Sequence record: NC_047830.1
From: Escherichia phage ST32
DNA: 53,092 nucleotides
Reading direction: 5' to 3' (one strand)
In this document: piece after piece, positions 1-53,092 of the stretch
Position numbering within the stretch: the first letter of the stretch is position 1
Layout of the letters: each line of letters opens with the position of its first letter
Program-made: the position numbers and the translations under genes
The notes under the pieces: generated by a model
Seen by the model: only the letters and a program-made list of their open reading frames with translations
Told to the model about the DNA's origin: nothing
Database searches by the model: none

Positions 1-172
1 TTGGATACGGTGAAGGCTGACGTTTGTCAGTTATATGCGAGAAGAGATTCGATGCGTTAGCGTCGTTTCTCTTTGAGCTAGAATAAAACAAGTAAATTAA
101 ATATTTATTTATTCCCAATATTGCTACAATATTAAGAGTAATATTAGGAATGCGTAAAGTCAAAACCAAATG

Positions 173-238
173 GTACATGGTCGGTCAACTGTACCTGGAT
201 AGTAATTCGTTCATGGTCGGTCAGCTGTATCTCGCCGA
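173..238 (+). repeat. two direct copies of CATGGTCGGTCA(A/G)CTGTA (about 173-200 and 211-236); third related copy at 3596-3614
   Basis: repeat read directly from sequence; first copy flanked by inverted GGTAC/GTACC. Confidence 0.6.
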
Positions 239-317
239 AATTTGTTCGAATGGAAAACCGACTATTAAATAATTTTTTTTTATAATTTTTTTTTTATTTC
301 AATATTGCTACAGAATT

Positions 318-401
318 AATGAGACTAGAATTCGTAACAAAGCTACGAGACTCGAATTGTTACGAATTGTTACGATATTAACGAGACTAGAATTGTGGCA
401 A
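318..401 (+). repeat. iteron-like cluster: three copies of GAGACT(A/C)GAATT plus tandem GAATTGTTAC x2
   Basis: direct repeats at about 321, 347 and 383 in the non-coding leader upstream of the RNA polymerase gene. Confidence 0.6.
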
Positions 402-588
402 TATTATAATTTTTTTATTTTGGGCCAGCGGGGAGGGGAAGCCCAACGTCCTATCGGACTTAAAATACGGTCCCTACTCCAACTTTTTCCTACAGCCTAT
501 CGGCTTTCAAACAACACCAAGTTAGGCGCTTCGCTTATGGGTCAAGGTCAAAGTCTCCGTGCTGTTGTAACAATGGCACAGGTTTGTG

Positions 589-606
589 ATATTAGTTGGA
601 AGTGAA
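589..606 (+). promoter_or_regulatory. conserved phage promoter-like motif (ATTAGTTGGAAGTGAA), upstream of RNA polymerase gene
   Basis: member of an 11-copy family with consensus CATTAGTTGGATGTGAA, all in intergenic DNA upstream of + strand genes. Confidence 0.5.
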
Positions 607-672
607 TTGTGTAATGGCTACGCTATTATAATCCGTTTCAGTTAAATCATACACAATCTTGGAGACTTACAA

Positions 673-2613
673 ATGACTACTATCACCACTCAAACTATCA
701 AATCCGTTGTTCCTGCTATCACTGCTCTGGTATACCGTGCCAAAGAGAAACAGAACTATATGCAGCCTCAGACTTGTGCTATTGCTGCCTTAGCCATCTT
801 CAAGATGATGACGTCTTTCACTCGTGATGACGTTGTTCCTGCCATCGCGATGGTTGAGCTGGCTTCTGCTTCTATTGCTGATGCCAACCGTTATAACAAC
901 GATTTGAAAGCAATGCACTATGTTGACCCAGCTATCAACCTCATTGGTCTGGCTAAGCACTTTGGCTTCATTACCATGAACGAAGACAAGTCATTCCAAC
1001 AAACTGATACATGGGTTGAACTGGTTACAACCAAAGACACAGCAGTGCCATTCACTGAACGTGTTACATCTGAATCTCGTCGCAAGCCTTTCGTTAAAGG
1101 TGGCAAAGTTAAGCCATCCAAGACTCTGAAAGCTGCAATCGAATTCCTGCAAGATACTGAGTACCATGTGGAGACTGAGATGGTTCGCATCATCCAGTCC
1201 ATGCTTGAGCAACGTACTTATGGCGGCTTGCAGATGCCAGAAGCAATCCAGACTGAACTCCATGTTTGGAACAATGCTGTAGCAATGATGAATCAGGACA
1301 CGCTGTATTCTGACTACTTTGCTGATAACCGTGGTCGCCTGTATCATGTAGCATGTGCTGGTCCTAACCCACAATCATCTGACTTTGCTCGTTGCTTGTA
1401 TTCTCACAATGTTGAGAACATCGTTAAGAAGTTTAACGAAGATGGTTCTACTACCATTGCATACAACATGTTCATGGCAGAGCTGGAAGATATTTCCGGT
1501 GGTGAATGGTGCAGTGCTAAGCGTCTGACTTATGTTGCTCAGAATCCAGCTGGTTCACTTGCTCGCATGATGAACATGCCTAAAGCTGAACGTCCTTCTA
1601 AGCCATTCACTTATGTTCGTCTGGCTCTGGATTGGTTCAAGTTTGAGACTACAGGTGAATGCGATTCTCGTGTAGGCTTTGGCTTAGATGCTAAATGTTC
1701 TGGTACTCAATATCTGGCATTCATTGCTGGTAACATGGAAATGGCTCGTGCAACAGGTCTGGTTGATTCTGAGACTAAAGCATCTGACCCATACCAGTTG
1801 AGTCTTCGTGAACTGTTGAAGCTGCTGGATAAATCTTCAATGAAGCCATCTCCTGAAATCATGGATGAATTCTTGAATCCGAAAGCTGGTCGTAAGTTTA
1901 TCAAAACTCCATACATGGCTATTCAATATGGTGGTGGTAAAGCTGCATTGACTGGCTCTTCTGACTTCATTAGCTACATGACAGAAGCACTCCAGATTCC
2001 TATGGAGAAAGCTGAGGCATTTGCTGAACTGTGTGTGGAAGCAATCCATAACGCATTGGGTGCTAAGATTAACATGTTCATTGAGAAAGCTGCTGATGCT
2101 GCATACAACCGTTGTGTTGAACTTGGTAAAGAGTATATCACATATCGTCACACTGATGGTCAGGTTGTAATGAAGCCTTGCTTCCCATCTCGTGAAATCT
2201 GTGAGGCATTCAGCATTCGTGTTGATTCTCAAACTCGTGTCATCTTTGGTCAGATTCAGGAGAATAAGCCTTGGACCATTCGTGAATCCAATCCAACTAA
2301 AGAAGAATTCAAGCGTACTTTCGTTGTTAACTACATTCAAGGTATTGATGCACTTGTTGCTCGTACTGTTGCAGTTAAAGCTAAAGAAGCTGGTCTTCGT
2401 GGCTTCACTTCAATCCATGATTGTTTCCGTTGCTGTTTGGCAGATGCTCCACGCATGATGGAAGTTATTCGTGCAGCATATGTTGAAATCTTTGTAACCA
2501 ACAATCAATTCGAGAATCTGTCTAAGCAACTTGGTGGCATTCAGATGTATCATGAGAACATCGTAACCGAAGAGCTTCTGATGAGCGAACACGCTTACTA
2601 CTTCTGCCAGTAA
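673..2613 (+). CDS. single-subunit DNA-dependent RNA polymerase, compact (646 aa)
   Basis: T7 RNAP-like motifs in order: GLDAKCSGTQ (motif A), RKFIKTPYMAIQYGGG (motif B), IHDCFRC (motif C); GGAGA RBS 7 nt upstream of the ATG. Confidence 0.85.
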   Translation: MTTITTQTIKSVVPAITALVYRAKEKQNYMQPQTCAIAALAIFKMMTSFTRDDVVPAIAMVELASASIADANRYNNDLKAMHYVDPAINLIGLAKHFGFITMNEDKSFQQTDTWVELVTTKDTAVPFTERVTSESRRKPFVKGGKVKPSKTLKAAIEFLQDTEYHVETEMVRIIQSMLEQRTYGGLQMPEAIQTELHVWNNAVAMMNQDTLYSDYFADNRGRLYHVACAGPNPQSSDFARCLYSHNVENIVKKFNEDGSTTIAYNMFMAELEDISGGEWCSAKRLTYVAQNPAGSLARMMNMPKAERPSKPFTYVRLALDWFKFETTGECDSRVGFGLDAKCSGTQYLAFIAGNMEMARATGLVDSETKASDPYQLSLRELLKLLDKSSMKPSPEIMDEFLNPKAGRKFIKTPYMAIQYGGGKAALTGSSDFISYMTEALQIPMEKAEAFAELCVEAIHNALGAKINMFIEKAADAAYNRCVELGKEYITYRHTDGQVVMKPCFPSREICEAFSIRVDSQTRVIFGQIQENKPWTIRESNPTKEEFKRTFVVNYIQGIDALVARTVAVKAKEAGLRGFTSIHDCFRCCLADAPRMMEVIRAAYVEIFVTNNQFENLSKQLGGIQMYHENIVTEELLMSEHAYYFCQ

Positions 2614-2633
2614 CAACTATGTGCCAAGGATGG

Positions 2634-2650
2634 CATTAGTTGCATGTGAA
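2634..2650 (+). promoter_or_regulatory. conserved phage promoter-like motif CATTAGTTGCATGTGAA
   Basis: motif family member; 29 bp upstream of the 2679 start. Confidence 0.5.
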
Positions 2651-2678
2651 TCTAATAAAACAATTTGGAGACTTTATA

Positions 2679-2846
2679 ATGTTTACAGTGACCTTAGTAA
2701 CCTATTACGGCAAACAAGTTTGTGAGAAGTTTGAGACTTTAGAAGAAGCAAGAGCTTTTGCAGCTCGTGAAGAGAATATCTATGTAGAGTGTGAAATCAC
2801 TGATGGTGATATGTCATACGAAGTGGTTAAGCCTGCACTCAACTGA
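2679..2846 (+). CDS. hypothetical small protein
   Basis: ORF with GGAG RBS 8 nt upstream of ATG 2679; the track start at 2640 lies inside the promoter motif. Confidence 0.5.
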   Translation: MFTVTLVTYYGKQVCEKFETLEEARAFAAREENIYVECEITDGDMSYEVVKPALN

Positions 2847-2858
2847 TTCCTAATATTC

Positions 2859-2887
2859 GGACAATATTGTTGCATGTAATATTGTCC
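2859..2887 (+). repeat. inverted repeat GGACAATATT-N9-AATATTGTCC with a GCATGT box in the spacer
   Basis: perfect 10-bp arms read from sequence. Confidence 0.6.
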
Positions 2888-2897
2888 CGATATTCGA

Positions 2898-2914
2898 CAT
2901 TAGTTGGATGTGAA
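2898..2914 (+). promoter_or_regulatory. conserved phage promoter-like motif CATTAGTTGGATGTGAA
   Basis: exact consensus copy; no annotated ORF immediately downstream. Confidence 0.5.
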
Positions 2915-3298
2915 GTAAAAGAATACGGAGAAATATTCCGCATGTCATGTTGAATCATTCTAGAAACATTCAGCATGTCAGCTTTGAGTTACAGTGTTGT
3001 AATGATGTGGCAATCATTGAACTCCCTAGGTAGGCCACCTACAGTTCCAGCAACCATGACTTAGAGTAGGAATATCTATCCGAAACTTGGACTTCACCTA
3101 TAGCATGTTCAATTGCGACAATATTGCTCCATCTCCTATTATAAAGGCCCACCCACAAGCCGGGAGATAACTTTGGTAATATTGGAACTTTTGGACATGC
3201 TTCTTTCTTTCAATCAGAATTCGAAAGAAGAGAAGAAGTCGGACAAAGCCGCGAAACTAATCCCGTAGCCCGCCCCGATTTTGAGCAACAAATATTGT

Positions 3299-3310
3299 GA
3301 CAATATTGTC
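3299..3310 (+). repeat. perfect 12-bp palindrome GACAATATTGTC (operator-like)
   Basis: self-complementary 12-mer; related half-sites CAATATTG recur through 2860-3560 and at 110-130, 300-310. Confidence 0.5.
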
Positions 3311-3750
3311 GCAGTATGGCATGTAAATATTGCTACAAATTGGCATGTTGGAATGTGGCAGAATTGTTAGAGGACTAATCACCTCGAAGATACAATCGTC
3401 TACCAATCTGGCATGTTAATTTTGTAACAGTATTTGTGCCAATTTCGCATGTAATAGCTGTATCAGTATTAACCCAATATTCTTGCAACCCGCATGAATA
3501 CTGGCTTCCAGCCAAGCGAAGGCTTTATCATCGCATGTAAATATTGTGACAATATTGGGATAAAACCCTTTATTTAATTAGTTTTATTATGCTGTACATG
3601 GTCGGTTTTCCGTACCTATTGCGCCACTTCTTGATGTGCCAAATACATTCCAAGATAGGAGCAAACCTGTAATTAATGATGCATGTTTAATTGTGACAAA
3701 ATTCGTCTATTTGGCAGATGAGTTAGTTGCAATTAAGCATGTCCATTTAT

Positions 3751-3767
3751 CATTAGTTGCATGTGAA
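3751..3767 (+). promoter_or_regulatory. conserved phage promoter-like motif CATTAGTTGCATGTGAA
   Basis: motif family member; about 190 bp upstream of first early gene. Confidence 0.5.
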
Positions 3768-3873
3768 TAAGACCAAATCTCTGTAAATTTTGCTGAAATT
3801 GTGTGACAGATTTTAGAGAGATTATGTCTCCAAGCTAATCATTGTAGTTTTTCGGCACTTGCTGTGTCACATA

Positions 3874-3935
3874 CTCCCTACAGCTTTAAGGTGGATTGAG
3901 GTAAGACAAGACCTCCACAATCGTTATGTAGGGAG
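3874..3935 (+). promoter_or_regulatory. 5' leader hairpin (9-bp outer stem CTCCCTACA/TGTAGGGAG enclosing an inner stem); candidate RNase III-type processing or translational control element
   Basis: perfect inverted repeat 3874-3882 / 3927-3935, 24 nt upstream of the 3959 start. Confidence 0.4.
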
Positions 3936-3958
3936 TTCTTTTAACTTAGGAGAATAAA

Positions 3959-4177
3959 ATGACTCGTTTTAAAGATTTGGAAGATGGTGCAATCTTCTTT
4001 ACGCGTGGTGGAGAACACCTGCAAAAAGTTTTGGAAGATGATATTAATGTAAATGCAGTATTCGTTGGTGATTCTAACATTGGTGTTTTATTAAATGACA
4101 ATGAGAGAACTTTTACCGAGGAGGAGTTTAAAGAAATCTCAGCCTCTGATTTAGTTCAAGAGCCAATTGAAGTTTAA
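3959..4177 (+). CDS. hypothetical early protein
   Basis: ORF with AGGAGA RBS. Confidence 0.55.
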   Translation: MTRFKDLEDGAIFFTRGGEHLQKVLEDDINVNAVFVGDSNIGVLLNDNERTFTEEEFKEISASDLVQEPIEV

Positions 4178-4216
4178 TGCAGGGGGGAGTAAACCCTCCA
4201 AATTCGGAGAGCAGAA

Positions 4217-4453
4217 ATGAATTACGCGCTGTATCAATACATCAATCGTGACGGTGTTGTTTCTCATGCTTTGGTTAATACTGTAACTAAGGCAGTAATG
4301 TTGGCCGACACGGTGATTTATGGAGAAAGAGGGCGTCTGGTTTGGAAACCTGCTGCACACCCTGAATATGTTTGGCTTGCAATTCAAAATGACAAGCACA
4401 ACAAAATTGTGGCAATGGCTGTTCACCCTCAATTCATTAAAGCACGAGGTTAA
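4217..4453 (+). CDS. hypothetical early protein
   Basis: ORF with GGAGAG RBS. Confidence 0.55.
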   Translation: MNYALYQYINRDGVVSHALVNTVTKAVMLADTVIYGERGRLVWKPAAHPEYVWLAIQNDKHNKIVAMAVHPQFIKARG

Positions 4454-4455
4454 TC

Positions 4456-4644
4456 ATGGACTTCATCGTCTACTTTAAGTTAAATGGTGTGGAGCAAAGA
4501 TTGTACTTCAATTCTTTACTTCGTTTGCAACAGTGGGCGGAGAAGTTTGTTGGGTATGACTTTGAATACATCAACGCATGTACACCTGACGAACATGAGG
4601 AAATCGTGTTCAGTTCTTTAAATCAAATTCTGGAGGCCAAATGA
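4456..4644 (+). CDS. hypothetical early protein
   Basis: ORF with GAGG RBS, tightly packed after the previous gene. Confidence 0.5.
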   Translation: MDFIVYFKLNGVEQRLYFNSLLRLQQWAEKFVGYDFEYINACTPDEHEEIVFSSLNQILEAK

Positions 4645-4835
4645 AGGGCAAGTATGAAAACATATTGCTAAAGTCTCCAAATGGAGTGTTTTATGTGTGC
4701 ACTCCTGAATATAAATTTGCAGCAATGTACCTCGAAAAGTTAAGAGGTTGGATTCCAGTAAATGTGAAAGTGAGTGTGCTGAAAGAGTGTACACTCATTG
4801 GCCGAAATCTAAAATCAAAGGCGGGTTGGTTGTGA
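4641..4835 (+). CDS. hypothetical early protein
   Basis: ORF with GGAGG RBS, ATGA start/stop overlap with upstream gene. Confidence 0.5.
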   Translation: MKGKYENILLKSPNGVFYVCTPEYKFAAMYLEKLRGWIPVNVKVSVLKECTLIGRNLKSKAGWL

Positions 4836-5077
4836 GCCAGTTTAAGTTAAAAGCAGATTTAATCGAGTTGGCCTCTTATGAAGAGAAGGTCGAATTCATT
4901 CAGGAGCGTTTGGTTGTTAACTATGGTGGTTGGTGGGATATTGCAACAGATGAGCTAGTCACCATTGTTAAAGAAGAATTCGGCATTGAGCTGACCAATA
5001 AGCAATTTCTTGATGATGTTCTCACAGATAAAGTCGTTAAAGAAATTACAACCAATTTCATGACAAGTGTTCAGTAG
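4832..5077 (+). CDS. hypothetical early protein (start uncertain; track ORF begins at TTG 4748)
   Basis: GTG 4832 overlaps the upstream TGA (GTGA) and has an AAGGCGGG RBS; the TTG at 4748 has no spacer after its SD. Confidence 0.4.
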   Translation: MSQFKLKADLIELASYEEKVEFIQERLVVNYGGWWDIATDELVTIVKEEFGIELTNKQFLDDVLTDKVVKEITTNFMTSVQ

Positions 5078-5086
5078 GAGTATTAA

Positions 5087-5260
5087 ATGAACGACCAGCA
5101 ATTCAACACATTCATGCAGCAAATTAATCATCAAGAACTGATGGATGCCATTAAAGGCAAGAAGCCAGTCGAGCGTAAATACCGTAAAATTGATAATTAT
5201 ATGCCAACAATCATTGCATGTGTTGGTGTTGCTATTGTTCTCTACTTCCTGGTGAAATAA
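5087..5260 (+). CDS. small membrane protein (57 aa, C-terminal hydrophobic segment)
   Basis: ORF below the track cutoff, translated by hand; AGGAG RBS. Confidence 0.4.
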   Translation: MNDQQFNTFMQQINHQELMDAIKGKKPVERKYRKIDNYMPTIIACVGVAIVLYFLVK

Positions 5261-5355
5261 TGTCAATTGTTAAGAAATTAGTATTCTGTATTTTAATGTT
5301 CCCTTTGGTGCTGCTCGTTGTGGGCAGCTTCATGTACTTAAACTAAGGTAATTAA

Positions 5356-5667
5356 ATGGCTTCTTTACTCGAATTCTCAAATATTGCAAATGTTGCTAAG
5401 AATTCTATTCCTAAAAATCCAGATGTAGTTGCATACATGCGTGTTGATGTGAGTTTGTTGGCCTTTGTAATGGACCACATCAACCTTGTTGAAGAGCAGT
5501 TGCATCAAGCCAATGAAACAATTGATACTCTTCGTGAACTTCGTACAGCAGAGCAAAGTGCTTACGATGAACTGATGGAGCAGAAGAACAAGCTCCAAGA
5601 ACAGTTGGCAGATGCACTTCAACAAATTGAAGAACTGACGCCAACAGCCAGCTCAGCAACCAAATAA
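5356..5667 (+). CDS. hypothetical protein, predicted coiled coil
   Basis: ORF with AAGG RBS; heptad-like charged sequence. Confidence 0.55.
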   Translation: MASLLEFSNIANVAKNSIPKNPDVVAYMRVDVSLLAFVMDHINLVEEQLHQANETIDTLRELRTAEQSAYDELMEQKNKLQEQLADALQQIEELTPTASSATK

Positions 5668-5682
5668 CAATTGGGAGTTATT

Positions 5683-5943
5683 ATGGCGACTAAGACCGGA
5701 ATGATGATTGTCCCAAGCCGTAATAACTCTTTAAGCGGCTTTACACCATATAAAATCTATGAAGTAATTTCTGGCACTGGTGAAGCAAACCTGTCAGAAG
5801 TTGCTTTGAAGTTGGGCCGTATGGTCCACTCCGAAATCTCCTGTAACGTAGTTGATGACGAAGGTAAAATCCGTTTTGTAACAATGGATTTCTTTCGTGA
5901 ATTTAACCTCAAATCTGAATTGGGAGTTCTGTACCATGAATGA
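5683..5943 (+). CDS. hypothetical protein
   Basis: ATG 5683 preceded by GGGAG; track start is TTG 5671. Confidence 0.5.
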   Translation: MATKTGMMIVPSRNNSLSGFTPYKIYEVISGTGEANLSEVALKLGRMVHSEISCNVVDDEGKIRFVTMDFFREFNLKSELGVLYHE

Positions 5944-6118
5944 GGATGATGTTGTTTGCCCGAAGTGTGGCAGCAATAACGTAGACCATGTAACACACGA
6001 AGCAGTGGGAATGTATGGTCCCGTAGTTCTGGACAGTGCATTCTGTGTAGATTGTGGTTTAAACATTTATCGTGGAAAACTTATAGACAACAGTGGGAAT
6101 ATCCCGCCAAAAGGATAA
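5936..6118 (+). CDS. zinc-ribbon protein (CPKCG...CVDCG)
   Basis: two CxxC pairs; ATG 5936 overlaps upstream stop. Confidence 0.45.
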   Translation: MNEDDVVCPKCGSNNVDHVTHEAVGMYGPVVLDSAFCVDCGLNIYRGKLIDNSGNIPPKG

Positions 6119-6120
6119 TC

Positions 6121-6348
6121 ATGAAATTTAAATGTGTTGCTTCAACCAAAGATTATGTTCCAGTTGGCTTCATCGTTGAAGGTGAAGCTATCTCACCTTT
6201 GGAATTTAAAGTGACTAAATCTGCTGAGAATGTTTCTCCAGCATTTCGTAAAGGTGCTGTAGTTCCTATGAATGGTGCATTCTGGACATGGCAGCGTGAC
6301 CATGAAGCAGAATTTGCAGATATTTGTGAACAAGGTTTATTGCAATGA
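6121..6348 (+). CDS. hypothetical protein, paralog of 6345-6575
   Basis: AAGGA RBS; N-terminus MKFKCVAST.. resembles the next gene's MTKFKCVKST.. Confidence 0.5.
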   Translation: MKFKCVASTKDYVPVGFIVEGEAISPLEFKVTKSAENVSPAFRKGAVVPMNGAFWTWQRDHEAEFADICEQGLLQ

Positions 6349-6575
6349 CAAAGTTTAAATGTGTGAAATCAACCTCCTCATCTGAACATACTCCGAAAGT
6401 TGGGGATGTGATTGAGGGAGAACTTATCCACATACAGAGAAGACACGGAACAGACACTCGAATAGTTATTTCGAATGTTGGAAACCGAATGGCTGCAAAC
6501 GGAAGGCCATATTGGAACATTGGTGAAAAGGTTCCGCTAAAAGGTAGTGTCTGGTCCTGGGAAGAAGTCAAATAA
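6345..6575 (+). CDS. hypothetical protein, paralog of 6121-6348
   Basis: ATGA overlap with upstream gene; shared KFKCV..ST..VG..EGE motif. Confidence 0.5.
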   Translation: MTKFKCVKSTSSSEHTPKVGDVIEGELIHIQRRHGTDTRIVISNVGNRMAANGRPYWNIGEKVPLKGSVWSWEEVK

Positions 6576-6638
6576 TTTCCTCAACCACTTTTGTAATGAG
6601 AGTGGTTGCTGAATATTATTAATTAACTTGGAGCATTT

Positions 6639-6929
6639 ATGAAACAGCGTACTCGTTTACAACGTGACCCAGCCACAGGTCGCTTGTTACCAGCATATTT
6701 GAAAGTTGGTGACTTAGTTTACACTCGTGACTTTGCTTTTGATATTTGTCCAAGCAAAGCGTATGAAGTTCTTGCCACCAGCCTGTCTGGTCCTAAAGTG
6801 ATATTTGGTGCGCTTGAGCCAATCCAATTAACAGGAACTCAGTTTGTCATTAAAGACGAATCTGGTTGCAATCGTATCTTCAATCTCGAAGGTGGTTTAT
6901 CCAAATGGGAGAAGGTGAAGCGTGGGTAA
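6639..6929 (+). CDS. hypothetical protein
   Basis: ORF with GGAG RBS. Confidence 0.55.
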   Translation: MKQRTRLQRDPATGRLLPAYLKVGDLVYTRDFAFDICPSKAYEVLATSLSGPKVIFGALEPIQLTGTQFVIKDESGCNRIFNLEGGLSKWEKVKRG

Positions 6930-7155
6930 GAACTATATCGAAATGTTTAAGCAACTGTCCATCAATGGGCAGGAGTTCTTGCTAAACGATGCAAGGCAAG
7001 ATATTGAGCTGTCTGATAAATACAGTTACTCATATCAGAGAACTATTGTAAAATGGACGTTCTCTTATATATCTTACAATCTCCCAGGAGAAACGCTTGT
7101 AATTAGCGGTTCTGGTGATTCAGTTTTAGCAGCTTTGGAGAAATTAAAGCAATGA
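6922..7155 (+). CDS. hypothetical protein (GTG start)
   Basis: GAAGG RBS 6 nt upstream of GTG 6922. Confidence 0.45.
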   Translation: MGKNYIEMFKQLSINGQEFLLNDARQDIELSDKYSYSYQRTIVKWTFSYISYNLPGETLVISGSGDSVLAALEKLKQ

Positions 7156-7439
7156 ACAAGAATTCAATCTTACGTTATGTTGGTAAAACAAACTACAACT
7201 TTACCAACGGTAAGAAGTACAAAATCGTCGCAGGTCGTGGTGACGGGGTTCCTCGCAACAACGGTACACTCGGTGCGTATATTCAATCTCCTTTGGGTTT
7301 TGTCGTTAATGACGATAACCGCAATTTATGTTATCGTACATTCTCCGATAATTGGGAACTTGTGAAAGATTCTGGTGAAGTTAGTTGGTATAAACCTGAA
7401 TCAAACATGGACCCAATTCCAATTTCAAAGGTGATGTAA
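7152..7439 (+). CDS. hypothetical protein
   Basis: ORF, start overlaps upstream stop. Confidence 0.5.
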   Translation: MNKNSILRYVGKTNYNFTNGKKYKIVAGRGDGVPRNNGTLGAYIQSPLGFVVNDDNRNLCYRTFSDNWELVKDSGEVSWYKPESNMDPIPISKVM

Positions 7440-7636
7440 TGCGAGTAAATACTCATTTGTACAGCCACAAAAGCCACAGTCCTATGAACATCTTTGCTGG
7501 ATGGACTCTGTGGTTTGTTGGTGAAGAATGTAGTCCTTGGCATAACGTCGAGTGCAAATTCTTTCCAGTGAAGCCTACCAAAAAGCAAATCCGCAAATTG
7601 CGTAGGAAGTTTATAAACGATTGTAAGTCCTGTTAA
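7439..7636 (+). CDS. hypothetical Cys-containing small protein
   Basis: ORF with AAGGTGA RBS. Confidence 0.45.
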   Translation: MRVNTHLYSHKSHSPMNIFAGWTLWFVGEECSPWHNVECKFFPVKPTKKQIRKLRRKFINDCKSC

Positions 7637-7677
7637 ATTAACAAGGAGCATTCATTGAGTGTTCCTGATTAATCTAA

Positions 7678-7694
7678 CATTAGTTGAGTGTGAA
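7678..7694 (+). promoter_or_regulatory. conserved phage promoter-like motif CATTAGTTGAGTGTGAA
   Basis: motif family member, 20 bp upstream of gene 7715. Confidence 0.5.
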
Positions 7695-7714
7695 TAGCAA
7701 CTTCTGGAGGGCTT

Positions 7715-8197
7715 ATGTACAAATTTAACCCAATGCAAGATGGCATTACGCACATAAATATCTACACTCAAGGAAAGACGCAACTAGGCCGTGCATTGTC
7801 GAATCTATTTGATTGTGAATTTACTGTGCCAGGTTACGGAGATTTTAAGTCTTTGGAGGGATTTTGGTATTACTACCTCACAGGATGTAAGCATGAAGAA
7901 TTAAAATCTCTTGGAGGTTTTGCAGCAAAGAGCTTTGGCAGGAAATTTCCTTTTGACAGAATAGATGAAGAATCTATTGGCCCAGTGGGAGAACAGCGGG
8001 AAGTAATACTTGAAGCAATACGCTGTAAACTGCGACAGAATAAGTGGATTTGTAAGTTGTTGAAAGAATCAGAATTGCCACTGGCACACTACTACGTGCC
8101 TAAAGGAAAAGAGTACTCCATGCAGTATTCAATATCAAAGTTCCAATGGCAGGTCGAAGAATTTGAAAGGTTGAGAAAACTTTTGAAAGGTGTTTGA
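7715..8197 (+). CDS. possible NADAR/YbiA-like domain protein (low-confidence family assignment)
   Basis: GGAGGG RBS; ordered motifs HINIYT, ALSNLF, FKSLEGFWYY, EVILEAIRCKLRQN resemble the YbiA/NADAR fold as I recall it. Confidence 0.55.
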   Translation: MYKFNPMQDGITHINIYTQGKTQLGRALSNLFDCEFTVPGYGDFKSLEGFWYYYLTGCKHEELKSLGGFAAKSFGRKFPFDRIDEESIGPVGEQREVILEAIRCKLRQNKWICKLLKESELPLAHYYVPKGKEYSMQYSISKFQWQVEEFERLRKLLKGV

Positions 8198-8235
8198 TTA
8201 TCAGGGTGCATTTACGAGTGTACCCGAATAATCCA

Positions 8236-8251
8236 ATTAGTTGGATGTGAG
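8236..8251 (+). promoter_or_regulatory. conserved phage promoter-like motif (AATTAGTTGGATGTGAG)
   Basis: motif family member upstream of gene 8323. Confidence 0.45.
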
Positions 8252-8322
8252 GGACAAAGCTATTCCGTGGTTAGCAATGTCACTGAAACTTAAACTGTAA
8301 TTAACTTAAGAGAATCTTAATC

Positions 8323-8700
8323 ATGGCACAATATTCAGATGTAAACACTGGCATTATCGGTCCTAACGGCTTCAAGAAAGACCCAAAACATCCTGACATT
8401 CGTGGACGTATTAACGTTGACGGAATCTGGTATTGGGTATCTGGCTGGAACAAGCAAGCAAATGGTAATGAGTTTACCTCACTTGCATTAACCATCATGA
8501 CCCAAGAACAGGTTGACGAAATGATGCGTAAGCGTGAAGAGAAGGCTAAAGCCAAAGCTCAACCTCAAGCCGCTGCCCAACAGCAACAGCAACGCCAGCA
8601 ACCTTCTGCACAACAGCAAGCACCTGCTCAGCAACAGACGCAGAACAGTAACTACAATCCGAACGAGCCGAAAGACTTCGACGACGACATTCCGTTCTAA
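8323..8700 (+). CDS. small protein with Q/A-rich linker and SSB-type acidic C-terminal tip DFDDDIPF
   Basis: last 8 residues identical to the E. coli SSB C-terminal tip; N-terminal about 70 aa is a possible mini OB fold. Confidence 0.65.
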   Translation: MAQYSDVNTGIIGPNGFKKDPKHPDIRGRINVDGIWYWVSGWNKQANGNEFTSLALTIMTQEQVDEMMRKREEKAKAKAQPQAAAQQQQQRQQPSAQQQAPAQQQTQNSNYNPNEPKDFDDDIPF

Positions 8701-8713
8701 TTGGAGATGCCCT

Positions 8714-8833
8714 ATGAAAATTTTATGTTTTGTAGGGCTACATAATTGGGAGATTTCTCATACAAACGATTATGTAACCTTTTGGGTGTGTAAGCACTGT
8801 TCAGCAATGCGTGAGGAATATCATGGCAACTAA
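8714..8833 (+). CDS. possible small Cys-containing protein (39 aa)
   Basis: GGAG RBS 6 nt upstream of ATG 8714; overlaps start of next gene; weak. Confidence 0.3.
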   Translation: MKILCFVGLHNWEISHTNDYVTFWVCKHCSAMREEYHGN

Positions 8834-9719
8834 CGTTATTGAAATACCTGCCAACTTGGTCAAAACTGGCGACGTTGTAATTCATGAAGGTAAAGAGTAT
8901 CTGATTGGGTATGTCTTCAGAATGGGTGTAGTTCAACTGCAATATTCTGGTGGATGTTTCAATTTTGAGTGGGACCAGGCAGTCAAAATCTTGGATAAAC
9001 GTCCTACTACAGACTCCTTTGCAAAACCGGGCGCAACAACACGCGCAGTATTGGCAAGTCAAGTTCGACCCGGCAACACTTTATCTTATGGAATCAGGCT
9101 CTTTAAGATAAAGGAAGTTAAAGACCTGGGGGAAAGTGAGGTTCGCTTAATCCACGAAACAGGCTACTTTGACTTTTTACACAACCGCGTAGTCCATATT
9201 GTTAACGAGCCACCAGCTTTGGAAACTCCAACAATGGCATTCAACACCGAGATAAAGCCAGTGTTCCTTCCTTACGAGGGAGCAGTGAAACCATTCTCAG
9301 ATGAAGAAGATGTTAAAGGTGCTGATGTTGAAGTTGGCGATGTTATCCGGTATAAAGGTGATTGGGCAACTGTCACAAATGCGTACAAACACCCAAATTC
9401 ACCATACAATAAAATCAATATTAACTACGGCGACGTAAAAGGTTTGCAAGTACGTCTGATATTAACTGGAACTTATTCGAGAAAGGTAAAAGCAGTAATG
9501 GAAACATTAAATATTCAAAATGCAATCGAAGCACAACGCATTCTTCTGCAAAAGCTGGAGCAAATGCTTGATTTAACCCAGCTTCCCCCAACAGAAGATG
9601 GCAAGATGGCAATTGGCAATGCATCAATTCGCGTGGACAAGGCAACAGTTGTTAAGGCCGCACGCGATGAAATGAAAGCTGCCGCAAGCAAATCCGCAGA
9701 GCTTATCAAGAAGCTGTAA
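8823..9719 (+). CDS. hypothetical protein
   Basis: ATG 8823 with GAGGA RBS; two similar KTGDVV / EVGDVI segments. Confidence 0.6.
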   Translation: MATNVIEIPANLVKTGDVVIHEGKEYLIGYVFRMGVVQLQYSGGCFNFEWDQAVKILDKRPTTDSFAKPGATTRAVLASQVRPGNTLSYGIRLFKIKEVKDLGESEVRLIHETGYFDFLHNRVVHIVNEPPALETPTMAFNTEIKPVFLPYEGAVKPFSDEEDVKGADVEVGDVIRYKGDWATVTNAYKHPNSPYNKININYGDVKGLQVRLILTGTYSRKVKAVMETLNIQNAIEAQRILLQKLEQMLDLTQLPPTEDGKMAIGNASIRVDKATVVKAARDEMKAAASKSAELIKKL

Positions 9720-9774
9720 TTAACAGAGGTCATTCCACTTCGAGTGGCCTCGATTAATTATTACCGGAGCATTT

Positions 9775-10125
9775 ATGAAAACTTTATACATTGCACTAAC
9801 AATTCTTTTCGGAGTATTCGCATTCAAATCGGAAGCGTCTGTTCGTAACTTCCAATGTGGCGGATACAAAATGTCCGTTGAAACAATTACAATGAGCCAG
9901 CCACTCATTGCAACAATTTCTTTGCACGAAGGTACTTGGATTGAGATTCCAGACAACGGAAATCCTAACCCAATGTCCACGGTGTTCTATAACACACAGA
10001 GCAGTAAGCTGGCTTTAGTTGGTGTTGACGCTGAGGAACGTCTAGTGCTACAGATTTATCGTGACATTGACTTCTTTCATGCCAAATTTCCACTGTTATC
10101 AACATATTGTAAGGAAGTTAAATGA
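9775..10125 (+). CDS. secreted or periplasmic protein with N-terminal signal peptide
   Basis: MKTLYIALTILFGVFAFKSEA signal-like N-terminus; GGAG RBS. Confidence 0.6.
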   Translation: MKTLYIALTILFGVFAFKSEASVRNFQCGGYKMSVETITMSQPLIATISLHEGTWIEIPDNGNPNPMSTVFYNTQSSKLALVGVDAEERLVLQIYRDIDFFHAKFPLLSTYCKEVK

Positions 10126-10355
10126 CGTCATCCGAATTTACCATTGATGGAGTACCGTACTTACTTGAATCCAGTTGCGAATATCGTCACTGGTCAGTAA
10201 TTCGCGACCGAGTAGTTAAATTCTTGGAGCGAGTAGGTAAAGATGCAGCTATTCTGACTACAGCCACAGTAGAAGGGACAACCGAAATTAATCGGGAGCT
10301 TGTATCTTTTAAATTAACCATCAACCCAACAGGAAATCCATTCCGTGAAAGTTGA
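10122..10355 (+). CDS. hypothetical protein
   Basis: ORF with AGGAAG RBS, ATGA overlap. Confidence 0.5.
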   Translation: MTSSEFTIDGVPYLLESSCEYRHWSVIRDRVVKFLERVGKDAAILTTATVEGTTEINRELVSFKLTINPTGNPFRES

Positions 10356-10614
10356 AGAACTGGCTGACCAACTTAAGGCAGCAAAACGAGAGTCTGCAAA
10401 TCAATCAGAACGTGTTGCAAAACTGAAAGGGCAAGGCTCAACATCCGAAGAAATCCAACTATTTACAGATAATGTCTGGTTTTCAATGAATCGTGCACAG
10501 TTTATCCAGATTCAGGAAGAACGACTTACTGAACTGGAGAAGCGTGTAGAAACACTTGAGAACTTGCTGGAAACACTGCAAGAAACTTTGGACCAGGAGC
10601 TGAAAAATGTCTAA
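10345..10614 (+). CDS. hypothetical coiled-coil protein (GTG start)
   Basis: ORF, charged helical sequence. Confidence 0.45.
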   Translation: MKVEELADQLKAAKRESANQSERVAKLKGQGSTSEEIQLFTDNVWFSMNRAQFIQIQEERLTELEKRVETLENLLETLQETLDQELKNV

Positions 10615-11023
10615 CGTTAAGCTAGGCCAACGCTCCCTTGACAGATTAAAGGGTGTAAATCCTTCATTGGTGGCAGTTTTCAAGCGTGCATGTGAAACAA
10701 TGCCGTTTGATGTAACTGTTCTTGAAGGTTTGCGCACTTATGAGCGTCAGCAGGAGCTTTTAAAGCAGGGTGCAACCAAAGTTTCAGTTAGCCGACACAT
10801 GTCAGGCAATGCTTTAGATATTGCACCGTATCCAATTGACTGGAATGACCTCGAACGATTCAAAGTTTTAGCTCATCACATGTTCAAAGCTGCAAAAGAG
10901 CTTGGAATTACCATTCGTTGGGGTGGGAACTGGAGCCGTATTGATGAAAATCAGCCGTATCCGCCACTTGCACCAGGTAAGAAGAAGCTGATTGATATGC
11001 CGCACTTCGAACTTCCAGCATAA
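10607..11023 (+). CDS. peptidoglycan peptidase, M15 family (T5-endolysin-like L-alanyl-D-glutamate peptidase)
   Basis: SRHMSGNALDIAPY and DMPHFE metal-binding motifs; 138 aa; AGGAG RBS. Confidence 0.8.
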   Translation: MSNVKLGQRSLDRLKGVNPSLVAVFKRACETMPFDVTVLEGLRTYERQQELLKQGATKVSVSRHMSGNALDIAPYPIDWNDLERFKVLAHHMFKAAKELGITIRWGGNWSRIDENQPYPPLAPGKKKLIDMPHFELPA

Positions 11024-11043
11024 CTTCATCAATGGAGCATCCG

Positions 11044-11322
11044 ATGGAATATCAGGAAATACCGAAAGAGTTAGAGCGTATGCAATCTCGCACATCTCGT
11101 GCAGAGGCAGAACTCCACCAGCATTTGTCAAACTATGTGTACGATTCTCGAAATCTCAGATACGAAATTTCGGTAGATGGTTGTTGCTATCCGGTAACAT
11201 ATGATGAGAAGACCGCCATCTTAGACATATTAGTGAAGGGTGGAAAAGAGCGGATTGAACAGCTCAAAATCCTTAATGCGGAACTTCAAGGCATGTGGGA
11301 GAAACTCAATGCAAAACGATAA
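11044..11322 (+). CDS. hypothetical protein
   Basis: ATG 11044 has GGAG 6 nt upstream; track start 11032 lacks an RBS. Confidence 0.5.
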   Translation: MEYQEIPKELERMQSRTSRAEAELHQHLSNYVYDSRNLRYEISVDGCCYPVTYDEKTAILDILVKGGKERIEQLKILNAELQGMWEKLNAKR

Positions 11323-11857
11323 CATTACTCAAGCAGTAGAACAGCTTAAGTCCTGGCGTAGAGATGAAACCTTATTGGTTCGTTTCTACACAGGCGAAAC
11401 TAATTCTGAATTTGTAGATGCGTGGATTGATGGCCTGTCTTGGCGTCACTATGATTTCGACATGAGAGACTATTTGCATGAAGAATACGGCATTGAATAT
11501 CCAGAAGACGGCACATATGACGTAATTGAATCAAATGAAGAGGATGTTACCGAAGTTTGCTTTGTTGACGGACTTTTCAGCATTCGTAAATATGACAAGT
11601 TCAACGAACTGCTTGTTGATACTGATTTGGACGTAATTCTTGCAGCATTCCGCAGTGGTGATATTGATATTTTCACTGTAGACGATTTGAATGACAAGGT
11701 TATTTGCCGATGTAATTCAATTGCGGATTATTTCCAGCAATATGATGGCATAGAAGTTCCAGACCATCTTCGTCCATATATTGATTGGGATGCAGTTGCG
11801 AGAGATTACGGAAGTGATTACACTTTCTCCGAAGGGATACTATTCTCAAATGCGTGA
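11309..11857 (+). CDS. acidic protein; possible DNA-mimic/antirestriction type (speculative)
   Basis: GGGAG RBS before ATG 11309; strongly D/E-rich; C-terminal YIDWDAVARDYGSDY motif. Confidence 0.5.
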   Translation: MQNDNITQAVEQLKSWRRDETLLVRFYTGETNSEFVDAWIDGLSWRHYDFDMRDYLHEEYGIEYPEDGTYDVIESNEEDVTEVCFVDGLFSIRKYDKFNELLVDTDLDVILAAFRSGDIDIFTVDDLNDKVICRCNSIADYFQQYDGIEVPDHLRPYIDWDAVARDYGSDYTFSEGILFSNA

Positions 11858-12089
11858 TTTAAATATTTCTGAACTTGAGGCTGGATTGATTGTTCACCAC
11901 CAGCCTCGAAACACTTTCTATCGTATTCTTGGGCCTACAAAGATTAAAACTCACTGCGGAAGTTGGGTGGATGGGTTTGCTTACCAAGAAGTGAAGAAGT
12001 ACGGGGACCATACTTTCTTAAGTATTGATTCTTCTACCATCTACACACGACCGAAAGAGTTATTTGACTCGGATTGGAAAACACTGTAG
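11850..12089 (+). CDS. hypothetical protein (start uncertain, 11790 also possible)
   Basis: ORF overlapping upstream stop. Confidence 0.4.
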   Translation: MRDLNISELEAGLIVHHQPRNTFYRILGPTKIKTHCGSWVDGFAYQEVKKYGDHTFLSIDSSTIYTRPKELFDSDWKTL

Positions 12090-12159
12090 TTCCAGGCGGG
12101 TTTCTTCGAAGTGCCAAGCGGGTTTTGTGCTCGCATTGGCCTTCGGCTTTAGTCTGAAA

Positions 12160-12176
12160 CATTAGTGGGATTTGAT
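12160..12176 (+). promoter_or_regulatory. promoter-like motif CATTAGTGGGATTTGAT with upstream TCTGAAA
   Basis: degenerate family member in the ORF-poor region 12090-13091. Confidence 0.4.
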
Positions 12177-12300
12177 TCTGGCCACTTAGGGAAGAAAGGC
12201 ATTATACACTTATCGCCAAATGGGTGTCAAGCACTTTCTTCATTTATTTAATTTTATTCTTATTATTCTTTTTGTTTGGAATATTGGAATAATTCTGAAA

Positions 12301-12317
12301 CATTAATTGGAATTGAA
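12301..12317 (+). promoter_or_regulatory. promoter-like motif CATTAATTGGAATTGAA with upstream TTCTGAAA
   Basis: family member. Confidence 0.4.
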
Positions 12318-12437
12318 TTAGTGTAATTCTGTCTGTACTCTTTTCCACTAGCAATTGTAGAGGAAGTCCACTGCAATAAGCGCAGCCTCAAACAACCAAG
12401 TCTGGACAACTTGGGAAGAGAGTACAGCACAAAATTA

Positions 12438-12454
12438 CATTAGTTGGAATTGAA
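12438..12454 (+). promoter_or_regulatory. promoter-like motif CATTAGTTGGAATTGAA
   Basis: family member. Confidence 0.45.
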
Positions 12455-13091
12455 GAAACAACATCAGATAATAACTTTGTAACTCGGTAGACCGTTGCGG
12501 CCGCATCGTGCGAGAATGTTCAACTCATTCTACAAAGTTATTTTCGATGGAATGTTTCCATCATATACATTTATCTTTTAACATAGGCCAAAAGGGCCAG
12601 AATACTTATTCGCAGAAAAGCTATTCACTTGTTATAGGCGATGTATTGGGATGAATTGGAACTAAATAAGCAAGCTGTTAGGGCTGAATAATTAGAGGGT
12701 TATGCCTCATGCTTATGTTAGTCATTCGAAAATAGGTTTGTGCCACAAGCTGCTGGTGCTCTGAGGAAGTCGGACAAACAGGGCTTAGAGTGGCATAATC
12801 CGCACAAAACCGCGCCACCAGCTATGCCAAAGCAGGTGGATTGGGTGAATGTATTGGGAAGGGTTGCAAAGCCTCTGTGACACGCCTGAGCCGCAAGGCG
12901 ACGACACTCATGTGATTAGCGTATCGCACCCTAACGGGAGTAACCCTTCACCAATGCAGTTATCCAGAATTGACACAAACGGTAGGCAGCGGCCCGATTT
13001 TCGGCCTTCCTGCGCTACCCTGTGGCCTGTTCCTGGGCCAAAAGATGAGAAGAGAAGTCACAAACACTGAATCGAAAATTGGAGAGTTCCT

Positions 13092-13295
13092 ATGGTTCAA
13101 AAATATGGTGTAATTGATAGCGAAAACTTCCAGTTCAAAGGTTTCACAATTGATGAATTGTTGGAGCTTGTTGAGGGCTGGGAGATGAATGCAAAAGCAA
13201 TAGGTAGTGACCTTGGTGACATGACCGGTGACTTAGCTATTGGTCCCAAAATTATGCGCGACTTGATTGCCAAAATTAAGGAGCTGCAAAAATGA
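13092..13295 (+). CDS. hypothetical protein
   Basis: ORF with GGAGAG RBS. Confidence 0.5.
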   Translation: MVQKYGVIDSENFQFKGFTIDELLELVEGWEMNAKAIGSDLGDMTGDLAIGPKIMRDLIAKIKELQK

Positions 13296-13582
13296 TTCGC
13301 AAACATTCTATCCGGGTCATTAAGGCCCGGAATATCCACACAGGAGAGATGGAAGCATTTGCTTTCTTGGGTGGAAAGTTTTACTTATTTGGTTGGGAAG
13401 GAAGCGAATCAAAGTTTAATTTCTTTATGAATATGTATTCGATTAAAGAGTTGTTAAACAATGCGACCTATGCCCCATCATTCATGGAGTATTGCTTCGG
13501 CAAGCCAGTCGAGCATCTTCTGTCCAAATCCTTCATTTACAGCTGGACAACAAACCAGCCAATGTACGGAGTTCCATTTTGA
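13292..13582 (+). CDS. hypothetical protein
   Basis: ATGA overlap, AAGGAG RBS. Confidence 0.5.
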   Translation: MIRKHSIRVIKARNIHTGEMEAFAFLGGKFYLFGWEGSESKFNFFMNMYSIKELLNNATYAPSFMEYCFGKPVEHLLSKSFIYSWTTNQPMYGVPF

Positions 13583-13869
13583 ACTTACAAGACAAATCTA
13601 AAGAAGAGTTGATTGAGATTATCCAGAAAGAGCACGAACTCGCTGGCATCACAATTAACTTTGAACTCCAGGCAATGCAAGCTGTTGCCCTGGGTCATGG
13701 TCTAATGGCTACACTCATTCATGCCAAGAATGTGTTAGGCGTTGACAACGAAAAATACCAAATTCTGGAGAAAGCTGCGCAAGAGCGGATTTCGCAGTGC
13801 TTGGTGACATTAGTTGATTTGGGAATCGACGCAGAAACTGCGAACAAACGTATCCTACAAGGCCACTAA
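13579..13869 (+). CDS. hypothetical protein (TTG start, uncertain)
   Basis: TTGA overlap with upstream stop, GGA 8 nt upstream. Confidence 0.4.
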   Translation: MNLQDKSKEELIEIIQKEHELAGITINFELQAMQAVALGHGLMATLIHAKNVLGVDNEKYQILEKAAQERISQCLVTLVDLGIDAETANKRILQGH

Positions 13870-13871
13870 AA

Positions 13872-14546
13872 ATGTCTTATCATGATGATGACAAAGAGAT
13901 TGCACTATCAACGTGTAAGCAATGGCTCAATGATAATGATGCCGTCTATCTTGCCAAGGAAGATGTTATCATTATGTGGGTCCATTTTAATCCAGAATCG
14001 AAGCGCGGTGAGTGGCAACGCTACAAGATGAAAGAGGCTTGTCGCATAATTAAAGCCACACGCGCTGGCTTCTCTGCCATGAAATATATTAAGCCGGAGA
14101 TGCTGATGCTTGCTGCACAGGAAGAAGAACGTGCATATAAGCAGGCTGTTAAATCTCGTTCAACTGTTCCTCCAGAGTTCTTTAATTTGGAGCGCGCTGG
14201 ACACTTCAACAATTTAGAAATGTTGACACTGTGCCTGTTGCAAGAATTAGTTGGAAGAGGACAAAACATTGAAGCTGTTTGTCTTGGAGAACTCATGAAA
14301 GAGTTGTTCTTGGCAAAGGGCTTTGCTGTGCCAAACCGAACTTTACGCTGGAAATTGTTGCGAGCAGTCGCGCAAGAAGCTGGTGTAGTTGTTCGTGACA
14401 GAACTAACCGACTTACCGTAACAGGAGTTGGGCGTTTTGTAGCAATCCAGATTGAGGGTTATGACGAATCAATCATCACTGAACTCACTGTCGCTGAGAC
14501 AAAGGATTTAGTAAATAAAACACTAGAACGATTCAATAGATATTGA
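13872..14546 (+). CDS. hypothetical protein (224 aa)
   Basis: long ORF, ATG start. Confidence 0.6.
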   Translation: MSYHDDDKEIALSTCKQWLNDNDAVYLAKEDVIIMWVHFNPESKRGEWQRYKMKEACRIIKATRAGFSAMKYIKPEMLMLAAQEEERAYKQAVKSRSTVPPEFFNLERAGHFNNLEMLTLCLLQELVGRGQNIEAVCLGELMKELFLAKGFAVPNRTLRWKLLRAVAQEAGVVVRDRTNRLTVTGVGRFVAIQIEGYDESIITELTVAETKDLVNKTLERFNRY

Positions 14547-14576
14547 GTCGTTTGACGAATCAGAGCAGTTCTGAAA

Positions 14577-14594
14577 CATTAGTTGGATGTGGAA
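14577..14594 (+). promoter_or_regulatory. conserved phage promoter-like motif CATTAGTTGGATGTGGAA with upstream TTCTGAAA
   Basis: family member, 75 bp upstream of gene 14670. Confidence 0.5.
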
Positions 14595-14669
14595 AGAGAA
14601 AGGCTCTTTAATTTTATCTAAGTCACGTCACCGTGGCGTGCAAAACTATTCAATATAAGGTATATACAA

Positions 14670-15008
14670 ATGGCTAAGATTGTAACCGTAACTCAGTACG
14701 AAGCTAACGATGGTTCCCTGTTCCTGACCGAAGCAGAGTGTAATGCACATGACTTCAAACTGGAAAACGGTGCTAAAATTGAGAAAGCTGCCGAAGCGTA
14801 CCTGAACACCGTTGGCGCTATCGACCGTTCTCGCTCCATGCAGAAGAACACCATCGAGCAGTTCCTGGCATTCTACCTGCCGTGGGTTGAAGCTGGTGAG
14901 CCGGAAGTTGAGCGTACTAAGTTCGATACCCCGAAAGAAGCTAAAGTTGCTGACGCAAGTGTTGCTGATGCAGCAGAAGCTGCTGTTGAAGAAGCTCCGG
15001 TATTCTAA
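14670..15008 (+). CDS. abundant acidic protein, function unknown
   Basis: strong AAGGT RBS; codons of the highly-expressed E. coli type (CTG, CCG, CGT, GAA), unlike neighbours; promoter motif upstream and hairpin downstream. Confidence 0.7.
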   Translation: MAKIVTVTQYEANDGSLFLTEAECNAHDFKLENGAKIEKAAEAYLNTVGAIDRSRSMQKNTIEQFLAFYLPWVEAGEPEVERTKFDTPKEAKVADASVADAAEAAVEEAPVF

Positions 15009-15084
15009 GTTGCCGATGGCAAACTTGAGAGACTAAGCTAAATCGATCTGGCGTGCACTGGAAGTTTTCCGGTGCTGCCTTGAA

Positions 15085-15107
15085 CCCACTCTGAAAGGAA
15101 GAGTGGG
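15085..15107 (+). terminator. perfect 8-bp hairpin CCCACTCT-GAAAGGA-AGAGTGGG after the abundant gene, no U-tract
   Basis: inverted repeat read from sequence; lacks the T-run of a canonical intrinsic terminator. Confidence 0.35.
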
Positions 15108-15908
15108 CTTCAATGAGCATTCTTGTGATTAGAGCTGGGAGGTAGGCCGATGCCCAAGCTCATGGCCCAGACGAGAGTGTTCATTGAAGTAGTTTTCTGA
15201 GTCTTACGACGGGCCTAAACTGCCTGGAGTTATTGCGACTGTTTTATTCATTTAAAATAAATGCAAATGATTCTGAAATGCGAGTTGCGGCTTAATTAAA
15301 TTTAAGTCCTCTCCGTGGTCTTCCAATCCCACGTAACCAAATTTGGCGCATTGTGGCTTCGAGATGTGATTAATAAATCGGAGCAATAATTAATTTGTAT
15401 TCTGCGATGCAATGCAGGCTTAAGTCCCTCAGTGCGCGTGGGGATGTGACAGAGTACAAACTTAATTATGCAGTTGGATATTTCCGGAGGACGGACGAGC
15501 ACACTGGAATGTCTTCAATTGGTTTAGTGTGAGAAGCTATGCCAATGTGAAACGTAACTCCTTGAGGAAGTGCTCCTCTGGATTTCCCTCCACACAGGAA
15601 TCTCAAGCCTGTGGCAGTGACTTCGAAGCTGCACTGCGTAACCTAATTCACCCTAAAGTGAGTTGCCCTGAGCATGGAAATAAACTGCTCATAACCGATG
15701 GTATCTACAAAGGTAGATTAAATCAGGTTGCCTGTTGGTACTTGGGTTCAACACCTGCTTGCACTCGCAAAGTAGTGCCTTGTACCTGAGATGAAGTGAG
15801 TCGGGACCATCAATCCCACGTTATGTCAAAACACAGTAGGCGACTCACGGATTCTACAAGCCTCGCAGTTCGGGAAAACCTGCGTTATCAAAACCCCCCC
15901 TATTCTTT

Positions 15909-16003
15909 GGACGAGTAGCTCAGAAGGTTTGCATTGTGCTCAGTCAGGTAGAGCAATCTGTTCGACAGATGTGTCGTTGGTTCGAATCCAACCTCGTCCG
16001 CCA
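15909..16003 (+). tRNA. tRNA-like gene, non-canonical (anticodon possibly UCG, Arg); may be a pseudo-tRNA
   Basis: 7-bp acceptor stem GGACGAG/CTCGTCC, T-arm GTTGG-TTCGAAT-CCAAC, encoded CCA; but a roughly 20-nt insertion (AGAAGGTTTGCATTGTGCTC) sits in the D-arm and the anticodon arm is ambiguous. Confidence 0.55.
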
Positions 16004-16028
16004 CTCTCAACAATAACATGGAGTCCTC

Positions 16029-16169
16029 ATGGACATTGATGCATTAGACAATTTGGACTTCGGTGCTGCCGAAGAAGCAATTGAAGAACTCAAGAAGAAG
16101 CAGGACGAAGAAGCAATCGTTCCTGGTGCTGGCGATAATGACTGCTCAAGCGGTGCGTGTGCCATCTAA
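16029..16169 (+). CDS. possible small acidic peptide (46 aa) ending in DCSSGACAI
   Basis: ORF below track cutoff, GGAG 7 nt upstream; starts 26 nt after the tRNA. Confidence 0.3.
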   Translation: MDIDALDNLDFGAAEEAIEELKKKQDEEAIVPGAGDNDCSSGACAI

Positions 16170-16177
16170 GGTGATTT

Positions 16178-16414
16178 ATGCAACAGCTTAAATCAATAGT
16201 TCTTGGCGTCCTGACTGCATTTGGTATTCTCATTGCAGTGTTCCTCAAAGGCAAAAGCTCAGGCAAAGCCGAGGGGCGTCAGGAAGCCACAGAGAAGCAA
16301 CTGGATTCATTAAAAGAATCTATCGAGATTAAATCGCATGTTCAGAAAGAAGTGTCTAGCAGTTCTGATAGCAATGTCGATAGTGAGTTGCTCTCAAAGT
16401 GGGTTCGTAAGTGA
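16178..16414 (+). CDS. i-spanin (Rz-like): N-terminal transmembrane segment plus charged periplasmic domain
   Basis: AAGGTGA RBS; hydrophobic IVLGVLTAFGILIAVFL then charged sequence; overlaps a lipoprotein ORF in another frame. Confidence 0.55.
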   Translation: MQQLKSIVLGVLTAFGILIAVFLKGKSSGKAEGRQEATEKQLDSLKESIEIKSHVQKEVSSSSDSNVDSELLSKWVRK

Positions 16415-16547
16415 TTATTGCTTAATTGCACAACCAATATATTTGGATGTTGCAGAAGTGAAAATACTATCACGCGAAACCAAAACACAGATTTTAGTCC
16501 ACAATGAAACGTGGGCACAAAAGTGTTCGAAACTTACCCGACAGTGA
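16338..16547 (+). CDS. o-spanin (Rz1-like) outer-membrane lipoprotein
   Basis: signal peptide with lipobox IVSC; starts inside the i-spanin gene in the +1 frame and extends beyond it. Confidence 0.55.
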   Translation: MFRKKCLAVLIAMSIVSCSQSGFVSDYCLIAQPIYLDVAEVKILSRETKTQILVHNETWAQKCSKLTRQ

Positions 16548-17403
16548 GTGAACAAGACGGACGTCTATAACTTCCCACATAAAGTCGAGGGAGTGCGCGA
16601 CTTTAAATAACGAGACTCTAGCAACTTGTTGCGATGGTGGTGTAAGCCCATGCGTTTGGAAGCAGGACTCCAACTCAAACAAACCTGCAAATTGCTCTGG
16701 GCATAACAATTGAAATTGCTGCCTCGCATTGAACGCGAGAAAGTTCAGGTAGTCACTTCCTAGAACAGTGTCCGAGAACACCCTCGCCAAAGTGCTTGAG
16801 AACGTTAGCTCTGTCTTGCCAGCATTAATGGCACGTTGGCCGCGTAAAGGCCACAGCGTCTGACCAACGTATCGGTCACCAAATTCAATGGATTCGTAGA
16901 GTTAATTAAACCTGCACGATGGGATAGGGATGTAGCATCCGAGGCCGACTGTGTAATTGTGAACTTCGCGTTCGCCGAATCCGCCAATCGGGAGAAAGTG
17001 CTGTGGACGATATTGTATCGTAGGTGGTCGCATTCCACCCTCCCAACTTCTACCAAACAGTTATGCCTCTGTTCAAAAGGCTCAAGAGAGCGTCTGGCAT
17101 ACCGTAGCGATACGGCTTAGTTGCGCTGATTGTGTTGTGCAGAAAGAAAGTTCAGGCTTTCGTTTGGGTTACTCCTCATCCCGAAGTTAGCTGGATTCAA
17201 AATCCAGACTATGTTCCTATACACATGAAATATGCAAGTCGAGGGTTCTTAATGTTCAAACATGATGCGAGCATTAAGCGGGTTTATACTTTTCCCCGAT
17301 GGTCCCCATAAACAAGGCTGATTCACTTGGGCGGTTCGAATCAAATTTAATAAGTGTTTTGTAATAGTCAGGGCACTTACTTAAATTTTAACTGGAGAGA
17401 AAC

Positions 17404-17634
17404 ATGAAAACTGCTGAAATTGCCGAAGAGATTTATAAGGCCGTAATAGCCAACCAAATCACAAGTGAAGTCCTGCACATGGATATTGAAGAAGTTCGCA
17501 ATGCCTTTGGTGGTTTTGCAATCTTGTCAATAGAGGCTGCGGAAGCACTGACAAACACGTACAATCAACGCGAATATGAAAAGCGTTCTGTACTAAATGC
17601 GTCGCTGAAAGAAATACAGGCGTCATTAAAATAA
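17404..17634 (+). CDS. hypothetical protein
   Basis: ORF with GGAGAG RBS. Confidence 0.55.
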   Translation: MKTAEIAEEIYKAVIANQITSEVLHMDIEEVRNAFGGFAILSIEAAEALTNTYNQREYEKRSVLNASLKEIQASLK

Positions 17635-17690
17635 TACCATTATCATGGTGCGGAGCTAATTAATCTCCCACCATATGAACCGGAGAGCAA

Positions 17691-18341
17691 ATGATTACTG
17701 CAACACTCGTTGACCACATGGGCAGCGACCTCACAACTGTTAATGCTGCACGAGTTTCTTATGGTGCAGAGTCGCATGAAATATCTTTACGTGACGAGAA
17801 GCTGATTGAGTTTCTTGCAAAGCATAAGCACATTACGCCGTTTCGCCACGCACAGGTAACATTGCGTTGCAAAGCTCCAATCTTCATTGCACGTCAGCTT
17901 GGCAAACATCAAACTGGCTTTAGTTGGAATGAGGTTAGCCGTCGTTACAAAGATGGTGAAGCAATCTCTATTGAATGCTTTGTACCAGATGTTGTATTTG
18001 GTCGTCCTGAAAAGTTGATGACTCAGACTGCACAACCGTTGCCACAAGATTTTGCTGACGATATTCATTATCGCATGGAAAGCCATAACAAGGCTTGCAT
18101 CGCAGAGTATGAAACGTTAATTGGTTTGGGGATTGCCCCAGAGCAAGCTCGCATGGTTCTTCCACAATCCATGATGACTGAATGGATTTGGACTGGCTCA
18201 CTTTATGGCTGGGCATCTATGTATAATCAACGTTCCTCCGAACATGCGCAATATGAAGTTCGCTTGTTTGCGGAAGAAGTGAATAAAATCATGTCAGAAC
18301 TGTTCCCAATTTGTTGGAAGGCTCTGACCAACCAGGAATAA
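17691..18341 (+). CDS. thyX: flavin-dependent thymidylate synthase (ThyX)-like
   Basis: ThyX blocks VNAARVS, HITPFRH, KAPIFIARQ, SWNEVSRRY, ARMVLP; canonical RHR appears as KHQ. Confidence 0.8.
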   Translation: MITATLVDHMGSDLTTVNAARVSYGAESHEISLRDEKLIEFLAKHKHITPFRHAQVTLRCKAPIFIARQLGKHQTGFSWNEVSRRYKDGEAISIECFVPDVVFGRPEKLMTQTAQPLPQDFADDIHYRMESHNKACIAEYETLIGLGIAPEQARMVLPQSMMTEWIWTGSLYGWASMYNQRSSEHAQYEVRLFAEEVNKIMSELFPICWKALTNQE

Positions 18342-18345
18342 ATAA

Positions 18346-20109
18346 ATGAACGTCAAGCAATGTGTGGCTAAGATTAAGCACGATGTACCAGACTGTAAAT
18401 CCACATCTGGCAAGTCTTTACAGGTTTGGTTGAATGTCGATGAAGCTGGTAATAAGAACTTCTCTGGTTACTGCTTTGCGTGTGGCGTTCTAGTACCAAA
18501 TCCTTATGGCAATAATCCGGAGAACATTCCAGAGATTAAAGTCAAAACTCCAGAAGAAATTCAGGAAGAAGTTGATGAAATCACTGCTTGTCCTCCGTTT
18601 GATTTAACCCATCGCAGCATTGAGCCAGAATTTTGGAAAGCTGCTGGTGTTCGACTTCTGTATTCAGAGTATGATGGAAAGACTCCAAATGCTCTGGCAC
18701 ATGGCTACACCAAAAATGGCAAACTTGTTCGTTGGAAGATTAAACTTCTGAACAAGAAAGTCATGTGGTCGGTTGGCGACACTCAGGGTAACGACCCTTA
18801 CAACTGGATGGCTGCAAAAGCAATTGGCGGTAAGACACTGTTCATCACAGAAGGTGAAGAAGACTGTATCGCATTGCGTCAAATCCTCAAAACTATGAAC
18901 CGTGGTGGTGCATACGAAGATTTGGATTTTGCTGTAATTAGTTTGAGTGACGGGAGTGATTCCGTACACAAATGTTTGTCACCAGTTGCAGAAGAAATTA
19001 AGCAACGTTGGGAGCAGGTTGTTATCGTATTTGATGATGATGAACCTGGACGTAAAGCTGCAAAAGAAGCGTGCCGATTGTTGCCTGGTGCAATGATTGC
19101 AACACTTCCAGCTAACGATGCCAACGATTGTTTGAAGCGTGGCTTGCTGAAAGCTACTCAATCTGCTGTTGTGTTCCGTGCTGCTCGTCCTCTGCCCACA
19201 GCACTTGTCAACAAAGAACTTCTTATGGAAGAGCTTGATGACGAGGTTGAACAGGGTGTGGATTATCCTTGGCCTAAGTTAACCGACTTAATGTTTGGTC
19301 AACGTCGAGCCGAAGTTATTACAATTGGTGGTGCAGAAGGTGGTGGTAAAACTACACTGTCCCGTCAGATTGTGCACCACAACATTACCAAGCATGATTG
19401 GGGAGTGTTTACTGCATACATGGAGGAAACTCCTACAGAAACACTGCGCCGAATGGCTGGCCTTAATGACAACTTGCCATATTGGGAACCTGCGTTCACT
19501 CGTGAAGACCCTCGATATGATGAAGCTAAGTTCCGTCAAACTGCTGCGAAGATGCTTCGTAACATGGAGATTTGGGACCGCAAGCAAGCTGGAGAAGACC
19601 CTTATGAAACCTGGGATGGGTTAAAGACGATTCTTCGTCAGATTGGACCAGACATTGATATGTTTGTCCTTGATAACTTAACCTACTTATCGGAAGGGAT
19701 TTCTGCCTCAGAGAAGAACGACTTCTTAGGTAAGCTGTATGCAGATATTACTAAGCTGGCAGACCAATACCAGTTCCATGTAAATATTCTGTCACACCTT
19801 AACCCTGTGGCAAAAGGCCAACGACCTCATGAAGATGGTGGACGTATTAAGAAGTCAGACTTTACTGGCTCTCGTGCTGCTGCTAAATATTCTCATGGTA
19901 TGTTCGGCTTTGAGCGTAATAGCCAGGCAGTTGACCCAAACTGTTCTATCATTCGTTCCATTAAGGCTCGTAAGAGTGGTAAAACAGAAGGCTTTAAGAC
20001 TTACTACGACACCGAATCTGGTCGAATCATCCAACGTTCTTGGGATGACTCGCTGTTCGAAACCAAAGAGATTGTTCAGCTTACTAAGAAGAACGGTCCA
20101 CACCAATAA
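18346..20109 (+). CDS. primase-helicase (T7 gp4-like)
   Basis: N-terminal Cys zinc motif (CFACG), TOPRIM-like FITEGEEDCIAL, Walker A GGAEGGGKTT. Confidence 0.85.
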   Translation: MNVKQCVAKIKHDVPDCKSTSGKSLQVWLNVDEAGNKNFSGYCFACGVLVPNPYGNNPENIPEIKVKTPEEIQEEVDEITACPPFDLTHRSIEPEFWKAAGVRLLYSEYDGKTPNALAHGYTKNGKLVRWKIKLLNKKVMWSVGDTQGNDPYNWMAAKAIGGKTLFITEGEEDCIALRQILKTMNRGGAYEDLDFAVISLSDGSDSVHKCLSPVAEEIKQRWEQVVIVFDDDEPGRKAAKEACRLLPGAMIATLPANDANDCLKRGLLKATQSAVVFRAARPLPTALVNKELLMEELDDEVEQGVDYPWPKLTDLMFGQRRAEVITIGGAEGGGKTTLSRQIVHHNITKHDWGVFTAYMEETPTETLRRMAGLNDNLPYWEPAFTREDPRYDEAKFRQTAAKMLRNMEIWDRKQAGEDPYETWDGLKTILRQIGPDIDMFVLDNLTYLSEGISASEKNDFLGKLYADITKLADQYQFHVNILSHLNPVAKGQRPHEDGGRIKKSDFTGSRAAAKYSHGMFGFERNSQAVDPNCSIIRSIKARKSGKTEGFKTYYDTESGRIIQRSWDDSLFETKEIVQLTKKNGPHQ

Positions 20110-20195
20110 CAGAGCTGCTACGCTGCATGGTTCGCCCACCAGCGTGGCCCTCACCAATCCATTGGAGCCATACTGTGTTGTATCCTTGGGAAAAT

Positions 20196-22109
20196 ATGTA
20201 TGCCAGTGACATTGAAACAACTGGTCTGTTGGAGCAAATGCGCAAGCAAGCTGCACCACGTCTTCACAACATCGGGTATATTGATGTTCTGACTCGTGAA
20301 GAAACTGTAATAGAGTGGACCGACAGAAAGTCTATCCAGGCATTTCTGGATACAGGCCCGACACTAATCATGCACAACGGCGCAACCTTTGACTTCGAAG
20401 CACTGAGGTTCCTGGGCTACGACGTTTCAAAATGTACACTAATTGATACTTTGTTTATCAGTTGGTATCTGCAACCTCGTCGTGTTAAGCACGGCTTAGA
20501 AGGTTACGGTGAAGAGTTTGGCGTGCCAAAACCAGTCATTGAAGATTGGGAAAATCAAACTCAAGAAGAATACAACCATCGTGTGATGGAAGACTGCAAG
20601 ATTCAGTTGAAGCTGTGGGAACAGCAGTACCTTCAACTCTTGAAGATTTATAAGTCTCCTAGCGAAGTTAAACGCTTCGTTGAATACTTAATGACAAAGG
20701 CTCGCCAACAAGTTATTCAACAACGTACTCGCTGGAAGCTGAACATTGAGAAGGCATTGGCATTTAAGGCCAAGCTGGAGCCAATGATTAAAGAGAAGAC
20801 GGACGCATTGGAAGCATCAATGCCGCGTGTTCCAGAATATGTTATCAAAACCCGTCCAGCTAAATGCCACAAGATGAACGGGCAACTGTCTGCCACTGGA
20901 ATTAAGTGGAAGGCTATTTGTGATGCGAACGGTTTGGACTGGAAAGACCCAGACCTGGCCATCAAAGTTCTTAAAGGTTATAAGAAGCCTAATGCTGGTT
21001 CACATGTTCAAATCAAAGATTGGTTGTTCAGCCTAGGCTGGGAACCAGAAACATTTAAGTTTGACCGTAATAAGGAAACAGGTGAAACTCGCCAGATTCC
21101 ACAAATCACTGTGAAGGATGAAGATGGCAATCCTGAAATATGTCCGAGCTTGCATAAGCTGGCGGAAAGAAACCCCGACTCTGGTATTCAACATCTTATT
21201 GGGATGGGCGTGTATAAACACCGTCTGTCTGTTGTTAATGGCTTCCTTCGCGACGTCGATGAAGATGGGTTCCTTACTGCACGATGTGGTGGCCTTACCA
21301 ATACTTTACGCCTTAAACATCGCGAACTTGTTAACCTCCCTTCTATTCGTGTATTTGGCGGTGAAGAACTGCGTTCAATGCTGGAAGCGTGGCGTGAAGA
21401 CTACGAACAGTTAGGCTCTGACTTGTGCTCACTGGAAGACCGTTGTAAGCACCACTTCCAGTGGATGTATGACCCTGAATACGTTAAGAAGCAGTTGGCA
21501 CCAGACTATGATGCTCACCTTGCAATCGGCGTAATTGGTGGATTTATTACCGAACAAGAATCTCAGGACCACAAGGACGGAATTAAGAAGTGTAAACAAC
21601 GTCCAATGTTTAAGACCACAAACTATGCTTGCCAGTATGGTGCTGGTGTACCAACTGTAGCTCGTTCTGCTGGCTGTGACCAGACTACTGCTGCACGACT
21701 GCATAAAGCATATTGGGACTTGAACTGGTCTATTAAAGAGATTGCTGCAAACACCAAAGTTATCACAGTTGATGGTCAGATGTGGCAACAGAATCCAGTA
21801 AACAAATTCTGGTATTCGTTGCGTACAGAGAAAGACCGCTTCTCCACATTGTGTCAGGGTACTGGTGCATATGTGTTTGATGTTTGGTGTAACAACATCA
21901 TTGCAATTTGTAATGAGCGTTGGGGCTGTGACCCACTTCTGTCCGGGCAATTCCATGATGAATTGATTCTCCAAGTTAAGAAAGGCTTCCGTGATTTGTG
22001 GACGGACTTGCTTAATGAGGCAATGGACCGAACCAACAAAGAACTTAAACTTAACCGTGATTGTGCATGTGATGTGCAGTTCGGTGATAACTACGCAGAG
22101 ATTCACTAA
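20196..22109 (+). CDS. DNA polymerase, family A (T7 gp5-like), with 3'-5' exonuclease domain
   Basis: Exo I MYASDIETTGL; pol motifs KTTNYACQYGAG and FHDELIL; track ORF begins at 20127, ATG 20196 matches the T7-type N-terminus. Confidence 0.85.
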   Translation: MYASDIETTGLLEQMRKQAAPRLHNIGYIDVLTREETVIEWTDRKSIQAFLDTGPTLIMHNGATFDFEALRFLGYDVSKCTLIDTLFISWYLQPRRVKHGLEGYGEEFGVPKPVIEDWENQTQEEYNHRVMEDCKIQLKLWEQQYLQLLKIYKSPSEVKRFVEYLMTKARQQVIQQRTRWKLNIEKALAFKAKLEPMIKEKTDALEASMPRVPEYVIKTRPAKCHKMNGQLSATGIKWKAICDANGLDWKDPDLAIKVLKGYKKPNAGSHVQIKDWLFSLGWEPETFKFDRNKETGETRQIPQITVKDEDGNPEICPSLHKLAERNPDSGIQHLIGMGVYKHRLSVVNGFLRDVDEDGFLTARCGGLTNTLRLKHRELVNLPSIRVFGGEELRSMLEAWREDYEQLGSDLCSLEDRCKHHFQWMYDPEYVKKQLAPDYDAHLAIGVIGGFITEQESQDHKDGIKKCKQRPMFKTTNYACQYGAGVPTVARSAGCDQTTAARLHKAYWDLNWSIKEIAANTKVITVDGQMWQQNPVNKFWYSLRTEKDRFSTLCQGTGAYVFDVWCNNIIAICNERWGCDPLLSGQFHDELILQVKKGFRDLWTDLLNEAMDRTNKELKLNRDCACDVQFGDNYAEIH

Positions 22110-22381
22110 TGAAAACTGTATATTCTATTTTTGATGTACAGGAATCAGAGCACCACATGTTTGCTACCGATTCCGAAGTTCTCGCAAAGGACGCTGTAAT
22201 TGCGTTCCTTGAAAAGATTAAGGACAAAGTTTTCGCTTCGTCCGACCCACAGTCTCAAGCATTTAACGATGAGACATTTAAAAGCCTCCAAACTTTAATT
22301 TCGGCAACGTCTTCATTTGAAGAGCTGTCCGAAGCATTAGTTGGATATGACTTCCGACTTGCTATGTTGCAGGTCGACTAA
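22109..22381 (+). CDS. hypothetical protein
   Basis: ORF, TAATG overlap. Confidence 0.5.
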   Translation: MKTVYSIFDVQESEHHMFATDSEVLAKDAVIAFLEKIKDKVFASSDPQSQAFNDETFKSLQTLISATSSFEELSEALVGYDFRLAMLQVD

Positions 22382-22411
22382 CTCCTAAACTGAAATTTAA
22401 AGGTACTCAAA

Positions 22412-23278
22412 ATGGCATTTGCTGCTCCTACACTGGCCTCGAACAAGACTCCTTCTGCTGCACCATTACTGGAAGCGGGTGGTTATCCTGCTCGTGTTTG
22501 CCGTATTATCGACCTGGGCTTACAGCCTGGTTCTGCTAAATATCCTACTCCTTCCTTGAAACTTCTGGTGACTTTCGAACTGCTCGACGAGTACATGAAA
22601 GAGGTTGACAGTGAAGGTAAAATGGTCATGGTCCAAGACCCAGACGAAGATGACGGCATCATGATGGCGAAGAATCTTGAAGACAAGCCGCGTTGGTTTG
22701 ACTTTGAGTTTACCTATAATGCTGACGGCTTCATGGGTGAGAACTCCCACATCTACAAATTCGCTAAAGCGATTGATGCACTGGAAGTTAAACCGAATCT
22801 GGAACAAGGTATTCAGGGCCATCCTGCCAAGAACCTGCCAGATTGGTTGGGCGAACCTCTGATTGTTGGCATTGTTCAGTATACCAAGCAGTCAGGTAAG
22901 AATGCTGGCCAGGTTGCAAACAAAGTTGCTACCTTCTCTCCGATGAAATCTAAGGAGAAGAAAGAGGCTAAAGCTCTGGTTAACCCGACTGTCTTCTTTG
23001 ACATGTCTGAGCCGGACCTGGAAGTATTCAACAAACTGCCAGGTGGCGAATCTCCGTATGCAATCAAGAACCGCATTACTTCCGGTGTTGATTTCTATAA
23101 GACTAAGCTGTCTGCACTGTTAGGCGGTAAACCTGCCGATGAAGGCGCTGTACCGAATCAGGCTTCTGATGAAGAAGTTGATGCAGCTATGAAAGCTGAA
23201 CTGGAAGCACAGGCTGCTGCAAAAGCACAGCGTGAAGCGGAAGGTGGTGCTGCTGGCGGTACGGGTATGCCGTTCTAA
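22412..23278 (+). CDS. abundant protein, possible ssDNA-binding/annealing protein (ends ...GGTGMPF)
   Basis: host-like high-expression codon usage; position between DNA polymerase and exonuclease; C-terminal PF tip; followed by a terminator. Confidence 0.6.
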   Translation: MAFAAPTLASNKTPSAAPLLEAGGYPARVCRIIDLGLQPGSAKYPTPSLKLLVTFELLDEYMKEVDSEGKMVMVQDPDEDDGIMMAKNLEDKPRWFDFEFTYNADGFMGENSHIYKFAKAIDALEVKPNLEQGIQGHPAKNLPDWLGEPLIVGIVQYTKQSGKNAGQVANKVATFSPMKSKEKKEAKALVNPTVFFDMSEPDLEVFNKLPGGESPYAIKNRITSGVDFYKTKLSALLGGKPADEGAVPNQASDEEVDAAMKAELEAQAAAKAQREAEGGAAGGTGMPF

Positions 23279-23288
23279 TTATAAATAT

Positions 23289-23313
23289 GGCTCCTTCGGG
23301 AGCCTTTAATTTT
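23289..23313 (+). terminator. intrinsic terminator GGCTCC-TTCG-GGAGCC plus TTTAATTTT
   Basis: perfect 6-bp stem, UUCG tetraloop, T-rich tract. Confidence 0.65.
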
Positions 23314-23326
23314 GGAGCTTACCAAA

Positions 23327-24349
23327 GTGAGTAAGAAACGAGTTTTGTTGCTGGTTGACGGCGACATGGTTGCATTCAGCCACTGTGCTGCTGAGGAATA
23401 CGGCAAAGATTCAGAAGATATTAACTTTGCTAAGATTCAAATGTCAATGGATTCCAAGATGGAATTCCTTGCGAAACGTGTGGGAGCTACAGAAGTAGTC
23501 ACCTGCATTTCACCATCCAAAACATTCCGTAACGTTCTTGCCGAGAATTACAAAGGCAACCGTGATGACGTATGGCGACCAGAAAACTTGAAGAATGCGA
23601 AAGCACATCTTATGGTTGCCTGGAATGGCGTATGGATGAAAGGTCTGGAAGCAGATGACCTCCTTGCTGTATTCGCACGTCATGAATACGAAATGACAAT
23701 GGGTAAACGTAATGAGATTAAGAGCCTCAAGCGCATTGGTCCTTGCACATATGATGAAGTCTGGATTGCGTCGCTGGACAAAGACTTGCGACAAATCGGG
23801 CAGAATGGTGGTGCTGGTCCGGTAATTAAACATTACCAATGGGAACGAGAAACCCAAGGTATTGGTGAGAAGGTTGTAACTCCGCAGGATTACGGCGAAC
23901 TCAAATTAATCATCAAGGACAATGGCAAATCGAAGAAGAAAGAAGTTAAAGGCAATGGCCCTAAATTCTTCTTGCATCAATTGCTTATTGGCGACTCAAC
24001 AGATAACGTTATGGGTTGCGGAGTTCTTGAAGAAAGAATCTACAAAACTGGTGCCAAAGCCGGAGAAACTTATTTCCGTCGTGATGGTATTGGTGCAGTT
24101 GCTTCATTCGAAATGCTGGATGGTACAACCTCCTATGCAGAAGGTTTGAAGAAAGTTATTGGTGCATACATTATGCGCTTCGGAGATGGTTGGGAACAAG
24201 AGCTGCTCAAAGTGGGCCGTCTTGTTTACATGCACCATCAAATTGAAAAGGGTAATTGTGTTCGCTTGTGGCATTACAAGAACATTAACGAATACTTTGA
24301 CCTTAAAGAGAATCGTATCCTCACTCAAGAAGAGTACCTCCAGAAATAA
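23327..24349 (+). CDS. 5'-3' exonuclease / flap endonuclease (T7 gp6-like)
   Basis: N-terminal RVLLLVDGDMVAF PIN-like motif; GTG 23327 follows the terminator; track start TTG 23312 lies in the T-tract. Confidence 0.8.
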   Translation: MSKKRVLLLVDGDMVAFSHCAAEEYGKDSEDINFAKIQMSMDSKMEFLAKRVGATEVVTCISPSKTFRNVLAENYKGNRDDVWRPENLKNAKAHLMVAWNGVWMKGLEADDLLAVFARHEYEMTMGKRNEIKSLKRIGPCTYDEVWIASLDKDLRQIGQNGGAGPVIKHYQWERETQGIGEKVVTPQDYGELKLIIKDNGKSKKKEVKGNGPKFFLHQLLIGDSTDNVMGCGVLEERIYKTGAKAGETYFRRDGIGAVASFEMLDGTTSYAEGLKKVIGAYIMRFGDGWEQELLKVGRLVYMHHQIEKGNCVRLWHYKNINEYFDLKENRILTQEEYLQK

Positions 24350-24360
24350 TTGGAGTTGGA

Positions 24361-24885
24361 ATGGCTTACGGTTATTGTGGAACGGAAGCCAAGTTTGTAT
24401 CTTGGCTCCAATCTGCTATTCGAAGTGTTTGGTCTAAACACCCAAGCAAACTCGCGCTGATACAATCTCGACGCATTGCATTGAAGGTCGGTGACTCAAA
24501 GAAACCAATCTTCCACATTCAATGCTACCATTGCAAGAAGTTGTATAAGCTCAAAGAGATTGAAGTAAACCACAAAGTTCAGGTTGGTGGCCTCCTTAAG
24601 TTGGAAGACCTACACCGATTTGTGGACAACCTTTTACTGGTTCAGCCAGAAGATTTGGAGTTGCTGTGTAAAGATTGTCACGGCATTATTACATACATGG
24701 AACGATATGGTGTATCACGACGTGATGCAGTCATTGAGAAGAAGTGTATTGCATTTGCCAAATTGTCTGACGAAGAGCAAATTGCCAAGTGCAATCTTGC
24801 TAAAATAGAGCCAGTTCCTAAAACCAAAATCGGACGCAAGAATGCTGTTCGAGAATACCTGAGAAAGAATCTTAATGTCTATTAA
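24361..24885 (+). CDS. HNH endonuclease
   Basis: CYHC...EVNHK...CKDCHG; free-standing gene between exonuclease and ligase. Confidence 0.65.
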   Translation: MAYGYCGTEAKFVSWLQSAIRSVWSKHPSKLALIQSRRIALKVGDSKKPIFHIQCYHCKKLYKLKEIEVNHKVQVGGLLKLEDLHRFVDNLLLVQPEDLELLCKDCHGIITYMERYGVSRRDAVIEKKCIAFAKLSDEEQIAKCNLAKIEPVPKTKIGRKNAVREYLRKNLNVY

Positions 24886-25630
24886 GCTCCTCGCTGATGG
24901 TACAAGATATACAAAGGCTCACGCACATGATTGGGAAGACCCAAACTGTCTTATTCGTGGTCGATGCGAATTGTACATCAAAATTGACGGCATACGAGCG
25001 ATTCGTAATGCTTCTGGTGAGGTATGGAGCCGCAACTCTAAACCTCTCCCTCACTGCGACCATCTCAAATTTAAAGATGCAGAAATCTTTCGCGGTTCCT
25101 GGAACGAGACTTCATCTATCCTTGGGCGTATCGACCCTCCGACCGTACCGTTATCGCAAGAAAACGTTTACGAGTTGAGCGATGGTGCTGTTGACCCACG
25201 CCTGTACATCGGCTGGTGCAAAGACCCAAGCAATGAAAACCTTAAGGCATTGATGGATAAATATCTGGCGCTTGGTCATGAAGGTATCATTGTCCGTGAT
25301 GCAAGAGGTAAATGGTGGAAGATTGTACCATATAAATATGCCGATGTGAAGATTACTGGTATGAAAGAAGGTACTGGTGCTCTTAAAGGTATGTGTGGTT
25401 CTATCTCTTCGAACTATGGCAGTGCTGGTTCAATGGTGAAAGATTGTCTGGCAGACCACGGTATTCCAGAATCTAACCCATTGATTCGTAAGTGGTTGTG
25501 GGAACATCGCCACGAGCTAATTGGTTCGATTATGCAAGTTCGATATCGTGAGAAGACAGAAGCTGGTAAGTTCCGGTTCCCGTCACTCGTTCGTTTACGT
25601 GCAGACAAAAGTGAGGAAAGTTTTGATTAA
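24875..25630 (+). CDS. ATP-dependent DNA ligase
   Basis: KxDG adenylation motif (KIDGIR). Confidence 0.8.
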   Translation: MSIKLLADGTRYTKAHAHDWEDPNCLIRGRCELYIKIDGIRAIRNASGEVWSRNSKPLPHCDHLKFKDAEIFRGSWNETSSILGRIDPPTVPLSQENVYELSDGAVDPRLYIGWCKDPSNENLKALMDKYLALGHEGIIVRDARGKWWKIVPYKYADVKITGMKEGTGALKGMCGSISSNYGSAGSMVKDCLADHGIPESNPLIRKWLWEHRHELIGSIMQVRYREKTEAGKFRFPSLVRLRADKSEESFD

Positions 25631-26249
25631 GCGACTAGCTGTTATTCTCAATGGACCTCCTGGCTGCGGTAAAGACACCATCGCAAATAAGATTGTTGCT
25701 GCCGAGGAATCATACTTTCTCGGTAAGCGCAAGTTCATTAAACACCAGTTTAAGGATGCACTGTATGAGCATACTGCCAAACACTTTCAAGTTGATGTGG
25801 ACAAGTTTATTCACTACGCTTCGGACCGTGACCTCAAAGACTCTATCTCCCTTGCAGGTCTTGGTGGCAGAACACCTCGTCAGGCTCTTATTCACGTTAG
25901 CGAAGATGTGTATAAGCCTCGCTACGGACAAGACTACTTCGGTAAGGTTGAAGCTGCTCGTGTTGAAGAACTCGCGGGGCGTATGGGTGGCATTATTAAT
26001 GTCATTTATCCCGATGGCGGTTTTGGTGATGAAGTCGTTGCCATTGAGTCTGCTTATGATTTTGTCCTCATTGTGCGTTTGCATCGTGATGGTTTTGATT
26101 TCACGGGCGATTCTCGCAGATACATCAACCTCCCAGACACACCTACCCGCGTAACAGTGGACGAACATTTAGTTGATGGTAAAGTGGGTGATTCTGTATT
26201 CAAAGTGTTCAACTGGATTGAACGCGTAACTTATCAAGTAGAGAAATAA
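25623..26249 (+). CDS. deoxynucleoside monophosphate kinase (T4 gp1-like P-loop kinase)
   Basis: P-loop NGPPGCGKDT, FKDAL and INLPDT motifs; TTG 25623 with GAGG RBS; track ORF starts inside the ligase gene. Confidence 0.7.
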   Translation: MIKRLAVILNGPPGCGKDTIANKIVAAEESYFLGKRKFIKHQFKDALYEHTAKHFQVDVDKFIHYASDRDLKDSISLAGLGGRTPRQALIHVSEDVYKPRYGQDYFGKVEAARVEELAGRMGGIINVIYPDGGFGDEVVAIESAYDFVLIVRLHRDGFDFTGDSRRYINLPDTPTRVTVDEHLVDGKVGDSVFKVFNWIERVTYQVEK

Positions 26250-26251
26250 TC

Positions 26252-26839
26252 ATGTCTTGTATGACTCAAGTTGTTGCTGTAAAGCGAGTGCATCCTAATG
26301 CGAAATTACCTGTGTACGCTACTGCTGGCGCTGCTGCTGCTGACGTTTGCACTATCTCCGATAGCACTGTTGTTATCAATCCCGGCTGCTCTGCTGTTTT
26401 CGATACTGGCCTCCAGTTCGAGATTCCAGTTGGATACGAACTCAAAGTTCATAGCCGTTCTGGTCATGGCTTTAAGTCTGGTATTCGCCTGGCAAACTGT
26501 ACAGGAATTCTGGACTCCGATTATCGTGGCAATCTTATGGTTAAGCTGCACAACGATTCGGACACAGCCTTTGTGGTTCAACCAGGTGAACGTATTTGTC
26601 AAGTGCAAGTTAGTAAAGCTACTCAACACCATTTCGTTGAAGTTGACAGCTTGAATGAAACTGCTCGTGGTGTAGGTGGCTTTGGTTCTACTGGACGTGT
26701 AGAAGTTGGTGAGCATGGCAACAGCCGTATAGTACCTGGCAGTTATGACCCAAGCCTTGTCGTGCATTCGAACGGTTCACACACCCACCATATCACTGAA
26801 ATCGGTGCCCACACTCACGGGGCCGAACGTTACAAATAA
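26252..26839 (+). CDS. dut: dUTPase (trimeric type) with His-rich C-terminal extension
   Basis: RSGHGFKSG...GILDSDYRG motifs; extra C-terminal about 45 aa with HTHH / AHTHG. Confidence 0.85.
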   Translation: MSCMTQVVAVKRVHPNAKLPVYATAGAAAADVCTISDSTVVINPGCSAVFDTGLQFEIPVGYELKVHSRSGHGFKSGIRLANCTGILDSDYRGNLMVKLHNDSDTAFVVQPGERICQVQVSKATQHHFVEVDSLNETARGVGGFGSTGRVEVGEHGNSRIVPGSYDPSLVVHSNGSHTHHITEIGAHTHGAERYK

Positions 26840-26857
26840 GCACCCATTGGAGCATCC

Positions 26858-27064
26858 ATGTTAGAGCAGTTGGAAGAACTCCTTTCGCACCTCAATGCGG
26901 AAGATAATAAAATGGCCTTAGAGTTTAAGGCCAAGTTAAAACAACTCCAAGAGAAAGCAGACAAAGATGCCTTATGGCGTGAATGTTTGGAAGCTGGAGG
27001 AGTTGATAACTGGTCCTGGTATTCTGAATCTCTTCAAGAGTATTGGGACACCTACGATTATTAA
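26858..27064 (+). CDS. hypothetical protein
   Basis: ORF with GGAG RBS. Confidence 0.5.
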   Translation: MLEQLEELLSHLNAEDNKMALEFKAKLKQLQEKADKDALWRECLEAGGVDNWSWYSESLQEYWDTYDY

Positions 27065-27081
27065 TCTGGAACCTATCTGAA

Positions 27082-27411
27082 ATGAAACTGTCCTCACCTG
27101 TTGTAGTAAATAACCGCAAAGTTAAATTTGCATATCTCAAGTCTAATGTCACCTCCACTGGTGGCGGGACTTATCTCACCCGTGCACTTGCAGTTCGCAA
27201 CGAAACAGGTGCGGATGTTATTGTTTTCATGCTCCCTCATGGTGAAAACACAATCAAGAACGTCGAACGTATCAAGCGTGGGCGCGAAGATTTAATGTCG
27301 GCTGTTAAGCCGCTGATACTGCCATTTAAGATTGTGGTGGTTGTTGGTTCTACCCAAGCATATCTTGAAGATTTCTACAAAGATATGGCCTGGAGCGATA
27401 TTAAATATTAA
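27082..27411 (+). CDS. hypothetical protein (possible small terminase subunit by position)
   Basis: ORF upstream of large terminase; weak RBS. Confidence 0.4.
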   Translation: MKLSSPVVVNNRKVKFAYLKSNVTSTGGGTYLTRALAVRNETGADVIVFMLPHGENTIKNVERIKRGREDLMSAVKPLILPFKIVVVVGSTQAYLEDFYKDMAWSDIKY

Positions 27412-27428
27412 GCGACACGCGTAATTAG

Positions 27429-27456
27429 GGAGGCTATCTGGCCTCCTATCTTATTC
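27429..27456 (+). terminator. hairpin GGAGGC-TATCTG-GCCTCC followed by T-rich tract
   Basis: 6-bp perfect stem, downstream TATCTTATTC. Confidence 0.4.
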
Positions 27457-27466
27457 GGAGTCGCTT

Positions 27467-27652
27467 ATGCGCACAATACAATGTCCTAACTGCCACTATG
27501 AAATTGCAGAAGATGATTTCATAACGCAGCAATGTCCTATCTGTGATTCATACATGCCACTAAACCGCCTGTATTTAAAGGCCGATTCTGGTTTAGGCAG
27601 CATCATTCGCATCAATCCCGTGCAAACTCAGCCATTAGTGGATTGTGATTAA
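27467..27652 (+). CDS. zinc-ribbon protein (CPNCH...CPICD)
   Basis: GGAG RBS; two CxxC pairs. Confidence 0.5.
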   Translation: MRTIQCPNCHYEIAEDDFITQQCPICDSYMPLNRLYLKADSGLGSIIRINPVQTQPLVDCD

Positions 27653-27671
27653 AAACAAAGAGAACGAATCA

Positions 27672-29690
27672 ATGTCAAAGACTGATGACCTCGGACCGGA
27701 GTTTAATGATACAGTAGCCTCGTATCTTGCCAAGCACTACGGTGACGTATTAAAAGTCTCAAGAGAAAGATTCTGTATTCTATCTTTGCCATTGCTCCGT
27801 CGATATATTTCAGAAAATACTGCAATAGTTGACAGCTATGAAGAACAAATTCAAGCAGAGTTAGAAGGCCAGGGTCTTGAAAACGATGCTGTATTGCGTT
27901 CCGTTTTCAGAGCACAACTTGAGCGTCTTCGCTCTGGCGACAAGAAAGACTCGACTGCCTATGCAGATGAGTTGAAGAAAGGTATTCAAGCAGGTGTTAC
28001 TGACCGTGTTGCAGGTTCCACATTGGAGGAGCCAAACTCGGAGTATGATAACACCGATGAACTTGTAGACAAGATTCTGCATGACCCACATAACGTGGAC
28101 CCAACTGTAATCCCTGCCAAGGTTGCAGAACGTGTTCGCAAAATCTTGATGAAAAGTTTCGAAGCCTTTGGTAAATGGCAGTTCCATATCCAAATGGGAT
28201 TTCCATTTCAAGCACAAGACTTTCACGATGTAATATTCAGTGTTGGCCAGAAGGTTGTTGATGGTGAGATTGACCGCTTAATAGTGACCATTCCTCCACG
28301 ACACTCTAAGACTCAGCTCATGAGTATTGCATTACCCTTGTATTCATTTTGCCACAATGAATCAAGCCATAACATTATCACCTCGTATGCAGAAGACGTT
28401 GTTCTTGAATCGAGTGGTTACATTCGTGCTGTAATGATGGACCCACTGTTCCAACGCATATTCCCGAAGGTGAGAATCGACCCTAACAAACGTTCTCTTG
28501 AACGCTGGGGTACAACCAAAGCTGGAGTTATGCACGCAGTACCTACTGGTGGTAAGCTAACTGGTAAAGGTGCTGGACTTCTTGTTGCAAAATACTCCGG
28601 TTGTTTCGTGGTGGATGACGTTATCAAGCCGAAAGATGCCTACTCTGACACAGTTCGAGCAGAAATCAACGACCGATTTGATAACACCTTTATGTCACGT
28701 CTTGCCAACGATGGTTGCATAACTGATTCGTACGGAAACCAAATTAAGTGTGCCCGTACACCAATGGTTATCATCATGCAGCGGGTTCACGACCAGGATT
28801 TAGTTGGTTATATACTCCGTGGTGGCTCTTCTGATAAATACCATTATCTCAATATCCCAGCGATTATTGAGAAAGGTGTTGGAAGTGCTGAATGGTATGA
28901 TAAGTTAATCAAGAAGCAGAACTACACTCATGCTATTCCCATTCTGTATAATTTGAACAGGAAGGAAGAGAAGTCTGCATTATGGCCTTCACGTAAGAGT
29001 TTAGAATCTCTGGAGGCAATGAAAGAGTCTAACCCATACACATACAATTCACAGTATGCTGGCGACCCATCTGCACAAGGCCACGGCCTTATCAAAGAAG
29101 ATTGGTGGCAAGAGTATGAGCCAGACGTTTTCGACAGAAGTCGCATAGTCAGAAGTTTTATTACAGCGGATACGGCATCAACTGCCAAATCCTATTCTGA
29201 TTATTCGGTCCTTAAGCATTGGGGCGTGACTAAAGAGCGTGATGTTTATTGTTTAGATATTATGCTCGGTAAGTTTGAAACTCCAGAACTCAAGACTGCT
29301 ATTATCGACTTCTGGAACAAATGCAACAAGTTGGACTTGAAGTGTGTAGGTTGTATTCCTCGTGCACTGTACATGGAAGACAAGTCTGCCGGACAATTCT
29401 TGAACCAACAATTTATCAGAGATGGGAGTGTCCGAGTTTTACCATTGCCTCGTGATGGGATTAATGGTAATGACAAGGTAACTCGATTCCTTAACGCAAT
29501 CCCATATTTCTCACAAAAGAGAATATTCTTCCCTGCTGGTCATGAACACATCGACCACGTTAGACGTGAAATACTTGGATTCACTTCTTTGGGTAGTGGT
29601 ACTGGACACGACGATTGTGTCGATAACGTTTCAGATATGGTTGCAATCGAATTCTCAGGCCCAAGTGCCAACTACTCCGCATGGATGTAA
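27672..29690 (+). CDS. terminase large subunit
   Basis: about 670 aa; C-terminal nuclease-like GTGHDDCVDNVSD; position before portal; start could be GTG 27645. Confidence 0.7.
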   Translation: MSKTDDLGPEFNDTVASYLAKHYGDVLKVSRERFCILSLPLLRRYISENTAIVDSYEEQIQAELEGQGLENDAVLRSVFRAQLERLRSGDKKDSTAYADELKKGIQAGVTDRVAGSTLEEPNSEYDNTDELVDKILHDPHNVDPTVIPAKVAERVRKILMKSFEAFGKWQFHIQMGFPFQAQDFHDVIFSVGQKVVDGEIDRLIVTIPPRHSKTQLMSIALPLYSFCHNESSHNIITSYAEDVVLESSGYIRAVMMDPLFQRIFPKVRIDPNKRSLERWGTTKAGVMHAVPTGGKLTGKGAGLLVAKYSGCFVVDDVIKPKDAYSDTVRAEINDRFDNTFMSRLANDGCITDSYGNQIKCARTPMVIIMQRVHDQDLVGYILRGGSSDKYHYLNIPAIIEKGVGSAEWYDKLIKKQNYTHAIPILYNLNRKEEKSALWPSRKSLESLEAMKESNPYTYNSQYAGDPSAQGHGLIKEDWWQEYEPDVFDRSRIVRSFITADTASTAKSYSDYSVLKHWGVTKERDVYCLDIMLGKFETPELKTAIIDFWNKCNKLDLKCVGCIPRALYMEDKSAGQFLNQQFIRDGSVRVLPLPRDGINGNDKVTRFLNAIPYFSQKRIFFPAGHEHIDHVRREILGFTSLGSGTGHDDCVDNVSDMVAIEFSGPSANYSAWM

Positions 29691-29905
29691 ATATGGCGGT
29701 TATCACTCGTTTAGATGCCCGCTCACGCAAGAACAACTCCTTCCAGATTCAAGATTTGGAAGGAAACATTTTATGTGTGATTGAGGCAGTTTCTACCACA
29801 GAAAGCGACTGTGTTAAGTTAAAGCACGAGTCAAATCTGCGACTCCACACCTCCGACAACATTCAAATTGTTAAGGGTAATGGAACTATTCTAAGGAAGA
29901 AATAA
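29681..29905 (+). CDS. hypothetical protein
   Basis: ORF overlapping terminase stop. Confidence 0.4.
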   Translation: MDVNMAVITRLDARSRKNNSFQIQDLEGNILCVIEAVSTTESDCVKLKHESNLRLHTSDNIQIVKGNGTILRKK

Positions 29906-31221
29906 TGACTTCCAAGAAGAAAAACAATCTTTCTGTTAAAGTTGCAGATGGGTTAGAAAACCTTGTAACGGGGTTAGGCGGTCAGGCAGATAAGTCCACT
30001 TTCAACCAGTGGACTTTCTCGAATAAGAACGCGAACTATCGCGAACTTATGAACCGCTTCCGTGAGGACTGGGTTGCACAGAAAGTGTGTACCGTCATTC
30101 CTCAGGACATGACGCGTAAGTGGCGACATATTGATAGTGAAGAAGGACGCAAGGCGGATAAGAAACTTCGTATCCGTAAGCTGTTCCGTGAAGCATATCA
30201 ATGGGCCAGATTGTATGGTACTTCATTTGTTCTGCTCGACCTGAAAGGTACGGGCAAACTTGATACACCATTGCGACTGGATAACTTGAAGACTGGATGT
30301 ATTAAATCCATGAGAGTTATTGACCGCTCACGCCTATTTGCCGCAGGAACTATGGTTCTGGACCCTTTGAGTCCTCACTATGGTTTGCCAGAGTACTACA
30401 CTTTGGCTGGATATCCCGGCTATATCCACTACACTCGTTTTCTTCGGTTCGAGGGTACTGAACTGCCGCTGTTCGAATTCCAACGTAACATGTGGTATTC
30501 CGATTCGGTACTTATTCCACTGTTGAAAACGATTGACCAATTCTACACAACTGCTGCTGCTGCTGCCAGCCTTGCACAAGAAGCCACCATTGATGTGGTA
30601 ACTGTTGAAGGCTTACAATCTCTGCTTACATCGCCGGAAGGTGAAGCTGCTGTGATGAAGCGCTTCAAACTTATGAAGCTGGCAAAGAGTATTTATAACG
30701 TCTTAATTCTCGACAATACTGAGAAGTATGACACCAAGTCAATTGCACTATCTGGTGTGAAAGATTTGATTTGGGAATACTTGAAGATAGTTGCTGCCGC
30801 AGTTGGTATTCCGGCTACACGTTTCCTTTCTGCATCTCCAGACGGTATGAATGCTACGGGCGAATCTGACCTCGTAAACTATATCGACTTGTTGACAGGC
30901 TTGCAGACTTCTGTGTTCGACCCTCGTTTAGATGTGGTAGACAAGATTGTCCAGGCGCACTTTGGCATTGAAGAATATAACTACGAATGGTTAGATATCT
31001 TCCCTGAATCCAATGTTGAGAAAGCGAAGCGAGCTAAAGATTTGGCATTCGCTGTTGACCTGTTGGTTAACAATGGCACCATAACTACCGAAGTTGCAAA
31101 CGAAGTCATGTTCCATTCGGGCGTGTTCGGAACTTGTGACCTTGGCAAGCCAAATCCTAATCCTCCTAACATCCAAAAGGGTAACGCAAGTGAAGCAAAA
31201 CCAAAACCTGGTTCAGCTTAA
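29905..31221 (+). CDS. portal protein (by position and size)
   Basis: 438 aa ORF after terminase, AAGGAAG RBS. Confidence 0.55.
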   Translation: MTSKKKNNLSVKVADGLENLVTGLGGQADKSTFNQWTFSNKNANYRELMNRFREDWVAQKVCTVIPQDMTRKWRHIDSEEGRKADKKLRIRKLFREAYQWARLYGTSFVLLDLKGTGKLDTPLRLDNLKTGCIKSMRVIDRSRLFAAGTMVLDPLSPHYGLPEYYTLAGYPGYIHYTRFLRFEGTELPLFEFQRNMWYSDSVLIPLLKTIDQFYTTAAAAASLAQEATIDVVTVEGLQSLLTSPEGEAAVMKRFKLMKLAKSIYNVLILDNTEKYDTKSIALSGVKDLIWEYLKIVAAAVGIPATRFLSASPDGMNATGESDLVNYIDLLTGLQTSVFDPRLDVVDKIVQAHFGIEEYNYEWLDIFPESNVEKAKRAKDLAFAVDLLVNNGTITTEVANEVMFHSGVFGTCDLGKPNPNPPNIQKGNASEAKPKPGSA

Positions 31222-32254
31222 CGACGAAGATACCGTGAATGAAGTAGTTTTGTTGAACGACAAGGCTACTTTAACGACCCGTCGTTTACGTGACTCTGGC
31301 GAAATGATTGCAGAATGCACCATCGCTCGTACTGGCATTATGCTGTACAAAGCGAAAGAACTTGGTGAAATCGCAAAACATCTGGACCCAGAATCTATTT
31401 GCCGTGTTCGTACCAAGCCGGAAGTATTATTTGACGAAGCAACCATCGAAGGCTGTCGTTCAATTCCGGTAACTATCGGCCATCCGAAAAATGATGTTAA
31501 CATCAAGAACAACAAAGAACTCCAGAAAGGGTTCATCGAAGGGCGTCCAGTTGCAGACGGCTCTTTCTTGGCTGCATCAATCGTTTTGAATGACGAGCAA
31601 GCTATTCGATTAGTTGATTCTGGTGTTGACCAAATCTCCTTGGGCCATAATGCCGAACTGGCTGTATCAGAAGATGATGAAGCCGACTTCGATAAAGTCC
31701 GCATTATCCCTAACCATGCTGCAATTGTTGTTCGTGGTCGTGCTCAGACTACTCGCATTGGTGACTCTGGTGAAGAGATTGCCATTGTTGATAAGGCAAC
31801 CTTTGATGTTGTTGAAGCAGAGCGTGATGCAGCGCTTGACAAGATTAATGTCCTTGAACAGAAACTTGCTGATGCAGAAACTGCACGACTATCCGATGAA
31901 GCTATTCAGGCTGAGGTAGACAAACGTGTAGTTGCTCGTACAGCATTGCTTGTTGATGTGGCCCGTCTTGGCGACGAGTTCTCCAACCTCGATTTCTCCG
32001 GCAAGACCGATGCAGAAATTAAGTTGGCTGTAGTTAATAAATTGCATGACAAGGATTTCAGCGATAAGAGCGAAGACTATATCTCCGCCCGTTTCGATGC
32101 AGCTCTTGAAGATTGCGATTCCATTACTTTAGGAGATGCCCTGAATCAGTCTATGCAATTCGCTGCTAAGAAAGATTCAGAAGCTCGTAAACCTAAAGTT
32201 TCTATTTCCGAAGAAGCTAACAAACGTCGTTTAGAACGCTTCAACTCTTTATAA
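31190..32254 (+). CDS. head maturation protease / scaffolding protein (putative)
   Basis: position between portal and capsid genes; C-terminal coiled-coil-like charged region; GTG start 31190 (track 31094 overlaps portal). Confidence 0.45.
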   Translation: MKQNQNLVQLNDEDTVNEVVLLNDKATLTTRRLRDSGEMIAECTIARTGIMLYKAKELGEIAKHLDPESICRVRTKPEVLFDEATIEGCRSIPVTIGHPKNDVNIKNNKELQKGFIEGRPVADGSFLAASIVLNDEQAIRLVDSGVDQISLGHNAELAVSEDDEADFDKVRIIPNHAAIVVRGRAQTTRIGDSGEEIAIVDKATFDVVEAERDAALDKINVLEQKLADAETARLSDEAIQAEVDKRVVARTALLVDVARLGDEFSNLDFSGKTDAEIKLAVVNKLHDKDFSDKSEDYISARFDAALEDCDSITLGDALNQSMQFAAKKDSEARKPKVSISEEANKRRLERFNSL

Positions 32255-32263
32255 GGTAAGACA

Positions 32264-32737
32264 ATGCCAAAGCAAGATTGGTCTATTAATACTGGTGAAG
32301 CATATGCAGGTGAACAATACGGCCTGGCTACCACCAACTCCCAGCGCCTGACTTACGTTGCCGAAGAAGAAATGGCAAACTTTGGTCTGGCCGTTGTTCA
32401 GGGTACGGCATCTAATCAGGTTAAACCTGGTATTGGAGAAGACGGCACTGTTCTGGGCATTACTATGCGCCAGCTTAACATCGAATCTGCTACCCGTCCT
32501 GGCGACGGTACTGTTGCAATCAAAGTTGGCTGGCCTCTGGGTGTTATGCTGTCTGGCCCAATCATGGTCAAACTGAAAACTGCAATCACCGACAAGAACA
32601 TTGGTGTATCCACCAAGGGTGAATTTGGTGGAGTTGGTGCTGGGTATACTAAGGCAACCAACCTGACTGCACTGCGTTATCCAGCTTCCGCTGGCGATGT
32701 TGTTCCGGTCATGATTAACGTAGTCCCAAAGCCGTAA
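32264..32737 (+). CDS. abundant capsid-associated protein (decoration-type), with candidate frameshift extension
   Basis: strong AAGGTAAG RBS; host-like high-expression codons; slippery CCCAAAG 5 nt before stop. Confidence 0.6.
   Translation: MPKQDWSINTGEAYAGEQYGLATTNSQRLTYVAEEEMANFGLAVVQGTASNQVKPGIGEDGTVLGITMRQLNIESATRPGDGTVAIKVGWPLGVMLSGPIMVKLKTAITDKNIGVSTKGEFGGVGAGYTKATNLTALRYPASAGDVVPVMINVVPKP
32725..32731 (+). other. candidate -1 programmed ribosomal frameshift site C_CCA_AAG
   Basis: X_XXY_YYZ heptamer in the zero frame of gene 32264-32737; the -1 frame is open from here to 33030. Confidence 0.5.
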
Positions 32738-32817
32738 CGCCACCTCCGGCTCCTACAGTATCTGCTGTAGCAGGAGTTGTAACTGCTGACGCATCTGTAT
32801 CTGATGCTACTGTAACT

Positions 32818-33030
32818 GTGGACAAGCTGTTTAAGTTTGAGAACTCCACAGCAACAGACTATAACTTCACTGTTACACCTCCCGTGACTGGTGTTTCCGT
32901 GGCGGCAAACGGCACTGTGACTGTCCTGAATGAGACAACCACAGATACTTCTGCGACAATCAAGGCAACAAATAAAACAGCATCTGGCGTAACTGCAACC
33001 AAAGAAATTACCATTACGCCGAAGGCTTAA
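32818..33030 (+). CDS. Ig-like (Thr/Val-rich beta) domain ORF, probably expressed as the -1 frameshift extension of 32264-32737
   Basis: no RBS or ATG; frame open from 32719; TVTPPVTGVSVAANGTVTV..ITITP sequence. Confidence 0.45.
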   Translation: MDKLFKFENSTATDYNFTVTPPVTGVSVAANGTVTVLNETTTDTSATIKATNKTASGVTATKEITITPKA

Positions 33031-33085
33031 GTTGCACTGGCGCAATTAATAGTTGCGCCTCACCAAACAATATGGATTAAATTAC

Positions 33086-34093
33086 ATGCCAAAGATGATT
33101 AAACTGGCGGACGGTTCTGAATTCGAACTGAACGACGCTATCACCCGTATTCAGGATTCTGGCACTGTTGTCCTGAATGACGACGATGCAGTATTCTTTC
33201 AACGCCAGCTTGAGTTCATTGAAGCTCAAACTTATGACACCCTGTATCCAGAACTGGAAGCTCGTGCTGCTTTCGGTGTGGACACTACTGGTGGTGCTGG
33301 CGTAAACACTCTGACCTACCGTTCTTACAACCATGTCGGTAAAGCTCAGGTAATTAACGCCCGTGCAACCGACCTGCCGAAATCCAGCATTTCTGGCAAA
33401 GAATACAGCATCCCTGTTAAATCAGTTGGTACTGCATTCGACTACGATATTGACGAAGTAGCTTCTGCTGCTGTTACTGGCCTCCCGCTGGAAACCCGTA
33501 AAGCAAATGCTGCTATCCGTGGTTACGAACAGTATGTTAACTCTGCTGCATGGTACGGCGATAAGGCTAACGGCTTTGTTGGCTTCTTCGAAAACCCAGA
33601 CATTACCAAAGCAACTGTTGCTGCTGGTACTGGCGGTTCTACTAAGTGGGCCGAGAAGACCCCGACCGAAGTTATTGCCGACCTGACCACTGCTGTGTCT
33701 GCAATGTATGCTTCTACTCTGAAGATTATGCGTCCTGACGAAATCTGGATGCCTGTTGAGCATGAGCAGTACATCTTCAACACTGCACGTTCTGAGCAGT
33801 CTGACAAGACGATTGGTCAGTTCTTCATTGACAACAACCAGTTCATCAACTCCCGCGATAAAATCAAGGGTCTGAACGCAATCAAAGGTCACGGCGATTC
33901 TGGCTCTGACTGCTTCGTTGTTGTTTGCCGCAATGCAATGGGCAACCGTACCTTCCGTCTGCGTGAACCTCTGCCACTGACCTGGCAACCGGTACAGCTT
34001 CATGGTCTGGTTTATGAAGTTCCTGGCCGTGGTCGTTTCGCTGGCTTCCAAGCGATGTATCCGGCAGCAATCTCCATCAACTCCGGCATCTGA
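33086..34093 (+). CDS. major capsid protein
   Basis: about 335 aa, host-like high-expression codon usage, position in head module; start uncertain (TTG 33053 / ATG 33086 / ATG 33095). Confidence 0.7.
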   Translation: MPKMIKLADGSEFELNDAITRIQDSGTVVLNDDDAVFFQRQLEFIEAQTYDTLYPELEARAAFGVDTTGGAGVNTLTYRSYNHVGKAQVINARATDLPKSSISGKEYSIPVKSVGTAFDYDIDEVASAAVTGLPLETRKANAAIRGYEQYVNSAAWYGDKANGFVGFFENPDITKATVAAGTGGSTKWAEKTPTEVIADLTTAVSAMYASTLKIMRPDEIWMPVEHEQYIFNTARSEQSDKTIGQFFIDNNQFINSRDKIKGLNAIKGHGDSGSDCFVVVCRNAMGNRTFRLREPLPLTWQPVQLHGLVYEVPGRGRFAGFQAMYPAAISINSGI

Positions 34094-34099
34094 TAAATA

Positions 34100-34119
34100 G
34101 GGCGGGACTATTCTCGCCC
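34100..34119 (+). terminator. 8-bp hairpin (GGGCGGGA/TCTCGCCC, one G-U) after the capsid gene, no U-tract
   Basis: inverted repeat read from sequence. Confidence 0.35.
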
Positions 34120-34139
34120 ATAACTTAAGAGAAATAGTA

Positions 34140-34580
34140 ATGCAGATTAAGAACAACGAATCACGCAACCTTCAATTCTTCTTCTCTAAGAAGGGAAAGT
34201 CTGGCAAATCTGAACTGGACTTTATTCACATTCCTGGTGGCGCAACTGTAGAAATCGACGATGAAATCTACAAATCTCTTACGGCATCTCTGACGGAAGT
34301 TGAAGAACTGCGCGAAGAAGTGGTTCCGCTTGATGACGAGAATATCGGTGCTTCTGTTAAGACCGGTAAAGAAGCTCTTGTCATTAAAGAGTATTACAGC
34401 ACTGGCAAAACTCGCAAAGTCAACCTGGTTAAAGAAGCAATCAAAGCTGGCTCTCTTACCATTGTTGAACGTGTGAAAGTTGGTATGCCTGACATTGATG
34501 CTATTCTGACTAAGAATGGTATTGATATTAAGGGTATGCCGGAAGACGTTAAACTGGCACTCTACGATAAGTTGGCGTAA
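34140..34580 (+). CDS. head-tail joining / structural protein (hypothetical)
   Basis: ORF in structural module. Confidence 0.5.
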   Translation: MQIKNNESRNLQFFFSKKGKSGKSELDFIHIPGGATVEIDDEIYKSLTASLTEVEELREEVVPLDDENIGASVKTGKEALVIKEYYSTGKTRKVNLVKEAIKAGSLTIVERVKVGMPDIDAILTKNGIDIKGMPEDVKLALYDKLA

Positions 34581-34970
34581 ATGATAACACTGACCGATTT
34601 GGTTAAACGTTATCCGGCAATGGCTGACATGACCCCAGAGCGTTTTGACATATTAGTTGAAGATGCGAAACTTATCATGGGGACAATCGAATCGCGTTGG
34701 TGTGGGTTTTATGACCCAGCTATGGCATCGCTTATAGCGCATTGGTCTGCAACAATTGATGACCTAATGCCTGGTGATGCCGCAATGCCAGCTATGCCTG
34801 TTAGTCGTACCGATGTGGACGATGTTCAGGTAGAGTTTAGCGACCGAATCATTTCAACAATTCCATATGTTGAAGCTGATTTCATGTCTACTGTGTACGG
34901 TCAACGTTACTTGCAATGGCGGCGAATGGCATTTGCTGGGCCGAGGGTTAGCCCTGGGTCACAGTTTTGA
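34581..34970 (+). CDS. head-tail joining / structural protein (hypothetical)
   Basis: ORF abutting upstream stop. Confidence 0.5.
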   Translation: MITLTDLVKRYPAMADMTPERFDILVEDAKLIMGTIESRWCGFYDPAMASLIAHWSATIDDLMPGDAAMPAMPVSRTDVDDVQVEFSDRIISTIPYVEADFMSTVYGQRYLQWRRMAFAGPRVSPGSQF

Positions 34971-35329
34971 TTAACCAGCGTCGAGCATTTAACCGCTACA
35001 CAACCACTCGTATGTATCTTGAGGTATATCAAGAGGGCTACTACGATGACAAAAATAATTGGGTTGGTGATTCATATGCTCCAAAGAAACCCATCCGATG
35101 TACTCCCATACCTTATGGTGACAGGGATTCTGGCGTAAGCGGCCAATCGCTTAAAGCTACAGAAGTCGGAGAGCGCCAACCTGCATTCATGCAAGTACAT
35201 TCCCGAACTGAAATGCCGATGAAGTCTATCCTTACTATCTACGGCCTTCGTTATAAAGTTATTTCTGTTTCTGACTACAAGGCGGCTGGGTTCTTTGAAG
35301 TCATTGCTGCTAAGGAGTTAGAGAAATGA
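34967..35329 (+). CDS. structural protein (hypothetical)
   Basis: ORF, TTGA overlap. Confidence 0.45.
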   Translation: MINQRRAFNRYTTTRMYLEVYQEGYYDDKNNWVGDSYAPKKPIRCTPIPYGDRDSGVSGQSLKATEVGERQPAFMQVHSRTEMPMKSILTIYGLRYKVISVSDYKAAGFFEVIAAKELEK

Positions 35330-35838
35330 TTTACGATGAAGATATTCAGGCGATGAAGGATATTGTGGACGTCTGTGTTGGCGTCCCACGCTTCTCTTAT
35401 GAGATGCAGATAAACGCACCTCGACCAGCTGATAACTACGCCGCAATAAAGTGTGTGTCGTCAGTTAATCCAGGCTTTGATGAAACTCGAATCGAAGTCC
35501 GTAATGGTGAGGAAGTCTTTGTTACGAGAGGGATTCGAATTCTAACTTTCTACATTCTCTTCTCACGTCGTGGGAGTGAATATGTTAAGTTCGACAATTC
35601 CTTCTTCCGTCCAGATGTTCAGGCCATGCTTAAGAGCAAAGGCTTTGCAACACTCGACAAAAATCCACTGAATCTTGCCTCGTTAACTCTTGAGACGAAT
35701 TGGGAATTCCGAGAAGGAATCCAAATCAAATTCAATGTTCTGCGTGAAGACGTAATGAATATTGGAACAATGTCTGACGCCAGTGTTGGCGGCAAATTCT
35801 ATGATGGTGGTGAACCCATCCTAATTAAGGGAATCTAA
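35326..35838 (+). CDS. structural protein (hypothetical)
   Basis: ORF with GGAG RBS, ATGA overlap. Confidence 0.55.
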   Translation: MIYDEDIQAMKDIVDVCVGVPRFSYEMQINAPRPADNYAAIKCVSSVNPGFDETRIEVRNGEEVFVTRGIRILTFYILFSRRGSEYVKFDNSFFRPDVQAMLKSKGFATLDKNPLNLASLTLETNWEFREGIQIKFNVLREDVMNIGTMSDASVGGKFYDGGEPILIKGI

Positions 35839-37287
35839 ATGGCAATTCCAATTTCCGATATCATCCAGGTCAACATCGCGGTATCTCCGAATGCTGTTGC
35901 CGTGGAGGGTTTTGGTCCGCTCCTGTTCTTGAGCAAGCAGTTTGTTCCAGCGCCGGGCGAACGTGTTCCTGTGCGCCAGTATACCAGCATGGCTGCTGTA
36001 TCTGCTGATTTCCCATCCGGTGAAATTTACAATGCAGCTTTAGCGTGGTTTTCTCAGAAACCGACTCCGAAGTATTTCCTTGTGGGTGCTATCACTCATG
36101 AAGATGTTACTCCGGCAACTTCTGGGTCTGTCACGGCATCTGCTGCTGCAACTCTGGAAACTATCACTGCGTTAACCAATGGCGTGCTGTCCATTAACGT
36201 TGATGGCGTAGACCGTTCTACCGCTCCAATCAACTTCTCTTCTGCTCACGACTTTGATGCTGCTACCTCCATGGCAAACGCGGCACTGGTTGCTGCTGGT
36301 ATTCCAGTAACCATGTCTAACAGCGAAGGTACTTTCAAAATTGTTACCAAGTCTGTAGGTGCTAAATCCATTATTGGTGACGTATACGGCTCTGCTGCTC
36401 CAGCATTCAAACTGGATGCGGAATCAAGTCCGGTGTATGTGCATGGTACTGATGAAGTATCTGCAGGTTCCGACCTGAACGCAATCCTAAACTCAACGTT
36501 CGACTTCTTCTTCGTTGCAATCGACCGCAAATATCGTGGCAGTTCTTCTGGCAATGTTCAGATGACTGTTGCTAAGTGGGCAGAAGCAAACGAGAAAGTG
36601 TTTGGCTGGGCCGATAACGACCCACAGATTCTGGTTGTTGGTGCAGAATCTAGCTTCAAACGAGCTAAAGAACAGAACCTCCAGCGTACCCTGCTGGTAT
36701 ATGACGCCTCTGACAATGGTGACGAATATCCAGAGATTTCTATCCTGGGCCGTGCATCTACTGTCAACTTCAACGTTGCAAACTCTGCACTCGTTCTGGC
36801 ATTTAAACAAGGTCCGGCTATCAAGACTGCTGACCTGTCCCCGAACCAGCTCGCTGCACTTGAGCGTGTAAATGGTAACGCATTCATCAACGTTGGTGGG
36901 AACACTATGTTCTACAACGGCAAGATGGCTGACGGCACTTGGTTCGATACCGTTCAGGGTGTATCTTGGCTGACCTCTAAAGTTCGTGCCAACGTGTTCA
37001 ACCTGTTCTATACCTCTACGACCAAGATTCCTTGGACCGATACTGGTGTGGCTCTGGTGAACCAACAGGTTACTCTGGCTCTGGAACTGGCTGTGACTAA
37101 TGGTCTGATTGCTCCAGGTTACGACAACGAAGGCAACTTCTACCCAGATGGTTACAAAGTCTTGTCTACCGACTTGGCTCTGATGCAATCTCAGAAAGGT
37201 GCTCGTATCTGGGAAGGTACTTCCTTCATTGCGATTGGTTCTGGTGCACTGCAAGGTGCAGTTATCTCCGGCAACTTCGTTCAGTAA
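35839..37287 (+). CDS. tail sheath protein (putative)
   Basis: 482 aa, host-like codon usage, immediately upstream of tube-sized gene, chaperone pair and tape measure. Confidence 0.65.
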   Translation: MAIPISDIIQVNIAVSPNAVAVEGFGPLLFLSKQFVPAPGERVPVRQYTSMAAVSADFPSGEIYNAALAWFSQKPTPKYFLVGAITHEDVTPATSGSVTASAAATLETITALTNGVLSINVDGVDRSTAPINFSSAHDFDAATSMANAALVAAGIPVTMSNSEGTFKIVTKSVGAKSIIGDVYGSAAPAFKLDAESSPVYVHGTDEVSAGSDLNAILNSTFDFFFVAIDRKYRGSSSGNVQMTVAKWAEANEKVFGWADNDPQILVVGAESSFKRAKEQNLQRTLLVYDASDNGDEYPEISILGRASTVNFNVANSALVLAFKQGPAIKTADLSPNQLAALERVNGNAFINVGGNTMFYNGKMADGTWFDTVQGVSWLTSKVRANVFNLFYTSTTKIPWTDTGVALVNQQVTLALELAVTNGLIAPGYDNEGNFYPDGYKVLSTDLALMQSQKGARIWEGTSFIAIGSGALQGAVISGNFVQ

Positions 37288-37297
37288 GGTGCGATAA

Positions 37298-37753
37298 GTG
37301 AAACAATATTCTTTCTATAATACCGACCTCATTATCGACGGTGCTCGTGTAGATGGTTTTACTTCTGGTAACTCCATTATCACTGCTCGTCGTAACGCAC
37401 CTCAACACCTGCCTGTTATTGACGCGTATGGTAAGTTGGCTGTAGCTACTACGGCTGACTTATCCGGCACTATTACTTTCCCGCTTCTGCAAACCGCAGA
37501 CTGGAACGAAATCCTGTACAGCCGTGCTCAGTTAACTCAGGCAACTGGCCTGTCTGGTAACAAATCTCTGTGGCAACCGCTCCAGATTCAGATTGTTGAC
37601 AAGATGGGTGATGTGCTGGTCAATGGTGTAAACGGCGCTATCTTGCAGCAACCTGCAATTCAGCGTGGTGTGTCCTTCACGTCTAACGTGTGGTCTATCT
37701 TTGTAGAGCGCCTCCAGATTAAGACTGGCTCTTATCCGGAAATTGGCGTTTAA
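37298..37753 (+). CDS. tail tube protein (putative)
   Basis: 151 aa ORF after sheath gene; AAGGTG RBS before GTG start. Confidence 0.6.
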   Translation: MKQYSFYNTDLIIDGARVDGFTSGNSIITARRNAPQHLPVIDAYGKLAVATTADLSGTITFPLLQTADWNEILYSRAQLTQATGLSGNKSLWQPLQIQIVDKMGDVLVNGVNGAILQQPAIQRGVSFTSNVWSIFVERLQIKTGSYPEIGV

Positions 37754-37764
37754 TTGGAGTAAGT

Positions 37765-38223
37765 ATGGCTTGTGAATTGCTTCAACGTGAATTCACAAAC
37801 TCCAAAGGCGAAACAGTGTTAGTCGTTGTTCGACAATTGTCGGCTTCGGCTGCACTGTCTCTTCACGCGGAGTTGGTAAGCAAGTTAGGCTCACGAGTAT
37901 TTCCATTCATCGAAGGTAAATATAACTTCGCTGATATTATATACTTGATGCAGCAAGTAGAGCATACCGTATTCACAGAATTGTTTAAGCGTGTTATCAG
38001 CATGCACTCGTCCATAGACGGACAAGAAATCAAACCTGCATTATATGATATGCAGTTCAATGGCGAATTGATGTTGTCTTGCCATGTCTTTGCTTTCGTG
38101 CTCGAAGCAAACTTCCTTGATTTTTTCAAGCAAGGGCTCGAAATCAACGAACAGAGACGATTGGAGGCGGAGGAAGCATCCAAGCTGGCAGAGCAGAAGA
38201 ATTCGAGTCCGGAGACAGTTTAG
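37765..38223 (+). CDS. tail assembly chaperone
   Basis: position between tube and tape measure; overlapping ORF in another frame; T6 slippery run. Confidence 0.6.
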   Translation: MACELLQREFTNSKGETVLVVVRQLSASAALSLHAELVSKLGSRVFPFIEGKYNFADIIYLMQQVEHTVFTELFKRVISMHSSIDGQEIKPALYDMQFNGELMLSCHVFAFVLEANFLDFFKQGLEINEQRRLEAEEASKLAEQKNSSPETV

Positions 38224-38299
38224 TATCCCTGTTCCCCGACATAAAATATTTTCTGCATCGTCCTATAATCGAAGACAGTTCTCTCTGCAAGTTACGTGA
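38084..38299 (+). CDS. tail assembly chaperone frameshift extension (expressed as fusion via +1/-2 shift at 38121-38126)
   Basis: ORF in +1 frame relative to 37765-38223, no RBS at its ATG, extends 76 nt beyond the chaperone stop. Confidence 0.4.
   Translation: MSLLSCSKQTSLIFSSKGSKSTNRDDWRRRKHPSWQSRRIRVRRQFSIPVPRHKIFSASSYNRRQFSLQVT
38121..38126 (+). other. candidate programmed frameshift site (TTTTTT followed by C) in tail chaperone gene
   Basis: homopolymeric T6 run inside the 140-nt two-frame overlap. Confidence 0.45.
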
Positions 38300-38382
38300 A
38301 TTGCAAGATGGAACCTATTCGATTATGGACTTATTGCTATTCCACGACATTCTCGATTTGCGTAAGAAACTCGAACCAGTAG

Positions 38383-41300
38383 ATGAAGACAATGGCTAAT
38401 CAAAAAGATTTAATGAAGTTGAGCGTTAATGAGTTAATTGCATTAGGCTCTCAAAGCGGTCTGACTTTCCATGCTGGTATGAAGAAGTCGCACATGGTTC
38501 AACAACTTAGTGCGAGCGCTGCTTCGGGATGGCTGGATACAAATGCAGAATTAATGGGTGGGTCGTTTGAAGATGACAGTTTAATTACTGAATCTTTGGG
38601 CGACTCTTCCATGATTTCAGACGCTGCCCACATTGCACAAGTGCTTTCAAGTGCTGGCTACACAGAAGCATTTCATGCAGCAATGAATGGCCCAACACAC
38701 CATGTAGAAGCTGTTCACGCATACATGGAAAGGCTTGGCGTCAACACAGATGATGTGTGGATGCACATGCCAAAGCCAAATCCGAACTTACCGCAAGGTA
38801 GCTTCAACATGCTTAATGCCTATATGCGAGATACTTTGCAAGGGCATCAAGATATTATGCCAGAAATCCCAGGCCACTATGCTGGGGATATTATGGCTGA
38901 ATACTCCACCAACCGTGGAAACATTGCCGACTCATACAACTACATGGCTCACATGTATGTTGACCGTGAGCAGTACAGCAATCATGAACAATACGCAAGA
39001 GACATTAGTCGAGTTGCCAAACGTCTGGAACAAGAGTTACCCGCAGCCTTTAAGGAAGTTGGGTATACCTCGGCCTCTAATGTAGGAAATAAATCGGCCC
39101 CACATATTTCTTACATGGATGCACTTCCTCAGATTGGCTCTCATTCAATTGTTTCTGGCATTGCACATCCTCGTGCGCCTCTTAACGCATCTGGACTTCC
39201 TCTTGGTTCATATGGTTCTGGCATAAATCCAGAATACTCCCTCACTGCATCATTAACTGGTGGCACAGGTTGGAGCGAACCAAGCAAGGCTTTATATTCC
39301 TCTATTAGTGAAGCTGTTAAATCTGCTGCCAAAGTTTATTCTGGCTCCAAAGGGATGATGAATACTCGTCACGAAGTATCTGACCGTGACATGATTATGG
39401 ACAGCGCAACTCGCTATACAGATTTGGAAGAAGCCAGAAGCGGGTATGAAAACCTTCGTTCTGAACTTGCAGATGAACCAGCTTATTCTGCATCGAGTGT
39501 TCGAGCTATTCTCGAAAACACTTACGACAAAATGGATGCCGAACCTGTTCGCATTCCAAAGATGAAGGGAGCTTCACAGCGAATCGAAAAAGATTCGCAA
39601 CCAACATCTACAGAATTTACAGCACAACTTGGAGAGGCCACCAATTGGAACTCTGCAAGAATGCGTCGTGAGGAAATTGCGATTGCAAATATGGATAGTG
39701 CTGGATTCCGTGATGTATCAGACTATGGCACAGGACGTTCCGAGTCTCCCGTCAGATTCCACGACTTAGAACAGGGTAGCCAAGAGTGGTTAGACTTCCG
39801 TAAAAATTATGACATAACTGGCTCAACTGTTGGAACTTTCTTAGGAAACAACCCGTACACCCGACCTTGGGCGGGAATGATTGACAAGATTGGTCTATCT
39901 CGTAGTAAAGAGCACAGCGATTTCACCAAGAAGATGTTCGCTGATGGTCACAGGACGGAAGAAGAAGCACGCGCTCGTGTTGGTAAGGAATTTGGATTCG
40001 ATATCAAACAAACTGGCGCTATAACAAATGACAACTATCCCGCCTTCATGTATTCTCCTGATGGTCTTATTGGCGATGATGCCATTTGGGAGCATAAGAA
40101 TCCGCAAAGGGCTGGTAAGTTTGCTGACCTTCTTAAAGGCGACCATCCAGATTACATGGACCAAATTCAATTTGGTATGCACGTTTCTGGCCGTTCTCGT
40201 GCTTTGTTCTCACAAACCATCAACGACGAAACACGTTCGCAATGGATTGAGAAGGACGAAGGATGGTACGAGAGAAACCGAAATCGCCTTGATTCTGTGC
40301 TTGGCCGCCTTGATGCTGGGCGAGAGTTTGTTAGAAACAATGCTGGACTAGACCGAGAAGAACTGATTGCTGGTGCAAGAAGTGCAATGACTGGTGACGG
40401 AATCTGGAAGGATATTCGTCAAAGGTCAACTCGTGGCTATTCTGCCGTTGCTGGAACTCCAGAAGACCCATTCATTGGTTCACGTTCTTCATACAATCCA
40501 ACGGCATCTTACTCAGACTACCAGCCAAACTTTGTAATGCACGAGCAAAACTTTCCAGCAACCACAGGAAATGGGGATACTGGAAACGACTCGATGGCAT
40601 TGTCTGTTAAGAAAGGTATCCTTGCTGCTCAGGAAGAAAACAGGCAGAAGGGTATCGGTGCAGATGCAGACTTTAACGGCAAAGCCGATTCAATGGGTTG
40701 GGACCGCGAAAGATTTGATGCTGCCAATGGCGGTGGATATTCTGGCGGTGGCGGTGGTCGTGGCGGTAACTTCACAAGTGGTGGCAACTACTATGATGAC
40801 TACGGTCGCATGGGTGGTTCACTAGCTGCTGGTATTGCTGGTGGCAGTATTGGTTCAGCAACCAACGGAGTTATGCAAGCATTGATGGCAACTCCTGCCG
40901 GACGTATGGCTGCTGTGGGCATTGGTGCTATTCAGATTGGCAATGAAGCTGCTGAATACATGAATGACTTTATCGGCAATTCGCTTGATGCTGGTGTGAT
41001 AAATCCTAATGAATACTCTTCTATGTCGCAAGGCTTGGAGATGTTAGGACTAAACTCCCAACAAGCGGCACGTCTGAATCAAACCGCACATAGTGCCTAC
41101 AACACCATGCTTAACGGCGACCCCAGCGCCGCTGTGAACATCGTTCGCGGCAGTAGGGGATTGCTCACCATAGGTGATATTCGTGCGACAGGCGGCGACC
41201 CTGTGGCCCTGGCTCGCATCATGCAGGAAAGGGGCAAGGAGCGTGGCTGGAGTCAGGCCCGTATCGCAGGTGCTGCCGAAATGGCTGGCCTGAATGGGAT

Positions 41301-42108
41301 GGCGCGAGCCTACGACCGCACTGAATACAGTCATGAGCAAGCTGGTTCGGTGGTAGAAGCGGGTAGAAACTCTGACTTTGCCGAAGGTATGGCCCAATCG
41401 GAAATGTTGCAGGGAAGCCGCGCACGGATGCTGCCGAGCTATAACGTGCCACAAAGTGTCTTATCTAACGGTGCTTCCGTATTTGAGGCTGGCAGTGATG
41501 CACTTGATAGTGTACGCACTGGATTCAACAATACGCGAGAATTTGCTGGAAGTGTTTACGACTTTATCGCCCAAGAAGAATCTGGCGGTCGTGAATATAA
41601 CAAGGATGGTTCCCGTGTAACAAGTCGTACTGGTGCTCGTGGGATAATGCAGATTCTTCCTTCAACAGCCCGTGACCCAGGATTTGGAATCAGGCCATCT
41701 GATGGAACTCCGGAAGATGATGCGCGAGTTGGTCGTGAATACTATGACGCAATGTACAAGCGTTATGGCGACCACGAAAAGGCAATGGCTGCTTACACCG
41801 ATGGTCCTGGCACTGTTGACAAAGCTGTTGATAAGAATGGGTTGGATTGGCTAACTGCTGTTCCTGTACAAGCACAGAATCGCGTCAAAGCATTCCGTGA
41901 ATGGTCCAAGTCTTCTCAGTCTTTGGAAGAAGGTGCTACAGGGTTTACTCGTAATGGAATGTCATACGGTCAAACCCAAACTGTTGTTAATGTTAAGATT
42001 GATGCTAAGGTCAACAACCAGACTGCCTCTGCTACAGTGGCAATTCCTGGTGGCCAGACTGTAACTCAACAGATGAACATGAACAACGGTGCGCAACAAA
42101 GAAGATAA
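38383..42108 (+). CDS. tape measure protein with embedded YqaJ-like nuclease domain and C-terminal lytic transglycosylase domain
   Basis: 1241 aa after tail chaperones; N-terminal Rho-N/SAP-like segment; QGSQEWLDFR...ITGSTVG...SPDGLIGDD..WEHKNP (YqaJ-like); GARGIMQILPSTARDPGFG (SLT-like); Gly-rich tract. Confidence 0.75.
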   Translation: MKTMANQKDLMKLSVNELIALGSQSGLTFHAGMKKSHMVQQLSASAASGWLDTNAELMGGSFEDDSLITESLGDSSMISDAAHIAQVLSSAGYTEAFHAAMNGPTHHVEAVHAYMERLGVNTDDVWMHMPKPNPNLPQGSFNMLNAYMRDTLQGHQDIMPEIPGHYAGDIMAEYSTNRGNIADSYNYMAHMYVDREQYSNHEQYARDISRVAKRLEQELPAAFKEVGYTSASNVGNKSAPHISYMDALPQIGSHSIVSGIAHPRAPLNASGLPLGSYGSGINPEYSLTASLTGGTGWSEPSKALYSSISEAVKSAAKVYSGSKGMMNTRHEVSDRDMIMDSATRYTDLEEARSGYENLRSELADEPAYSASSVRAILENTYDKMDAEPVRIPKMKGASQRIEKDSQPTSTEFTAQLGEATNWNSARMRREEIAIANMDSAGFRDVSDYGTGRSESPVRFHDLEQGSQEWLDFRKNYDITGSTVGTFLGNNPYTRPWAGMIDKIGLSRSKEHSDFTKKMFADGHRTEEEARARVGKEFGFDIKQTGAITNDNYPAFMYSPDGLIGDDAIWEHKNPQRAGKFADLLKGDHPDYMDQIQFGMHVSGRSRALFSQTINDETRSQWIEKDEGWYERNRNRLDSVLGRLDAGREFVRNNAGLDREELIAGARSAMTGDGIWKDIRQRSTRGYSAVAGTPEDPFIGSRSSYNPTASYSDYQPNFVMHEQNFPATTGNGDTGNDSMALSVKKGILAAQEENRQKGIGADADFNGKADSMGWDRERFDAANGGGYSGGGGGRGGNFTSGGNYYDDYGRMGGSLAAGIAGGSIGSATNGVMQALMATPAGRMAAVGIGAIQIGNEAAEYMNDFIGNSLDAGVINPNEYSSMSQGLEMLGLNSQQAARLNQTAHSAYNTMLNGDPSAAVNIVRGSRGLLTIGDIRATGGDPVALARIMQERGKERGWSQARIAGAAEMAGLNGMARAYDRTEYSHEQAGSVVEAGRNSDFAEGMAQSEMLQGSRARMLPSYNVPQSVLSNGASVFEAGSDALDSVRTGFNNTREFAGSVYDFIAQEESGGREYNKDGSRVTSRTGARGIMQILPSTARDPGFGIRPSDGTPEDDARVGREYYDAMYKRYGDHEKAMAAYTDGPGTVDKAVDKNGLDWLTAVPVQAQNRVKAFREWSKSSQSLEEGATGFTRNGMSYGQTQTVVNVKIDAKVNNQTASATVAIPGGQTVTQQMNMNNGAQQRR

Positions 42109-42141
42109 GGAGTTGGGGAGAAATCCCCAGCTTTCCTTTTA

Positions 42142-42158
42142 CATTAGTTGAATATGTA
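42142..42158 (+). promoter_or_regulatory. promoter-like motif CATTAGTTGAATATGTA
   Basis: family member, 24 bp upstream of gene 42182. Confidence 0.4.
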
Positions 42159-42181
42159 TTAATTTCAATAGGTATATCGCA

Positions 42182-43291
42182 ATGCCGTGGCTACGCAGAG
42201 TTGAAGTAATAGTTTCACGTAAAGAAGACCCAAGCATTCGGACGGTATTTAAATCACATCGTATTGATTTTGAAGTCCGTTCCACTGTTGGGTGGCCCGC
42301 CGATACAGCAAACATAACTCTGTTTAACTTGTCGTTAGAAGAAGTTAAGTTCCTCCAAGACAAGTCCTACGGAGATATGTATATTGAAATTCGTGCAGGG
42401 TATGCAGAAGATGAACGCTCCGATTCTGGTGGCGGGGCTTCTAGCGGTGGTGTTAAGAAGTTTGGTCAAAAGGCTGAACAGAGTGACCGCGTAACAGTGT
42501 CCACCTCACTGCCAACCATCTTCTCTGGCATTATCACAAACGCAGTTGGCTACAGAAAGCCTCCTGAACATGTAACACAACTGTTCTGTATTTCTAAGGC
42601 ATATGGTGCATCAACTGATTTCAAACAGCTGACTGCAATCAAACCTGGAACCAAGCTCATTGATGCAATGCGCTCAATGTGTTCTGACTATGGATTCAAT
42701 ACCATCTCCACATTTGGTGTTGAAGATTCAGTCCTTGAAACAGTAATGCCTCGTGGGCGTGTGTTTCATGACACATTCTTGAATGAATTTCGTAACATGC
42801 TTGGCGAATACAATTTGCTATACACTGTTACAACTGGTGAAGTTCAAATCTTCCCAGACACCTTTGGTGATAAAGATGCAGTAAACAGAATGTCCAAAGA
42901 CAGAGAGCCAGTTAAGCTGGATGCCAACTCAGTCATTGGAAATCCTGTTGCTGGAATCTGCACCTATACTTTAAACACATTCCTAAACCCATCTTTCCAA
43001 CCAGGGATGATTCTTGATGTATCTCCTTTGCTGGGAGACGAACTACTTGCCAATGGTGTAACCTCTGTTTCAGGGGAAGGTATTGTTCTTAACACAGACC
43101 AGTCCGTATTCCGGTGGGCTGTTGAAGACAAATACTTCATCATGGAAGTTGTGCATAAAGGCTCGACTCACTCAACCATTTATCAAACATCAATCACTGC
43201 AATATTGGGTGGCAATACAATGATGGGTGGTAAGGAAGCTGCGTGGCAGGAAATGTATGCTAACAGTGGAATGGCAATGGAGTCATTTTAA
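42182..43291 (+). CDS. tail/baseplate structural protein (hypothetical)
   Basis: ORF after tape measure. Confidence 0.55.
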   Translation: MPWLRRVEVIVSRKEDPSIRTVFKSHRIDFEVRSTVGWPADTANITLFNLSLEEVKFLQDKSYGDMYIEIRAGYAEDERSDSGGGASSGGVKKFGQKAEQSDRVTVSTSLPTIFSGIITNAVGYRKPPEHVTQLFCISKAYGASTDFKQLTAIKPGTKLIDAMRSMCSDYGFNTISTFGVEDSVLETVMPRGRVFHDTFLNEFRNMLGEYNLLYTVTTGEVQIFPDTFGDKDAVNRMSKDREPVKLDANSVIGNPVAGICTYTLNTFLNPSFQPGMILDVSPLLGDELLANGVTSVSGEGIVLNTDQSVFRWAVEDKYFIMEVVHKGSTHSTIYQTSITAILGGNTMMGGKEAAWQEMYANSGMAMESF

Positions 43292-44178
43292 TGTCTATCT
43301 TTGATACCGACCTCATTGGTGGTGTGTCCTCCGGCTTGAAGAATTTCAGCTACGGGCATCATCCATCTATTGTTATGTGGTCCAATGGACCTGCATCTCA
43401 GAAGGAAGAGGAATCTGGGCTGTTTGGTGGATTTGCGAAATCGCTTGAGAGCTTACCTGTTGTTGGTGAAGCTGCCACCGAAAGTTTTAACTCTTTTAAA
43501 TTTGATGCAATGGTTAGTGAAGAACATGCGTCTGAAACAACTGTAACCAAGTTCCCTGTTAGTTCTGGCTTCATGGTTAGTGACCATGTTATTAACCAGA
43601 ACAGGGTACTTAAGCTGACTGCCGTTGCTGTCAACATGCAGAACTCCTCCATGTGGTCTGCATCTGTACAAGGTTTATCTGTTGCTTCTGGCGCAATCTT
43701 CAATAGCCCAATCATCCCAATCCTTGGTGGAATTGCTGGTGGCGTTGCTTCTGCATTTGAAACAAGCAACCGAATACAGTCTACCTACGATTTGTTTAAC
43801 AGCTTCCGTGTTACGGGGCAGAAGTTATACATTTCCACCATTCTGGGGCCTTATTTGAATTGTGTAGTAACCTCAATCAAAACCAAACATGATAAGATGA
43901 CTTCTGCAATGTTGTCAGTTGAAATCTTGTTTGAAGAATTGCAGACAGTAGGTGAAGATGTTCTTGCCAGCGAAGCTCGTAAGGCAATGGAATCAATGTC
44001 TGATTATTCTGAATTTGCGAAGGTTGCTCAAAGTTTGGGGATGGGTGTTCTTGGAGGTGTTCCACTTCCAGGACTTGGTGCTCTTGGCACTCCTCCAACC
44101 AAACAGCTATCCAACTTGAAAGGTAAGTTGAGTAAACTTGCTTCTCCACTTTCTTCTATCAAGGGACGTATCCTATGA
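43291..44178 (+). CDS. tail/baseplate structural protein (hypothetical)
   Basis: ORF, TAATG overlap. Confidence 0.55.
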   Translation: MSIFDTDLIGGVSSGLKNFSYGHHPSIVMWSNGPASQKEEESGLFGGFAKSLESLPVVGEAATESFNSFKFDAMVSEEHASETTVTKFPVSSGFMVSDHVINQNRVLKLTAVAVNMQNSSMWSASVQGLSVASGAIFNSPIIPILGGIAGGVASAFETSNRIQSTYDLFNSFRVTGQKLYISTILGPYLNCVVTSIKTKHDKMTSAMLSVEILFEELQTVGEDVLASEARKAMESMSDYSEFAKVAQSLGMGVLGGVPLPGLGALGTPPTKQLSNLKGKLSKLASPLSSIKGRIL

Positions 44179-44537
44179 TTGAGCAGGAACATCAAGCTCT
44201 AAAACAGATTGCTGAACTTCTGCCCACCGGATATGTGAAGAGTGTTCCTTACAATATAAGTAAGGATGTTTCGTTTGAATTTAATGGTGTGACAGTTAAA
44301 ATGTCTGCACTGTATTTAAACGAATACTTAAACTGCTACATGTTTGACCTGGCTTGGGGAGCAACGGATAAGATATTCGGCATCCCAATTCGATGTGGGA
44401 TTAATATCCTTAAGCAGTACAAAACTCCGCTACCAAACATGTATGCAGCCAACACAGTATTCCCTGGTGAAGAAGTAACAAGCTACAGGCAACTCTACCT
44501 GTTCATTATTGACGAGAGTGTACTTGAACGTGGCTAG
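44175..44537 (+). CDS. baseplate protein (hypothetical)
   Basis: ORF with AAGGGA RBS, ATGA overlap. Confidence 0.5.
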   Translation: MIEQEHQALKQIAELLPTGYVKSVPYNISKDVSFEFNGVTVKMSALYLNEYLNCYMFDLAWGATDKIFGIPIRCGINILKQYKTPLPNMYAANTVFPGEEVTSYRQLYLFIIDESVLERG

Positions 44538-45324
44538 TCATAACAATAACCAAAATGCTCCTGACATTAACACAAGTTATCCAGGGCACATCTACAACTT
44601 CGATGACAAAACACAAACGTGTGAAGTCCAGCTTGCAATCGAAAACCTGTTTGTGGGTTATGCCGAAGCCTATACCTTGCAGCCGAAACAAAGGTTGCAG
44701 GGTGTTCCTGTACAGTTTATTCAGGGTGGTGGCTGGAGTTTAACCCACCCTGTTCCCGATGGTACACCATGTTATGTTCATTTCTCACAACGAGGAATAG
44801 ACCACTGGTTGTCCCAGAACAAAGACAGCGCTGGCTTAATAAATGGGCGCCCTGCTCCTGAGTTTAGCCAACTGTTTTCCCACAATGCTGCTGTGTGCAC
44901 TATCGGGACTCAACCTTTGACCAAAGTTATTCCAGGATTTAATGGTGGAGTAGCAGAACTGCGCAATGCAGACAGAAGCCAAAGGCTGACACTGCACGGC
45001 GACGGTTTAATTGAAATCATTACTGGCGCTGCGAAGATTCAAATCACAAAAGATTCGGAGATTCTTGTTGAAGTTACGTCGCAAGCTACAGTTAAAGCGC
45101 CGCAGATTACATTGGATGGCGACACGACCGTTACAAAATCCTTAACAGTGATGGGTGGCATGGCTGTATCTGGCACTAAAGATGGCTCCACTGCAACGTT
45201 CACTGGCAACTTTAAGATGGATGGCAACATGGTTCAAACTGGTTCCCTCACTCTTAACGGTATTAAGGTTGATGGTCACACTCACACTAACCCAGAAGGC
45301 GGCGATGTTGGGCCGATGAAATAA
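44509..45324 (+). CDS. baseplate spike protein (gpV-like), start uncertain
   Basis: C-terminal beta-helix-like repeats ending VDGHTHTNPEGGDVGP; non-ATG start (TTG 44509 or GTG 44530). Confidence 0.55.
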   Translation: MTRVYLNVASHNNNQNAPDINTSYPGHIYNFDDKTQTCEVQLAIENLFVGYAEAYTLQPKQRLQGVPVQFIQGGGWSLTHPVPDGTPCYVHFSQRGIDHWLSQNKDSAGLINGRPAPEFSQLFSHNAAVCTIGTQPLTKVIPGFNGGVAELRNADRSQRLTLHGDGLIEIITGAAKIQITKDSEILVEVTSQATVKAPQITLDGDTTVTKSLTVMGGMAVSGTKDGSTATFTGNFKMDGNMVQTGSLTLNGIKVDGHTHTNPEGGDVGPMK

Positions 45325-45695
45325 TGGCTGGAAATTTAGCTCTTGATTCAAACCACGACATTATTATTGGGCGTGGAACAACCCGTATTTCAGGTGCTGC
45401 TCAAGTTGCTCAATTGGTTAAGTGCAGATTGCTGACAATATTCGGCGAATGGAAGCTCGACAATTCGTTGGGCTTACCGTGGTTCGAAGCAATCTTTGCC
45501 AAGCAAGTTCGTCCTTCGGATATTGAGGCTGCAATAGCCAACATTATCCGAGGGACTGCTGGTGTTCAGCAACTGCTTTCCATAGATATTGATGCAGACT
45601 ACCGAGACAGAAAACTTGGAATCTCCTTCACTGCATTGTCTGATTATGGCAACATTACGGAATTCTTAACATGGCAACAATCCAATACGGCGTAA
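45324..45695 (+). CDS. baseplate wedge protein (gpW/gp25-like, low confidence)
   Basis: 123 aa ORF between spike and J-like gene. Confidence 0.45.
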   Translation: MAGNLALDSNHDIIIGRGTTRISGAAQVAQLVKCRLLTIFGEWKLDNSLGLPWFEAIFAKQVRPSDIEAAIANIIRGTAGVQQLLSIDIDADYRDRKLGISFTALSDYGNITEFLTWQQSNTA

Positions 45696-46828
45696 CAGAG
45701 AATGGCTTTGTTCGCAAGCCTGTGGCTGACGTTGTAGCTAACCTCAATAACAAATTTATTGCCGCATTTGGTTCCAACTTTGACATAAGTCCAGAATCTC
45801 CTGATGGGCAATATATCGGAATCATGGCCGACGAAATAGCCTCGTGCTGGGAACAGGCCGAACAAGTGTTTAACGCCTTCCGTCCTGGTGCTGTATCTGG
45901 TATTGGGCTGGATAACATTTGCGAATTAACAAACACTGTTCGATATGTTGACAAGCCTTCACAGGCAACTGTTTTGTGCAAAGGTGATTCAGGAACTGTT
46001 GTACCTGCTGGCTCTGTTGTAACTGACGGAACCATGCGCTTCACTCTTGATACAGACGTAACACTTCCAGGTGACGTAACTGTTATCGCAGAAGAAGCTG
46101 GCGAATATTACATCGCACCAAACTCCATCAACAAAATCGTAACTCCTGTTGCTGGTTGGACTTCTGTCAACAACGAAACAGCTGGAGAAACTGGTATTAA
46201 CTATGAACCGGACCCACAACTCCGTGCACGTCGAGAAAGGACTACGGCAGTCAGTAGCACAGCCACAGTCGAAGCAATCTATGCTTCACTCGCTGACCTC
46301 GATATTGATTACATTCGTGTTCGTGATAATGATACCGGCTCTCCTATTGGCAGTCAGCCTTCGGGCACTGTATTTGTTGTAGTTGATGGCGGCACTAGCA
46401 ATGATATTGCACGTCGAATCTACAATGCCAAGACTGGCGGTGTTCCGACACATGGCGATATCACAATCACTGTTACAGACTCGAAAGGCTATCCGCACGA
46501 TATTCATTTCAGCCGACCAACTTACACAGACATTTATGTCAAAGGTACGTTCCGTCGCCGTGCAAATGCCAACCTGAGTTCTAACGATGCTATTCGTCAG
46601 TTAACCGAAGCAACTGTTAACTATCTCAACTCCCTGCAACCAGGTCAGAGTGTGGTATGGTCTAACATGTTTGCTCCAATTATGGCTGCAACACAGTCGC
46701 TTGAAATTGATTCATTATTTATTGGTATTGCTCCAAGCCCATCCGGGACAGCAACCATTGATTTGGATATTGACAAGCGTGCTCGTGGCGTTGCTGCAAA
46801 CATAACTTACACAGATGTGACAGTATAA
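45671..46828 (+). CDS. baseplate J-like protein
   Basis: 385 aa ORF in baseplate cluster. Confidence 0.55.
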   Translation: MATIQYGVTENGFVRKPVADVVANLNNKFIAAFGSNFDISPESPDGQYIGIMADEIASCWEQAEQVFNAFRPGAVSGIGLDNICELTNTVRYVDKPSQATVLCKGDSGTVVPAGSVVTDGTMRFTLDTDVTLPGDVTVIAEEAGEYYIAPNSINKIVTPVAGWTSVNNETAGETGINYEPDPQLRARRERTTAVSSTATVEAIYASLADLDIDYIRVRDNDTGSPIGSQPSGTVFVVVDGGTSNDIARRIYNAKTGGVPTHGDITITVTDSKGYPHDIHFSRPTYTDIYVKGTFRRRANANLSSNDAIRQLTEATVNYLNSLQPGQSVVWSNMFAPIMAATQSLEIDSLFIGIAPSPSGTATIDLDIDKRARGVAANITYTDVTV

Positions 46829-46829
46829 T

Positions 46830-47471
46830 ATGGCTGGTAAACATGGCTTAGACATGCTGCTTTCGCAGTATGCACTTTCACCAAACTTACGCAAATATAT
46901 CTCCATCTTCTTGGAGGAGTTTGCAGAAGTTAAGAAGGCCATGGCTGACTCAATCAAGTACAGATACTTAGCAGACTCATTCGGCATCATGGTTGACGAC
47001 CTTGCATATCTTGTAGGGGCTTCTCGTGTAATACATGGTGCCGCAGCACTTGGGTACTTTGGCTTCTATGCCAACCCAGGTGCATTCTCTGCTGGTGATG
47101 ACAATAACCCAAGTGTTGGTGGTATTCTGAAATCAGATTACGACAGAGACTCTGGGGACTTTGTTCGAACAGATGCACAGTTGAAGGATGCAATACGTGC
47201 CCGAATCATCAAGATAACTGGCAACTGTACAATCGAACAAATCATCATGTACATTGAGTTGGTTGTGGGAAGGGAACTGAAACTTCAAATCGTCGAAGGA
47301 TTTCAGACAATGGATTATGTTGTTCATGAAATGTTGTCTGTACCTGAGAAAGTTCTTATGGCGCACATGCTTCCAAACTTTAAACCTGTTGGTGTTAAGA
47401 TTACCCTCAGGGATGCTGGAGGCAATATCGCCTTGGTCTATGGTTCCAAAGATTATCCTCCGGAGAAATAA
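46830..47471 (+). CDS. baseplate/tail protein (gpI-like, hypothetical)
   Basis: ORF by position. Confidence 0.5.
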   Translation: MAGKHGLDMLLSQYALSPNLRKYISIFLEEFAEVKKAMADSIKYRYLADSFGIMVDDLAYLVGASRVIHGAAALGYFGFYANPGAFSAGDDNNPSVGGILKSDYDRDSGDFVRTDAQLKDAIRARIIKITGNCTIEQIIMYIELVVGRELKLQIVEGFQTMDYVVHEMLSVPEKVLMAHMLPNFKPVGVKITLRDAGGNIALVYGSKDYPPEK

Positions 47472-48619
47472 TGACACAACGTCTTAAGTTTAATTTTCCC
47501 TGGGCGCAAGATGGTGAAGTTAAAGACCCGGACTTGGACACCTCTGCACCAAGTTTTATTGAAAACAGATATGCCGACGTAGGTTGGGAAGTTGAGAAGC
47601 CACCTAACGAGTGGCAAAACTTCTTGTCGCAGATTAGTGACTTGAAGATTATCTCGCTCTTGTTTAGTGGTGTCGCTGAGTTTGATTCCAGTGTGACCTA
47701 TCAGGTTGGTGCAGTTTCATCGCTCGATGGTGTTGTTCGTGTCTACACTTCCACAGGTTGGGAAGAGGTACTTAACCTCAAGAAGGTTGATTACCTTAAT
47801 GACATTAGCAACTTGAAGTCTATCTACGATAACCACTTGGCTGCAACCAACCCCCACAAGGATACTGTAGACACTGTAGTTAACAAGACTTACAGCAAGT
47901 CTACCATTGATGATGCCTTTGGGAGTAAAACAGACCCAAGAACCATTGTATACCACAAGCTGCAAACTGGCCGTGTTCACCAAGAAACTCCTCAACAGCT
48001 TGGGACACTTCCAACATCTGGTGGTAAGTTCTCTGGCCCTGTGTCACTCATAGGTGGAATGAAGTTTGGAACAAACATCTCAATCCGAATGAACCCAGGA
48101 AATGGCAGAATTGAGATGCGTGCTGGAAACAGGATTCTATCCATTGATGCACTTGGCAATGTTCTGTGGAGCATAGTTGGTGGTGAGGAATATCCAGTGA
48201 TGACTGAACTGAATTATTCAGAATTTCAGATTCGCTGGGGAAACAGGTTCGCACTTCCTCAACCATACCTTGACATGAACATGAAAACATCTATCAACGA
48301 TGCCATGTCAGTTCGTGGGTGGACTATTAGTACGTCGGATGCCCCGGTATTTCATCCCAAGGGTGGGATTAAAGTTGATGACAACACAATAACCTTTGAA
48401 GGTTTTGATGTTAACTGCCCAACGTCAATCGTCATGTATGGAAGAAATGCTGGTGGAAATCTTATCACAGCAAGGTCCATAAAGGCTCCGTCTGCTGGGT
48501 ACACTTCAATGGAAACCCTGCTGACAAACATGGGATTCACCTCTGCTGTTTGGGTCGAGAGAATTACCTGTTACCCAACTCTTACCGCATATCAACAATC
48601 AATGTTAGTGAGGCCATAA
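47471..48619 (+). CDS. tail fiber / baseplate-distal protein (putative)
   Basis: ORF with GGAG RBS before the fiber genes. Confidence 0.5.
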   Translation: MTQRLKFNFPWAQDGEVKDPDLDTSAPSFIENRYADVGWEVEKPPNEWQNFLSQISDLKIISLLFSGVAEFDSSVTYQVGAVSSLDGVVRVYTSTGWEEVLNLKKVDYLNDISNLKSIYDNHLAATNPHKDTVDTVVNKTYSKSTIDDAFGSKTDPRTIVYHKLQTGRVHQETPQQLGTLPTSGGKFSGPVSLIGGMKFGTNISIRMNPGNGRIEMRAGNRILSIDALGNVLWSIVGGEEYPVMTELNYSEFQIRWGNRFALPQPYLDMNMKTSINDAMSVRGWTISTSDAPVFHPKGGIKVDDNTITFEGFDVNCPTSIVMYGRNAGGNLITARSIKAPSAGYTSMETLLTNMGFTSAVWVERITCYPTLTAYQQSMLVRP

Positions 48620-50016
48620 TGGCAATTCGTCCTAAACTGAACCGAGTCTGGACCTCAAACAACTCTGTCGCAAGACGTGACCCAGGTGATGCAAAATATC
48701 TCAAGGGCTGGGTTGCAGAGATTCCAACTTACCAGGTTCTTAACTACCTGCAATACAAGATTGACACCACAATGCTTGCACAAGCAGAACGTGGAATCTT
48801 TGAGTGGGGCAGTGATGTAAGTTATGGCGTTGGTAGTTTGGCTTGGGACGAAACAGACAAAACCATTTATGTTTGTACTGTAGCCAGTCCTAGCAAAACA
48901 CTACGCCCAAGTGCAAACTCTGCACAGTGGAGTCCAAGCTCCATTCAAGTTTCTCGTGCAAATTACGACTCAATTGTTGCAGCAATCAATGCGCACATTG
49001 CAGACGTAACCTCAAACCCGCACAAAGTAACTGCTGCACAAATTGGTGCATATGACAAATCAGAACTTGATTCAATTGTTGCCAACTATCGTGCAATGGT
49101 TCAAGCACACGTAACGGATTACAACAACCCGCACAAACTTACTGCAACTCAAGTTGGTGCCGTCCCTGTAACTGGTGGTGCATATACAGGTGAAGTAACC
49201 TTCACGACTGTTTACTTAAATGATTCCAAGACTGCCCAGATTGTTAATGATGGTGGTGGCCTGTACCTTCGTAATGGCAGCTACTATCTTGGCATCAATG
49301 GAACTACGGGCAAGGCAGAAACTGGCACTGCTTCAAGCAAGTCTGCTATTGTCACGGAACTAAACTTCCCAGATGTTAAGGCGGCACAAGAACCAAGATA
49401 TGCTGCTGAACTTCCGGCATATGAAATGTCACTTATCAAGTCTGTAAACATTCTCCGTGGCGCTGGAATTTTCAACACATTTGCAACAGAACCTGCCTAC
49501 AATGAGGCTCTTGGTGGGGCACTGGCTTTTGTAACCCCCGATGTTGGTTCTGCGGGTATAAACTGGTTCAACAATACGCAATTGTCGAATGGCTCCAGGT
49601 ACACGATATGTATAGACTATACGAAGATTGTTCAAGATGGTGCGGATGGCAACTGGCAATTTGGCTTTGGTATGGAAACCTTGAAGGTTCTCGTATGTTT
49701 TGACGGTGGCGTCATTCTGCGATACAGAAACCCGTCAGGAGTACTTGTAAACACTCCCAAGACTATTAGTCCTGCTGTTGCAACTGTCGGGAAATGGTCA
49801 AGAATTTGTGTAACAGTGGCTGACTCCACTGCAAGAATATTTGTTGACGGTGTTCTTGTGGCTCGACACAGTATTCCAGGAATAGATTCCAACAACCGTA
49901 GGCCAACACTATCGACGTGGACCAAATCTTCTGCCATTACAAGGGCAGAGTTTGCTGTACGGTCCCTTCGTATTTGGGACAGTGCGCTGTCAAATGAACA
50001 AGTCTCAACTCTATAG
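48619..50016 (+). CDS. tail fiber protein
   Basis: 465 aa; repeated NPHK(V/L)TA(A/T)Q(I/V)GA segments; GTGAGG RBS, TAATG overlap. Confidence 0.6.
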   Translation: MAIRPKLNRVWTSNNSVARRDPGDAKYLKGWVAEIPTYQVLNYLQYKIDTTMLAQAERGIFEWGSDVSYGVGSLAWDETDKTIYVCTVASPSKTLRPSANSAQWSPSSIQVSRANYDSIVAAINAHIADVTSNPHKVTAAQIGAYDKSELDSIVANYRAMVQAHVTDYNNPHKLTATQVGAVPVTGGAYTGEVTFTTVYLNDSKTAQIVNDGGGLYLRNGSYYLGINGTTGKAETGTASSKSAIVTELNFPDVKAAQEPRYAAELPAYEMSLIKSVNILRGAGIFNTFATEPAYNEALGGALAFVTPDVGSAGINWFNNTQLSNGSRYTICIDYTKIVQDGADGNWQFGFGMETLKVLVCFDGGVILRYRNPSGVLVNTPKTISPAVATVGKWSRICVTVADSTARIFVDGVLVARHSIPGIDSNNRRPTLSTWTKSSAITRAEFAVRSLRIWDSALSNEQVSTL

Positions 50017-50024
50017 GATTCAAA

Positions 50025-51071
50025 ATGGCTAAAGGTTATTCTTTAGATGCACTGGTTAACGAGCACTACATGAAGTCTCGTACCAACCTGGACAATACAA
50101 AATTGGACACCCTCACAGGGATGGATAGCGTTGGGGTGTATTACCAATCGTACAATGCTTATGCCACGACTTCAAACAATTACCCAGCAGGTGCTCAGGC
50201 AGGAACTCTTGAAGTGTTACCTCACAGCGCCAATATACTTGGCAGGGTGATGCAGCGATATACTACATACAGCTCGATGCGTTGTTGGGTTCGTAGCCAA
50301 AGATATGCCTCAGATGATGAGTCGTTTGGGAGTTGGGTGGAGCTTATAAATGTGAACAACATTTATAACGCAATCTACCCTATCGGTATTGTCCTCCAAT
50401 TTGATAATGCCACCAACCCGAACAACATGTTTACCGGAACTGTGTGGGAACAAATTGTAGACGGTCGTTCTGCCCGTGCTGCAACTGGTCCACAAGCCGG
50501 GACGACTGCGGGTCAAATTGGTTCAGTGGCTGGGTCGGATACTGCCACCATTGCTGTAGCCAACCTTCCAGGCCACACGCATGGAATGCAGAACCACACT
50601 CACAGTATTGCAGCCCACTCACACACGATGGCCCACACCCACAGCATTAACCATGACCATGGGGCAGTAAGTACCAATACCACTGGTGGGCATACCCACT
50701 CACTAAGTGGCACAGCTAACGCTGCTGGTGAACATACTCACCCAATATCTCAGGGCGATAACGCCAACGTACGAAATGGTAGGGTTGCTTCTTCAAACTC
50801 CGCTCAGACGCACGTAGGTTCGACAAACGGTGCTGGCAACCATACCCACAGCATTAGCGGCACAGCCAATAGTGCTGGCAACCACGCACATACAGTGGAC
50901 TTACCTAACTTCACAGGTACAAGTGGCGGCTCTAGTGCAGGAAGTACAGGAGGTACGGCACTAACCACTGGTGGCCCTAGCAACAACACTACGACCTCAA
51001 CTGGTGACGGCACAGCACTCAATGTGTGTAACTCCGTACACTACTATGCCTTCTGGAAACGGGTGGCTTAA
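50025..51071 (+). CDS. tail fiber protein with His-x-His repeats
   Basis: repeated GHTHS / NHTHS / EHTHP / NHAHT motifs typical of metal-binding fiber repeats. Confidence 0.65.
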   Translation: MAKGYSLDALVNEHYMKSRTNLDNTKLDTLTGMDSVGVYYQSYNAYATTSNNYPAGAQAGTLEVLPHSANILGRVMQRYTTYSSMRCWVRSQRYASDDESFGSWVELINVNNIYNAIYPIGIVLQFDNATNPNNMFTGTVWEQIVDGRSARAATGPQAGTTAGQIGSVAGSDTATIAVANLPGHTHGMQNHTHSIAAHSHTMAHTHSINHDHGAVSTNTTGGHTHSLSGTANAAGEHTHPISQGDNANVRNGRVASSNSAQTHVGSTNGAGNHTHSISGTANSAGNHAHTVDLPNFTGTSGGSSAGSTGGTALTTGGPSNNTTTSTGDGTALNVCNSVHYYAFWKRVA

Positions 51072-51078
51072 GGAACTC

Positions 51079-51420
51079 ATGGAACGTTTATCTATTCAGA
51101 TGTTTGTGGACCTAATGCACCAATATGGTGTTTGGCATGGATTGCTGGCTGGTCTGACGGCTTTAATCCGTGGGGCATACGAAAGTGAGGGATTAAGCAA
51201 AGCGTTGCTGGATGCAGCGCTATGCAGCCTGATTGGTCTGTTTGCCTTTCATGTTGCTGGCACGTTCGAAACTTTCACGACTAACGTCACAATGCAGTTA
51301 GTGTTGGCTATTGTGATTGGTGTCATTGGTGCAAACCTCATTATCACAACTGTCAGGGAAAGTTTCTCTGGCGCAATCAAACAACTTAACCCTTTAACGT
51401 GGTTCAAGAAGGCACGATGA
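51079..51420 (+). CDS. holin-like membrane protein (three hydrophobic segments)
   Basis: AAGGA RBS; hydrophobic segments; immediately upstream of a cell wall hydrolase; track ORF starts inside the fiber gene. Confidence 0.5.
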   Translation: MERLSIQMFVDLMHQYGVWHGLLAGLTALIRGAYESEGLSKALLDAALCSLIGLFAFHVAGTFETFTTNVTMQLVLAIVIGVIGANLIITTVRESFSGAIKQLNPLTWFKKAR

Positions 51421-51437
51421 AATGATAAGGAACTCGA

Positions 51438-51992
51438 ATGCTATCATTCAAAGTCCTTGCACTTCTGACAGCTTTAGTTCACATCAACGCCCCAGCTTCG
51501 GTTGGGGCAGTGAATTCTGCTATTACAGATTTTGCAAGTCATTCTTATTTAAATGGAAGTCTGAAACTATCTTCTTCACAACGCAAAGAGCTAGAATGCT
51601 ACACTAAAGTTATCTGGTATGAAGCTCGCGGAGAAGACAAACATGGAAAGATTCTGGTAGCTAATGTCGTCCGTAATAGAACTGAGTTCGGGAAGCCATT
51701 CGCTAACACCGTTTGTGATGTTGTCTATCAACGCAATCAATTTGCATGGACACGAGAAGCAAAGAAGAAGAATGCTCAATGGAAGCATGTAGCAAAGATT
51801 AATTATGCCACAGAACAACAACAAGTTCTGGACACCATTAATGTTGCAATCTCTTTTGTACTATTTAATCAACCCTCTGTCACCAAAGCAACCCACTTTT
51901 GTACAGCATCGGAGAAGTGTAACTTCAAGAATGTCAAAGGTTTGGGACGTTATGGTGGCCATAAATTCTATGAGTATCTAGGAAATCTGTAA
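51438..51992 (+). CDS. cell wall hydrolase (SleB/CwlJ-like) with N-terminal signal peptide
   Basis: signal-like [24 protein letters not shown]; [17 protein letters not shown] hydrolase motif. Confidence 0.7.
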
Positions 51993-53092
51993 TGGCTTAC
52001 ACTACCTTTTCACAAACCAAGAATAACCAACTATTAGAGCCAATGTTCTTTGGTCAGAACGTTAACGTTGCTCGATATGACCAACAGAAGTACAACATCT
52101 TCGAGAAGTTAATCGAGAAGCAGTTATCTTTCTTTTGGCGACCTGAAGAGGTTGATGTTAGCCAGGACCGAATTGACTATGCTGGTCTTCCTGAGTGTGA
52201 GAAACACATCTTCACCAGCAATTTGCGATACCAAATCCTGCTTGATTCCATTCAGGGACGTGGACCAACTACAGTTTTGCTGCCAATTGTGAGCATTCCT
52301 GAGCTGGAAACTTGGATTGAAACTTGGTCATTCTCAGAGACAATTCACTCTCGTTCTTACACTCATATTATTCGTAATATCGTGACAGACCCAAGTGTAA
52401 TTTTCGATGAAATTGTGGAGAATGAGCACATTAAAATGCGTGCAATCGGCATCTCCCAATATTATGACGAGCTTCAACATCTCACTTCCATGTGGCATCT
52501 GCATGAAGATGAAGTAGACCTGCGTGAGCTTAAGAAGAAGCTGTATTTATGCCTCATGTCCATCAATGCACTGGAAGCAATTCGCTTTTATGTCAGTTTT
52601 GCTTGCTCATTTGCCTTCGCTGAACGCAAGTTAATGGAAGGAAATGCCAAGATTATTCGCTTAATTGCTCGTGATGAAGCACTACATTTGACTGGAACTC
52701 AACACATGCTGAACCTTCTTGCAAGTGGTGTTGATGACCCAGAAATGGCTGAAATTGCTAAAGAATGTCGTCAAGAATGCCAAGAAATGTTCGAAAATGT
52801 GGCCCAACAAGAGAAAGATTGGGCTGATTATTTGTTCAAAGATGGCTCAATGATTGGCTTAAATAAGCAAATTCTATGCGGATATGTGGAATATATCACG
52901 AATATTCGTATGCAAGCAGTTGGATTGGATGCTCCATTCAAAGGTGCTACTAACCCGATTCCTTGGATTAACGCATGGTTGAATTCGGATGCTGTACAAG
53001 TCGCTCCACAAGAAACGGAGATTAGTTCGTACCTTGTCGGGCAGATTGATTCCGAAGTGGACACCAATGCTCTGGGCGGATTTGAATTATGA
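51992..53092 (+). CDS. nrdB: ribonucleotide reductase class Ia small subunit (NrdB)
   Basis: near-collinear match to my recollection of E. coli NrdB (N-terminus [35 protein letters not shown]-terminus [14 protein letters not shown]); stop codon is the last 3 nt of the window. Confidence 0.9.

Follow-up and report, generated by a model that had tools for sequence, protein, structure and literature searches.

[quoted passage not shown] Canonical SSBs (PF00436, TIGR00621) carry this tip on a disordered linker rich in Q, P, G and A that follows an OB core, and they occur in single- and double-domain versions. Among phage proteins, T7 gp2.5 likewise combines an OB-fold core with an acidic C-terminal tail for protein contacts; this tail has Phe as its last residue, but it is adapted to the polymerase/helicase of the phage itself and is not a copy of the host SSB tip. 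The PC4-like SSB of phage T5, whose gene we located as T5.115 (PDB 4BG7), is a small non-OB protein with the topology beta-beta-beta-beta-alpha, presumably dimeric, with an assigned ssDNA-binding role and with neither an SSB-type linker nor an SSB-type tip. (T5.125 and T5.126 (D11) were also considered as the 4BG7 protein and were rejected, the solved structures giving no match.) The PC4-like fold has been described as two repeats of the type beta-beta-beta-beta-alpha with swapped helices and open concave sheets (Janowski & Niessing 2020, PMC7549692). A further comparison is offered by Bas52_0087, an E. coli phage protein of more than 350 aa with two predicted OB folds and a disordered C-terminus that ends in FDDDIPF. 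It is needed to trigger DRT10 defence, with host ExoI/SbcB dosage as a modulator, and its authors propose that it competes at SSB-Ct clients such as SbcB/ExoI (bioRxiv 10.64898/2026.04.29.721553). Bas52_0087 is a precedent for an FDDDIPF tip that is functionally engaged in infection. The DARNA preprint, for its part, deals with the SSBs of T7, T5 and T4 and not with the family described here.

The protein that we have analysed shares its C-terminus with Bas52_0087, and the cores of the two are unrelated. Its gene belongs to a phiEcoM-GJ1-like myovirus (Chaseviridae, Carltongylesvirus), from which a window of 53,092 nt (the whole stretch of DNA that was analysed) was available. The closest relatives in the focal region are Escherichia phages SA91KD and DE15, at 94-96% identity, from which we infer that the host is E. 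coli. The best-covering megablast match, PP952070.1, is entered as 'Staphylococcus phage Pel53' with S. hyicus as its stated host; it is collinear with the focal coliphage and 88% identical to it, and the host label looks doubtful. The reading frame picked out in the first-pass annotation is real and encodes the 125-aa sequence quoted there, down to the terminal DFDDDIPF. Its product is the homologue of phiEcoM-GJ1 gp15 and flopper gp10 and matches PHROG 7364 with an E-value of 1.9e-42 and PHROG 18154 with one of 1.8e-17. The low-complexity linker described in the same annotation was confirmed as well, 27 of its 37 residues being Q, P or A, a composition that resembles that of the E. coli SSB linker. 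The parts of the gene and the other features discussed below are given in Table 1.

Table 1. Features of the focal locus, of the second tail-bearing gene and of family genes in three other phages. Positions in the last three rows refer to the respective phage records.
Feature	Position	Strand	Basis or remark
Ten ATTAGTTGGATGTGAG-like sites	591, 2635, 2899, 3752, 7679, 8236, 12161, 12439, 14578, 22336	all +	at most 3 mismatches
Phage-RNAP-type promoter-like motif ATTAGTTGGATGTGAG	8236..8251	+	72 nt 5' of the focal ATG
CDS, 125-aa SSB-tail-bearing protein	8323..8700	+	ATG start; ORF call and homology
Beta-domain, aa 1-60	8323..8502	+	four-stranded antiparallel beta-meander, conserved family domain; AF2 and family profile
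Charged alpha-helix, aa 61-79, QEQVDEMMRKREEKAKAKA	8503..8559	+	AF2 model
Q/P/A-rich disordered linker, aa 80-116	8560..8670	+	pLDDT below 50; composition
SSB-Ct tip, aa 117-125, KDFDDDIPF	8671..8697	+	last 8 residues as in E. coli SSB
Protein 2, 288 aa	22412..23278	+	candidate additional ssDNA-binding/annealing protein
Family gene, Vibrio phage VP5 (L003)	6001-6477		tandem two-domain version; adjoins PolA/DpoZ, beside or close to PurZ
Family gene, Acinetobacter phage DMU1 (L004)	5992-6294		adjoins PolA/DpoZ, beside or close to PurZ
Family gene, Salmonella phage PMBT28 (L005)	6001-6342		adjoins PolA/DpoZ, beside or close to PurZ

That the tip is exactly that of the host SSB, as had been claimed at the outset, is borne out by the established C-terminus of the E. 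coli protein, by the alignment of the last 8 residues with the SSB tail in PDB 7f2n and by the published E. coli SSB-C7 motif, FDDDIPF (PMC13490951). An alignment of 31 Chaseviridae-type homologues, whose phages infect Escherichia, Yersinia, Erwinia, Pantoea and related hosts, shows no change at D120, I123, P124 or F125 and at least 90% conservation of D118, F119 and D122, whereas the linker is free to vary in both length and sequence; the tip is therefore no chance match. One Chaseviridae-type homologue, P0023, has its tip (...FDESIPF) in an internal position with 15 extra residues after it, which a frameshift, read-through or a sequencing error could explain. A blastn search of 5,426 E. coli genomes with the DNA of the linker and tail remained without a match. 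This gives no indication of a recent capture, and the idea that linker and tail were recently taken from a host ssb gene was rejected on this basis. Two uncharacterised PHROGs, phrog_4477 (profile of 393 positions) and phrog_2544 (profile of 362 positions), match the protein over aa 56-125, in the linker and tail only. They may stand for larger phage proteins with the tip, for instance Bas52_0087, and the host SSB tip would then recur on several unrelated phage cores.

The focal protein thus resembles canonical SSBs in having a disordered linker followed by an acidic tip of the D-D-D-I-P-F type, identical to that of E. coli. It differs from them in its core, where an OB domain of ~110 aa is replaced by a four-stranded beta-meander of ~55-60 aa without detectable likeness to it. 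Several searches bear on this point: (i) Pfam SSB (PF00436) does not match the focal protein, and TIGR00621 scores it at 22.8 bits against a cutoff of 53.95; (ii) a tblastn search with E. coli SSB matched the window only at 8560-8697, and the OB domain of this query matched nowhere in the 53-kb window; (iii) comparison of the family profile with the E. coli OB domain gave a probability of 0.2%; (iv) the NCBIfam SSB models align only to residues 40/42-125, a span that includes the linker and tail, and the sole PDB sequence match of the protein is the tail of an enterobacterial SSB (7f2n); and (v) an N-domain profile search of the PDB gave zero matches, and structure searches with the focal domain did not return any OB-fold SSB. 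The canonical SSB reading was rejected on the strength of points (i) to (iii). It could still be argued from the annotation of the protein in databases as an SSB, and from the weak NCBIfam SSB matches, that this is an ordinary, merely divergent OB-fold SSB, but such a reading is already largely refuted and we regard it as essentially excluded. The protein also has the tail feature of gp2.5-like SSBs; on its core the evidence is indirect, structure searches having given no OB-type matches.

The first-pass annotation had proposed structure prediction and a profile HMM search for SSB families as ways of finding an OB fold in the N-terminal domain, with the proviso that a standard OB fold and ordinary phage SSB homologues would make the protein simply the phage SSB. 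The outcome is divided. AF2 predicts a beta-meander and not an OB fold, and the SSB profiles fell short as described in point (i); the N-domain thus lacks the standard OB fold, and the protein is therefore not 'simply the phage SSB'. On the other hand, many of its phage homologues are already labelled SSB, both in GenBank records and in PHROGs 7364 and 18154, so that annotation had already anticipated the basic idea. This label may derive from the tail alone, and our search of the literature found no report of ssDNA binding by any family member. A phage SSB with a host-type tail is already known and the focal gene is already labelled as one; what appears to be new is a core without an OB fold and a very large family related to DUF736.

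The size of this family became evident in searches with the N-domain alone. Without the tail in the query, the profile found 2,448 representatives of clusters made at 50% identity when the limit was E<=1e-3, and 174 when it was E<=1e-10, and tblastn found 135 phage records that include groups unrelated to Chaseviridae; the tail is therefore not driving the family. All 29 distant relatives match PHROG 7364 and PHROG 18154. A tblastn search of plasmids with a generic family member gave no match, and one match of the deep search, P0058 ('21 repeats', 1,158 aa), was set aside as spurious, being a translated tandem DNA repeat. What defines the family is an architecture in which the domain is joined to an SSB-type tip by a low-complexity linker with a median length of ~35 aa and a high content of Q, P, A, R and G. 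Counting among the best 148 genuine matches of the 2,448 representatives, the tips of 92 conform to the strict pattern [D/E/N/S/G/Q]-[I/V/L/M/A]-P(P)-F, with DDDIPF as the commonest form (n=30), and an acidic tip with a terminal aromatic is present in 118 (80%, or 89% of those that bear a tail); 16 are domain-only or truncated. Tip variants in the family include DDDIPF, DDEIPF, DDDLPF and EDLPF. Of these, DDDLPF belongs to an Acinetobacter phage and EDLPF to Bacteroidota and CPR bins, and DDEIPF is the tip type of alpha-proteobacteria and Halomonas (PMC13490951). As judged from these sequences, family tips vary as bacterial SSB tips do, but the tracking of the host by the tip is suggestive only, because the comparison rests on 16 loci, mostly from Proteobacteria, taken from a narrower N-domain alignment.

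Residues G10, N15, P24, G28 and W42 are invariant across the family, and H23, D25, G34, Y37, W38, S40, F/Y51 and S53 are nearly so; position 18 is K or R in 40 of 41 sequences in the conservation table, and position 44 in 37 of 41. Part of this pattern recurs in DUF736 (PF05284), which has the same motif logic, PD-x-[KR]-G ... G-W-K ... [FY]-x-S-L. No Pfam model reaches its threshold in the family, and the focal protein itself gives no DUF736 match. Six of the 29 distant relatives do so at E<=1 (best E 2.7e-4), and members re-scanned individually score between 13.7 and 19.1 bits, all in the same register, with none reaching the gathering cutoff of 22.1 bits. Because these sub-threshold matches are in register, we consider DUF736 to be a remote relative of the family. 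To our knowledge DUF736 proteins lack an SSB-type tail, and we found no functional literature on DUF736. In the copies from a Saprospiraceae bin (L022, 2762-3043) and a Gracilibacteria bin (L023, 4001-4285), which end in ...IEDLPF, the 'RPDF' loop comes after the hairpin and not before it, an order that is closer to DUF736 and possibly represents a permuted variant.

An AF2 model built with the 31-sequence alignment places strands at residues 8-14, 26-32, 35-46 and 49-58 and a helix at 61-78, followed by a disordered stretch; pLDDT is ~90 over residues 11-60 and falls below 50 in the linker. Members of the Chaseviridae-type subfamily have the helix, and many distant relatives are without it. 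Natural relatives with tandem domains model confidently as one helix-free, closed, 8-stranded up-and-down beta-barrel, for which structure search returned a fold class of avidin, lipocalin-like barrels and the Cap15 nucleotide-receptor barrel. Since the tandem relatives model as a single barrel, each domain would amount to a half-barrel and the single-domain proteins would pair up; the focal protein thus probably joins a second copy in one compact unit. The barrel was modelled for a relative, however, and the extra helix of the focal protein could change the assembly. No ssDNA-binding protein built as an 8-stranded avidin-like barrel is known to us.

The helix raises the question of a relationship with T5.115. 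The focal AF2 model shares its topology, beta-beta-beta-beta-alpha, with the PC4-like fold, and a conserved Trp at the end of beta3 is found in both proteins. An hhalign comparison with T5.115 aligned equivalent elements, but with a probability of 3.7-4.8%, which is not significant, and no significant similarity in sequence or structure to known members of the fold was found; sequence homology to PC4 or to the T5 SSB was rejected for this reason. With regard to the swapped helices and open sheet, the tandem-repeat relative gives a helix-free closed barrel instead, which argues against this feature for the family as a whole; the helix-bearing subfamily may differ. We think it unlikely, though well short of negligible, that the Chaseviridae subfamily with the helix forms a PC4-like, helix-swapped beta-beta-beta-beta-alpha dimer like that of the T5 SSB (4BG7), an arrangement in which ssDNA would still be bound.

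We favor the possibility that the protein is a non-OB phage SSB analogue whose host tip engages host SSB partner proteins, and put its likelihood somewhat above even. Under this model, two beta-domains would pair into one compact unit, the focal protein doing so as a homodimer, and the focal helix may add to oligomerisation. Judging from strand alternation, W38-S40-W42-K44 and F51-S53-A55 should lie on one face of the beta3-beta4 hairpin and V35-Y37-V39 and L54-F56 on the other, and the W38/W42/K44 face would have the aromatic, basic and small-polar make-up that is typical of ssDNA-binding surfaces. The face formed by W38-S40-W42-K44 with F51-S53 would bind ssDNA arising from phage replication and recombination, while the tip would dock into the SSB-Ct pockets of Pol III chi, ExoI/SbcB, RecQ and PriA, and/or phage replisome or recombinase partners might be its docking targets. 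Phage ssDNA would then be handled like DNA coated by host SSB, and host SSB would be out-competed for its partners.

The positions of family genes are consistent with an ssb role, as these neighbourhoods are where phages keep ssb genes, and in this respect too the family resembles canonical SSBs. In VP5, DMU1 and PMBT28, which are 2-aminoadenine (Z-genome) phages, the gene is found next to the polymerase (Table 1). Among other genome-borne copies, that of L008 lies directly 3' of an ERF recombinase and that of L012 directly 5' of PolA; the L020 copy is flanked by a helicase and a D5-type primase-helicase, and the L013 copy has a GPA initiator as its neighbour. Polymerase, helicase and primase genes of their own are present in VP5 and PMBT28, but neither the annotation nor tblastn searches with the E. 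coli OB domain, T7 gp2.5, T5 D11 and protein 2 of the window revealed another SSB in either phage. Co-expression of the PMBT28 homologue with the phage helicase and DpoZ was reported to raise the content of 2-aminoadenine in plasmids (PMC12944874; bioRxiv 10.1101/2025.10.22.683976); as the helicase and the 'SSB' were added together, the effect cannot be assigned to the SSB. A Pam3_Gp34-like protein (PF23977, an uncharacterised family) is encoded directly 5' of the family gene in L012 (3173-3949) and in VP5 (5036-5932), which are unrelated phages, the L012 copy ending in an acidic stretch and an aromatic (...ADEAEY).

Adjacency to the polymerase in several phages could also be indicative of an adaptor, whose beta-domain binds some ligand that is not ssDNA, or else a phage protein (for example the polymerase, the helicase or protein 2), and whose tail makes the connection with host SSB-interacting proteins or with host-SSB-binding sites. 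The fold class of the tandem relatives (avidin, lipocalin-like, Cap15) usually binds ligands or proteins, and the loop N15-K18-H23-P24-D25-G28 is very strongly conserved, both of which would fit this explanation. What speaks against it is that the neighbours differ from phage to phage (PolA, ERF, D5 primase-helicase, GPA), so that no single protein partner co-varies with the family, and that ssDNA is common to all of these contexts. We accordingly give the adaptor a small chance of being correct.

The situation in Chaseviridae is different from that in the Z-genome phages and invites another explanation. Here the gene lies in the early/host-takeover region, away from the module of primase-helicase, PolA and exonuclease, and sits among small early genes near an anti-restriction gene. 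Such a setting outside the replication module would suit a decoy that does not coat DNA at all, but uses multiple host-identical tips to saturate the SSB-Ct pockets of ExoI/SbcB, RecQ, RecJ, PriA, Ung and chi. The exactness and strong conservation of the tip point the same way, as do the near-neutral charge of the N-domain (in the focal beta-domain K+R = 6 vs D+E = 5), the presence of a separate candidate SSB (protein 2) in the replication module and the proposal that another phage protein with the same tip competes for SbcB (bioRxiv 10.64898/2026.04.29.721553). A decoy, however, would not require a domain that is deeply conserved and presents aromatic and basic residues on one face, nor would it be expected to adjoin polymerase or ERF genes in many unrelated phages or to be the sole SSB candidate in VP5 and PMBT28. 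We therefore consider improbable a pure decoy, which early in infection would disable either the nucleases and repair enzymes of the host or its replication restart. The first-pass annotation had left the choice between a minimal SSB and a decoy open; these two remain the leading ideas, and the evidence of ssb positions, of sole candidacy in VP5 and PMBT28 and of the conserved face favours the minimal SSB.

With regard to the second gene, the first-pass annotation correctly read the C-terminus of protein 2 as ...GMPF (...GTGMPF) and went on to suggest that the phage encodes both a bulk SSB and a separate tail-bearing adaptor. In relatives the gene lies between PolA and the 5'-3' exonuclease, and in the window a promoter-like site (22336-22351) is found 61 nt upstream of it. 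Members of the protein 2 family (220-295 aa) vary in their acidic C-terminal stretch, the last residue of which is F, Y or W in every case, and an acidic C-terminal stretch with a terminal aromatic is typical of gp2.5-type SSBs. Protein 2 has no Pfam match, and its profile search of the PDB gave zero matches. Against T7 gp2.5, hhalign gave a probability of 0.2%, and comparisons with T5 D11 and Pam3_Gp34 were likewise negative; protein 2 was thus rejected as a relative of T7 gp2.5, of T5 D11 or of the Pam3_Gp34-like proteins of VP5 and L012. DUF669 matched the family at E 0.005 in only 1 of 30 members, and the NCBIfam model 'replication initiation protein NGO0469' scored 59.6 bits against a cutoff of 75. 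On these sequence features, the idea of two SSBs in one phage is plausible but unproven.

A broader proposal can be made for the family, namely that it constitutes a third structural class of phage ssDNA-binding protein, in which two four-stranded half-barrels form an 8-stranded up-and-down barrel, either as a homodimer or by tandem fusion, and which is evolutionarily tied to DUF736 and acquired its bacterial SSB linker and tip independently, thereby gaining access to the host SSB interactome. We advance this tentatively and think it somewhat more likely to be wrong than right. If it were true, thousands of 'SSB' annotations would hide a new fold, and the protein conserved beside DpoZ in 2-aminoadenine phages would be a novel SSB. 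Whatever the function of the core, a hub identical to that of the host is found on a non-OB core in a family of thousands of phage proteins, for which databases have assumed an SSB function for nearly two decades. Should the core bind ssDNA, it would be a new structural solution for an SSB; should it not, the family would be a widespread mimic of the host SSB tail and a new kind of phage take-over factor. The distinction bears on how to interpret anti-phage systems whose signal is a phage SSB or the activity of ExoI, on the portability of recombineering, which depends on SSB-Ct compatibility, and on the reconstitution of Z-genome replication, where a family member lies between DpoZ and PurZ.

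The description of the focal product as an early protein, made in the first-pass annotation, is loosely right in that a consensus phage-RNAP-type promoter motif precedes its ATG. This motif is identical to 'putative phage promoter 3', annotated 5' of phiEcoM-GJ1 gp15, and sites within three mismatches of ATTAGTTGGATGTGAG occur 10 times in the window compared with 0.69 expected (0 of 100 shuffles reached 10). The focal gene would thus be transcribed from its own phage-specific promoter. The site at 591 lies directly 5' of an RNA polymerase-sized ORF (673-2613). Upstream of the focal gene, a 160-aa product with no Pfam match at E<=1e-3 is encoded at 7715-8197 (+), with a promoter-like site 21 nt 5' of the gene; its relatives are labelled inconsistently, as 'DUF1768 family protein' or as 'DprA-like recombination mediator'. 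Just 3' of the focal gene, the ORF at 8714-8833 (+) encodes a 39-aa homologue of phiEcoM-GJ1 gp16, possibly a small zinc-binding protein to judge from Cys5, Cys26-x-x-Cys29 and several His residues.

Follow-up and report, generated by a model that had tools for sequence, protein, structure and literature searches.

What occupies the 900 bp upstream of a tRNA gene in Escherichia phage ST32 in which no ordinary gene can be recognized? The segment, positions 15009-15908 of the window (the whole stretch of 53,092 nucleotides that was analyzed, NC_047830.1), had been proposed from inspection of its letters to encode a structured non-coding RNA. This original prediction was right as to the plus strand, the position 5' of the tRNA and the scarcity of ORFs, but it missed the core of the locus, which resembles the message part of a tmRNA and is preceded by an antisense arm. 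The minimum free energy (MFE) of the 900-nt plus strand is -303.7 kcal/mol, compared with -258.7 ± 7.4 kcal/mol for dinucleotide shuffles (z -6.1), and the minus strand gave a z of -3.3 against shuffles of the same kind. The longest ORFs in the region encode 86 aa (plus strand, GTG start) and 66 aa (minus strand), and searches of Pfam and PHROGs with the ORFs of the region returned no match for any of them. That there is no convincing ORF thus holds for ordinary genes, but not for a start-less frame of 10 codons that shows clear coding constraint. The supposedly lower AT content relative to the neighbors turned out to be a weak difference (GC 0.43-0.51 in the region, 0.39-0.49 in the neighborhood). 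A blastn search with the whole 900 bp against E. coli genomes yielded no match. In the Rfam scan of the region that had been suggested as a check, the gathering threshold was passed by the tRNA alone, tmRNA models matched at the tag described below but remained sub-threshold, and GOLLD, ROOL, introns and other Rfam models gave nothing relevant up to an E-value of 10.

The sole part of the region that is conserved beyond close relatives is a module of about 200 nt (15189-15392, plus strand), which consists of an antisense 5' arm, a tmRNA-like message, a stop-codon hairpin and two pseudoknots. Using blastn, we found this module in 780 of 50,697 phage records from at least eight phage groups and, as part of prophages, in 135 of 5,426 E. 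coli genomes. Module-bearing groups are Chaseviridae, Ackermannviridae, Drexlerviridae, Ounavirinae, Lederbergvirus, Nonanavirus, Schitoviridae, Grimontviridae and T5-like phages, and an annotation of the module is almost always absent from the phage records. The expectation of conservation and covariation in related genomes was thereby borne out, as the module is kept across phages and its pseudoknots covary. A family covariance model, whose training alignment included the ST32 window sequence, delimited message and pseudoknots to 15249-15392 (plus strand) with 105.9 bits and an E-value of 1.8e-17, and identified them as a single copy in the 53 kb, the runner-up match reaching 11.4 bits. A pattern scan of genome contigs for prophage copies gave only chance matches in coding DNA. 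Nothing resembling this RNA was found in Rfam or in the searched literature, and literature searches on tag peptides, on tmRNA-like or antisense phage RNAs, and on HK620, Felix O1 or Chaseviridae together with tmRNA returned nothing relevant.

The message begins with a single-stranded, A/U-rich linker (15246-15262, plus strand) that ends in AUAAAU and places an A at position -4 (15259), the equivalent of host A86. In tmRNA, A86 (-4) is the main determinant of frame choice (PMC2481249), and in the phage RNAs both the -4 A and the -3 A are invariant across 82 modules. The linker is followed by the tag frame GCA AAU GAU UCU GAA AUG CGA GUU GCG GCU UAA (15263-15295, plus strand), which encodes ANDSEMRVAA* and has neither a start codon nor a Shine-Dalgarno sequence; the AUG that overlaps the resume site in other sequences is missing in several family members (AACUGCA, AAGUGCA, AAUCGCU). 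The 37 distinct frames of the family specify 23 peptides, and none deviates from a length of 10 codons followed by a stop. The first and the last of these codons encode Ala throughout the family with varying synonymous codons, and the stop codon switches between UAA, UAG and UGA across the family. The remaining two frames at the tag contain stops in 30-31 of the 37 sequences. In the aligned family (n = 74), the tag frame is free of gaps, which start directly 3' of the stop. Several of the family tags (ANDDVVLMAA, ANEEMYLAVA, ANDEQFLAVA, ANDNYALAAA, ANDSEMRVAA) are similar to the host tag ANDENYALAA. It counts against the reading that we favor below that the phage tags, hydrophobic and with Ala at the end, are still degradation-tag-like, so that exchanging one tag for the other would bring no obvious benefit. 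The module hence contains the components of a tmRNA message, i.e., an Ala resume codon, a short hydrophobic tag ending in Ala and an in-frame stop, together with the upstream frame determinant at -4. At all loci tested, matches to the tmRNA families of Rfam fall exactly at the tag with 20.5-27 bits (threshold 47) and span only the model positions around it; in the ST32 window, the permuted tmRNA model scored 20.5 bits (threshold 47) and the alpha tmRNA model 14.6 bits (threshold 50), i.e., below the curated thresholds.

The stop codon lies within a hairpin (GGCUUAA/UUAAGUCC; 15289-15309, plus strand) that is the counterpart of tmRNA helix 5; other module types carry an equivalent stop hairpin of different sequence (UAGCC-UAAC-GGCUA). 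Pseudoknot A (15314-15346, plus strand) is formed by stem S1 at 15314-15318/15329-15333 (CGUGG/CCACG) and stem S2 at 15323-15326 (CCAA)/15343-15346 (UUGG). Both stems are 99.7% paired among 74 distinct sequences, with double changes in three of the five S1 pairs and two of the four S2 pairs. Pseudoknot B (15347-15384, plus strand) consists of S1 at 15347-15351/15364-15368 (CGCAU/AUGUG) and S2 at 15356-15362/15378-15384 (GCUUCGA/UCGGAGC), and its third loop is A-rich (AUUAAUAAA). S2 occurs in the variants GCCC/GGGC, GCCCUGA/UCAGGGC, UCCCUGA/UCAGGGA, GGCGGGAG/CUCCCGCC and GCCCAC/GUGGGC, and S1 is 100% paired, with double changes in two of five pairs and one invariant G-U. Because this G-U would be C-A on the other strand, the plus strand is the RNA strand. 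Jointly, the two pseudoknots are 99.8% paired with double changes in 7 of 14 pairs (74 distinct sequences), compared with 27-50% for slid controls. The two duplicated motifs of the original prediction were found as well, and each has one copy inside the module: CAATCCCACGT occurs at 15324, in pseudoknot A, and at 15811, and TTAAGTCC, which is 8 nt long rather than 9, occurs at 15302, as the 3' strand of the stop-codon hairpin, and at 15420.

The 5' end of the module is the reverse complement of the start of the host tmRNA message, with a reach of ssrA nt 81-107 in ST32 and, collinearly, of about nt 52-106 in long-arm variants. Antisense arm 1 (GUAGUUUUC; 15189-15197, plus strand) is perfectly complementary to nt 99-107 of the E. 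coli tmRNA (GAAAACUAC, tag codons 4-6), and pairing of its core (A/G)GUUUUCGU with host nt 97-105 is seen in 52-58 of the 58 distinct leaders. Antisense arm 2 (UUGCGACUGUUUU; 15233-15245, plus strand) is complementary to tmRNA nt 81-93, in ST32 by 12 Watson-Crick pairs and one G-U, and spans U85, A86, the -1 triplet and the resume codon. Runs of at least 7 nt were detected for arm 2 in 56 of 58 distinct leaders, compared with approximately 10% of shuffles, and the longest complementary run of the arm is 9-13 nt against the host message as opposed to 5-8 nt against the phage's own message. When the reverse complement of the leader was aligned with E. coli ssrA nt 52-106, collinear alignments scored 43-46 (shuffles 18-20 ± 3), whereas the sense orientation stayed at noise level. 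Leader-tmRNA duplex energies go down to -49 to -54 kcal/mol, and joint minimum-energy folds show pairing between the arms and ssrA nt 81-107 for the ST32 window and three other groups. The ssrA target sequence, which is the same in all known hosts, was confirmed in 5,426 of 5,426 E. coli genomes, and the Klebsiella and Salmonella sequences are 99-100% identical. The module thus displays the conserved, extended complementarity to a defined target RNA that is characteristic of an antisense sRNA.

For ST32 itself, two observations count against this picture. The arms are split by an insert of about 35 nt (15198-15232, plus strand), which shows partial complementarity, in a weak alignment, to ssrA nt 53-67 in the pseudoknot-1 region of the host tmRNA and which occurs in GJ1-like phages only, being missing from the Erwinia/Aeromonas Chaseviridae and all other groups. 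In addition, in a scan of 5,302 windows along the ST32 genome, the arm-ssrA duplex (-25.4 kcal/mol) ranks only 3rd-5th, first place falling to a stretch within a protein gene. Because of this rank, the support for the arm is at the level of the family and not of the locus. Similarities of the region to tmRNA pseudoknot or T-arm sequences in sense orientation were individually insignificant (E 0.2-17), and similar scores were obtained elsewhere in the window.

The module is preceded by a long helix (15108-15189, plus strand) with arms of 19 nt at 15108-15126 and 15171-15189 that are 84% complementary and paired in the MFE fold. This helix stops exactly at the start of the module, and counterparts are present 5' of the module in other phages (AGGUAAGAGCAUU...AGUGCUCUUUCC or AUCAAUGAGUACAC...GUGUACUCUUUGAU); it may be the processing site that generates the 5' end of the RNA. 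In 18 of 82 distinct upstream contexts, we found the motif TTGACA-16/17-TAnnnT ending 6-11 nt 5' of the arm, and this promoter placement positions the predicted 5' end of the RNA at the antisense arm. Since the promoters end 6-11 nt before the arm, there would be no space for a 5' acceptor strand. Units of the Felix O1 type extend from a promoter to the next tRNA, and the HK620 module is located in the pR'-to-tR' late leader. The tRNA genes that ARAGORN detected next to modules are all on the module's strand, HK620 and SUSP2 being annotated examples. In ST32, the tRNA gene at 15909-16003 (plus strand) has an encoded CCA, a 23-nt D-loop insertion and an A3-U70 pair, and it folds into a cloverleaf that scores 43.8 bits with the Rfam tRNA model (threshold 29). 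ARAGORN assigns it as a Leu-CAG tRNA of 95 nt, and in the annotation of relatives it is a tRNA-Arg. Processing of the precursor on its 3' side likely takes place at this tRNA.

Outside the module, the 900 bp comprise structured and processing elements that flank it within a tRNA-type locus. All three inverted repeats noted originally fall outside the module, in flanking elements that are conserved within Chaseviridae only. The repeat CCCACTCT/AGAGTGGG was confirmed at 15085-15092/15100-15107 and builds an upstream hairpin, UUGAA-CCCACUCU-loop-AGAGUGGG-C-UUCAA (15080-15112, plus strand), whose stem persists in phiEcoM-GJ1 (UCCAUUC/GAGUGGG) and Aeromonas phage phiA050 (CCCAUUAC/GUAGUGGG) although both of its strands have changed there. 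The repeat GTGAGTCG/CGACTCAC exists at 15796-15803/15841-15848, although its first arm had been placed at about 15787, and CGCAG-N11-CTGCG is present at 15864-15868/15880-15884, about 9 nt lower than claimed. Their hairpins (15796-15848 and 15864-15884) belong to a second conserved unit (15663-15894, plus strand), which is restricted to Chaseviridae and also includes a hairpin at 15669-15674/15686-15691 (UGAGCA/UGCUCA). Its blocks 15663-15734, 15802-15821 and 15835-15894 are kept in Pectobacterium phage PM1, Aeromonas phage phiA050 and an IMG/VR contig (L031); in the 2.5-kb stretch of PM1 that was compared, the tag module had no match. Taken singly, inverted repeats of 8 bp and direct repeats of 8-11 nt correspond to chance expectation in 900 nt. 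Direct repeats at 15400-15500 (plus strand; GGCUUAAGUCC..., GCGUGGGGAUGUGA) possibly represent a decayed partial repeat of the module, which is without a tag frame and is not recognized by the family covariance model. A second AGUUUUC at 15061 lies in a local hairpin (15054-15074), and its pairing with 15865-15879 (80% of 15 nt) was dismissed as chance.

A tmRNA requires a tRNA-like domain, and we searched for one in cis using ARAGORN, Rfam and manual inspection for T loops and CCA ends, without detecting any that belongs to the module. ARAGORN reported no tmRNA in the ST32 window or in five related loci. In the module there is no acceptor stem with paired 5' and 3' ends, discriminator base and CCA, no T arm with a T loop, and no G3-U70 identity pair, the terminal helix of pseudoknot B opening with G-C, C-G and C-G. 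The sole T-arm-like stretch (15735-15758) matches weakly in sense orientation (75% of 24 nt, E 0.22) and lies within a segment that is missing in PM1 and phiA050. The organization of a two-piece tmRNA was likewise not found, as the window contains no T arm plus CCA upstream and the predicted RNA starts at the antisense arm. Pseudoknot B and its tail were rejected as an acceptor mimic of the plant-virus type, given that there is neither a CCA at a fixed distance nor a G3-U70 pair. The odd neighboring tRNA and the UGUGGUG/CACCACA tRNA-like modules were rejected as partners in trans, as they do not occur in all contexts.

We propose, with a probability of roughly 50%, that the RNA docks on the host tmRNA, masks the host message and supplies its own, which would result in a phage-specified tag on rescued proteins. 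According to this working model, the 5' half would act as an antisense arm that covers the U85/A86 upstream determinant, the resume codon and tag codons 1-6 of the host tmRNA, and in long-arm relatives would extend over host pseudoknot 1. The 3' half would serve as a substitute tmRNA message with its linker, -4 A, Ala resume codon, ANDSEMRVAA tag, stop hairpin and two pseudoknots; that the model gives these pseudoknots no task of their own counts against it. Cleavage of a precursor at the helix that precedes the module and at the tRNA that follows it would give a small RNA, which in other phages would be made from its own sigma-70 promoter. This small RNA is predicted to anneal to the host Ala-tmRNA/SmpB to form a two-piece hybrid tmRNA, in which the host message would be hidden by the pairing of the arm. 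After transpeptidation, the ribosome would resume on the phage message, and the phage tag would replace ANDENYALAA on rescued polypeptides. Anatomy, conservation, covariation, complementarity and the constraint on the tag frame were observed, whereas we infer that the RNA is expressed, that it anneals in vivo and that resumption occurs in trans. The more general proposition, that a mobile RNA of enterobacterial phages turns the host tmRNA into a two-piece hybrid such that every rescue event in an infected or lysogenic cell writes a phage tag, we regard as having slightly less than an even chance of being correct.

The same arm would be expected of a pure antisense inhibitor, which would do no more than block trans-translation in the host, either because it hides the resume region of the tmRNA or because it provokes cleavage of the duplex; the tag frame would then be an inherited remnant or a decoy and would not be translated. 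Such an inhibitor has no need for resumption in trans, the arms are the best-conserved part of the leader, and in experimental systems trans-translation can be inhibited with antisense oligonucleotides directed at the tmRNA message. Inhibition alone leaves unexplained why the frame is strictly 10 codons long, why a stop is kept while its identity changes, why the Ala codons vary synonymously, why the -4 A is invariant, and why indels are excluded from the frame and start directly after it, and we consider it unlikely to be the full answer. The message features could also be accommodated by an autonomous, reduced tmRNA that is charged alone via a mimic formed by pseudoknot B and an A/C-rich tail, or that is paired with a phage tRNA-like piece. 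The stacked stems of pseudoknot B (9-13 bp) are indeed followed by tails such as ACCCA, AACCA or ACACAAC, and CCA-encoding tRNA-like modules lie nearby in HK620 and S13b (UGUGGUG...CACCACA-N-CCA), as does a mini tRNA in Aeromonas phage phiA050. Yet the lack of a CCA at a fixed distance from the helix and of G3-U70 speaks against charging, Felix-O1-like units are devoid of tRNA-like modules, and the complementarity to host tmRNA would be left unexplained, which makes autonomy rather improbable.

That the locus is a mere spacer with processing signals, promoters or terminators for tRNA and lysis genes, its likeness to tmRNA being a relic of recombination with ssrA, would agree with the resemblance of the flanking helices to processing sites and with the observation that the locus is an insertion hot spot in relatives, where it is variable in length and has received HNH endonuclease or immunity genes. 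A relic is not expected to be kept with compensatory changes and coding constraint in 780 records from at least eight unrelated groups, however, and phage 4HA13 retains of the whole region only 15108-15383, exactly helix plus module; we rate this explanation as very improbable. Candidate ORFs for a small protein gene do exist in the window, namely a minus-strand ORF of 44 aa (15252-15386), a 21-aa extension of the tag frame with UUG as start, and the 86-aa ORF at 15529-15789, but none of them matches a protein family. Family indels of 1, 4, 5 and 10-11 nt, which are not multiples of three, fall within the 44-aa ORF, and the strand assignment from the invariant G-U of pseudoknot B also argues against it. 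The extension is contradicted by S13b-type leaders, which have an in-frame UAG eight codons upstream and no AUG, GUG or UUG in between, and the central part of the 86-aa ORF (~15698-15788) is missing in PM1 and phiA050. A kept frame with start codon and ribosome-binding site was not found, the tag frame having no conserved start codon, and a small protein gene appears hardly credible.

Compared with known systems, the module shares with one-piece tmRNA the A/U-rich upstream stretch with its critical -4 A, the Ala resume codon, a 10-residue tag of the AND...AA type, a stop codon in a hairpin and H-type pseudoknots 3' of the message. In contrast to one-piece tmRNA, it lacks acceptor stem, T arm and CCA and is not chargeable as far as visible, carries an anti-host-tmRNA sequence in place of pseudoknot 1 and the 5' tRNA-like half, and is missed by ARAGORN and, at 20.5 bits against a threshold of 47, by Rfam. 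The two-piece permuted tmRNAs of alpha-proteobacteria and cyanobacteria are a precedent for a working tmRNA made of two base-paired RNAs, and the permuted-tmRNA model of Rfam gives the best, albeit sub-threshold, match to the phage module. There, one gene encodes both pieces and the coding piece bears the 5' acceptor strand, whereas the partner of the phage RNA would be a complete host tmRNA and the pairing falls on the host message, not inside the tRNA-like domain.

Phage genes derived from or aimed at trans-translation have been described, namely the ssrA of the mycobacteriophage Bxz1 group and of Bacillus phage G, and the fragment of DS6A. A 2014 survey of RefSeq viruses found ssrA in mycobacteriophages only, and the DS6A fragment, which comprises only the tRNA-like domain, was suggested to be a tmRNA inhibitor, perhaps acting by SmpB titration (PMC4131195). 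Unlike the phage module, the Bxz1-type genes are complete tmRNAs; DS6A has a tRNA-like domain and no message, and the module is the converse, with a message, no tRNA-like domain and an antisense arm in addition. StxS from the pR' leader of Stx phages (PMC7547250) is a short phage transcript that base-pairs with host RNAs, as proposed for the module, and the HK620 module occupies the corresponding leader position; by contrast, the predicted target of the module is a stable, non-coding component of the translation machinery rather than an mRNA or sRNA, and the module also has a translatable frame. GOLLD and ROOL resemble the locus in being ORF-free, highly structured phage RNAs that adjoin tRNA genes, but their architecture is different and neither gave an Rfam match.

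An abundant phage module has thus been systematically missed by current annotation pipelines. If the proposed model is true, it may offer a tool for compact, programmable tagging of rescued proteins. It also bears on the old puzzle of why trans-translation is important for phage growth; plaque assays with hybrid phages depend on tmRNA (PMC2481249). Replacement of the template of tmRNA in trans would be without precedent and would amount to a takeover of translational quality control. Ribosome rescue, and what becomes of the rescued proteins, would then form a third layer of phage control over translation besides tRNAs and ribosome modifiers.

The window derives from a phiEcoM-GJ1-like coliphage of the Chaseviridae (best match EcoM1, 97%; phiEcoM-GJ1 is 95% identical). 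Segment 15009-15908 lies between a conserved plus-strand ORF of unassigned function (14670-15008, phrog_17419) and a plus-strand tRNA gene (15909-16003) detected by ARAGORN and Rfam; next come the lysis-cassette spanin genes, also on the plus strand. The original prediction described the segment as ORF-poor and rich in repeats. Indeed, its longest ORF spans 86 aa, none of its ORFs matched Pfam or PHROGs, and the inverted and direct repeats are present at slightly shifted coordinates, the single 8-bp repeats being unremarkable when taken alone. The plus strand of the segment folds at -303.7 kcal/mol vs -258.7 ± 7.4 kcal/mol for shuffled sequences (z = -6.1); the minus strand gave z = -3.3. That the segment is less AT-rich than its neighbors turned out to be a weak argument. 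Neither a sigma-70-type promoter nor an intrinsic terminator was found in 14600-16200.

Conservation in related phages, which had been suggested as a check, holds for the whole segment in close relatives, with many insertions, while farther out only 15235-15385 is retained. This stretch lies within a core of about 200 nt (15189-15392, plus strand), referred to here as the tag module. Three further plus-strand elements surround it: a hairpin at 15080-15112, whose stem is kept by compensatory changes in GJ1 and an Aeromonas phage; a possible decayed partial repeat of the module at 15400-15500; and a second unit conserved in Chaseviridae (15663-15894), which holds two of the predicted hairpins. 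In relatives of the window (Mangalitsa, 4HA13, DE15 and flopper), the locus is an insertion hot spot, containing an HNH endonuclease, a superinfection-immunity gene or 100-450 bp of extra DNA. The motif AAAUCGAUCU occurs at 15040-15050 of the window, at about 1174-1184 of an Erwinia phage locus (L001) and at about 1112-1122 of the Aeromonas phage phiA050 locus (L002); it directly follows the upstream-ORF stop codon in the Erwinia and Aeromonas phages and lies ~33 nt downstream of it in the window. AAAUCGAUGG is found in an Ackermannviridae locus (L003, about 1299), and either motif may be a phage promoter or processing signal.

Beyond close relatives, 15235-15385 is conserved in Chaseviridae of Erwinia, Pantoea and Aeromonas and recurs in unrelated phages, namely Ackermannviridae (PH4, Magnus) and the 48-kb Klebsiella siphovirus VLCpiS13b (S13b). 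A pattern scan of IMG/VR returned at least 120 loci, with about 100 true among the matches listed, and blastn with the S13b copy detected the module in 780 of 50,697 phage records, including HK620 (Lederbergvirus), Felix-O1-like phages, Nonanavirus, Drexlerviridae, Schitoviridae (Pylas), Grimontviridae (7-11), T5-like phages and others. The main hosts in these records are Escherichia, Klebsiella and Salmonella. Among 5,426 complete E. coli genomes, 135 have prophages that carry the HK620-type copy, in each case unannotated. Phage 4HA13 retains exactly 15108-15383 and is missing most of the remaining region; the 2.5-kb stretch of PM1 that we compared gave no match to the tag module. In Escherichia phage PH4 (L003, about 850-2870), more than 2 kb around the module are without annotated genes and rich in tRNA-like fragments, among them T loops such as GGUUCGACUCC and, at 1055-1144, a sub-threshold tRNA; the corresponding stretch of the Klebsiella phage Magnus record is annotated with tiny ORFs only.

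At curated Rfam thresholds, the tRNA was the only match in the window. In permissive mode, sub-threshold tmRNA-family matches appeared at the same spot in every locus tested, which in the window reads AUAAAU-GCA AAU GAU UCU GAA AUG CGA GUU GCG GCU UAA, encoding ANDSEMRVAA*. By its sequence, this is a typical tmRNA tag (host tag, ANDENYALAA). In the family, the 33-nt frame occurs in 37 distinct versions that specify 23 peptides, for example ANDDVVLMAA, ANEEMYLAVA, ANDEQFLAVA, ANDNTFLAVA and ANDNYALAAA. All 37 versions consist of 10 codons plus a stop (UAA, UAG or UGA), with alanine throughout at codon 1 (GCA or GCU) and codon 10 (GCC, GCU or GCG); the two alternative frames are closed in 30-31 of the 37. 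Across 74 aligned sequences the frame contains no gaps, which begin immediately 3' of the stop. No start codon of the frame is conserved across the family, and the AUG overlapping the resume site is missing in several members (AACUGCA, AAGUGCA, AAUCGCU). Invariant, by contrast, is an A at -4, the position of A86, the base that chiefly sets the reading frame on E. coli tmRNA; according to the same study, tmRNA stays active when its pseudoknots or tag sequence are altered (PMC2481249). The tag nearest to that of the host, ANDNYALAAA, occurs in a Chaseviridae-like IMG/VR contig of 53,104 bp (L031, 6324-6505, minus strand) with a UGA stop and the AUG-less AACUGCA context.

The tag stop codon lies in a hairpin (15289-15295/15302-15309, plus strand), followed 3' by two H-type pseudoknots. 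We tested three of the four pseudoknot stems for covariation in 74 distinct sequences and found 99.8% of cells paired, with two-sided changes in 7 of 14 pairs, vs 27-50% pairing when the partner was slid by 1-3 columns. Because a G-U pair is invariant, the plus strand is the RNA strand. The fourth stem (S2 of pseudoknot B) differs in length between groups and always keeps its pairing (GCCC/GGGC, GCCCUGA/UCAGGGC, UCCCUGA/UCAGGGA, GGCGGGAG/CUCCCGCC, GCCCAC/GUGGGC; GCUUCGA/UCGGAGC in the window). A covariance model of the message-plus-pseudoknot part found one copy in the window, everything else scoring at most 11.4 bits.

ARAGORN identified no tmRNA in any locus tested, and the Rfam tmRNA matches never reached the tRNA-like portions of the models. 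In 18 of 82 distinct upstream contexts, including those of S13b, PJ16, SUSP2 and Pistou, the 5' motif (A/G)GUUUUCG is preceded, at a distance of 6-11 nt, by the end of a near-consensus promoter (TTGACA-16/17-TAnnnT); the RNA would therefore start at this motif, too late to include an acceptor strand. In the remaining contexts, including the window (15108-15126/15171-15189), a long helix ends at the 5' motif, from which we infer a processing site at the 5' end of the module. Downstream, a tRNA bounds the unit in several phages (16 nt past the module in locus L046, ~60 nt in SUSP2).

Related helices (AGGUAAGAGCAUU...AGUGCUCUUUCC and variants) recur at many loci on one or both sides of the module, as in HK620 (L126, 1931-2000 and 2153-2270) and the window (15108-15189); their variable interior sometimes carries a T arm or the motif CCCUUAUGGGGCUUGGCUUAAAUGCA, and they may be processing sites or separate RNAs. 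The tRNA of the window has a 23-nt D-loop insertion with a duplicated GCUCAG, shared by phiEcoM-GJ1, as well as an encoded CCA and G as the discriminator base; it is Leu-CAG according to ARAGORN and tRNA-Arg (UCG) in the annotation of relatives. A large tRNA-like module recurs downstream of the tag module in HK620 (L126, about 2268-2365), S13b (L005, about 1690-1815) and several IMG/VR loci, consisting of an acceptor stem (UGUGGUG/CACCACA), a T arm or a hairpin in its place, and A or G plus CCA. It lacks alanine identity, given its pairs U1-A72 and U3-A70. The motif CACAAC repeatedly marks the 3' boundary of modules. Mini or aberrant tRNA-like elements in phiA050 (L002, 2189-2236) and the Erwinia phage (L001, 1759-1834 and about 1900-1990), exemplified by GGCGGCU-hairpin-T arm-AGCCGCC-CCA, a weak match to the mascRNA model, may serve as processing punctuation.

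The 5' leader of the module is complementary to host tmRNA. Our E. coli ssrA query was 100% identical to the annotated gene in 5,426/5,426 genomes. In the types represented by the siphovirus, HK620 and the Ackermannviridae, the reverse complement of the leader is collinear with ssrA nt 52-106, which comprise pseudoknot 1, the upstream determinant, the resume codon and codons 1-6. Antisense alignments scored 38-46 vs 18-20 ± 3 for shuffles, with the sense orientation at noise level. Leaders of Felix-O1-like phages and Chaseviridae cover nt 78-108. Duplex energies reach -49 to -54 kcal/mol, and when both RNAs were folded jointly, pairing of the arms with ssrA 81-107 was predicted for four different groups, at a net gain of 4-17 kcal/mol. 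Of 58 distinct leaders, 52-58 have a nine-nucleotide core paired with host nt 97-105, and 56 have a second arm with at least 7 contiguous nt complementary to host nt 76-95 (vs ~10% of shuffles). The arm fits the tag codons of the host, with runs of 9-13 nt, rather than those of the phage itself (5-8 nt), and is fixed across the family while the phage tag varies freely; its retention therefore reflects a target in trans. Klebsiella and Salmonella have this target at 99-100% identity.

In the window, plus-strand arm 1 (15189-15197) is a perfect complement of ssrA nt 99-107, and arm 2 (15233-15245, plus strand), separated from it by a 35-nt insert, pairs with nt 81-93 through 12 Watson-Crick pairs and one G-U. 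By duplex energy alone the window arm ranks 3rd-5th among 5,302 windows of the ST32 genome and is not exceptional, so that the case for the arm is made at the level of the family. The top-scoring duplex genome-wide is that of GCGUGGUUUUC (36033-36053, plus strand; complementary to ssrA nt 99-109), which lies inside a 482-aa coding gene (ORF 35839-37287) and was taken as a chance match.

A message-only tmRNA relative with an antisense arm against host tmRNA appears to be undescribed. Rfam 15 contains no family for the module, NCBI annotation of E. coli genomes is blank there, and the full text of open-access papers and bioRxiv yielded nothing on tag peptides or on antisense or tmRNA-like phage RNAs. 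A 2014 ssrA census of RefSeq viruses reported tmRNA genes in mycobacteriophages only, together with a fragment in DS6A that consists solely of a tRNA-like domain (PMC4131195).

How might such an RNA act? A pure antisense inhibitor would leave one half of the anatomy, arms or message, unexplained, and so would a small protein gene, an autonomous RNA with a cryptic tRNA mimic, or a relic or spacer sequence. We propose instead that the phage RNA anneals to host tmRNA, so that the duplex would cover host A86, the resume codon and the first codons, and that the phage RNA would present its own linker and resume codon beside the duplex. In long-arm types, 12 nt separate the arm end from the resume codon, which is also the distance from pseudoknot 1 to the resume codon in E. 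coli (PMC2481249). The alanine-charged tRNA-like domain and SmpB would come from the host; natural two-piece tmRNAs show that covalent continuity is not needed in principle. Translation would then resume on the phage message and end at the phage stop codon. In HK620 (L126, 1733-2440), the module has the late promoter pR' (with qut) on one side and the late terminator on the other; at this position it would belong to a short leader transcript made even without Q antitermination, possibly also in lysogens.

Follow-up and report, generated by a model that had tools for sequence, protein, structure and literature searches.

A tRNA-shaped RNA gene annotated as tRNA-Arg in Escherichia phage ST32 is probably a functional element with no decoding role

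Escherichia phage ST32 (Chaseviridae) carries a gene listed in the description of the phage as a 95-bp tRNA-Arg (PMC6266442). Analysis of the genome record NC_047830.1 (the window, a stretch of 53,092 nt) and of related phage genomes leads us to propose, with a probability of about 0.6, that this gene encodes a functional tRNA-like RNA that does not take part in decoding. The element is probably neither a tRNA-Arg nor a decaying pseudogene, and the "tRNA-Arg" label is probably wrong. A first-pass annotation of the DNA had proposed that the element could be a functional tRNA whose D arm is unusual, a pseudo-tRNA, or a tRNA-like element serving some other purpose; the comparative data presented below favor the third of these options and disfavor the other two.

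A direct reading of the sequence gives the layout GGACGAG-TA-GCTC-(29 nt)-GAGC-A-ATCTG-TTCGA-CAGAT-GTGTC-GTTGG-TTCGAAT-CCAAC-CTCGTCC-G-CCA, in which the acceptor stem, T arm, and CCA described by the first-pass annotation are all present and its coordinates and counts hold (Table 1). The element has the 7-bp acceptor stem, 5-bp T stem, and 7-nt T loop of a cloverleaf, and its stems are paired in 100% of the alignment cells across 14 sequences. The nucleotides of the tertiary core (U8, A14, G15:C48, G18G19, A21, U54 U55 C56, and A58) are all present, at 15916, 15922-27, 15950, 15975, and 15981-85, and are invariant among relatives; A9, A26, and G46 also belong to the core and elbow set that is retained. 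The encoded CCA is present in ST32 but is not a conserved feature, as relatives carry CCC, CCA, or CTC after the discriminator.

Table 1. Coordinates of the ST32 element and of the sequence preceding it (positions in the window).
Feature	Coordinates	Strand	Remarks
Upstream block CTACAAGCCTCGCAGTT-loop-CTGCGTTATCAAAACCC, hairpin CGCAG/CTGCG	15854..15896	+	5′ edge of variable slot
5′ leader, variable, C/T-rich, mostly U at -1	15897..15908	+	nearly every column varies, indels included
Whole tRNA-like gene	15909..16003	+	Rfam tRNA 43.8 bits; same coordinates by ARAGORN
Acceptor stem, 5′ strand GGACGAG	15909..15915	+	7/7 pairs with 15993-15999; invariant in 14 distinct sequences
U8 A9, D-stem 5′ strand GCTC (15918-21), A14 G15 A16 A17 G18 G19	15916..15927	+	canonical spacing of A14-G19; GCTC copy used by the Rfam global alignment; invariant in relatives
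D-loop expansion after G19, 21 nt	15928..15948	+	contains second GCTCAG; small hairpins possible
U20 A21, D-stem 3′ strand GAGC (15951-54), A26	15949..15955	+	invariant; partner of GAGC is 15918-21 or, in the alternative fold, 15938-41
Third ("anticodon") arm, 5-bp stem ATCTG/CAGAT, 5-nt loop TTCGA (15961-65)	15956..15970	+	
Variable loop GTGTC (G44 U45 G46 U47 C48)	15971..15975	+	invariant; same as in tRNA-Phe-type genes
T arm GTTGG-TTCGAAT-CCAAC	15976..15992	+	position 60 (T/C) is the sole varying position
Acceptor 3′ strand CTCGTCC (15993-15999), discriminator G73 (16000), CCA (16001-16003)	15993..16003	+	

A covariance-model search of the whole 53-kb window with the Rfam tRNA family (RF00005) matched 15909-16000 at 43.8 bits, against a gathering score of 29 (E = 4e-6). 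This type of search, which the first-pass annotation had named as a possible refutation, returned the same 5′ boundary together with a non-canonical D loop and anticodon loop: the alignment includes a 23-nt D-loop insertion and the deletion of two anticodon-loop positions. No second Rfam match was found in the window, even at E ≤ 0.5, and RF00005 is the only family that matches the element even at E ≤ 10, with no match to a tmRNA, Y-RNA, or intron family. ARAGORN reproduced the coordinates 15909-16003 but called a type II tRNA-Leu(CAG) rather than the suspected Arg tRNA. Nearly identical homologues have received calls and annotations of Arg (95 nt), Arg (71 nt), Leu-CAG, Ser-GCU, or none. ARAGORN gives Leu-CAG for homologues with one version of the D-loop insert (version 1), nothing for those with the other (version 2), and Ser-GCU for SA91KD. 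The GenBank record of phiEcoM-GJ1 (Chaseviridae, Carltongylesvirus), with 99% identity to ST32 in the element region, lists a tRNA-Arg that "may contain an intron," and the records of Ecp_YSF and Pel53 list a 71-nt tRNA-Arg that begins inside the insert and so omits the real 5′ strand of the acceptor stem. The publication on Mangalitsa gives "0 tRNAs" (PMC6753284), and several records annotate small ORFs across the element, which are spurious. The gene is already known, and its annotation is inconsistent from genome to genome; our literature search found no paper describing its anomalies, and no chasevirus transcriptome.

The insertion of about 20 nt in the D region that the first-pass annotation had reported is borne out, with 29 nt lying between GCTC (15918-21) and GAGC (15951-54), as is the duplication of GCTCAG (15918-23 and 15938-43). 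Instead of the usual 7-11 nt, the D loop measures 29 nt in ST32, 30 nt in relatives with the version-2 insert, and 24 nt in SA91KD, and the D-loop expansion ranges from 15 to 21 nt in the family. The two versions of the insert differ at seven positions; SA91KD has in addition a 6-nt deletion, and TH24 a C-to-T change. Two folds of this region are equally compatible with all of the sequences and have similar energies. In one (model A), the second GCTY pairs with GAGC to form a canonical D arm preceded by a hairpin. In the other (model B), the first GCTC pairs with GAGC and the insert forms a small hairpin that shows one compensatory A-U to U-A change. From the sequence comparison we prefer model B, because it gives canonical spacing of U8, A9, A14, G15, and G18G19 with the expansion placed after G19, because it matches the Rfam global alignment, and because it alone tolerates the SA91KD deletion. 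A pairing of the insert with the conserved block upstream of the element was considered and rejected, since it is not conserved across the two insert versions. A search of IMG/VR for the insert motif outside this lineage did not recover it, the 13 other matches being unrelated sequence.

In all homologues the third arm is a stem of 5 bp closing a loop of 5 nt, and none offers a 7-nt anticodon loop on a 5-bp stem. Four loop variants are found: TTCGA in most genomes, TTAGG in JL1 and Bp7, TAAGA in PYps16N, TH26, and FXie, and TCGAA in TH29. TCGAA is TTCGA in exact reverse complement, suggesting an origin by hairpin-mediated inversion. In computed folds, the 5-bp/5-nt hairpin is more stable than a 4-bp/7-nt alternative by 3.2 kcal/mol, and, as the first and last loop bases are able to pair in all four variants, a 6-bp stem with a triloop is the minimum free energy (MFE) form. 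The 5-bp/5-nt geometry had been one of two folds offered by the first-pass annotation and holds; the accompanying reading as an Arg anticodon (UCG) is not supported and requires that a G-C pair be opened at a cost of 3.2 kcal/mol. Read in the 7-nt register, the variants would present UCG, UAG, AAG, and CGA (Arg, Leu, Leu, and Ser) on an unchanged body, and the anticodon is thus not conserved among orthologues. The identity set of E. coli ArgRS comprises A20, C35, and U or G36. The A20 determinant is absent from the element, where the base after G18G19 is U in each of the two copies in the D loop (15928 and 15949), and the middle base of the loop, the counterpart of C35, reads C, A, A, and G across the four variants. 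The body has no long variable arm, and the discriminator does not track the supposed amino-acid identity. By the rules for E. coli ArgRS, LeuRS, and SerRS, the absence of a long variable arm and of A20, together with the untracking discriminator, argues that no coherent adaptor is encoded.

Two further readings of this region were set aside. An argument from codon usage for an Arg tRNA does not discriminate: CGA occurs at 6.9 per 1000 codons in ST32 ORFs, about twice the value of ~3.6 per 1000 in E. coli, and AGA and AGG are similarly raised. The 5′ strand of the third arm also coincides with ATCTGTT, a class II pause/termination motif for T7 RNA polymerase, but this motif occurs twice on the plus strand and six times on the minus strand, which is not significant, no U-run lies downstream of it, and relatives have ATCTGTA or ATCTGTC at this position.

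The pattern of conservation distinguishes the body of the element from its loop and insert. The comparison with the genes of related phages, which had also been suggested by the first-pass annotation, was run across 28 distinct genomes and contigs that contain 14 distinct element sequences, with third-codon positions of the adjacent 46-aa ORF serving as the neutral proxy. Two of the 65 columns of the tRNA body are variable, compared with 25 of 46 third-codon positions (Fisher p = 3e-10, 28 genomes), in a family that is shallow (14 distinct sequences) and recombines frequently, so that column counts overstate the number of independent events. The third-arm stem shows no variation (0/10 columns), an outcome expected with a frequency of ~4e-4 under the neutral proxy. 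Its loop varies in four of five columns (p = 0.37 against the neutral proxy, p = 8e-5 against the body), and the D-loop insert in 12 of 22 alignment columns. When the element is aligned with its flanks, the conserved stretch begins exactly at G1 and stops at C72, and nearly all positions of the 12-nt leader and of the trailer differ between genomes. Variation inside the element is limited to the D-loop insert, the third-arm loop, T-loop position 60, the G5-C68 pair, which becomes G5·U68 in some relatives with pairing kept, and the discriminator, which is A or G. All of these sites tolerate change in an L-shaped RNA, which supports the existence of a selected tRNA-shaped RNA. These comparisons indicate that the body is under strong purifying selection and that the loop and insert evolve at about the neutral rate, with loop length held fixed. 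The strong selection on the body argues against a decaying pseudogene, and a loop that changes freely among sister phages at a constant 5 nt argues against a decoder; a selected, non-decoding tRNA-like RNA is, in our judgment, likely.

The element lies within a 240-nt intergenic gap of a co-directional transcription unit, and the Shine-Dalgarno sequence GGAG (16020-23) of the next ORF begins 17 nt downstream of it. Its neighbors in the early region include an annotated anti-restriction gene (on the GJ1 map) and a superinfection-immunity gene (in Mangalitsa). A comparison of loci reveals that precisely the element is missing from PYps3T, PYps4T, and PYps16T, in agreement with its reported absence from these phages (PMC8762354). 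In BSBP01 and Shigella phage 2KOFFS, the slot is instead occupied by a long hairpin followed by a U-run (z = -3.9), a substitution that can be read either as support for a role in cis or as a different small RNA gene. In TH23, TH28, and TH33, a second tRNA-like gene follows directly downstream (Rfam, 37.6 bits), with a 6-nt loop in place of which the MFE fold gives a 6-bp/4-nt hairpin. The element is linked patchily to different flanks, and, judged by these comparisons, the locus has the behavior of a slot for accessory cassettes, situated behind a hairpin block that is conserved. This block, CAAGCCTCGCAGTT-loop-CTGCGTTATCAAAAC, varies in 2 of 43 columns among the 28 genomes and is unique in the ST32 genome. 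It occurs once in seven of eight chasevirus loci examined, with loops of 8-20 nt, and is absent from the short L096 contig. In ST32 and in three other loci (L100, L101, and L102), a tRNA-like gene begins 12-13 nt past the block, and the types of gene differ. A coding explanation for the block was rejected, as the alignment would require different lineages to read it in different frames.

More distant chasevirus loci, identified by anchoring on the primase gene, each hold between one and four additional cloverleaf-like genes, the third arm being a long or a closed hairpin. In the first 50 kb of the 56.6-kb record of Erwinia phage Y2 (Loessnervirus), no tRNA is annotated and none is found by ARAGORN. 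The phage nevertheless has three candidates: a tRNA match of 35.2 bits whose third arm is reduced to GGC-UGAAAU-GCU, a 100-nt element whose middle is odd but whose acceptor stem, T arm, and ACCA are perfect, and a 115-nt cloverleaf with a T arm identical to that of ST32. Berlingot and another IMG/VR genome carry different subsets of the Y2-type elements, plus one more. In the element shared by Y2 and Berlingot (E3), compensatory changes are found in the acceptor, D, and T stems, and a third-arm hairpin differs between the two phages in a compensatory manner as well (CACUC-GACG-GAGUG versus GUCUC-GACG-GAGAC); such changes lend support to the predicted folds. The third arm of the second element in TH23 is a similar GACG hairpin. 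Canonical acceptor and T arms with non-anticodon third arms characterize the 1-4 cloverleaf-like genes of Y2, Berlingot, and several IMG/VR chaseviruses. Nearly all of these genes are missed by ARAGORN, which in the loci L096, L097, and L100-L102 recognized a tRNA-Cys(GCA) alone, in two loci, and both Erwinia records leave them without tRNA annotation. The combination of a conserved acceptor/T-arm/elbow with a bottom half of non-decoding appearance recurs in TH23, Y2, Berlingot, and L096-L102, and the ST32 element is one member of a wider, largely unannotated set of apparently non-decoding tRNA-shaped RNAs in this phage family.

With the insert removed, the ST32 element is identical at 58 of 75 positions to the tRNA-Phe(GAA) gene of a large IMG/VR phage, with a 2-nt gap in the anticodon loop, and it shares with phage tRNA-Phe the D arm AGTCAGGTA and the variable loop GTGTC. 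The closest GenBank matches outside the genus span only nt 26-95 of the element, and one of these is the tRNA-Phe gene of Klebsiella phage NDO71. From these similarities, the element appears to derive from a phage tRNA of the tRNA-Phe type. No similar tRNA was found in the E. coli chromosome, the best matches being plasmid tRNA-Asn genes (77%, E = 0.6). A possible canonical ancestor was sought by keeping the third-arm stem and allowing a loop of 3-9 nt. IMG/VR gave the four known relatives and nothing else, and GTDB genomes gave six chance matches, none within a tRNA; no relative combining this stem with a 7-nt loop was found.

RNase P, the 3′-processing nucleases, and the CCA-adding enzyme all read the acceptor/T-arm/elbow portion of their substrates. 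Because the conserved parts of the element are those read by these enzymes, and because conservation runs from one mature tRNA end to the other, we infer that the RNA is excised by the host tRNA-processing enzymes. The element would be transcribed inside the co-directional early/middle transcript; given the established specificities of the enzymes, host RNase P would be expected to cut at G1 (15909), and 3′ trimming followed by CCA addition or repair would complete the RNA. The predicted product is a stable L-shaped RNA of about 92-95 nt that would present no fixed anticodon and would therefore not serve as an Arg or any other fixed adaptor. Excision would also cut the transcript just before the small ORF and the spanin genes. 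For a non-decoding RNA of this kind, the role that we would tentatively place first is that of a trans-acting tRNA mimic. The target of such a mimic would be a host factor with affinity for the tRNA body, as in the titration of a tRNA-directed defense nuclease or of a tRNA-processing or tRNA-modification enzyme; the mimic is favored by conservation of the whole cloverleaf, by the tandem arrays, and by the accessory-locus behavior in the early region. A purely cis-acting function in processing or stability is nearly as likely for such an RNA, given the position upstream of the ribosome-binding site of the next ORF and the substitution by a hairpin and U-run, and other roles take up the remainder.

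The most substantial rival to a functional non-decoding RNA is the same cis-acting function taken as the whole explanation, in which the tRNA shape would serve only to recruit RNase P and 3′ endonucleases, which would separate the early genes from the ORF/spanin cassette in the long transcript of the phage, and the RNA set free would have no role. Such punctuation would suit a 240-nt gap in a co-directional unit, 17 nt ahead of a Shine-Dalgarno sequence, and the conserved parts do include the RNase P determinants (acceptor stem, T arm, and elbow). The hairpin and U-run found in the slot of BSBP01 and 2KOFFS (z = -3.9) would be another way to make an RNA end, and the element is dispensable in PYps3T. 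Cleavage alone, however, would not call for an invariant third-arm stem (0/10 columns) or for the compensatory changes seen in the third-arm hairpins of the Erwinia phages, and arrays of 2-4 adjacent tRNA-like genes with no intervening ORF are unnecessary for punctuation. The presence/absence and cassette polymorphism likewise resembles that of an accessory locus rather than a housekeeping one, and we consider this explanation unlikely on the whole, though worth keeping in view.

A genuine tRNA-Arg with the anticodon UCG reading CGA would have to open the G31-C39 pair on the synthetase and ribosome to form a 7-nt loop, and the relatives would have switched the anticodon to UAG, AAG, or CGA. 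Consistent with such a decoder, all four loop variants retain U33 and a purine at position 37 in the 4-bp/7-nt register, annotations based on tRNAscan give Arg, and E. coli either uses CGA, CUA, and CUU rarely or serves them poorly, CGA standing at 6.9 per 1000 in the ST32 ORFs. The anticodon stem would nevertheless be only 4 bp, with the 5-bp/5-nt form favored by 3.2 kcal/mol and the 6-bp/triloop form being the MFE structure, and G32 and C38 would make an unusual pair. A20 is missing and C35 is not conserved, and it is implausible that one unchanged body, with discriminator G in the "AAG" variants, would be charged in turn with Arg, Leu, and Ser. Moreover, the TCGAA variant is a simple inversion of a hairpin loop, the loop evolves at the neutral rate, and codon usage cannot have shifted to match anticodon switches among genomes that are ~90% identical. 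Decoding is accordingly improbable. Decay of a functionless tRNA pseudogene, with the likeness among phages ascribed to recent horizontal spread, is more improbable still. The loss of two anticodon-loop bases and the gain of a D-loop insertion do look like decay, and the element is missing from some genomes and has patchy flanks. Recent spread, however, predicts equal similarity throughout, rather than divergence at 4/5 loop and 12/22 insert columns beside 2/65 in the body, and the homologous E3 of Y2 and Berlingot, in another genus, keeps its fold because substitutions in the acceptor, D, and T stems compensate one another. Least credible is a type II tRNA-Leu(CAG), in which ATCTG-NNNNN-CAGAT would be a long variable arm and the anticodon arm would reside in the "insert," or, in a variant of this idea, an intron of 20 nt. 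The ARAGORN call of Leu-CAG with the version-1 insert agrees with the former, and the loop of a variable arm would be free to vary. The fold, however, requires a 2-bp D stem, a 5-6-nt linker replacing N26, and an A·A closing mismatch, and it separates the "variable arm" from the T stem by 5 nt; ARAGORN is silent on version 2 and returns Ser-GCU for SA91KD, whose deletion takes out the putative CAG anticodon, and the Rfam model prefers a class I alignment. The intron suggested by the GJ1 note ("may contain an intron") was rejected, as the insert is 15-21 nt in length, has no Rfam intron match, and belongs to a phage of a bacterial host, and in SA91KD the deletion takes away what would be its 3′ junction. 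Group I introns, which have a conserved core, run to hundreds of nucleotides, about ten times the length of the 21-nt insert, bulge-helix-bulge splicing is archaeal and eukaryal, and we know of no bacterial mechanism that splices a 21-nt insert from a D loop.

Several known systems bear comparison with a selected, non-decoding tRNA-like RNA. The tRNA genes of T4/T5-type phage clusters have the same cloverleaf, tertiary nucleotides, and T arm, tRNA-Phe(GAA) of large phages being nearest; the ST32 element departs from them in the 21 nt added to its D loop, in a third-arm loop of 5 nt, and in the lack of an anticodon that is conserved among orthologues. The vtRNAs/TMERs of murine gammaherpesvirus 68 are cloverleaf RNAs that are processed by the host tRNA machinery, do not serve as adaptors, and occur in arrays of different copies. 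They resemble the phage elements as virus-encoded, non-adaptor cloverleaf RNAs in arrays, with processing predicted in the case of the phage, but they belong to a eukaryotic virus, have Pol III promoters and linked miRNA hairpins, and show no homology to the phage element. Plant-mitochondrial t-elements, mitochondrial tRNA punctuation, and the mascRNA of MALAT1 provide examples of acceptor/T-arm mimics embedded in long transcripts. The likeness lies in a degenerate bottom half and in the making of mRNA ends by RNase P/Z cleavage, as predicted for the phage; the phage element differs in keeping the whole cloverleaf, including the third-arm stem, and in forming tandem arrays. YrlA, a bacterial Y-RNA-like RNA, and the tRNA-like domain of tmRNA are non-decoding mimics of the acceptor/T/D part of tRNA, the part that the ST32 element likewise mimics, and no Ro60, SmpB-type, or tag-reading-frame context was seen around the element. 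Phage tRNAs that counter tRNA-targeting defenses are reported to remain functional decoders that replace cleaved host tRNAs (PMC10264068, PMC11464382, PMC11555353). Their genes resemble the ST32 element in being accessory and variable, in lying in the early region of a virulent phage, and in varying chiefly in the anticodon loop, and the difference is that the ST32 element is predicted to be non-decoding and thus at best a decoy.

A broader and decidedly speculative extension would give the Chaseviridae a whole family of tRNA-shaped decoy RNAs, borne on cassettes and expressed from behind the conserved hairpin block. Host tRNA enzymes would mature these RNAs, which would neutralize tRNA-directed immune nucleases or tRNA-sensing factors; the third arm and D loop would have been remodeled (shortened, lengthened, or closed) so that the RNA could be neither cleaved nor used in decoding, and the rapid turnover of cassettes would reflect an arms race. 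A decoy for an anticodon nuclease would be expected to retain an anticodon-like loop, which the element does not.

Relative to the literature searched, what appears to be new is the evidence that this gene is not a tRNA-Arg, the pattern of selection on it, the presence of similar elements across the family, and the conserved upstream block. The gene has been published as "tRNA-Arg" for ST32, phiEcoM-GJ1, and other phages and reported absent from others, and, as the label is probably wrong, arguments about codon compensation that rest on it are unsafe. Should the proposal be correct, selected non-decoding tRNA-shaped RNAs would be exchanged among phages as cassettes and would form an unstudied class of phage small RNAs in a family under development for biocontrol. 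A 53-kb virulent coliphage with natural deletion and substitution variants would then offer a tractable system for functions of the tRNA body beyond decoding, at a time of recent work on tRNA-targeting anti-phage defenses.

Scans of IMG/VR and metagenomes with the T-arm/acceptor pattern returned mostly unrelated tRNA-Asn, tRNA-Phe, and tRNA-Tyr genes that share a common T arm, and added only two new members of the family. Within the window, a finder for the acceptor/T-arm half of the molecule also flags sites in coding regions at 12475, 17115, 20393, and 29894, which we take to be chance matches.

The RNA-cassette slot that holds the tRNA-like gene of ST32 lies behind a hairpin block that is kept across chasevirus genera and consists of CAAGCCTCGCAGTT, a variable loop of 8-20 nt, and CTGCGTTATCAAAAC. 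A single copy is present in seven of the eight chasevirus loci examined, the short L096 contig being the one without it, and in four lineages a tRNA-like gene begins 12-13 nt downstream of it. The reading frame through the block differs between lineages. The block may serve as a promoter or leader, or else may mark a recombination boundary of the slot; according to the ICTV profile, promoters of Chaseviridae are unidentified. A 40-codon ORF (window 15796-15918), carried in the annotation of the relative Mangalitsa as gene 035, spans the block and reaches a TAG stop inside the acceptor stem. Within this region, a run of C residues exhibits frame-shifting indels among relatives, which argues against a real gene. 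Further upstream, a segment of ~520 nt (window 15009-15528) matches the gp29-gp30 gap in the record of the close relative phiEcoM-GJ1, where no gene is annotated; its counterpart in Mangalitsa holds a superinfection-immunity gene, and the genome is therefore mosaic here.

Features at the slot and in related or compared loci
Feature	Locus	Position	Remark
Hairpin block	ST32	window 15854-15896
Hairpin block	L076 (Erwinia phage Y2)	16736-16777
Hairpin block	L092	1148-1189
Hairpin block	L097	3107-3140
Hairpin block	L100	2838-2871
Hairpin block	L101	3345-3378
Hairpin block	L102	3254-3292
Long imperfect hairpin, then ATTTTT	L054 (BSBP01)	560-625	ST32 tRNA-like slot
Long imperfect hairpin, then ATTTTT	L055 (Shigella phage 2KOFFS)	1-65	ST32 tRNA-like slot
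Second tRNA-like gene	L020 (TH23)	610-679	directly 3′ of first; Rfam 37.6 bits
tRNA-like elements	L076 (Y2)	15767-15881, 17242-17343, 17349-17417
tRNA-like elements	L091 (Berlingot)	208-305, 315-392, 398-466
tRNA-like elements	L092	1557-1651, 1662-1736
Cloverleaf-like genes	L100	2522-3275
Cloverleaf-like gene	L101	3391-3491
Cloverleaf-like gene	L102	3306-3389
Cloverleaf-like gene	L096	1439-1511
Near-canonical tRNA-Cys(GCA)	L097	4467-4540
Near-canonical tRNA-Cys(GCA)	L102	4262-4335
Expanded tRNA gene	L025	~125-240	unrelated IMG/VR contig
Expanded tRNA gene	L040	~5785-5900	unrelated IMG/VR contig
Expanded tRNA gene	L024		unrelated IMG/VR contig
Expanded tRNA gene	L032/L041		unrelated IMG/VR contigs

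Close relatives differ in what occupies the slot. The hairpin found there in BSBP01 and 2KOFFS (MFE -25 kcal/mol, z=-3.9) may act as a terminator or represent another kind of small RNA gene. The second tRNA-like gene of TH23, whose sequence is the same in TH28 and TH33, has a 6-nt loop (in the MFE structure, a 6-bp/4-nt hairpin, ACACUC-GACG-GGGUGU), and ARAGORN reports it as 'tRNA-???' with a 2-base anticodon. The coliphage locus, tRNA-like gene included, also recurs at ~92% identity in PP952070.1 ('Staphylococcus phage Pel53'), a record whose host label, Staphylococcus hyicus, looks doubtful.

In Loessnervirus (Y2, Berlingot, and the IMG/VR genome L092), tRNA-like elements without tRNA annotation are arrayed in tandem, are present or absent depending on the isolate, and display compensatory substitutions. 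Two annotated Y2 ORFs that overlap them, gp43 and gp44, are probably spurious. More distant chaseviruses possess clustered cloverleaf-like genes, as many as four together and each 70-110 nt long, in which canonical acceptor and T arms are combined with third arms that are long or closed. The extended arm of one such gene (L100, 2987-3093) terminates in a perfect Phe-type CUGAAAC loop, and UGAAAU is also retained in the Erwinia-phage tRNA-like element; these shared motifs hint at a common tRNA-Phe ancestry with remodelled arm length. The tRNA-Cys genes of L097 and L102, contigs from two other chaseviruses, bear an anticodon-stem mismatch, and a compensatory change separates the two contigs.

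The expanded tRNA genes of unrelated phage contigs have the T arm GTTGG-TTCGAAT-CCAAC in common. ARAGORN made no call for these genes, in which tens of additional bases separate the D arm from the T arm, and they may contain introns or be expanded in another way.

Follow-up and report, generated by a model that had tools for sequence, protein, structure and literature searches.

A conserved slippery site at the end of a capsid cement gene very probably appends an Ig-like domain in Escherichia phage ST32

In phages T3, A2, and A118, structural proteins are known to acquire Ig-like domains through -1 frameshifting (PMC5009743, PMC4066793). Described examples are gene 10A/10B of T3, the major head protein gp5A/5B of Lactobacillus phage A2, and the Listeria phages A118 and A500, and Ig-like domains of phages are viewed as mobile units that occasionally insert out of frame (PMC5009743). 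A low-level -1 shift also operates in the G/GT region of phage lambda, where it sets a fixed ratio of ~30:1 between the short and the long product (PMC5009743).

Here, we analyzed a locus of Escherichia phage ST32, a phiEcoM-GJ1-like coliphage (Chaseviridae, Cleopatravirinae); "the window" denotes the whole stretch of 53,092 nucleotides under study (NC_047830.1). The gene in question encodes a capsid cement (decoration) protein and is located between the gene for a DUF2213 protease/scaffold and the major capsid gene (Table 1). We propose that a small proportion of ribosomes very probably slips at a conserved slippery site at the end of this gene and appends an Ig-like domain, and we are highly confident that, in addition to the 157-aa protein, the gene gives rise to a minor 255-aa -1 frameshift product with an exposed domain of this type. 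Similar to T3, A2, A118, and A500, a -1 heptamer close to the 3' end of a head gene would yield a minor, Ig-extended form. In contrast to these phages, the predicted carrier is a trimeric beta-tulip cement protein rather than the major capsid protein, the site is predicted from sequence and has no evident stimulatory structure, and non-homologous cassettes follow a single conserved site throughout a subfamily. With lambda G/GT (G_GGA_AAG), the ST32 locus shares a bacterial-type X_XXA_AAG heptamer near the end of the upstream ORF that is conserved despite divergence; however, the lambda products are assembly chaperones absent from virions, whereas both ST32 products are predicted to be structural, the extension serving as a display domain. 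Surface-exposed Ig-like modules are likewise present on T4 Hoc, the C-terminal domain of T5 pb6, and phi29 gp8 (BIG2), where every subunit carries the module, whereas frameshifting would limit the domain to a minority of the cement subunits.

While frameshift-added Ig domains are known in other phages, the one predicted on this cement gene is unannotated. None of the 22 GenBank/RefSeq regions examined carries a frameshift annotation, and the extension is either omitted or called as a small gene of its own, with its start chosen arbitrarily. We found no published description of the Cleopatravirinae cement-gene shift site in the literature on Chaseviridae, Y2, phiEcoM-GJ1, PRFect, and Adele.

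Table 1. Features of the cement gene locus in the ST32 window
Feature	Position	Strand	Basis or remark
Capsid cement (decoration) protein gene	32264..32737	+	ORF list; zero-frame product 157 aa, 16.4 kDa
Slippery heptamer C_CCA_AAG, predicted -1 shift site	32725..32731	+	Sequence; zero frame
Zero-frame stop TAA	32735..32737	+	One codon past the heptamer
Pro-rich linker AVTPPPAPTVSAVAG, start of the -1 extension	32731..32775	+	Translation
Ig-like domain, ~84 aa, -1 frame	32776..33030	+	Includes stop TAA 33028-33030
Hairpin	32750..32776	+	7-bp core 32753-32759 with 32764-32770; extended form CTCC...GGAG
Major capsid protein gene	33086..34093	+	Pfam PF09950, E = 2.2e-48

The slip site and its conservation

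The cement gene ends in ...GTC CCA AAG CCG TAA. In the -1 frame, a TAA at 32716-32718 precedes an open stretch that runs from 32719 across the heptamer to the TAA at 33028-33030, reaching 293 nt past the zero-frame stop, and that translates as RSPKAVTPPPAPTVSAV...ITITPKA. An earlier note on this DNA had suggested that frameshifting adds an Ig-like domain here. The cement ORF, the heptamer, and the open -1 frame that it listed are all present in the sequence, and its recourse to frameshift-added Ig-like domains on the head proteins of other phages agrees with the literature (PMC5009743); the fusion of ~256 aa comes to 255 aa and 26.1 kDa upon calculation. Its interpretation is supported in each main element by the conservation of the heptamer, the coding signal of the -1 frame, the missing start codon of the extension, and the predicted folds.

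According to the mechanism that we propose, most ribosomes would stop at the zero-frame TAA and release the 157-aa protein, and a minority would slip back by one base on the heptamer, with tRNA-Pro re-pairing from CCA to CCC and tRNA-Lys from AAG to AAA, and go on translating in the -1 frame as far as 33030. The resulting 255-aa product would combine the cement domain, the Pro-rich linker, and one Ig-like domain, and it is predicted to release the tryptic peptide AVTPPPAPTVSAVAGVVTADASVSDATVTVDK and the junction-spanning AspN peptide DVVPVMINVVPKAVTPPPAPTVSAVAGVVTA.

In E. coli, C_CCA_AAG is one of the three heptamers with the strongest tendency to shift (PMC4066793, PMC5009743). Its frequency alone is at chance level, with five copies of CCCAAAG on both strands of the window versus 6.8 expected. 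Chance is exceeded by the frame of the heptamer, its location at the stop codon, and the fact that diverged relatives conserve it along with the -1 ORF.

This co-occurrence was assessed in 42 distinct relatives or loci, using an alignment-based scan in place of an IMG/VR scan with a single-protein query, which retrieved four near-identical loci only. The -1 extension is present in 30/42 loci, and an in-frame A_AAR lysine site zero to five codons before the stop accompanies it in 30/30, although these counts overstate independence because the loci are phylogenetically related. None of the 42 loci has an extension without an A_AAR site, and 28 of the 30 relatives with an extension have the stop directly after the slip site or one codon later. 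A perfect in-frame heptamer combined with a -1 extension (146-665 nt) is found at 26 loci, of which 24 have C_CCA_AAG, one has C_CCA_AAA (L033), and one has G_GGA_AAA (L039, 40% identity); the remaining four extensions follow A_AAG only. C_CCA_AAA is also the site used by phage A2. Among the 12 loci without an extension no perfect heptamer was detected: 11 lack the site altogether, and the remaining one has only an A_AAA motif that is imperfect and lies six codons away from the stop. Both site and extension are missing from the Nefertitivirinae relatives Spp001, pAh6-C, and VPs20. For an earlier subset of the loci the counts were 24/0/1/11 (Fisher p = 2e-8, without phylogenetic correction).

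Conservation extends to the level of single nucleotides. The heptamer follows the X_XXY_YYZ pattern in the zero-frame phase, as had been noted before, and this pattern is retained while the overlapping upstream amino acid varies: the codon that overlaps the first C is GTC, CTC, ATC, GGC, GCC, or TCC (V, L, I, G, A, or S), and its third base is C in every case, despite the six amino acids. CCA and AAG of the heptamer are fixed, whereas 141 of the 155 third positions of the cement gene vary. Selection thus appears to act on the heptamer bases themselves, and the natural variants C_CCA_AAA and G_GGA_AAA retain the slippery pattern.

The same -1 fusion would result from transcriptional slippage, that is, from RNA polymerase dropping a base. 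Characterized transcriptional slippage needs runs of approximately seven or more, whereas the homopolymer runs at this site are only C3-4 and A3. The conserved feature is moreover codon-phased (X_XXY_YYZ in the zero frame, with AAG for lysine), which is specific to tRNA re-pairing. Although these phages encode their own T7-like RNA polymerase (PMC12842549), we regard slippage during transcription as the least probable of the readings considered here and favor slippage of the ribosome.

The hairpin downstream of the site, the only one that recurs among the relatives, was a candidate stimulator. As stated in the earlier note, it exists, starting 18-21 nt after the heptamer in the window (18-22 nt across relatives), but the stimulatory role did not hold up. 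RNAfold of the window gave z = -1.36 at the hairpin, and alignment folding gave a consensus energy of -5.09 kcal/mol with no favorable covariation term. Paired cells amounted to 83.5% versus 77.5% in shuffles, a value reached by 15-17 of 500 shuffles. Of the 18 relatives folded, Loessnervirus, PM1, and Orgeat lack the hairpin, though the site is kept. Given this spacing, the weak energy, the marginal covariation, and the absence from several genera, we rejected the hairpin as a conserved stimulator; it is probably not a stimulator of frameshifting in ST32 either. With regard to canonical elements, we found neither a Shine-Dalgarno-like sequence upstream of the heptamer nor a structure 5-9 nt downstream of it. 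A stimulator is not known for every -1 site of bacteria or phages, as lambda G/GT illustrates.

Without a stimulator, E. coli heptamers reach only 2-10 times the background of ~0.05% (PMC4066793), and the fusion could therefore be very rare. The four relatives with an imperfect N_NNA_AAG heptamer (Myduc, L049, L050, and L051) keep the extension. Either slippage of the A-site tRNA-Lys suffices in these phages, or an unrecognized element contributes.

Coding in the -1 frame and the search for an independent start

Across 13 diverged genomes, the variable sites of the extension number 45, 38, and 96 of 99 codons at codon positions 1, 2, and 3, respectively. The synonymous fraction is 0.63 in the -1 frame versus 0.11 and 0.04 in the other frames, and stop codons are absent from the -1 frame versus 118 and 78 in the others. 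In the linker, compared among 11 relatives, positions 1, 2, and 3 have 4, 5, and 12 variable sites, and pairwise codon differences comprise 223 synonymous and 138 nonsynonymous changes. From the shift site on, linker included, the extension thus shows strong purifying selection that is confined to the -1 frame.

The reach of this selection is relevant to another reading, in which the downstream ORF is a small gene in its own right, translated from its own GTG or TTG start or by termination-reinitiation after the cement stop. Most GenBank records do list the ORF as a CDS by itself, with lengths of 43-164 aa and the name "Ig protein" or "hypothetical protein", and the annotators of SA91KD placed a promoter and a terminator around the ORF. 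However, the annotated starts vary in almost every genome (at least seven, or none), and none of them is conserved or preceded by a Shine-Dalgarno sequence. The -1 frame of the window contains no ATG; its first possible start is a GTG at 32818, which is located inside the domain, and initiation there would remove the first strands of the modelled domain. No ATG occurs in the first 45 extension codons of any relative examined, and in four of them (flopper, phiA050, 4HA13, and Fifi44) these codons include no ATG, GTG, or TTG. A Shine-Dalgarno sequence was not found before any candidate extension start in the window or the relatives, and the earlier claim that the -1 ORF has no ribosome binding site or ATG of its own thus agrees with our survey. 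Coding selection and the conserved PPPAP linker instead reach right up to the heptamer, and the duplication in flopper comprises the linker as well as the domain.

Scanning of the window from 32737 to 33086 revealed neither a promoter-like nor a terminator-like site, which argues against internal signals of the type annotated in SA91KD. The hairpin, which serves as an intrinsic terminator in that annotation, was rejected in this role as well: it lacks a T-tract and was not flagged by the terminator scan. Given that an independent gene would also leave the heptamer conservation at synonymous sites unexplained, we consider separate expression very unlikely and favor translation of the extension by frameshifting from the cement gene.

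Folds of the cement protein and the Ig-like domain

The product of the upstream gene matches the Pfam family Phage_cement (PF22758) over profile positions 4-146 of 146 (64.3 bits, cutoff 27; E = 1.8e-17) and belongs to PHROG 563, head and packaging. A PDB sequence search with the cement protein yielded no match, and fold comparison was therefore used. The cement and extension halves were modelled separately with AF2. The cement model (pLDDT 84.5), in which the N-terminal 30 residues are extended and of low confidence, best matched the Pam3 capsid (8hdt_G, E = 7.6e-6, TM 0.62) and the T1 decoration protein (9kzj_I, E = 9.3e-6) in Foldseek searches, giving a fold of the Pam3 gp6, T1, and phi29 gp8.5-base type. 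These family and fold matches bear out the earlier suggestion of a capsid-associated protein.

In Pam3, 140 gp6 trimers occupy the threefold and quasi-threefold axes and are held by an N-terminal loop (PMC9942802). PF22758 membership, fold, and gene position are common to the ST32 cement gene, Pam3 gp6, and E217 gp24, and the N-terminal residues of the ST32 model are likewise extended. The decoration proteins of T1, XM1, and HFTV1 and the base of the phi29 head fiber gp8.5 are related to the Pam3 gp6 and E217 gp24 cement proteins. The ST32 protein accordingly has the beta-tulip fold of a capsid cement protein and, from its homology with Pam3 gp6, is predicted to be trimeric. phi29 gp8.5 continues into a fiber in frame, unlike the -1 extension of ST32, and we found no report of a frameshift extension in the structurally characterized relatives (Pam3, E217, T1, XM1, HFTV1, and phi29 gp8.5).

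The best AF2 model of the extension (pLDDT 91.7; 60-73 for the other four models) is an all-beta fold of nine strands. Its best Foldseek matches among solved structures were the Ig-like domains of T5 pb6 (E = 1.5e-4, TM 0.63) and of the phi29 capsid protein gp8, and further matches were invasin, Sidekick, and cadherins. The extension also falls into PHROG 13745, "Ig domain containing protein" (E = 8.3e-7). Pfam returned no match above cutoff for the ST32 extension, including Big_2, I-set, Ig_3, and FN3; the Orgeat-type and Myduc-type cassettes have Ig_3 and ig matches below cutoff, and the gene called in L050 has Ig_2/Ig_3 hits on record. The extension is hence confidently modelled as an Ig-like beta-sandwich, in line with the Ig-like reading proposed earlier. 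A profile search found its family elsewhere, in frame on the tail tube protein P0108 alongside Big_2, and in multi-repeat proteins, with 33 stretches in a single protein of 5,070 aa. Sequence matches of this kind indicate a modular and promiscuous domain family that is also carried by other structural or adhesin-like proteins.

Homology with Pam3 gp6 would place the cement trimers on the threefold and quasi-threefold axes of the ST32 head. The long form is expected to co-assemble into these trimers, and each capsid would consequently expose sub-stoichiometric, outward-facing Ig-like modules. The domain probably serves to adhere weakly to surface glycans, a role that has been proposed for other Ig-like domains of phages. 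Neither virion proteomics nor a capsid structure of any Chaseviridae phage turned up in a literature search, which did not include the GJ1 genome paper.

Cassette exchange and capsid display

The sequences behind the slip site differ widely among the relatives. PM1, Fifi44, Orgeat, Myduc, and L053 have unrelated or Ig_3-like modules after the same site, and in both flopper and SA91KD, linker and domain occur twice in tandem in the same frame. Between Y2 and Orgeat, differences are confined to the stretch from ~+20 after the heptamer to the capsid gene, where identity returns to 100%. From this comparison, the major capsid gene marks the downstream boundary of an exchangeable extension cassette. 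In PYps3T and PYps4T, the extension is internally deleted and truncated to 54 aa, indicating that the module can be lost. The shift site would thus act as a fixed port, behind which Ig-type cassettes have been swapped, duplicated, and lost in Cleopatravirinae.

Truncated extensions could also be taken to mean that the region is a decaying remnant or non-expressed passenger, produced when a once in-frame Ig cassette suffered a 1-nt indel next to an incidental heptamer, and the low shift efficiency expected without a stimulator would fit this scenario. However, the excess of variable third codon positions (96/99, compared to 38-45 at positions 1 and 2) would be unexpected for a silent sequence, as would the lack of stops across 13 diverged genomes. 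The arrangement persists in at least six genera with differing cassettes, and heptamer and extension co-occur tightly. Moreover, in-frame cement-Ig fusions were absent from 86 cement-protein clusters (all 145-177 aa) drawn from a collection of 5.8 billion proteins, from 12 extension clusters, and from 20 hits of a profile search in a representative library. Decay is in our view even less probable than separate expression of the ORF, and we maintain that the extension is very probably translated through frameshifting.

More tentatively, and with less than even confidence, we suggest that the stop-adjacent A_AAG constitutes a conserved "display port", which keeps display per capsid low while recombination exchanges, duplicates, and discards unrelated Ig-type cassettes. 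It might represent a natural and tunable form of phage display on cement trimers. In this model, the shift may need an undescribed stimulator because one clade keeps the extension with only a stop-adjacent N_NNA_AAG and without a visible structure. Candidates would be the neighboring stop codon or the nascent peptide of the C-terminus.

Once the frameshift is recognized, annotations would be corrected throughout a phage subfamily in which more than 50 genomes carry this domain type. If true, the known carriers of frameshift-appended Ig domains, major capsid and tail proteins, would be joined by trimeric beta-tulip cement proteins. Biocontrol or therapy of E. coli, Erwinia, Pectobacterium, and Yersinia is being considered with several of these phages, and an exchangeable surface domain in low copy number is relevant to adhesion and to immunogenicity. 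The port in the cement gene might also offer a ready-made engineering site for capsid display that leaves assembly undisturbed. For the study of -1 sites without stimulators, the relatives provide a natural series of variants, comprising C_CCA_AAG, C_CCA_AAA, G_GGA_AAA, and four imperfect N_NNA_AAG sites. Elsewhere in the window, at position 38121, T_TTT_TTC constitutes an apparent chaperone-type site of the phage's own.

A predicted frameshift near the stop codon of the cement gene

ST32 is a phiEcoM-GJ1-like coliphage (Chaseviridae, Cleopatravirinae, Carltongylesvirus) whose sequence is closest to that of phage TH53 (97.5% over 1.5 kb). Its head module includes a cement gene ending in GTC CCA AAG CCG TAA, which places C_CCA_AAG (32725-32731) in the zero frame with the stop one codon further on. 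The -1 frame contains TAA at 32716-32718 and then no stop until 33030. The heptamer, its frame, the adjacent stop and the open -1 frame pointed out in the earlier note are thus all present, and slippage would yield a fusion of 255 aa (26.1 kDa) in place of the normal product of 157 aa (16.4 kDa). CCCAAAG occurs five times in the window against 6.8 expected; the heptamer by itself is not statistically unusual, and the case for frameshifting rests on relatives. Judged in this way, the predicted -1 frameshift fusion is very probably made, which supports the earlier reading of a frameshift appending an Ig-like domain, with the exception of a stimulatory role for the hairpin.

Coordinates of the features discussed (ST32 unless another phage or contig is named)
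Feature	Coordinates	Remark
Large terminase	27645-29690	first in the head module
Portal	29905-31221	PF06381
DUF2213 protease/scaffold	end at 32254	between portal and cement gene
Cement gene	32264-32737	between DUF2213 protease/scaffold and major capsid protein
Core of hairpin tested as stimulator	32753-32770
9-bp hairpin	33039-33059 (+)	between extension stop and major capsid ribosome-binding site
Major capsid protein	33086-34093	PF09950; last in the listed head module
ORF carrying T_TTT_TTC	37765-38223 (+)	between tail tube and tape measure genes
-1 frame behind T_TTT_TTC	38121-38398 (+)	open for 92 codons, as far as the tape measure start
flopper (L002), duplicated extension	2330-2913	282-nt unit
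PYps3T (L014), decayed extension	1456-1620	54 aa
Metagenomic locus L053	1416-2063	221-aa extension

Conservation of the site and predicted translation of the extension

A tblastn search with the fusion returned 107 phage records; both halves were found in 53, always in two different frames (53/53). The comparison covered 42 distinct loci, taken from phages in GenBank, from IMG/VR and from metagenome assemblies. All 26 loci with a perfect in-frame heptamer carry a -1 extension, as do four of the five with A_AAR only, whereas the 11 loci without a site have none. The perfect sites are C_CCA_AAG (24), C_CCA_AAA (1) and G_GGA_AAA (1), and the four A_AAG-only sites with an extension are G_GCA_AAG, G_TTA_AAG, G_GTA_AAG and A_GTA_AAG. 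The extensions span 146-665 nt and all stop shortly 5' of the capsid gene, which starts 15-90 nt after the cement gene in extension-less loci. Of the 30 loci with an extension, 28 have the zero-frame stop 0 or 1 codon past the site. The codon providing the first C of the heptamer is GTC, CTC, ATC, GGC, GCC or TCC, encoding six amino acids but always NNC, in contrast to the cement gene at large, where 141 of 155 third positions vary. As read from these alignments, selection acts on the nucleotides of the heptamer and not on the encoded amino acids.

One clade (Myduc, represented by L017 and L038, with loci L049, L050 and L051) combines an Ig-type -1 extension with one of these four imperfect heptamers, placed within 0-1 codon of the stop, at which the P-site tRNA would re-pair poorly. 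An IMG/VR contig (L039), whose cement protein is 40% identical, has G_GGA_AAA five codons 5' of the stop; its -1 ORF measures 311 nt and specifies a different beta-rich domain. This arrangement reflects either ancient retention or independent origin. The Staphylococcus hyicus host given for PP952070 ("Staphylococcus phage Pel53") looks doubtful, its DNA being 90% identical to that of this group of Escherichia and Yersinia phages.

Among 13 phages with the homologous domain (99 codons), variable sites in the -1 frame fall at codon positions 1/2/3 in 45, 38 and 96 of 99 cases, 63% of differing codons are synonymous (other frames: 11% and 4%), and stops number 0 versus 118 and 78. The 15-codon linker directly 3' of the heptamer, which lies 5' of nearly all annotated extension starts, has the same bias (4/5/12). 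These annotated starts differ in almost all genomes, or no gene is called. The extension was said to lack an RBS or ATG of its own, and indeed ATG is absent from the first 45 extension codons of all relatives examined, no Shine-Dalgarno sequence was found at candidate starts, and flopper, phiA050, 4HA13 and Fifi44 lack ATG, GTG and TTG alike within those 45 codons. Since none of 86 cement-protein clusters from a collection of 5.8 billion proteins exceeds 177 aa, there is no in-frame cement fusion in that range.

Cement protein, Ig-like domain and cassette exchange

The capsid association proposed for the upstream protein is borne out by its match to Pfam Phage_cement (E217 gp24/Pam3 gp6; 64.3 bits, cutoff 27) and by the cement-type fold of its AlphaFold model (38 homologues, pLDDT 84.5); it also belongs to PHROG 563. 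The closest structures to the model are the cement protein of Pam3 (8hdt_G, E = 7.6e-6) and the decoration protein of T1, followed by minor capsid proteins of HFTV1, FCWL1 and XM1 and the phi29 head fibre base. In Pam3, the cement protein is present as 140 trimers at threefold and quasi-threefold axes and is held in place through an N-terminal loop (PMC9942802).

The ST32 extension has no Pfam match. Its assignment as Ig-like agrees with PHROG 13745 ("Ig domain containing protein") and with a confident all-beta model (pLDDT 91.7 in the best of five). Among solved structures, the model best matches the Ig-like domains in pb6, the T5 tail tube protein (E = 1.5e-4, TM 0.63), and in the phi29 capsid protein, ahead of domains from invasin, Sidekick and cadherins. 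Members of the family turned up elsewhere when 1.84 billion representative proteins were searched with a profile: one is an in-frame part of a tail tube protein and adjoins a Big_2 domain, others occur in multi-repeat proteins, and a single protein of 5,070 aa contains 33 such stretches. In its promiscuity the domain is a typical Ig-like module.

Not every locus has a homologous domain behind the site: other modules are found in PM1, Fifi44, Orgeat, Myduc and loci L026, L030, L049-L051 and L053, and several of them match Ig_3, Ig_2 or ig weakly. Y2 and Orgeat, assigned to one species, share 73-100% identity as far as the heptamer and 33-57% from about +20 to +350, with 100% resuming at the capsid gene. 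Flopper and SA91KD have a tandem second copy of linker and domain that keeps the frame, predicting a two-domain extension; the copies differ mainly at synonymous sites, and match length implies the same duplication in JL1 and DE15. PYps3T keeps the heptamer in front of an internally deleted, decayed extension, as does PYps4T, and this natural loss-of-domain variant suggests that the module is dispensable. Given the Y2/Orgeat swap and the PYps3T decay, the module is exchangeable and dispensable, while the stop-adjacent port persists. The port can also carry bigger cargo, as the L053 extension behind C_CCA_AAG, which has no Pfam match, illustrates.

Frameshift-appended Ig-like domains on structural proteins are well known from T3, A2 and A118/A500 (PMC5009743), and the arrangement predicted for ST32 is alike. 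New here are the carrier, predicted to be a beta-tulip cement trimer, a site conserved subfamily-wide in front of swappable cassettes, and the natural variants of that site. The frameshift was recognised in none of 22 annotated regions inspected, and we found no paper describing the site.

Stimulation, stoichiometry and neighbouring elements

In E. coli, C_CCA_AAG ranks in the top three -1 heptamers for efficiency and attains up to 54% when the IS3 pseudoknot is present (PMC4066793, PMC5009743); motifs without a stimulator give just 2-10 times a background of ~0.05% (PMC4066793). At the ST32 site we found neither a canonical stimulator nor a Shine-Dalgarno-like sequence upstream. The hairpin noted earlier is not a persuasive stimulator: its core begins 18-22 nt past the heptamer, too distant for the usual spacing of 5-9 nt, its z-score is ~-1.4, its consensus energy of -5.1 kcal/mol includes no favourable covariation term, its pairing was matched by 17 and 15 of 500 shuffles (a marginal excess), and it is missing from Loessnervirus, PM1 and Orgeat. 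It overlaps the coding sequence of the conserved PTVSAV, which could account for its retention among close relatives. The SA91KD annotation makes it a terminator; it has no T-tract, and a scan shows no terminator or promoter here. "Shifty stop" effects have been reported, and the nearness of the zero-frame stop may contribute to the shift.

The short and long products of lambda G/GT occur at ~30:1 (PMC5009743), and a T=7 capsid holds 420 cement copies (PMC9942802); by analogy, each head would be expected to carry between a few and some tens of Ig domains.

Two neighbouring elements were also observed. The 9-bp hairpin (GGCGCAAUU/AGUUGCGCC) preceding the capsid gene is conserved in flopper, and its SA91KD equivalent is annotated as a rho-independent terminator; in ST32 it has no T-tract and was unflagged by the terminator scan. 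Possible roles are terminating transcription by the phage polymerase and processing or stabilising the RNA. Further downstream, T_TTT_TTC at 38121, in the zero frame of its ORF, looks like a canonical tail assembly chaperone (G/GT-type) frameshift site.

Follow-up and report, generated by a model that had tools for sequence, protein, structure and literature searches.

A conserved -1 frameshift signal in the tail assembly chaperone gene of Escherichia phage ST32 and its relatives

Escherichia phage ST32 very probably makes two tail assembly chaperone proteins from one start codon, a G protein of 152 aa and a GT protein of 211 aa, by a -1 ribosomal frameshift of the type known from the G/GT genes of phage lambda or the E/E+E' genes of phage P2. 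The DNA analysed, referred to below as the window, is the complete 53,092-nucleotide stretch of record NC_047830.1, which belongs to a phiEcoM-GJ1-like myophage of the family Chaseviridae, genus Carltongylesvirus. Both the slip site and the layout of the reading frames are kept among divergent relatives, and the extension encoded in the -1 frame is under purifying selection. The ST32 case is a standard and strongly conserved -1 tail-chaperone frameshift signal, of a known kind and unannotated in the records inspected. The features concerned, with positions counted from the first letter of the window, are as follows.

35839-37287, plus strand: tail sheath gene (DUF3383).
37298-37753, plus strand: tail tube gene; its homologue is annotated as a tail tube protein (PP101-based notes), and there is a weak PF11681 match.
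37765-38223, plus strand: gene G, tail assembly chaperone; its product in the zero frame has 152 aa and 17.3 kDa.
38084-38299, plus strand: ORF in the +1 frame, judged to be neither a gene nor a frameshift target.
38118-38120, plus strand: TGA of the -1 frame, which precedes the slip site and sets the 5' limit of the -1 open frame.
38121-38127, plus strand: slippery heptamer T_TTT_TTC, in X_XXY_YYZ register with gene G; proposed -1 slip site.
38127-38399, plus strand: extension in the -1 frame (T part), 90 codons with TAA at 38397-38399; matches phrog_4364 (E 4.5e-18).
38128-38223, plus strand: dual-coding overlap, shared by the C-terminal tail of G (zero frame) and the predicted GT linker (-1 frame).
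38217-38372, plus strand: conserved T-domain block SLVSLFPDIKYFLHRPIIEDSSLCKLRELQDGTYSIMDLLLFHDILDLRKKL, with a DUF6889-like match at about 38286-38360.
38392-42108, plus strand: gene in the tape-measure position, 1238 aa, with a C-terminal SLT domain.

The gene at 37765-38223 is a tail assembly chaperone. Its product matches Pfam family PF21822 (Phage_TAC_15) with an E value of 2.9e-18, above the cutoff, and phrog_11820, 'tail assembly chaperone', with an E value of 2.5e-75, both of which bear out the identity that a sequence-only reading of this DNA had given it. We also agree with that reading in placing the gene after the tube gene and before the gene of 1238 aa at the tape-measure position, and the two ORFs that it described, the 152-aa ORF and an overlapping 71-aa ORF with an ATG start in the +1 frame, are both present. 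An AlphaFold model of G, built with 24 homologues as input, had a mean pLDDT of 84, and a Foldseek search of the PDB with this model gave no significant match. G and the -1 ORF that ends at 38399 overlap, and both lie between the tube and tape-measure genes. A mechanical ORF call would begin the downstream gene at ATG 38383 (MKTMANQ...), and the relatives keep ATGGCTAA at the equivalent of position 38392 (MANQ...); this conserved start overlaps the GT stop codon. A promoter and terminator scan from the tube gene to the tape-measure gene found no plus-strand signals. At the nucleotide level, positions 35800-42200 are 97% identical with Escherichia phage EcoM1 and 84-95% identical with flopper, SKA49, Mangalitsa and other relatives, and phiEcoM-GJ1 shows 89% identity over 83% of the same query.

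The run of six T residues at 38121-38126, with the zero-frame codons GAT TTT TTC AAG preceded by CTT, had been located correctly, and we concur that this run is the recoding site. The direction of the shift is a different matter. A -1 shift had been excluded on the ground that the -1 frame meets a TGA at once, but that TGA (38118-38120) lies directly 5' of the T-run, and a ribosome slipping -1 on T_TTT_TTC never reads it. As the TGA comes before the run and the zero frame reads GAT TTT TTC, the sequence T_TTT_TTC is therefore a textbook X_XXY_YYZ heptamer, and it is the sole in-register heptamer within G. In a systematic study in E. coli, U_UU.U_UU.C falls within the efficient -1 motif class H_HH.U_UU.Y (PMC4066793).

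A tblastn search with the hypothetical -1 fusion as the query matched 108 phage records, and in 84 of these at least 80% of the query was covered as two pieces in two frames; the matches reach Aeromonas, Shewanella and Vibrio phages at 30-37% identity. For closer comparison, we used a set of 22 sequences, made up of 21 fetched loci (both subfamilies and one unclassified myovirus) and the window, and we scanned IMG/VR, which gave 27 loci, 19 of them not among the isolates otherwise examined. The heptamer TTTTTTC is found in register in 20 of the 22 compared phages, across both Chaseviridae subfamilies and down to approximately 30% protein identity, the exceptions being Faunus (GTTTTTC) and ctfzr933 (TTTTTTT), and in 26 of the 27 IMG/VR loci, where Faunus is again the exception. 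Of the 96 ungapped codons of G, just five have zero-frame wobble bases that are identical in at least 20 of the 22 sequences. The adjacent codons NNT TTT TTC account for three of them, and CAA and GGG, a short way downstream, for the remaining two. Ahead of the Phe-Phe pair, the Asp codon GAT is replaced by AGT (Ser) in 4HA13 and by GCT (Ala) in Y2 and Fifi44, with the final T kept in each case.

Two side observations concern the site itself. In Erwinia phage Faunus (L012 960-966, also L042), the change to GTTTTTC weakens P-site re-pairing and leaves the A-site U_UUC tetramer in place; this could be a true variant of lower efficiency or a homopolymer sequencing error. The tetramer U_UU.C, which is all that Faunus keeps, ranked second among the tetramers in the E. 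coli study (PMC4066793). The 3' context of the heptamer (38128-38136) reads NNN CAA GGG, with CNAGGG in distant relatives, and is near-invariant including its zero-frame wobble positions, which dual coding may explain, there being a conserved Arg at this place in the -1 frame.

In each of the 22 sequences, 77-97 open codons follow the slip site in the -1 frame, which ends at or over the ATG of the next gene; in all 27 IMG/VR loci, this open stretch has 73-102 codons and ends likewise. In the window, the stop-free -1 run comprises 92 codons, counting the two TTT codons after the TGA, and exceeds every one of the 1203 stop-to-stop -1-frame runs that lie inside long ORFs of the window (mean 10.5, maximum 80). 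When the sequences are compared in pairs over the conserved block of the -1-frame extension, the differences at codon positions 1, 2 and 3 amount to 0.39, 0.24 and 0.63 across all sequences and to 0.25, 0.13 and 0.57 within the Cleopatravirinae. This order of variation, with position 3 above position 1 and position 1 above position 2, indicates a translated frame under purifying selection. In addition, the aa identity of the -1 frame beyond the G stop codon is 0.75-0.96 with respect to four relatives. The zero frame carries a complementary signal: in the 60 nucleotides after the heptamer (38128-38187), its differences at codon positions 1, 2 and 3 are 0.14, 0.26 and 0.20, as against 0.36, 0.20 and 0.54 in 30 upstream codons that encode G only, and such suppression of zero-frame wobble (0.20 versus 0.54) fits with dual coding of this segment.

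The predicted GT protein consists of G residues 1-121 followed by the -1 extension, giving 211 aa and 23.9 kDa. All of the -1 extensions share a C-terminal block of approximately 55 aa, with the consensus LFPxIxYFLHRPVIEDSSLCxLxELQDGTYSxxDLLxFHxILDLR. Against PF21829 (DUF6889), 15 of the 16 family members gave matches with their T parts at E<0.1, with a best E value of 1.9e-9, and the T part of the window scored 20.5-21.1 bits, which is under the gathering cutoff of 23.9 bits for this family. A PDB sequence search with a T-domain profile and a search of NCBIfam each returned no matches. These data suggest that DUF6889, which Pfam lists with unknown function, is the T domain of a frameshifted tail chaperone.

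We also compared the 92-aa T-part query from the window with a representative library of 1.84 billion proteins. The matches were mostly fragments of 35-110 aa, i.e. miscalled pieces of the T frame, and the library held one true in-frame fusion, the metagenomic protein P0076 of 194 aa. In a single frame, P0076 combines PF21822 (residues 9-114, E 5e-11) with PF21829 (residues 153-187, E 2.5e-12, 46.8 bits), and it has the motif ENFGVFF at the position of NFLDFF in the window. It is encoded on a GC-rich metagenomic contig of 51.9 kb, L025 (ENA ERZ25070720 ctg115445l), directly after a second chaperone gene with PF21822 alone, the two genes lying at 3451-4585. The phage represented by this contig would thus appear to encode G-like and GT-like proteins as two genes, without a frameshift, an arrangement that supports the T domain working as a C-terminal extension of the chaperone domain. 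The next gene on L025 is Dit-like, and no obvious tape measure was seen there. Three very long proteins in the same search, P0047, P0061 and P0074 (1552-2012 aa), matched the T query in several stretches with E values down to 3e-20, and we took these matches as spurious; they are probably additive weak matches and not homology, P0047, the one inspected, being highly repetitive. From this phage family, no fused GT protein was found in the protein databases, where all 46 matches are G proteins of 135-159 aa that cover 50-67% of the fusion query (58% in nearly all).

We propose that the majority of ribosomes would stop at TAG 38221-38223 and release G, and that a minority would slip back by one nucleotide on T_TTT_TTC. 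Two tRNA-Phe molecules, paired with UUU (P site) and UUC (A site), would slip simultaneously and re-pair on UUU UUU, and translation would then resume at CAA (38127-38129) in the -1 frame and continue to the TAA at 38397-38399. The resulting GT protein would join G residues 1-121 to a Gly/Arg-rich linker and a C-terminal domain of the DUF6889 type of about 55 aa. By analogy with lambda (PMC5009743) and P2, G and the G part of GT would coat or bind the tape-measure protein encoded downstream, the tube protein would be brought in by the T domain, and the G:GT ratio would follow from the frequency of slipping. The ribosomal nature of the slip, its frequency and the roles of the two proteins are points that we infer; searches of the literature turned up no proteomic data on gene G.

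Long-tailed phages in general conserve frameshifting in their tail chaperone genes, with known variants of the -1, -2 and +1 kinds (PMC5009743). Among the closest known systems is P2, in which E/E+E' are made by a -1 frameshift at TTTTTTG with no downstream hairpin (PMC3091744). As in P2, the ST32 phage has a contractile tail and a chaperone gene between the tube and tape-measure genes, with a T6-based heptamer, a predicted -1 shift, an extension that ends at the tape-measure gene and no conserved downstream RNA structure (PMC3091744). It differs from P2 in that its heptamer ends in C and not in G, its G protein has 152 aa compared with 91 aa, its T part carries DUF6889, and no match of P2 GpE to ST32 proteins was found in protein family or PDB searches. 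With lambda G/GT, it shares the position of the gene and a common N-terminus with a longer product by a low-frequency -1 slip, which is predicted here, and neither product would be expected in the virion (PMC5009743). Lambda, unlike ST32, is a siphovirus with the heptamer G_GGA_AAG and a chaperone of a different Pfam family, and its G:GT ratio is approximately 30:1.

As a possible stimulator, we considered a long-range stem of 9 bp, 38134-38142 with 38201-38209 (GGGCUCGAA with UUCGAGUCC), which begins 6 nucleotides past the heptamer in the window and close relatives. The stem was not significant when compared with shuffled sequences (z -1.4), and an alignment of 11 sequences downstream of the heptamer had a consensus energy of -0.4 kcal/mol and showed no pairs that covary. 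It is also broken in phiA050 and in more distant phages, and distant relatives fold differently. For these reasons, i.e. the z value, the lack of covariation and the different folds in distant relatives, we rejected it as a conserved stimulator. The missing conserved RNA structure is weak counter-evidence to frameshifting because lambda and P2 are also without one.

The same GT protein could be produced by transcriptional slippage, in which the host RNA polymerase or a T7-like polymerase of the phage would add one U on the T6 run. The U7 mRNA so formed encodes an identical GT sequence, and since both routes yield the same protein, a ribosomal slip and an extra U are not separable from sequence. 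A T7 run is indeed present in ctfzr933, and phage-specific promoters are annotated in this module in Chaseviridae records, but the run in ST32 has just six bases, and documented programmed transcriptional slippage sites are usually 8-9 bases or longer. Furthermore, the heptamer is kept with its terminal C and in an exact codon register, both of which matter for tRNA re-pairing and not for a polymerase, and Faunus, in which the run is cut to T5, retains the A-site U_UUC. Run length, terminal C and strict codon register together speak for the ribosome over the polymerase, and we regard transcriptional slippage as the source of GT as distinctly improbable. It is likewise unlikely, in our estimate, that GT comes wholly or partly from slippage by a single-subunit RNA polymerase of the phage or that the 3' context TTTTTTC NNN CNA GGG stimulates slipping; either one, if true, would be a departure from the textbook G/GT mechanism.

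A further reading takes the -1-frame ORF as a separate small gene that is translated from its own internal start or by translational coupling. Gene callers do produce fragments of 35-110 aa from this frame, and pieces of the T frame are annotated as separate 'hypothetical proteins' in phiEcoM-GJ1 (gp61), PM1_050, PYps3T (gp69), Myduc (gp50), BUCT696 (gp53), pAh6-C (gp9) and ZPAH140 (URG13875). However, the annotated starts disagree with one another, and that of phiEcoM-GJ1 gp61 (L001 2882-3103) in GenBank is an ATC. In the window, the -1 frame is without ATG, GTG or TTG before codon 61, where TTG 38301 has no obvious Shine-Dalgarno sequence and is placed after half of the conserved domain. Across the relatives, the first ATG, GTG or TTG of this frame falls anywhere from codon 32 to codon 75, with no conservation of position, and the open frame itself always begins at or before the heptamer. 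No relative has its first start codon upstream of where the conserved block begins, and in most it lies inside or past the block; separate initiation therefore cannot yield the whole conserved domain. We consider a separate gene very unlikely, and its annotations are probably misannotated pieces of the frameshift extension.

The sequence-only reading had favoured slipping by +1 or -2 at the T6 run to enter the ORF at 38084-38299; such a slip would give a fusion of some 177-178 aa and would be comparable to the -2 shift of phage Mu. There are grounds on which it might be entertained: a -2 slip on the T-run could leave tRNA-Phe able to re-pair, the window has 56 open codons past the site in the +1 frame and its closest relatives have 47-56, and -2 and +1 shifts are documented in the tail chaperones of other phages (PMC5009743). 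Mu, a myovirus with chaperone recoding at the same genomic position, is a precedent for this direction (PMC5009743). In the ST32 family, unlike Mu, the conserved frame is the -1 frame, and the +1/-2 frame is not conserved. It is shut within 1-5 codons of the slip site in 10 of the 22 sequences, with 11-56 codons in the others, and spans 13 codons or fewer in 17 of the 27 IMG/VR loci. Beyond the G stop codon, its aa identity with four relatives is 0.46-0.67, compared with the much higher values given above for the -1 frame, so that it evolves like non-coding sequence. The length of the +1 ORF is unremarkable, as 11 of the 1203 -1-frame runs in the window reach 56 codons and two reach 75, and its peptide had no match in PHROG. 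It stops 93 nucleotides short of the tape-measure start, on which the -1 frame ends, and the reason given for excluding the -1 frame was a coordinate error. In every relative examined, it is the -1 frame that carries a conserved extension to the tape-measure start; as the conserved extension lies in this frame and not in the +1 frame, the predicted long product is therefore 211 aa and not about 178 aa. These comparisons have already largely refuted the +1/-2 model, to which we give scarcely any credence. That the T-run and the open -1 frame coincide by chance, with no recoding at all, is a negligible prospect, which the comparative data have already refuted, since approximately 40 distinct loci keep the site, its register and the open frame, and purifying selection acts on the -1 extension.

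A -1 ribosomal frameshift thus being our preferred reading, its value is mainly practical, in that it gives the family as a whole an annotation and a defined slip site. A joined G/GT coding sequence is annotated in none of the 24 related phage records inspected (22 of Chaseviridae type and two without a family assignment, the distant outgroup ctfzr933 being left out). Similarly, we found no report of a chaperone frameshift in Chaseviridae or phiEcoM-GJ1 in the literature searched, the coverage of which was incomplete, and it may be noted elsewhere. The comparison also offers a plausible functional label for DUF6889, and it corrects the direction of the shift, as the +1/-2 proposal would point experimenters to the wrong fusion size. 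Biologically, it is one more conserved example of tail-chaperone frameshifting and raises no new question.

Two minor observations were made on the surrounding module. The protein in the tape-measure position contains, in its middle, a YqaJ-like recombinase/exonuclease domain (PF09588, aa 465-601, E 2e-13, above the cutoff), together with an SLT lytic transglycosylase domain at aa 1058-1149 and a Gly-rich run; a nuclease fold within such a protein is unusual. In addition, record PP952070.1, named 'Staphylococcus phage Pel53' with Staphylococcus hyicus as its stated host, has DNA approximately 90% identical with the ST32 module and chaperone proteins 96.7% identical with those of ST32, and its Staphylococcus host label looks doubtful.
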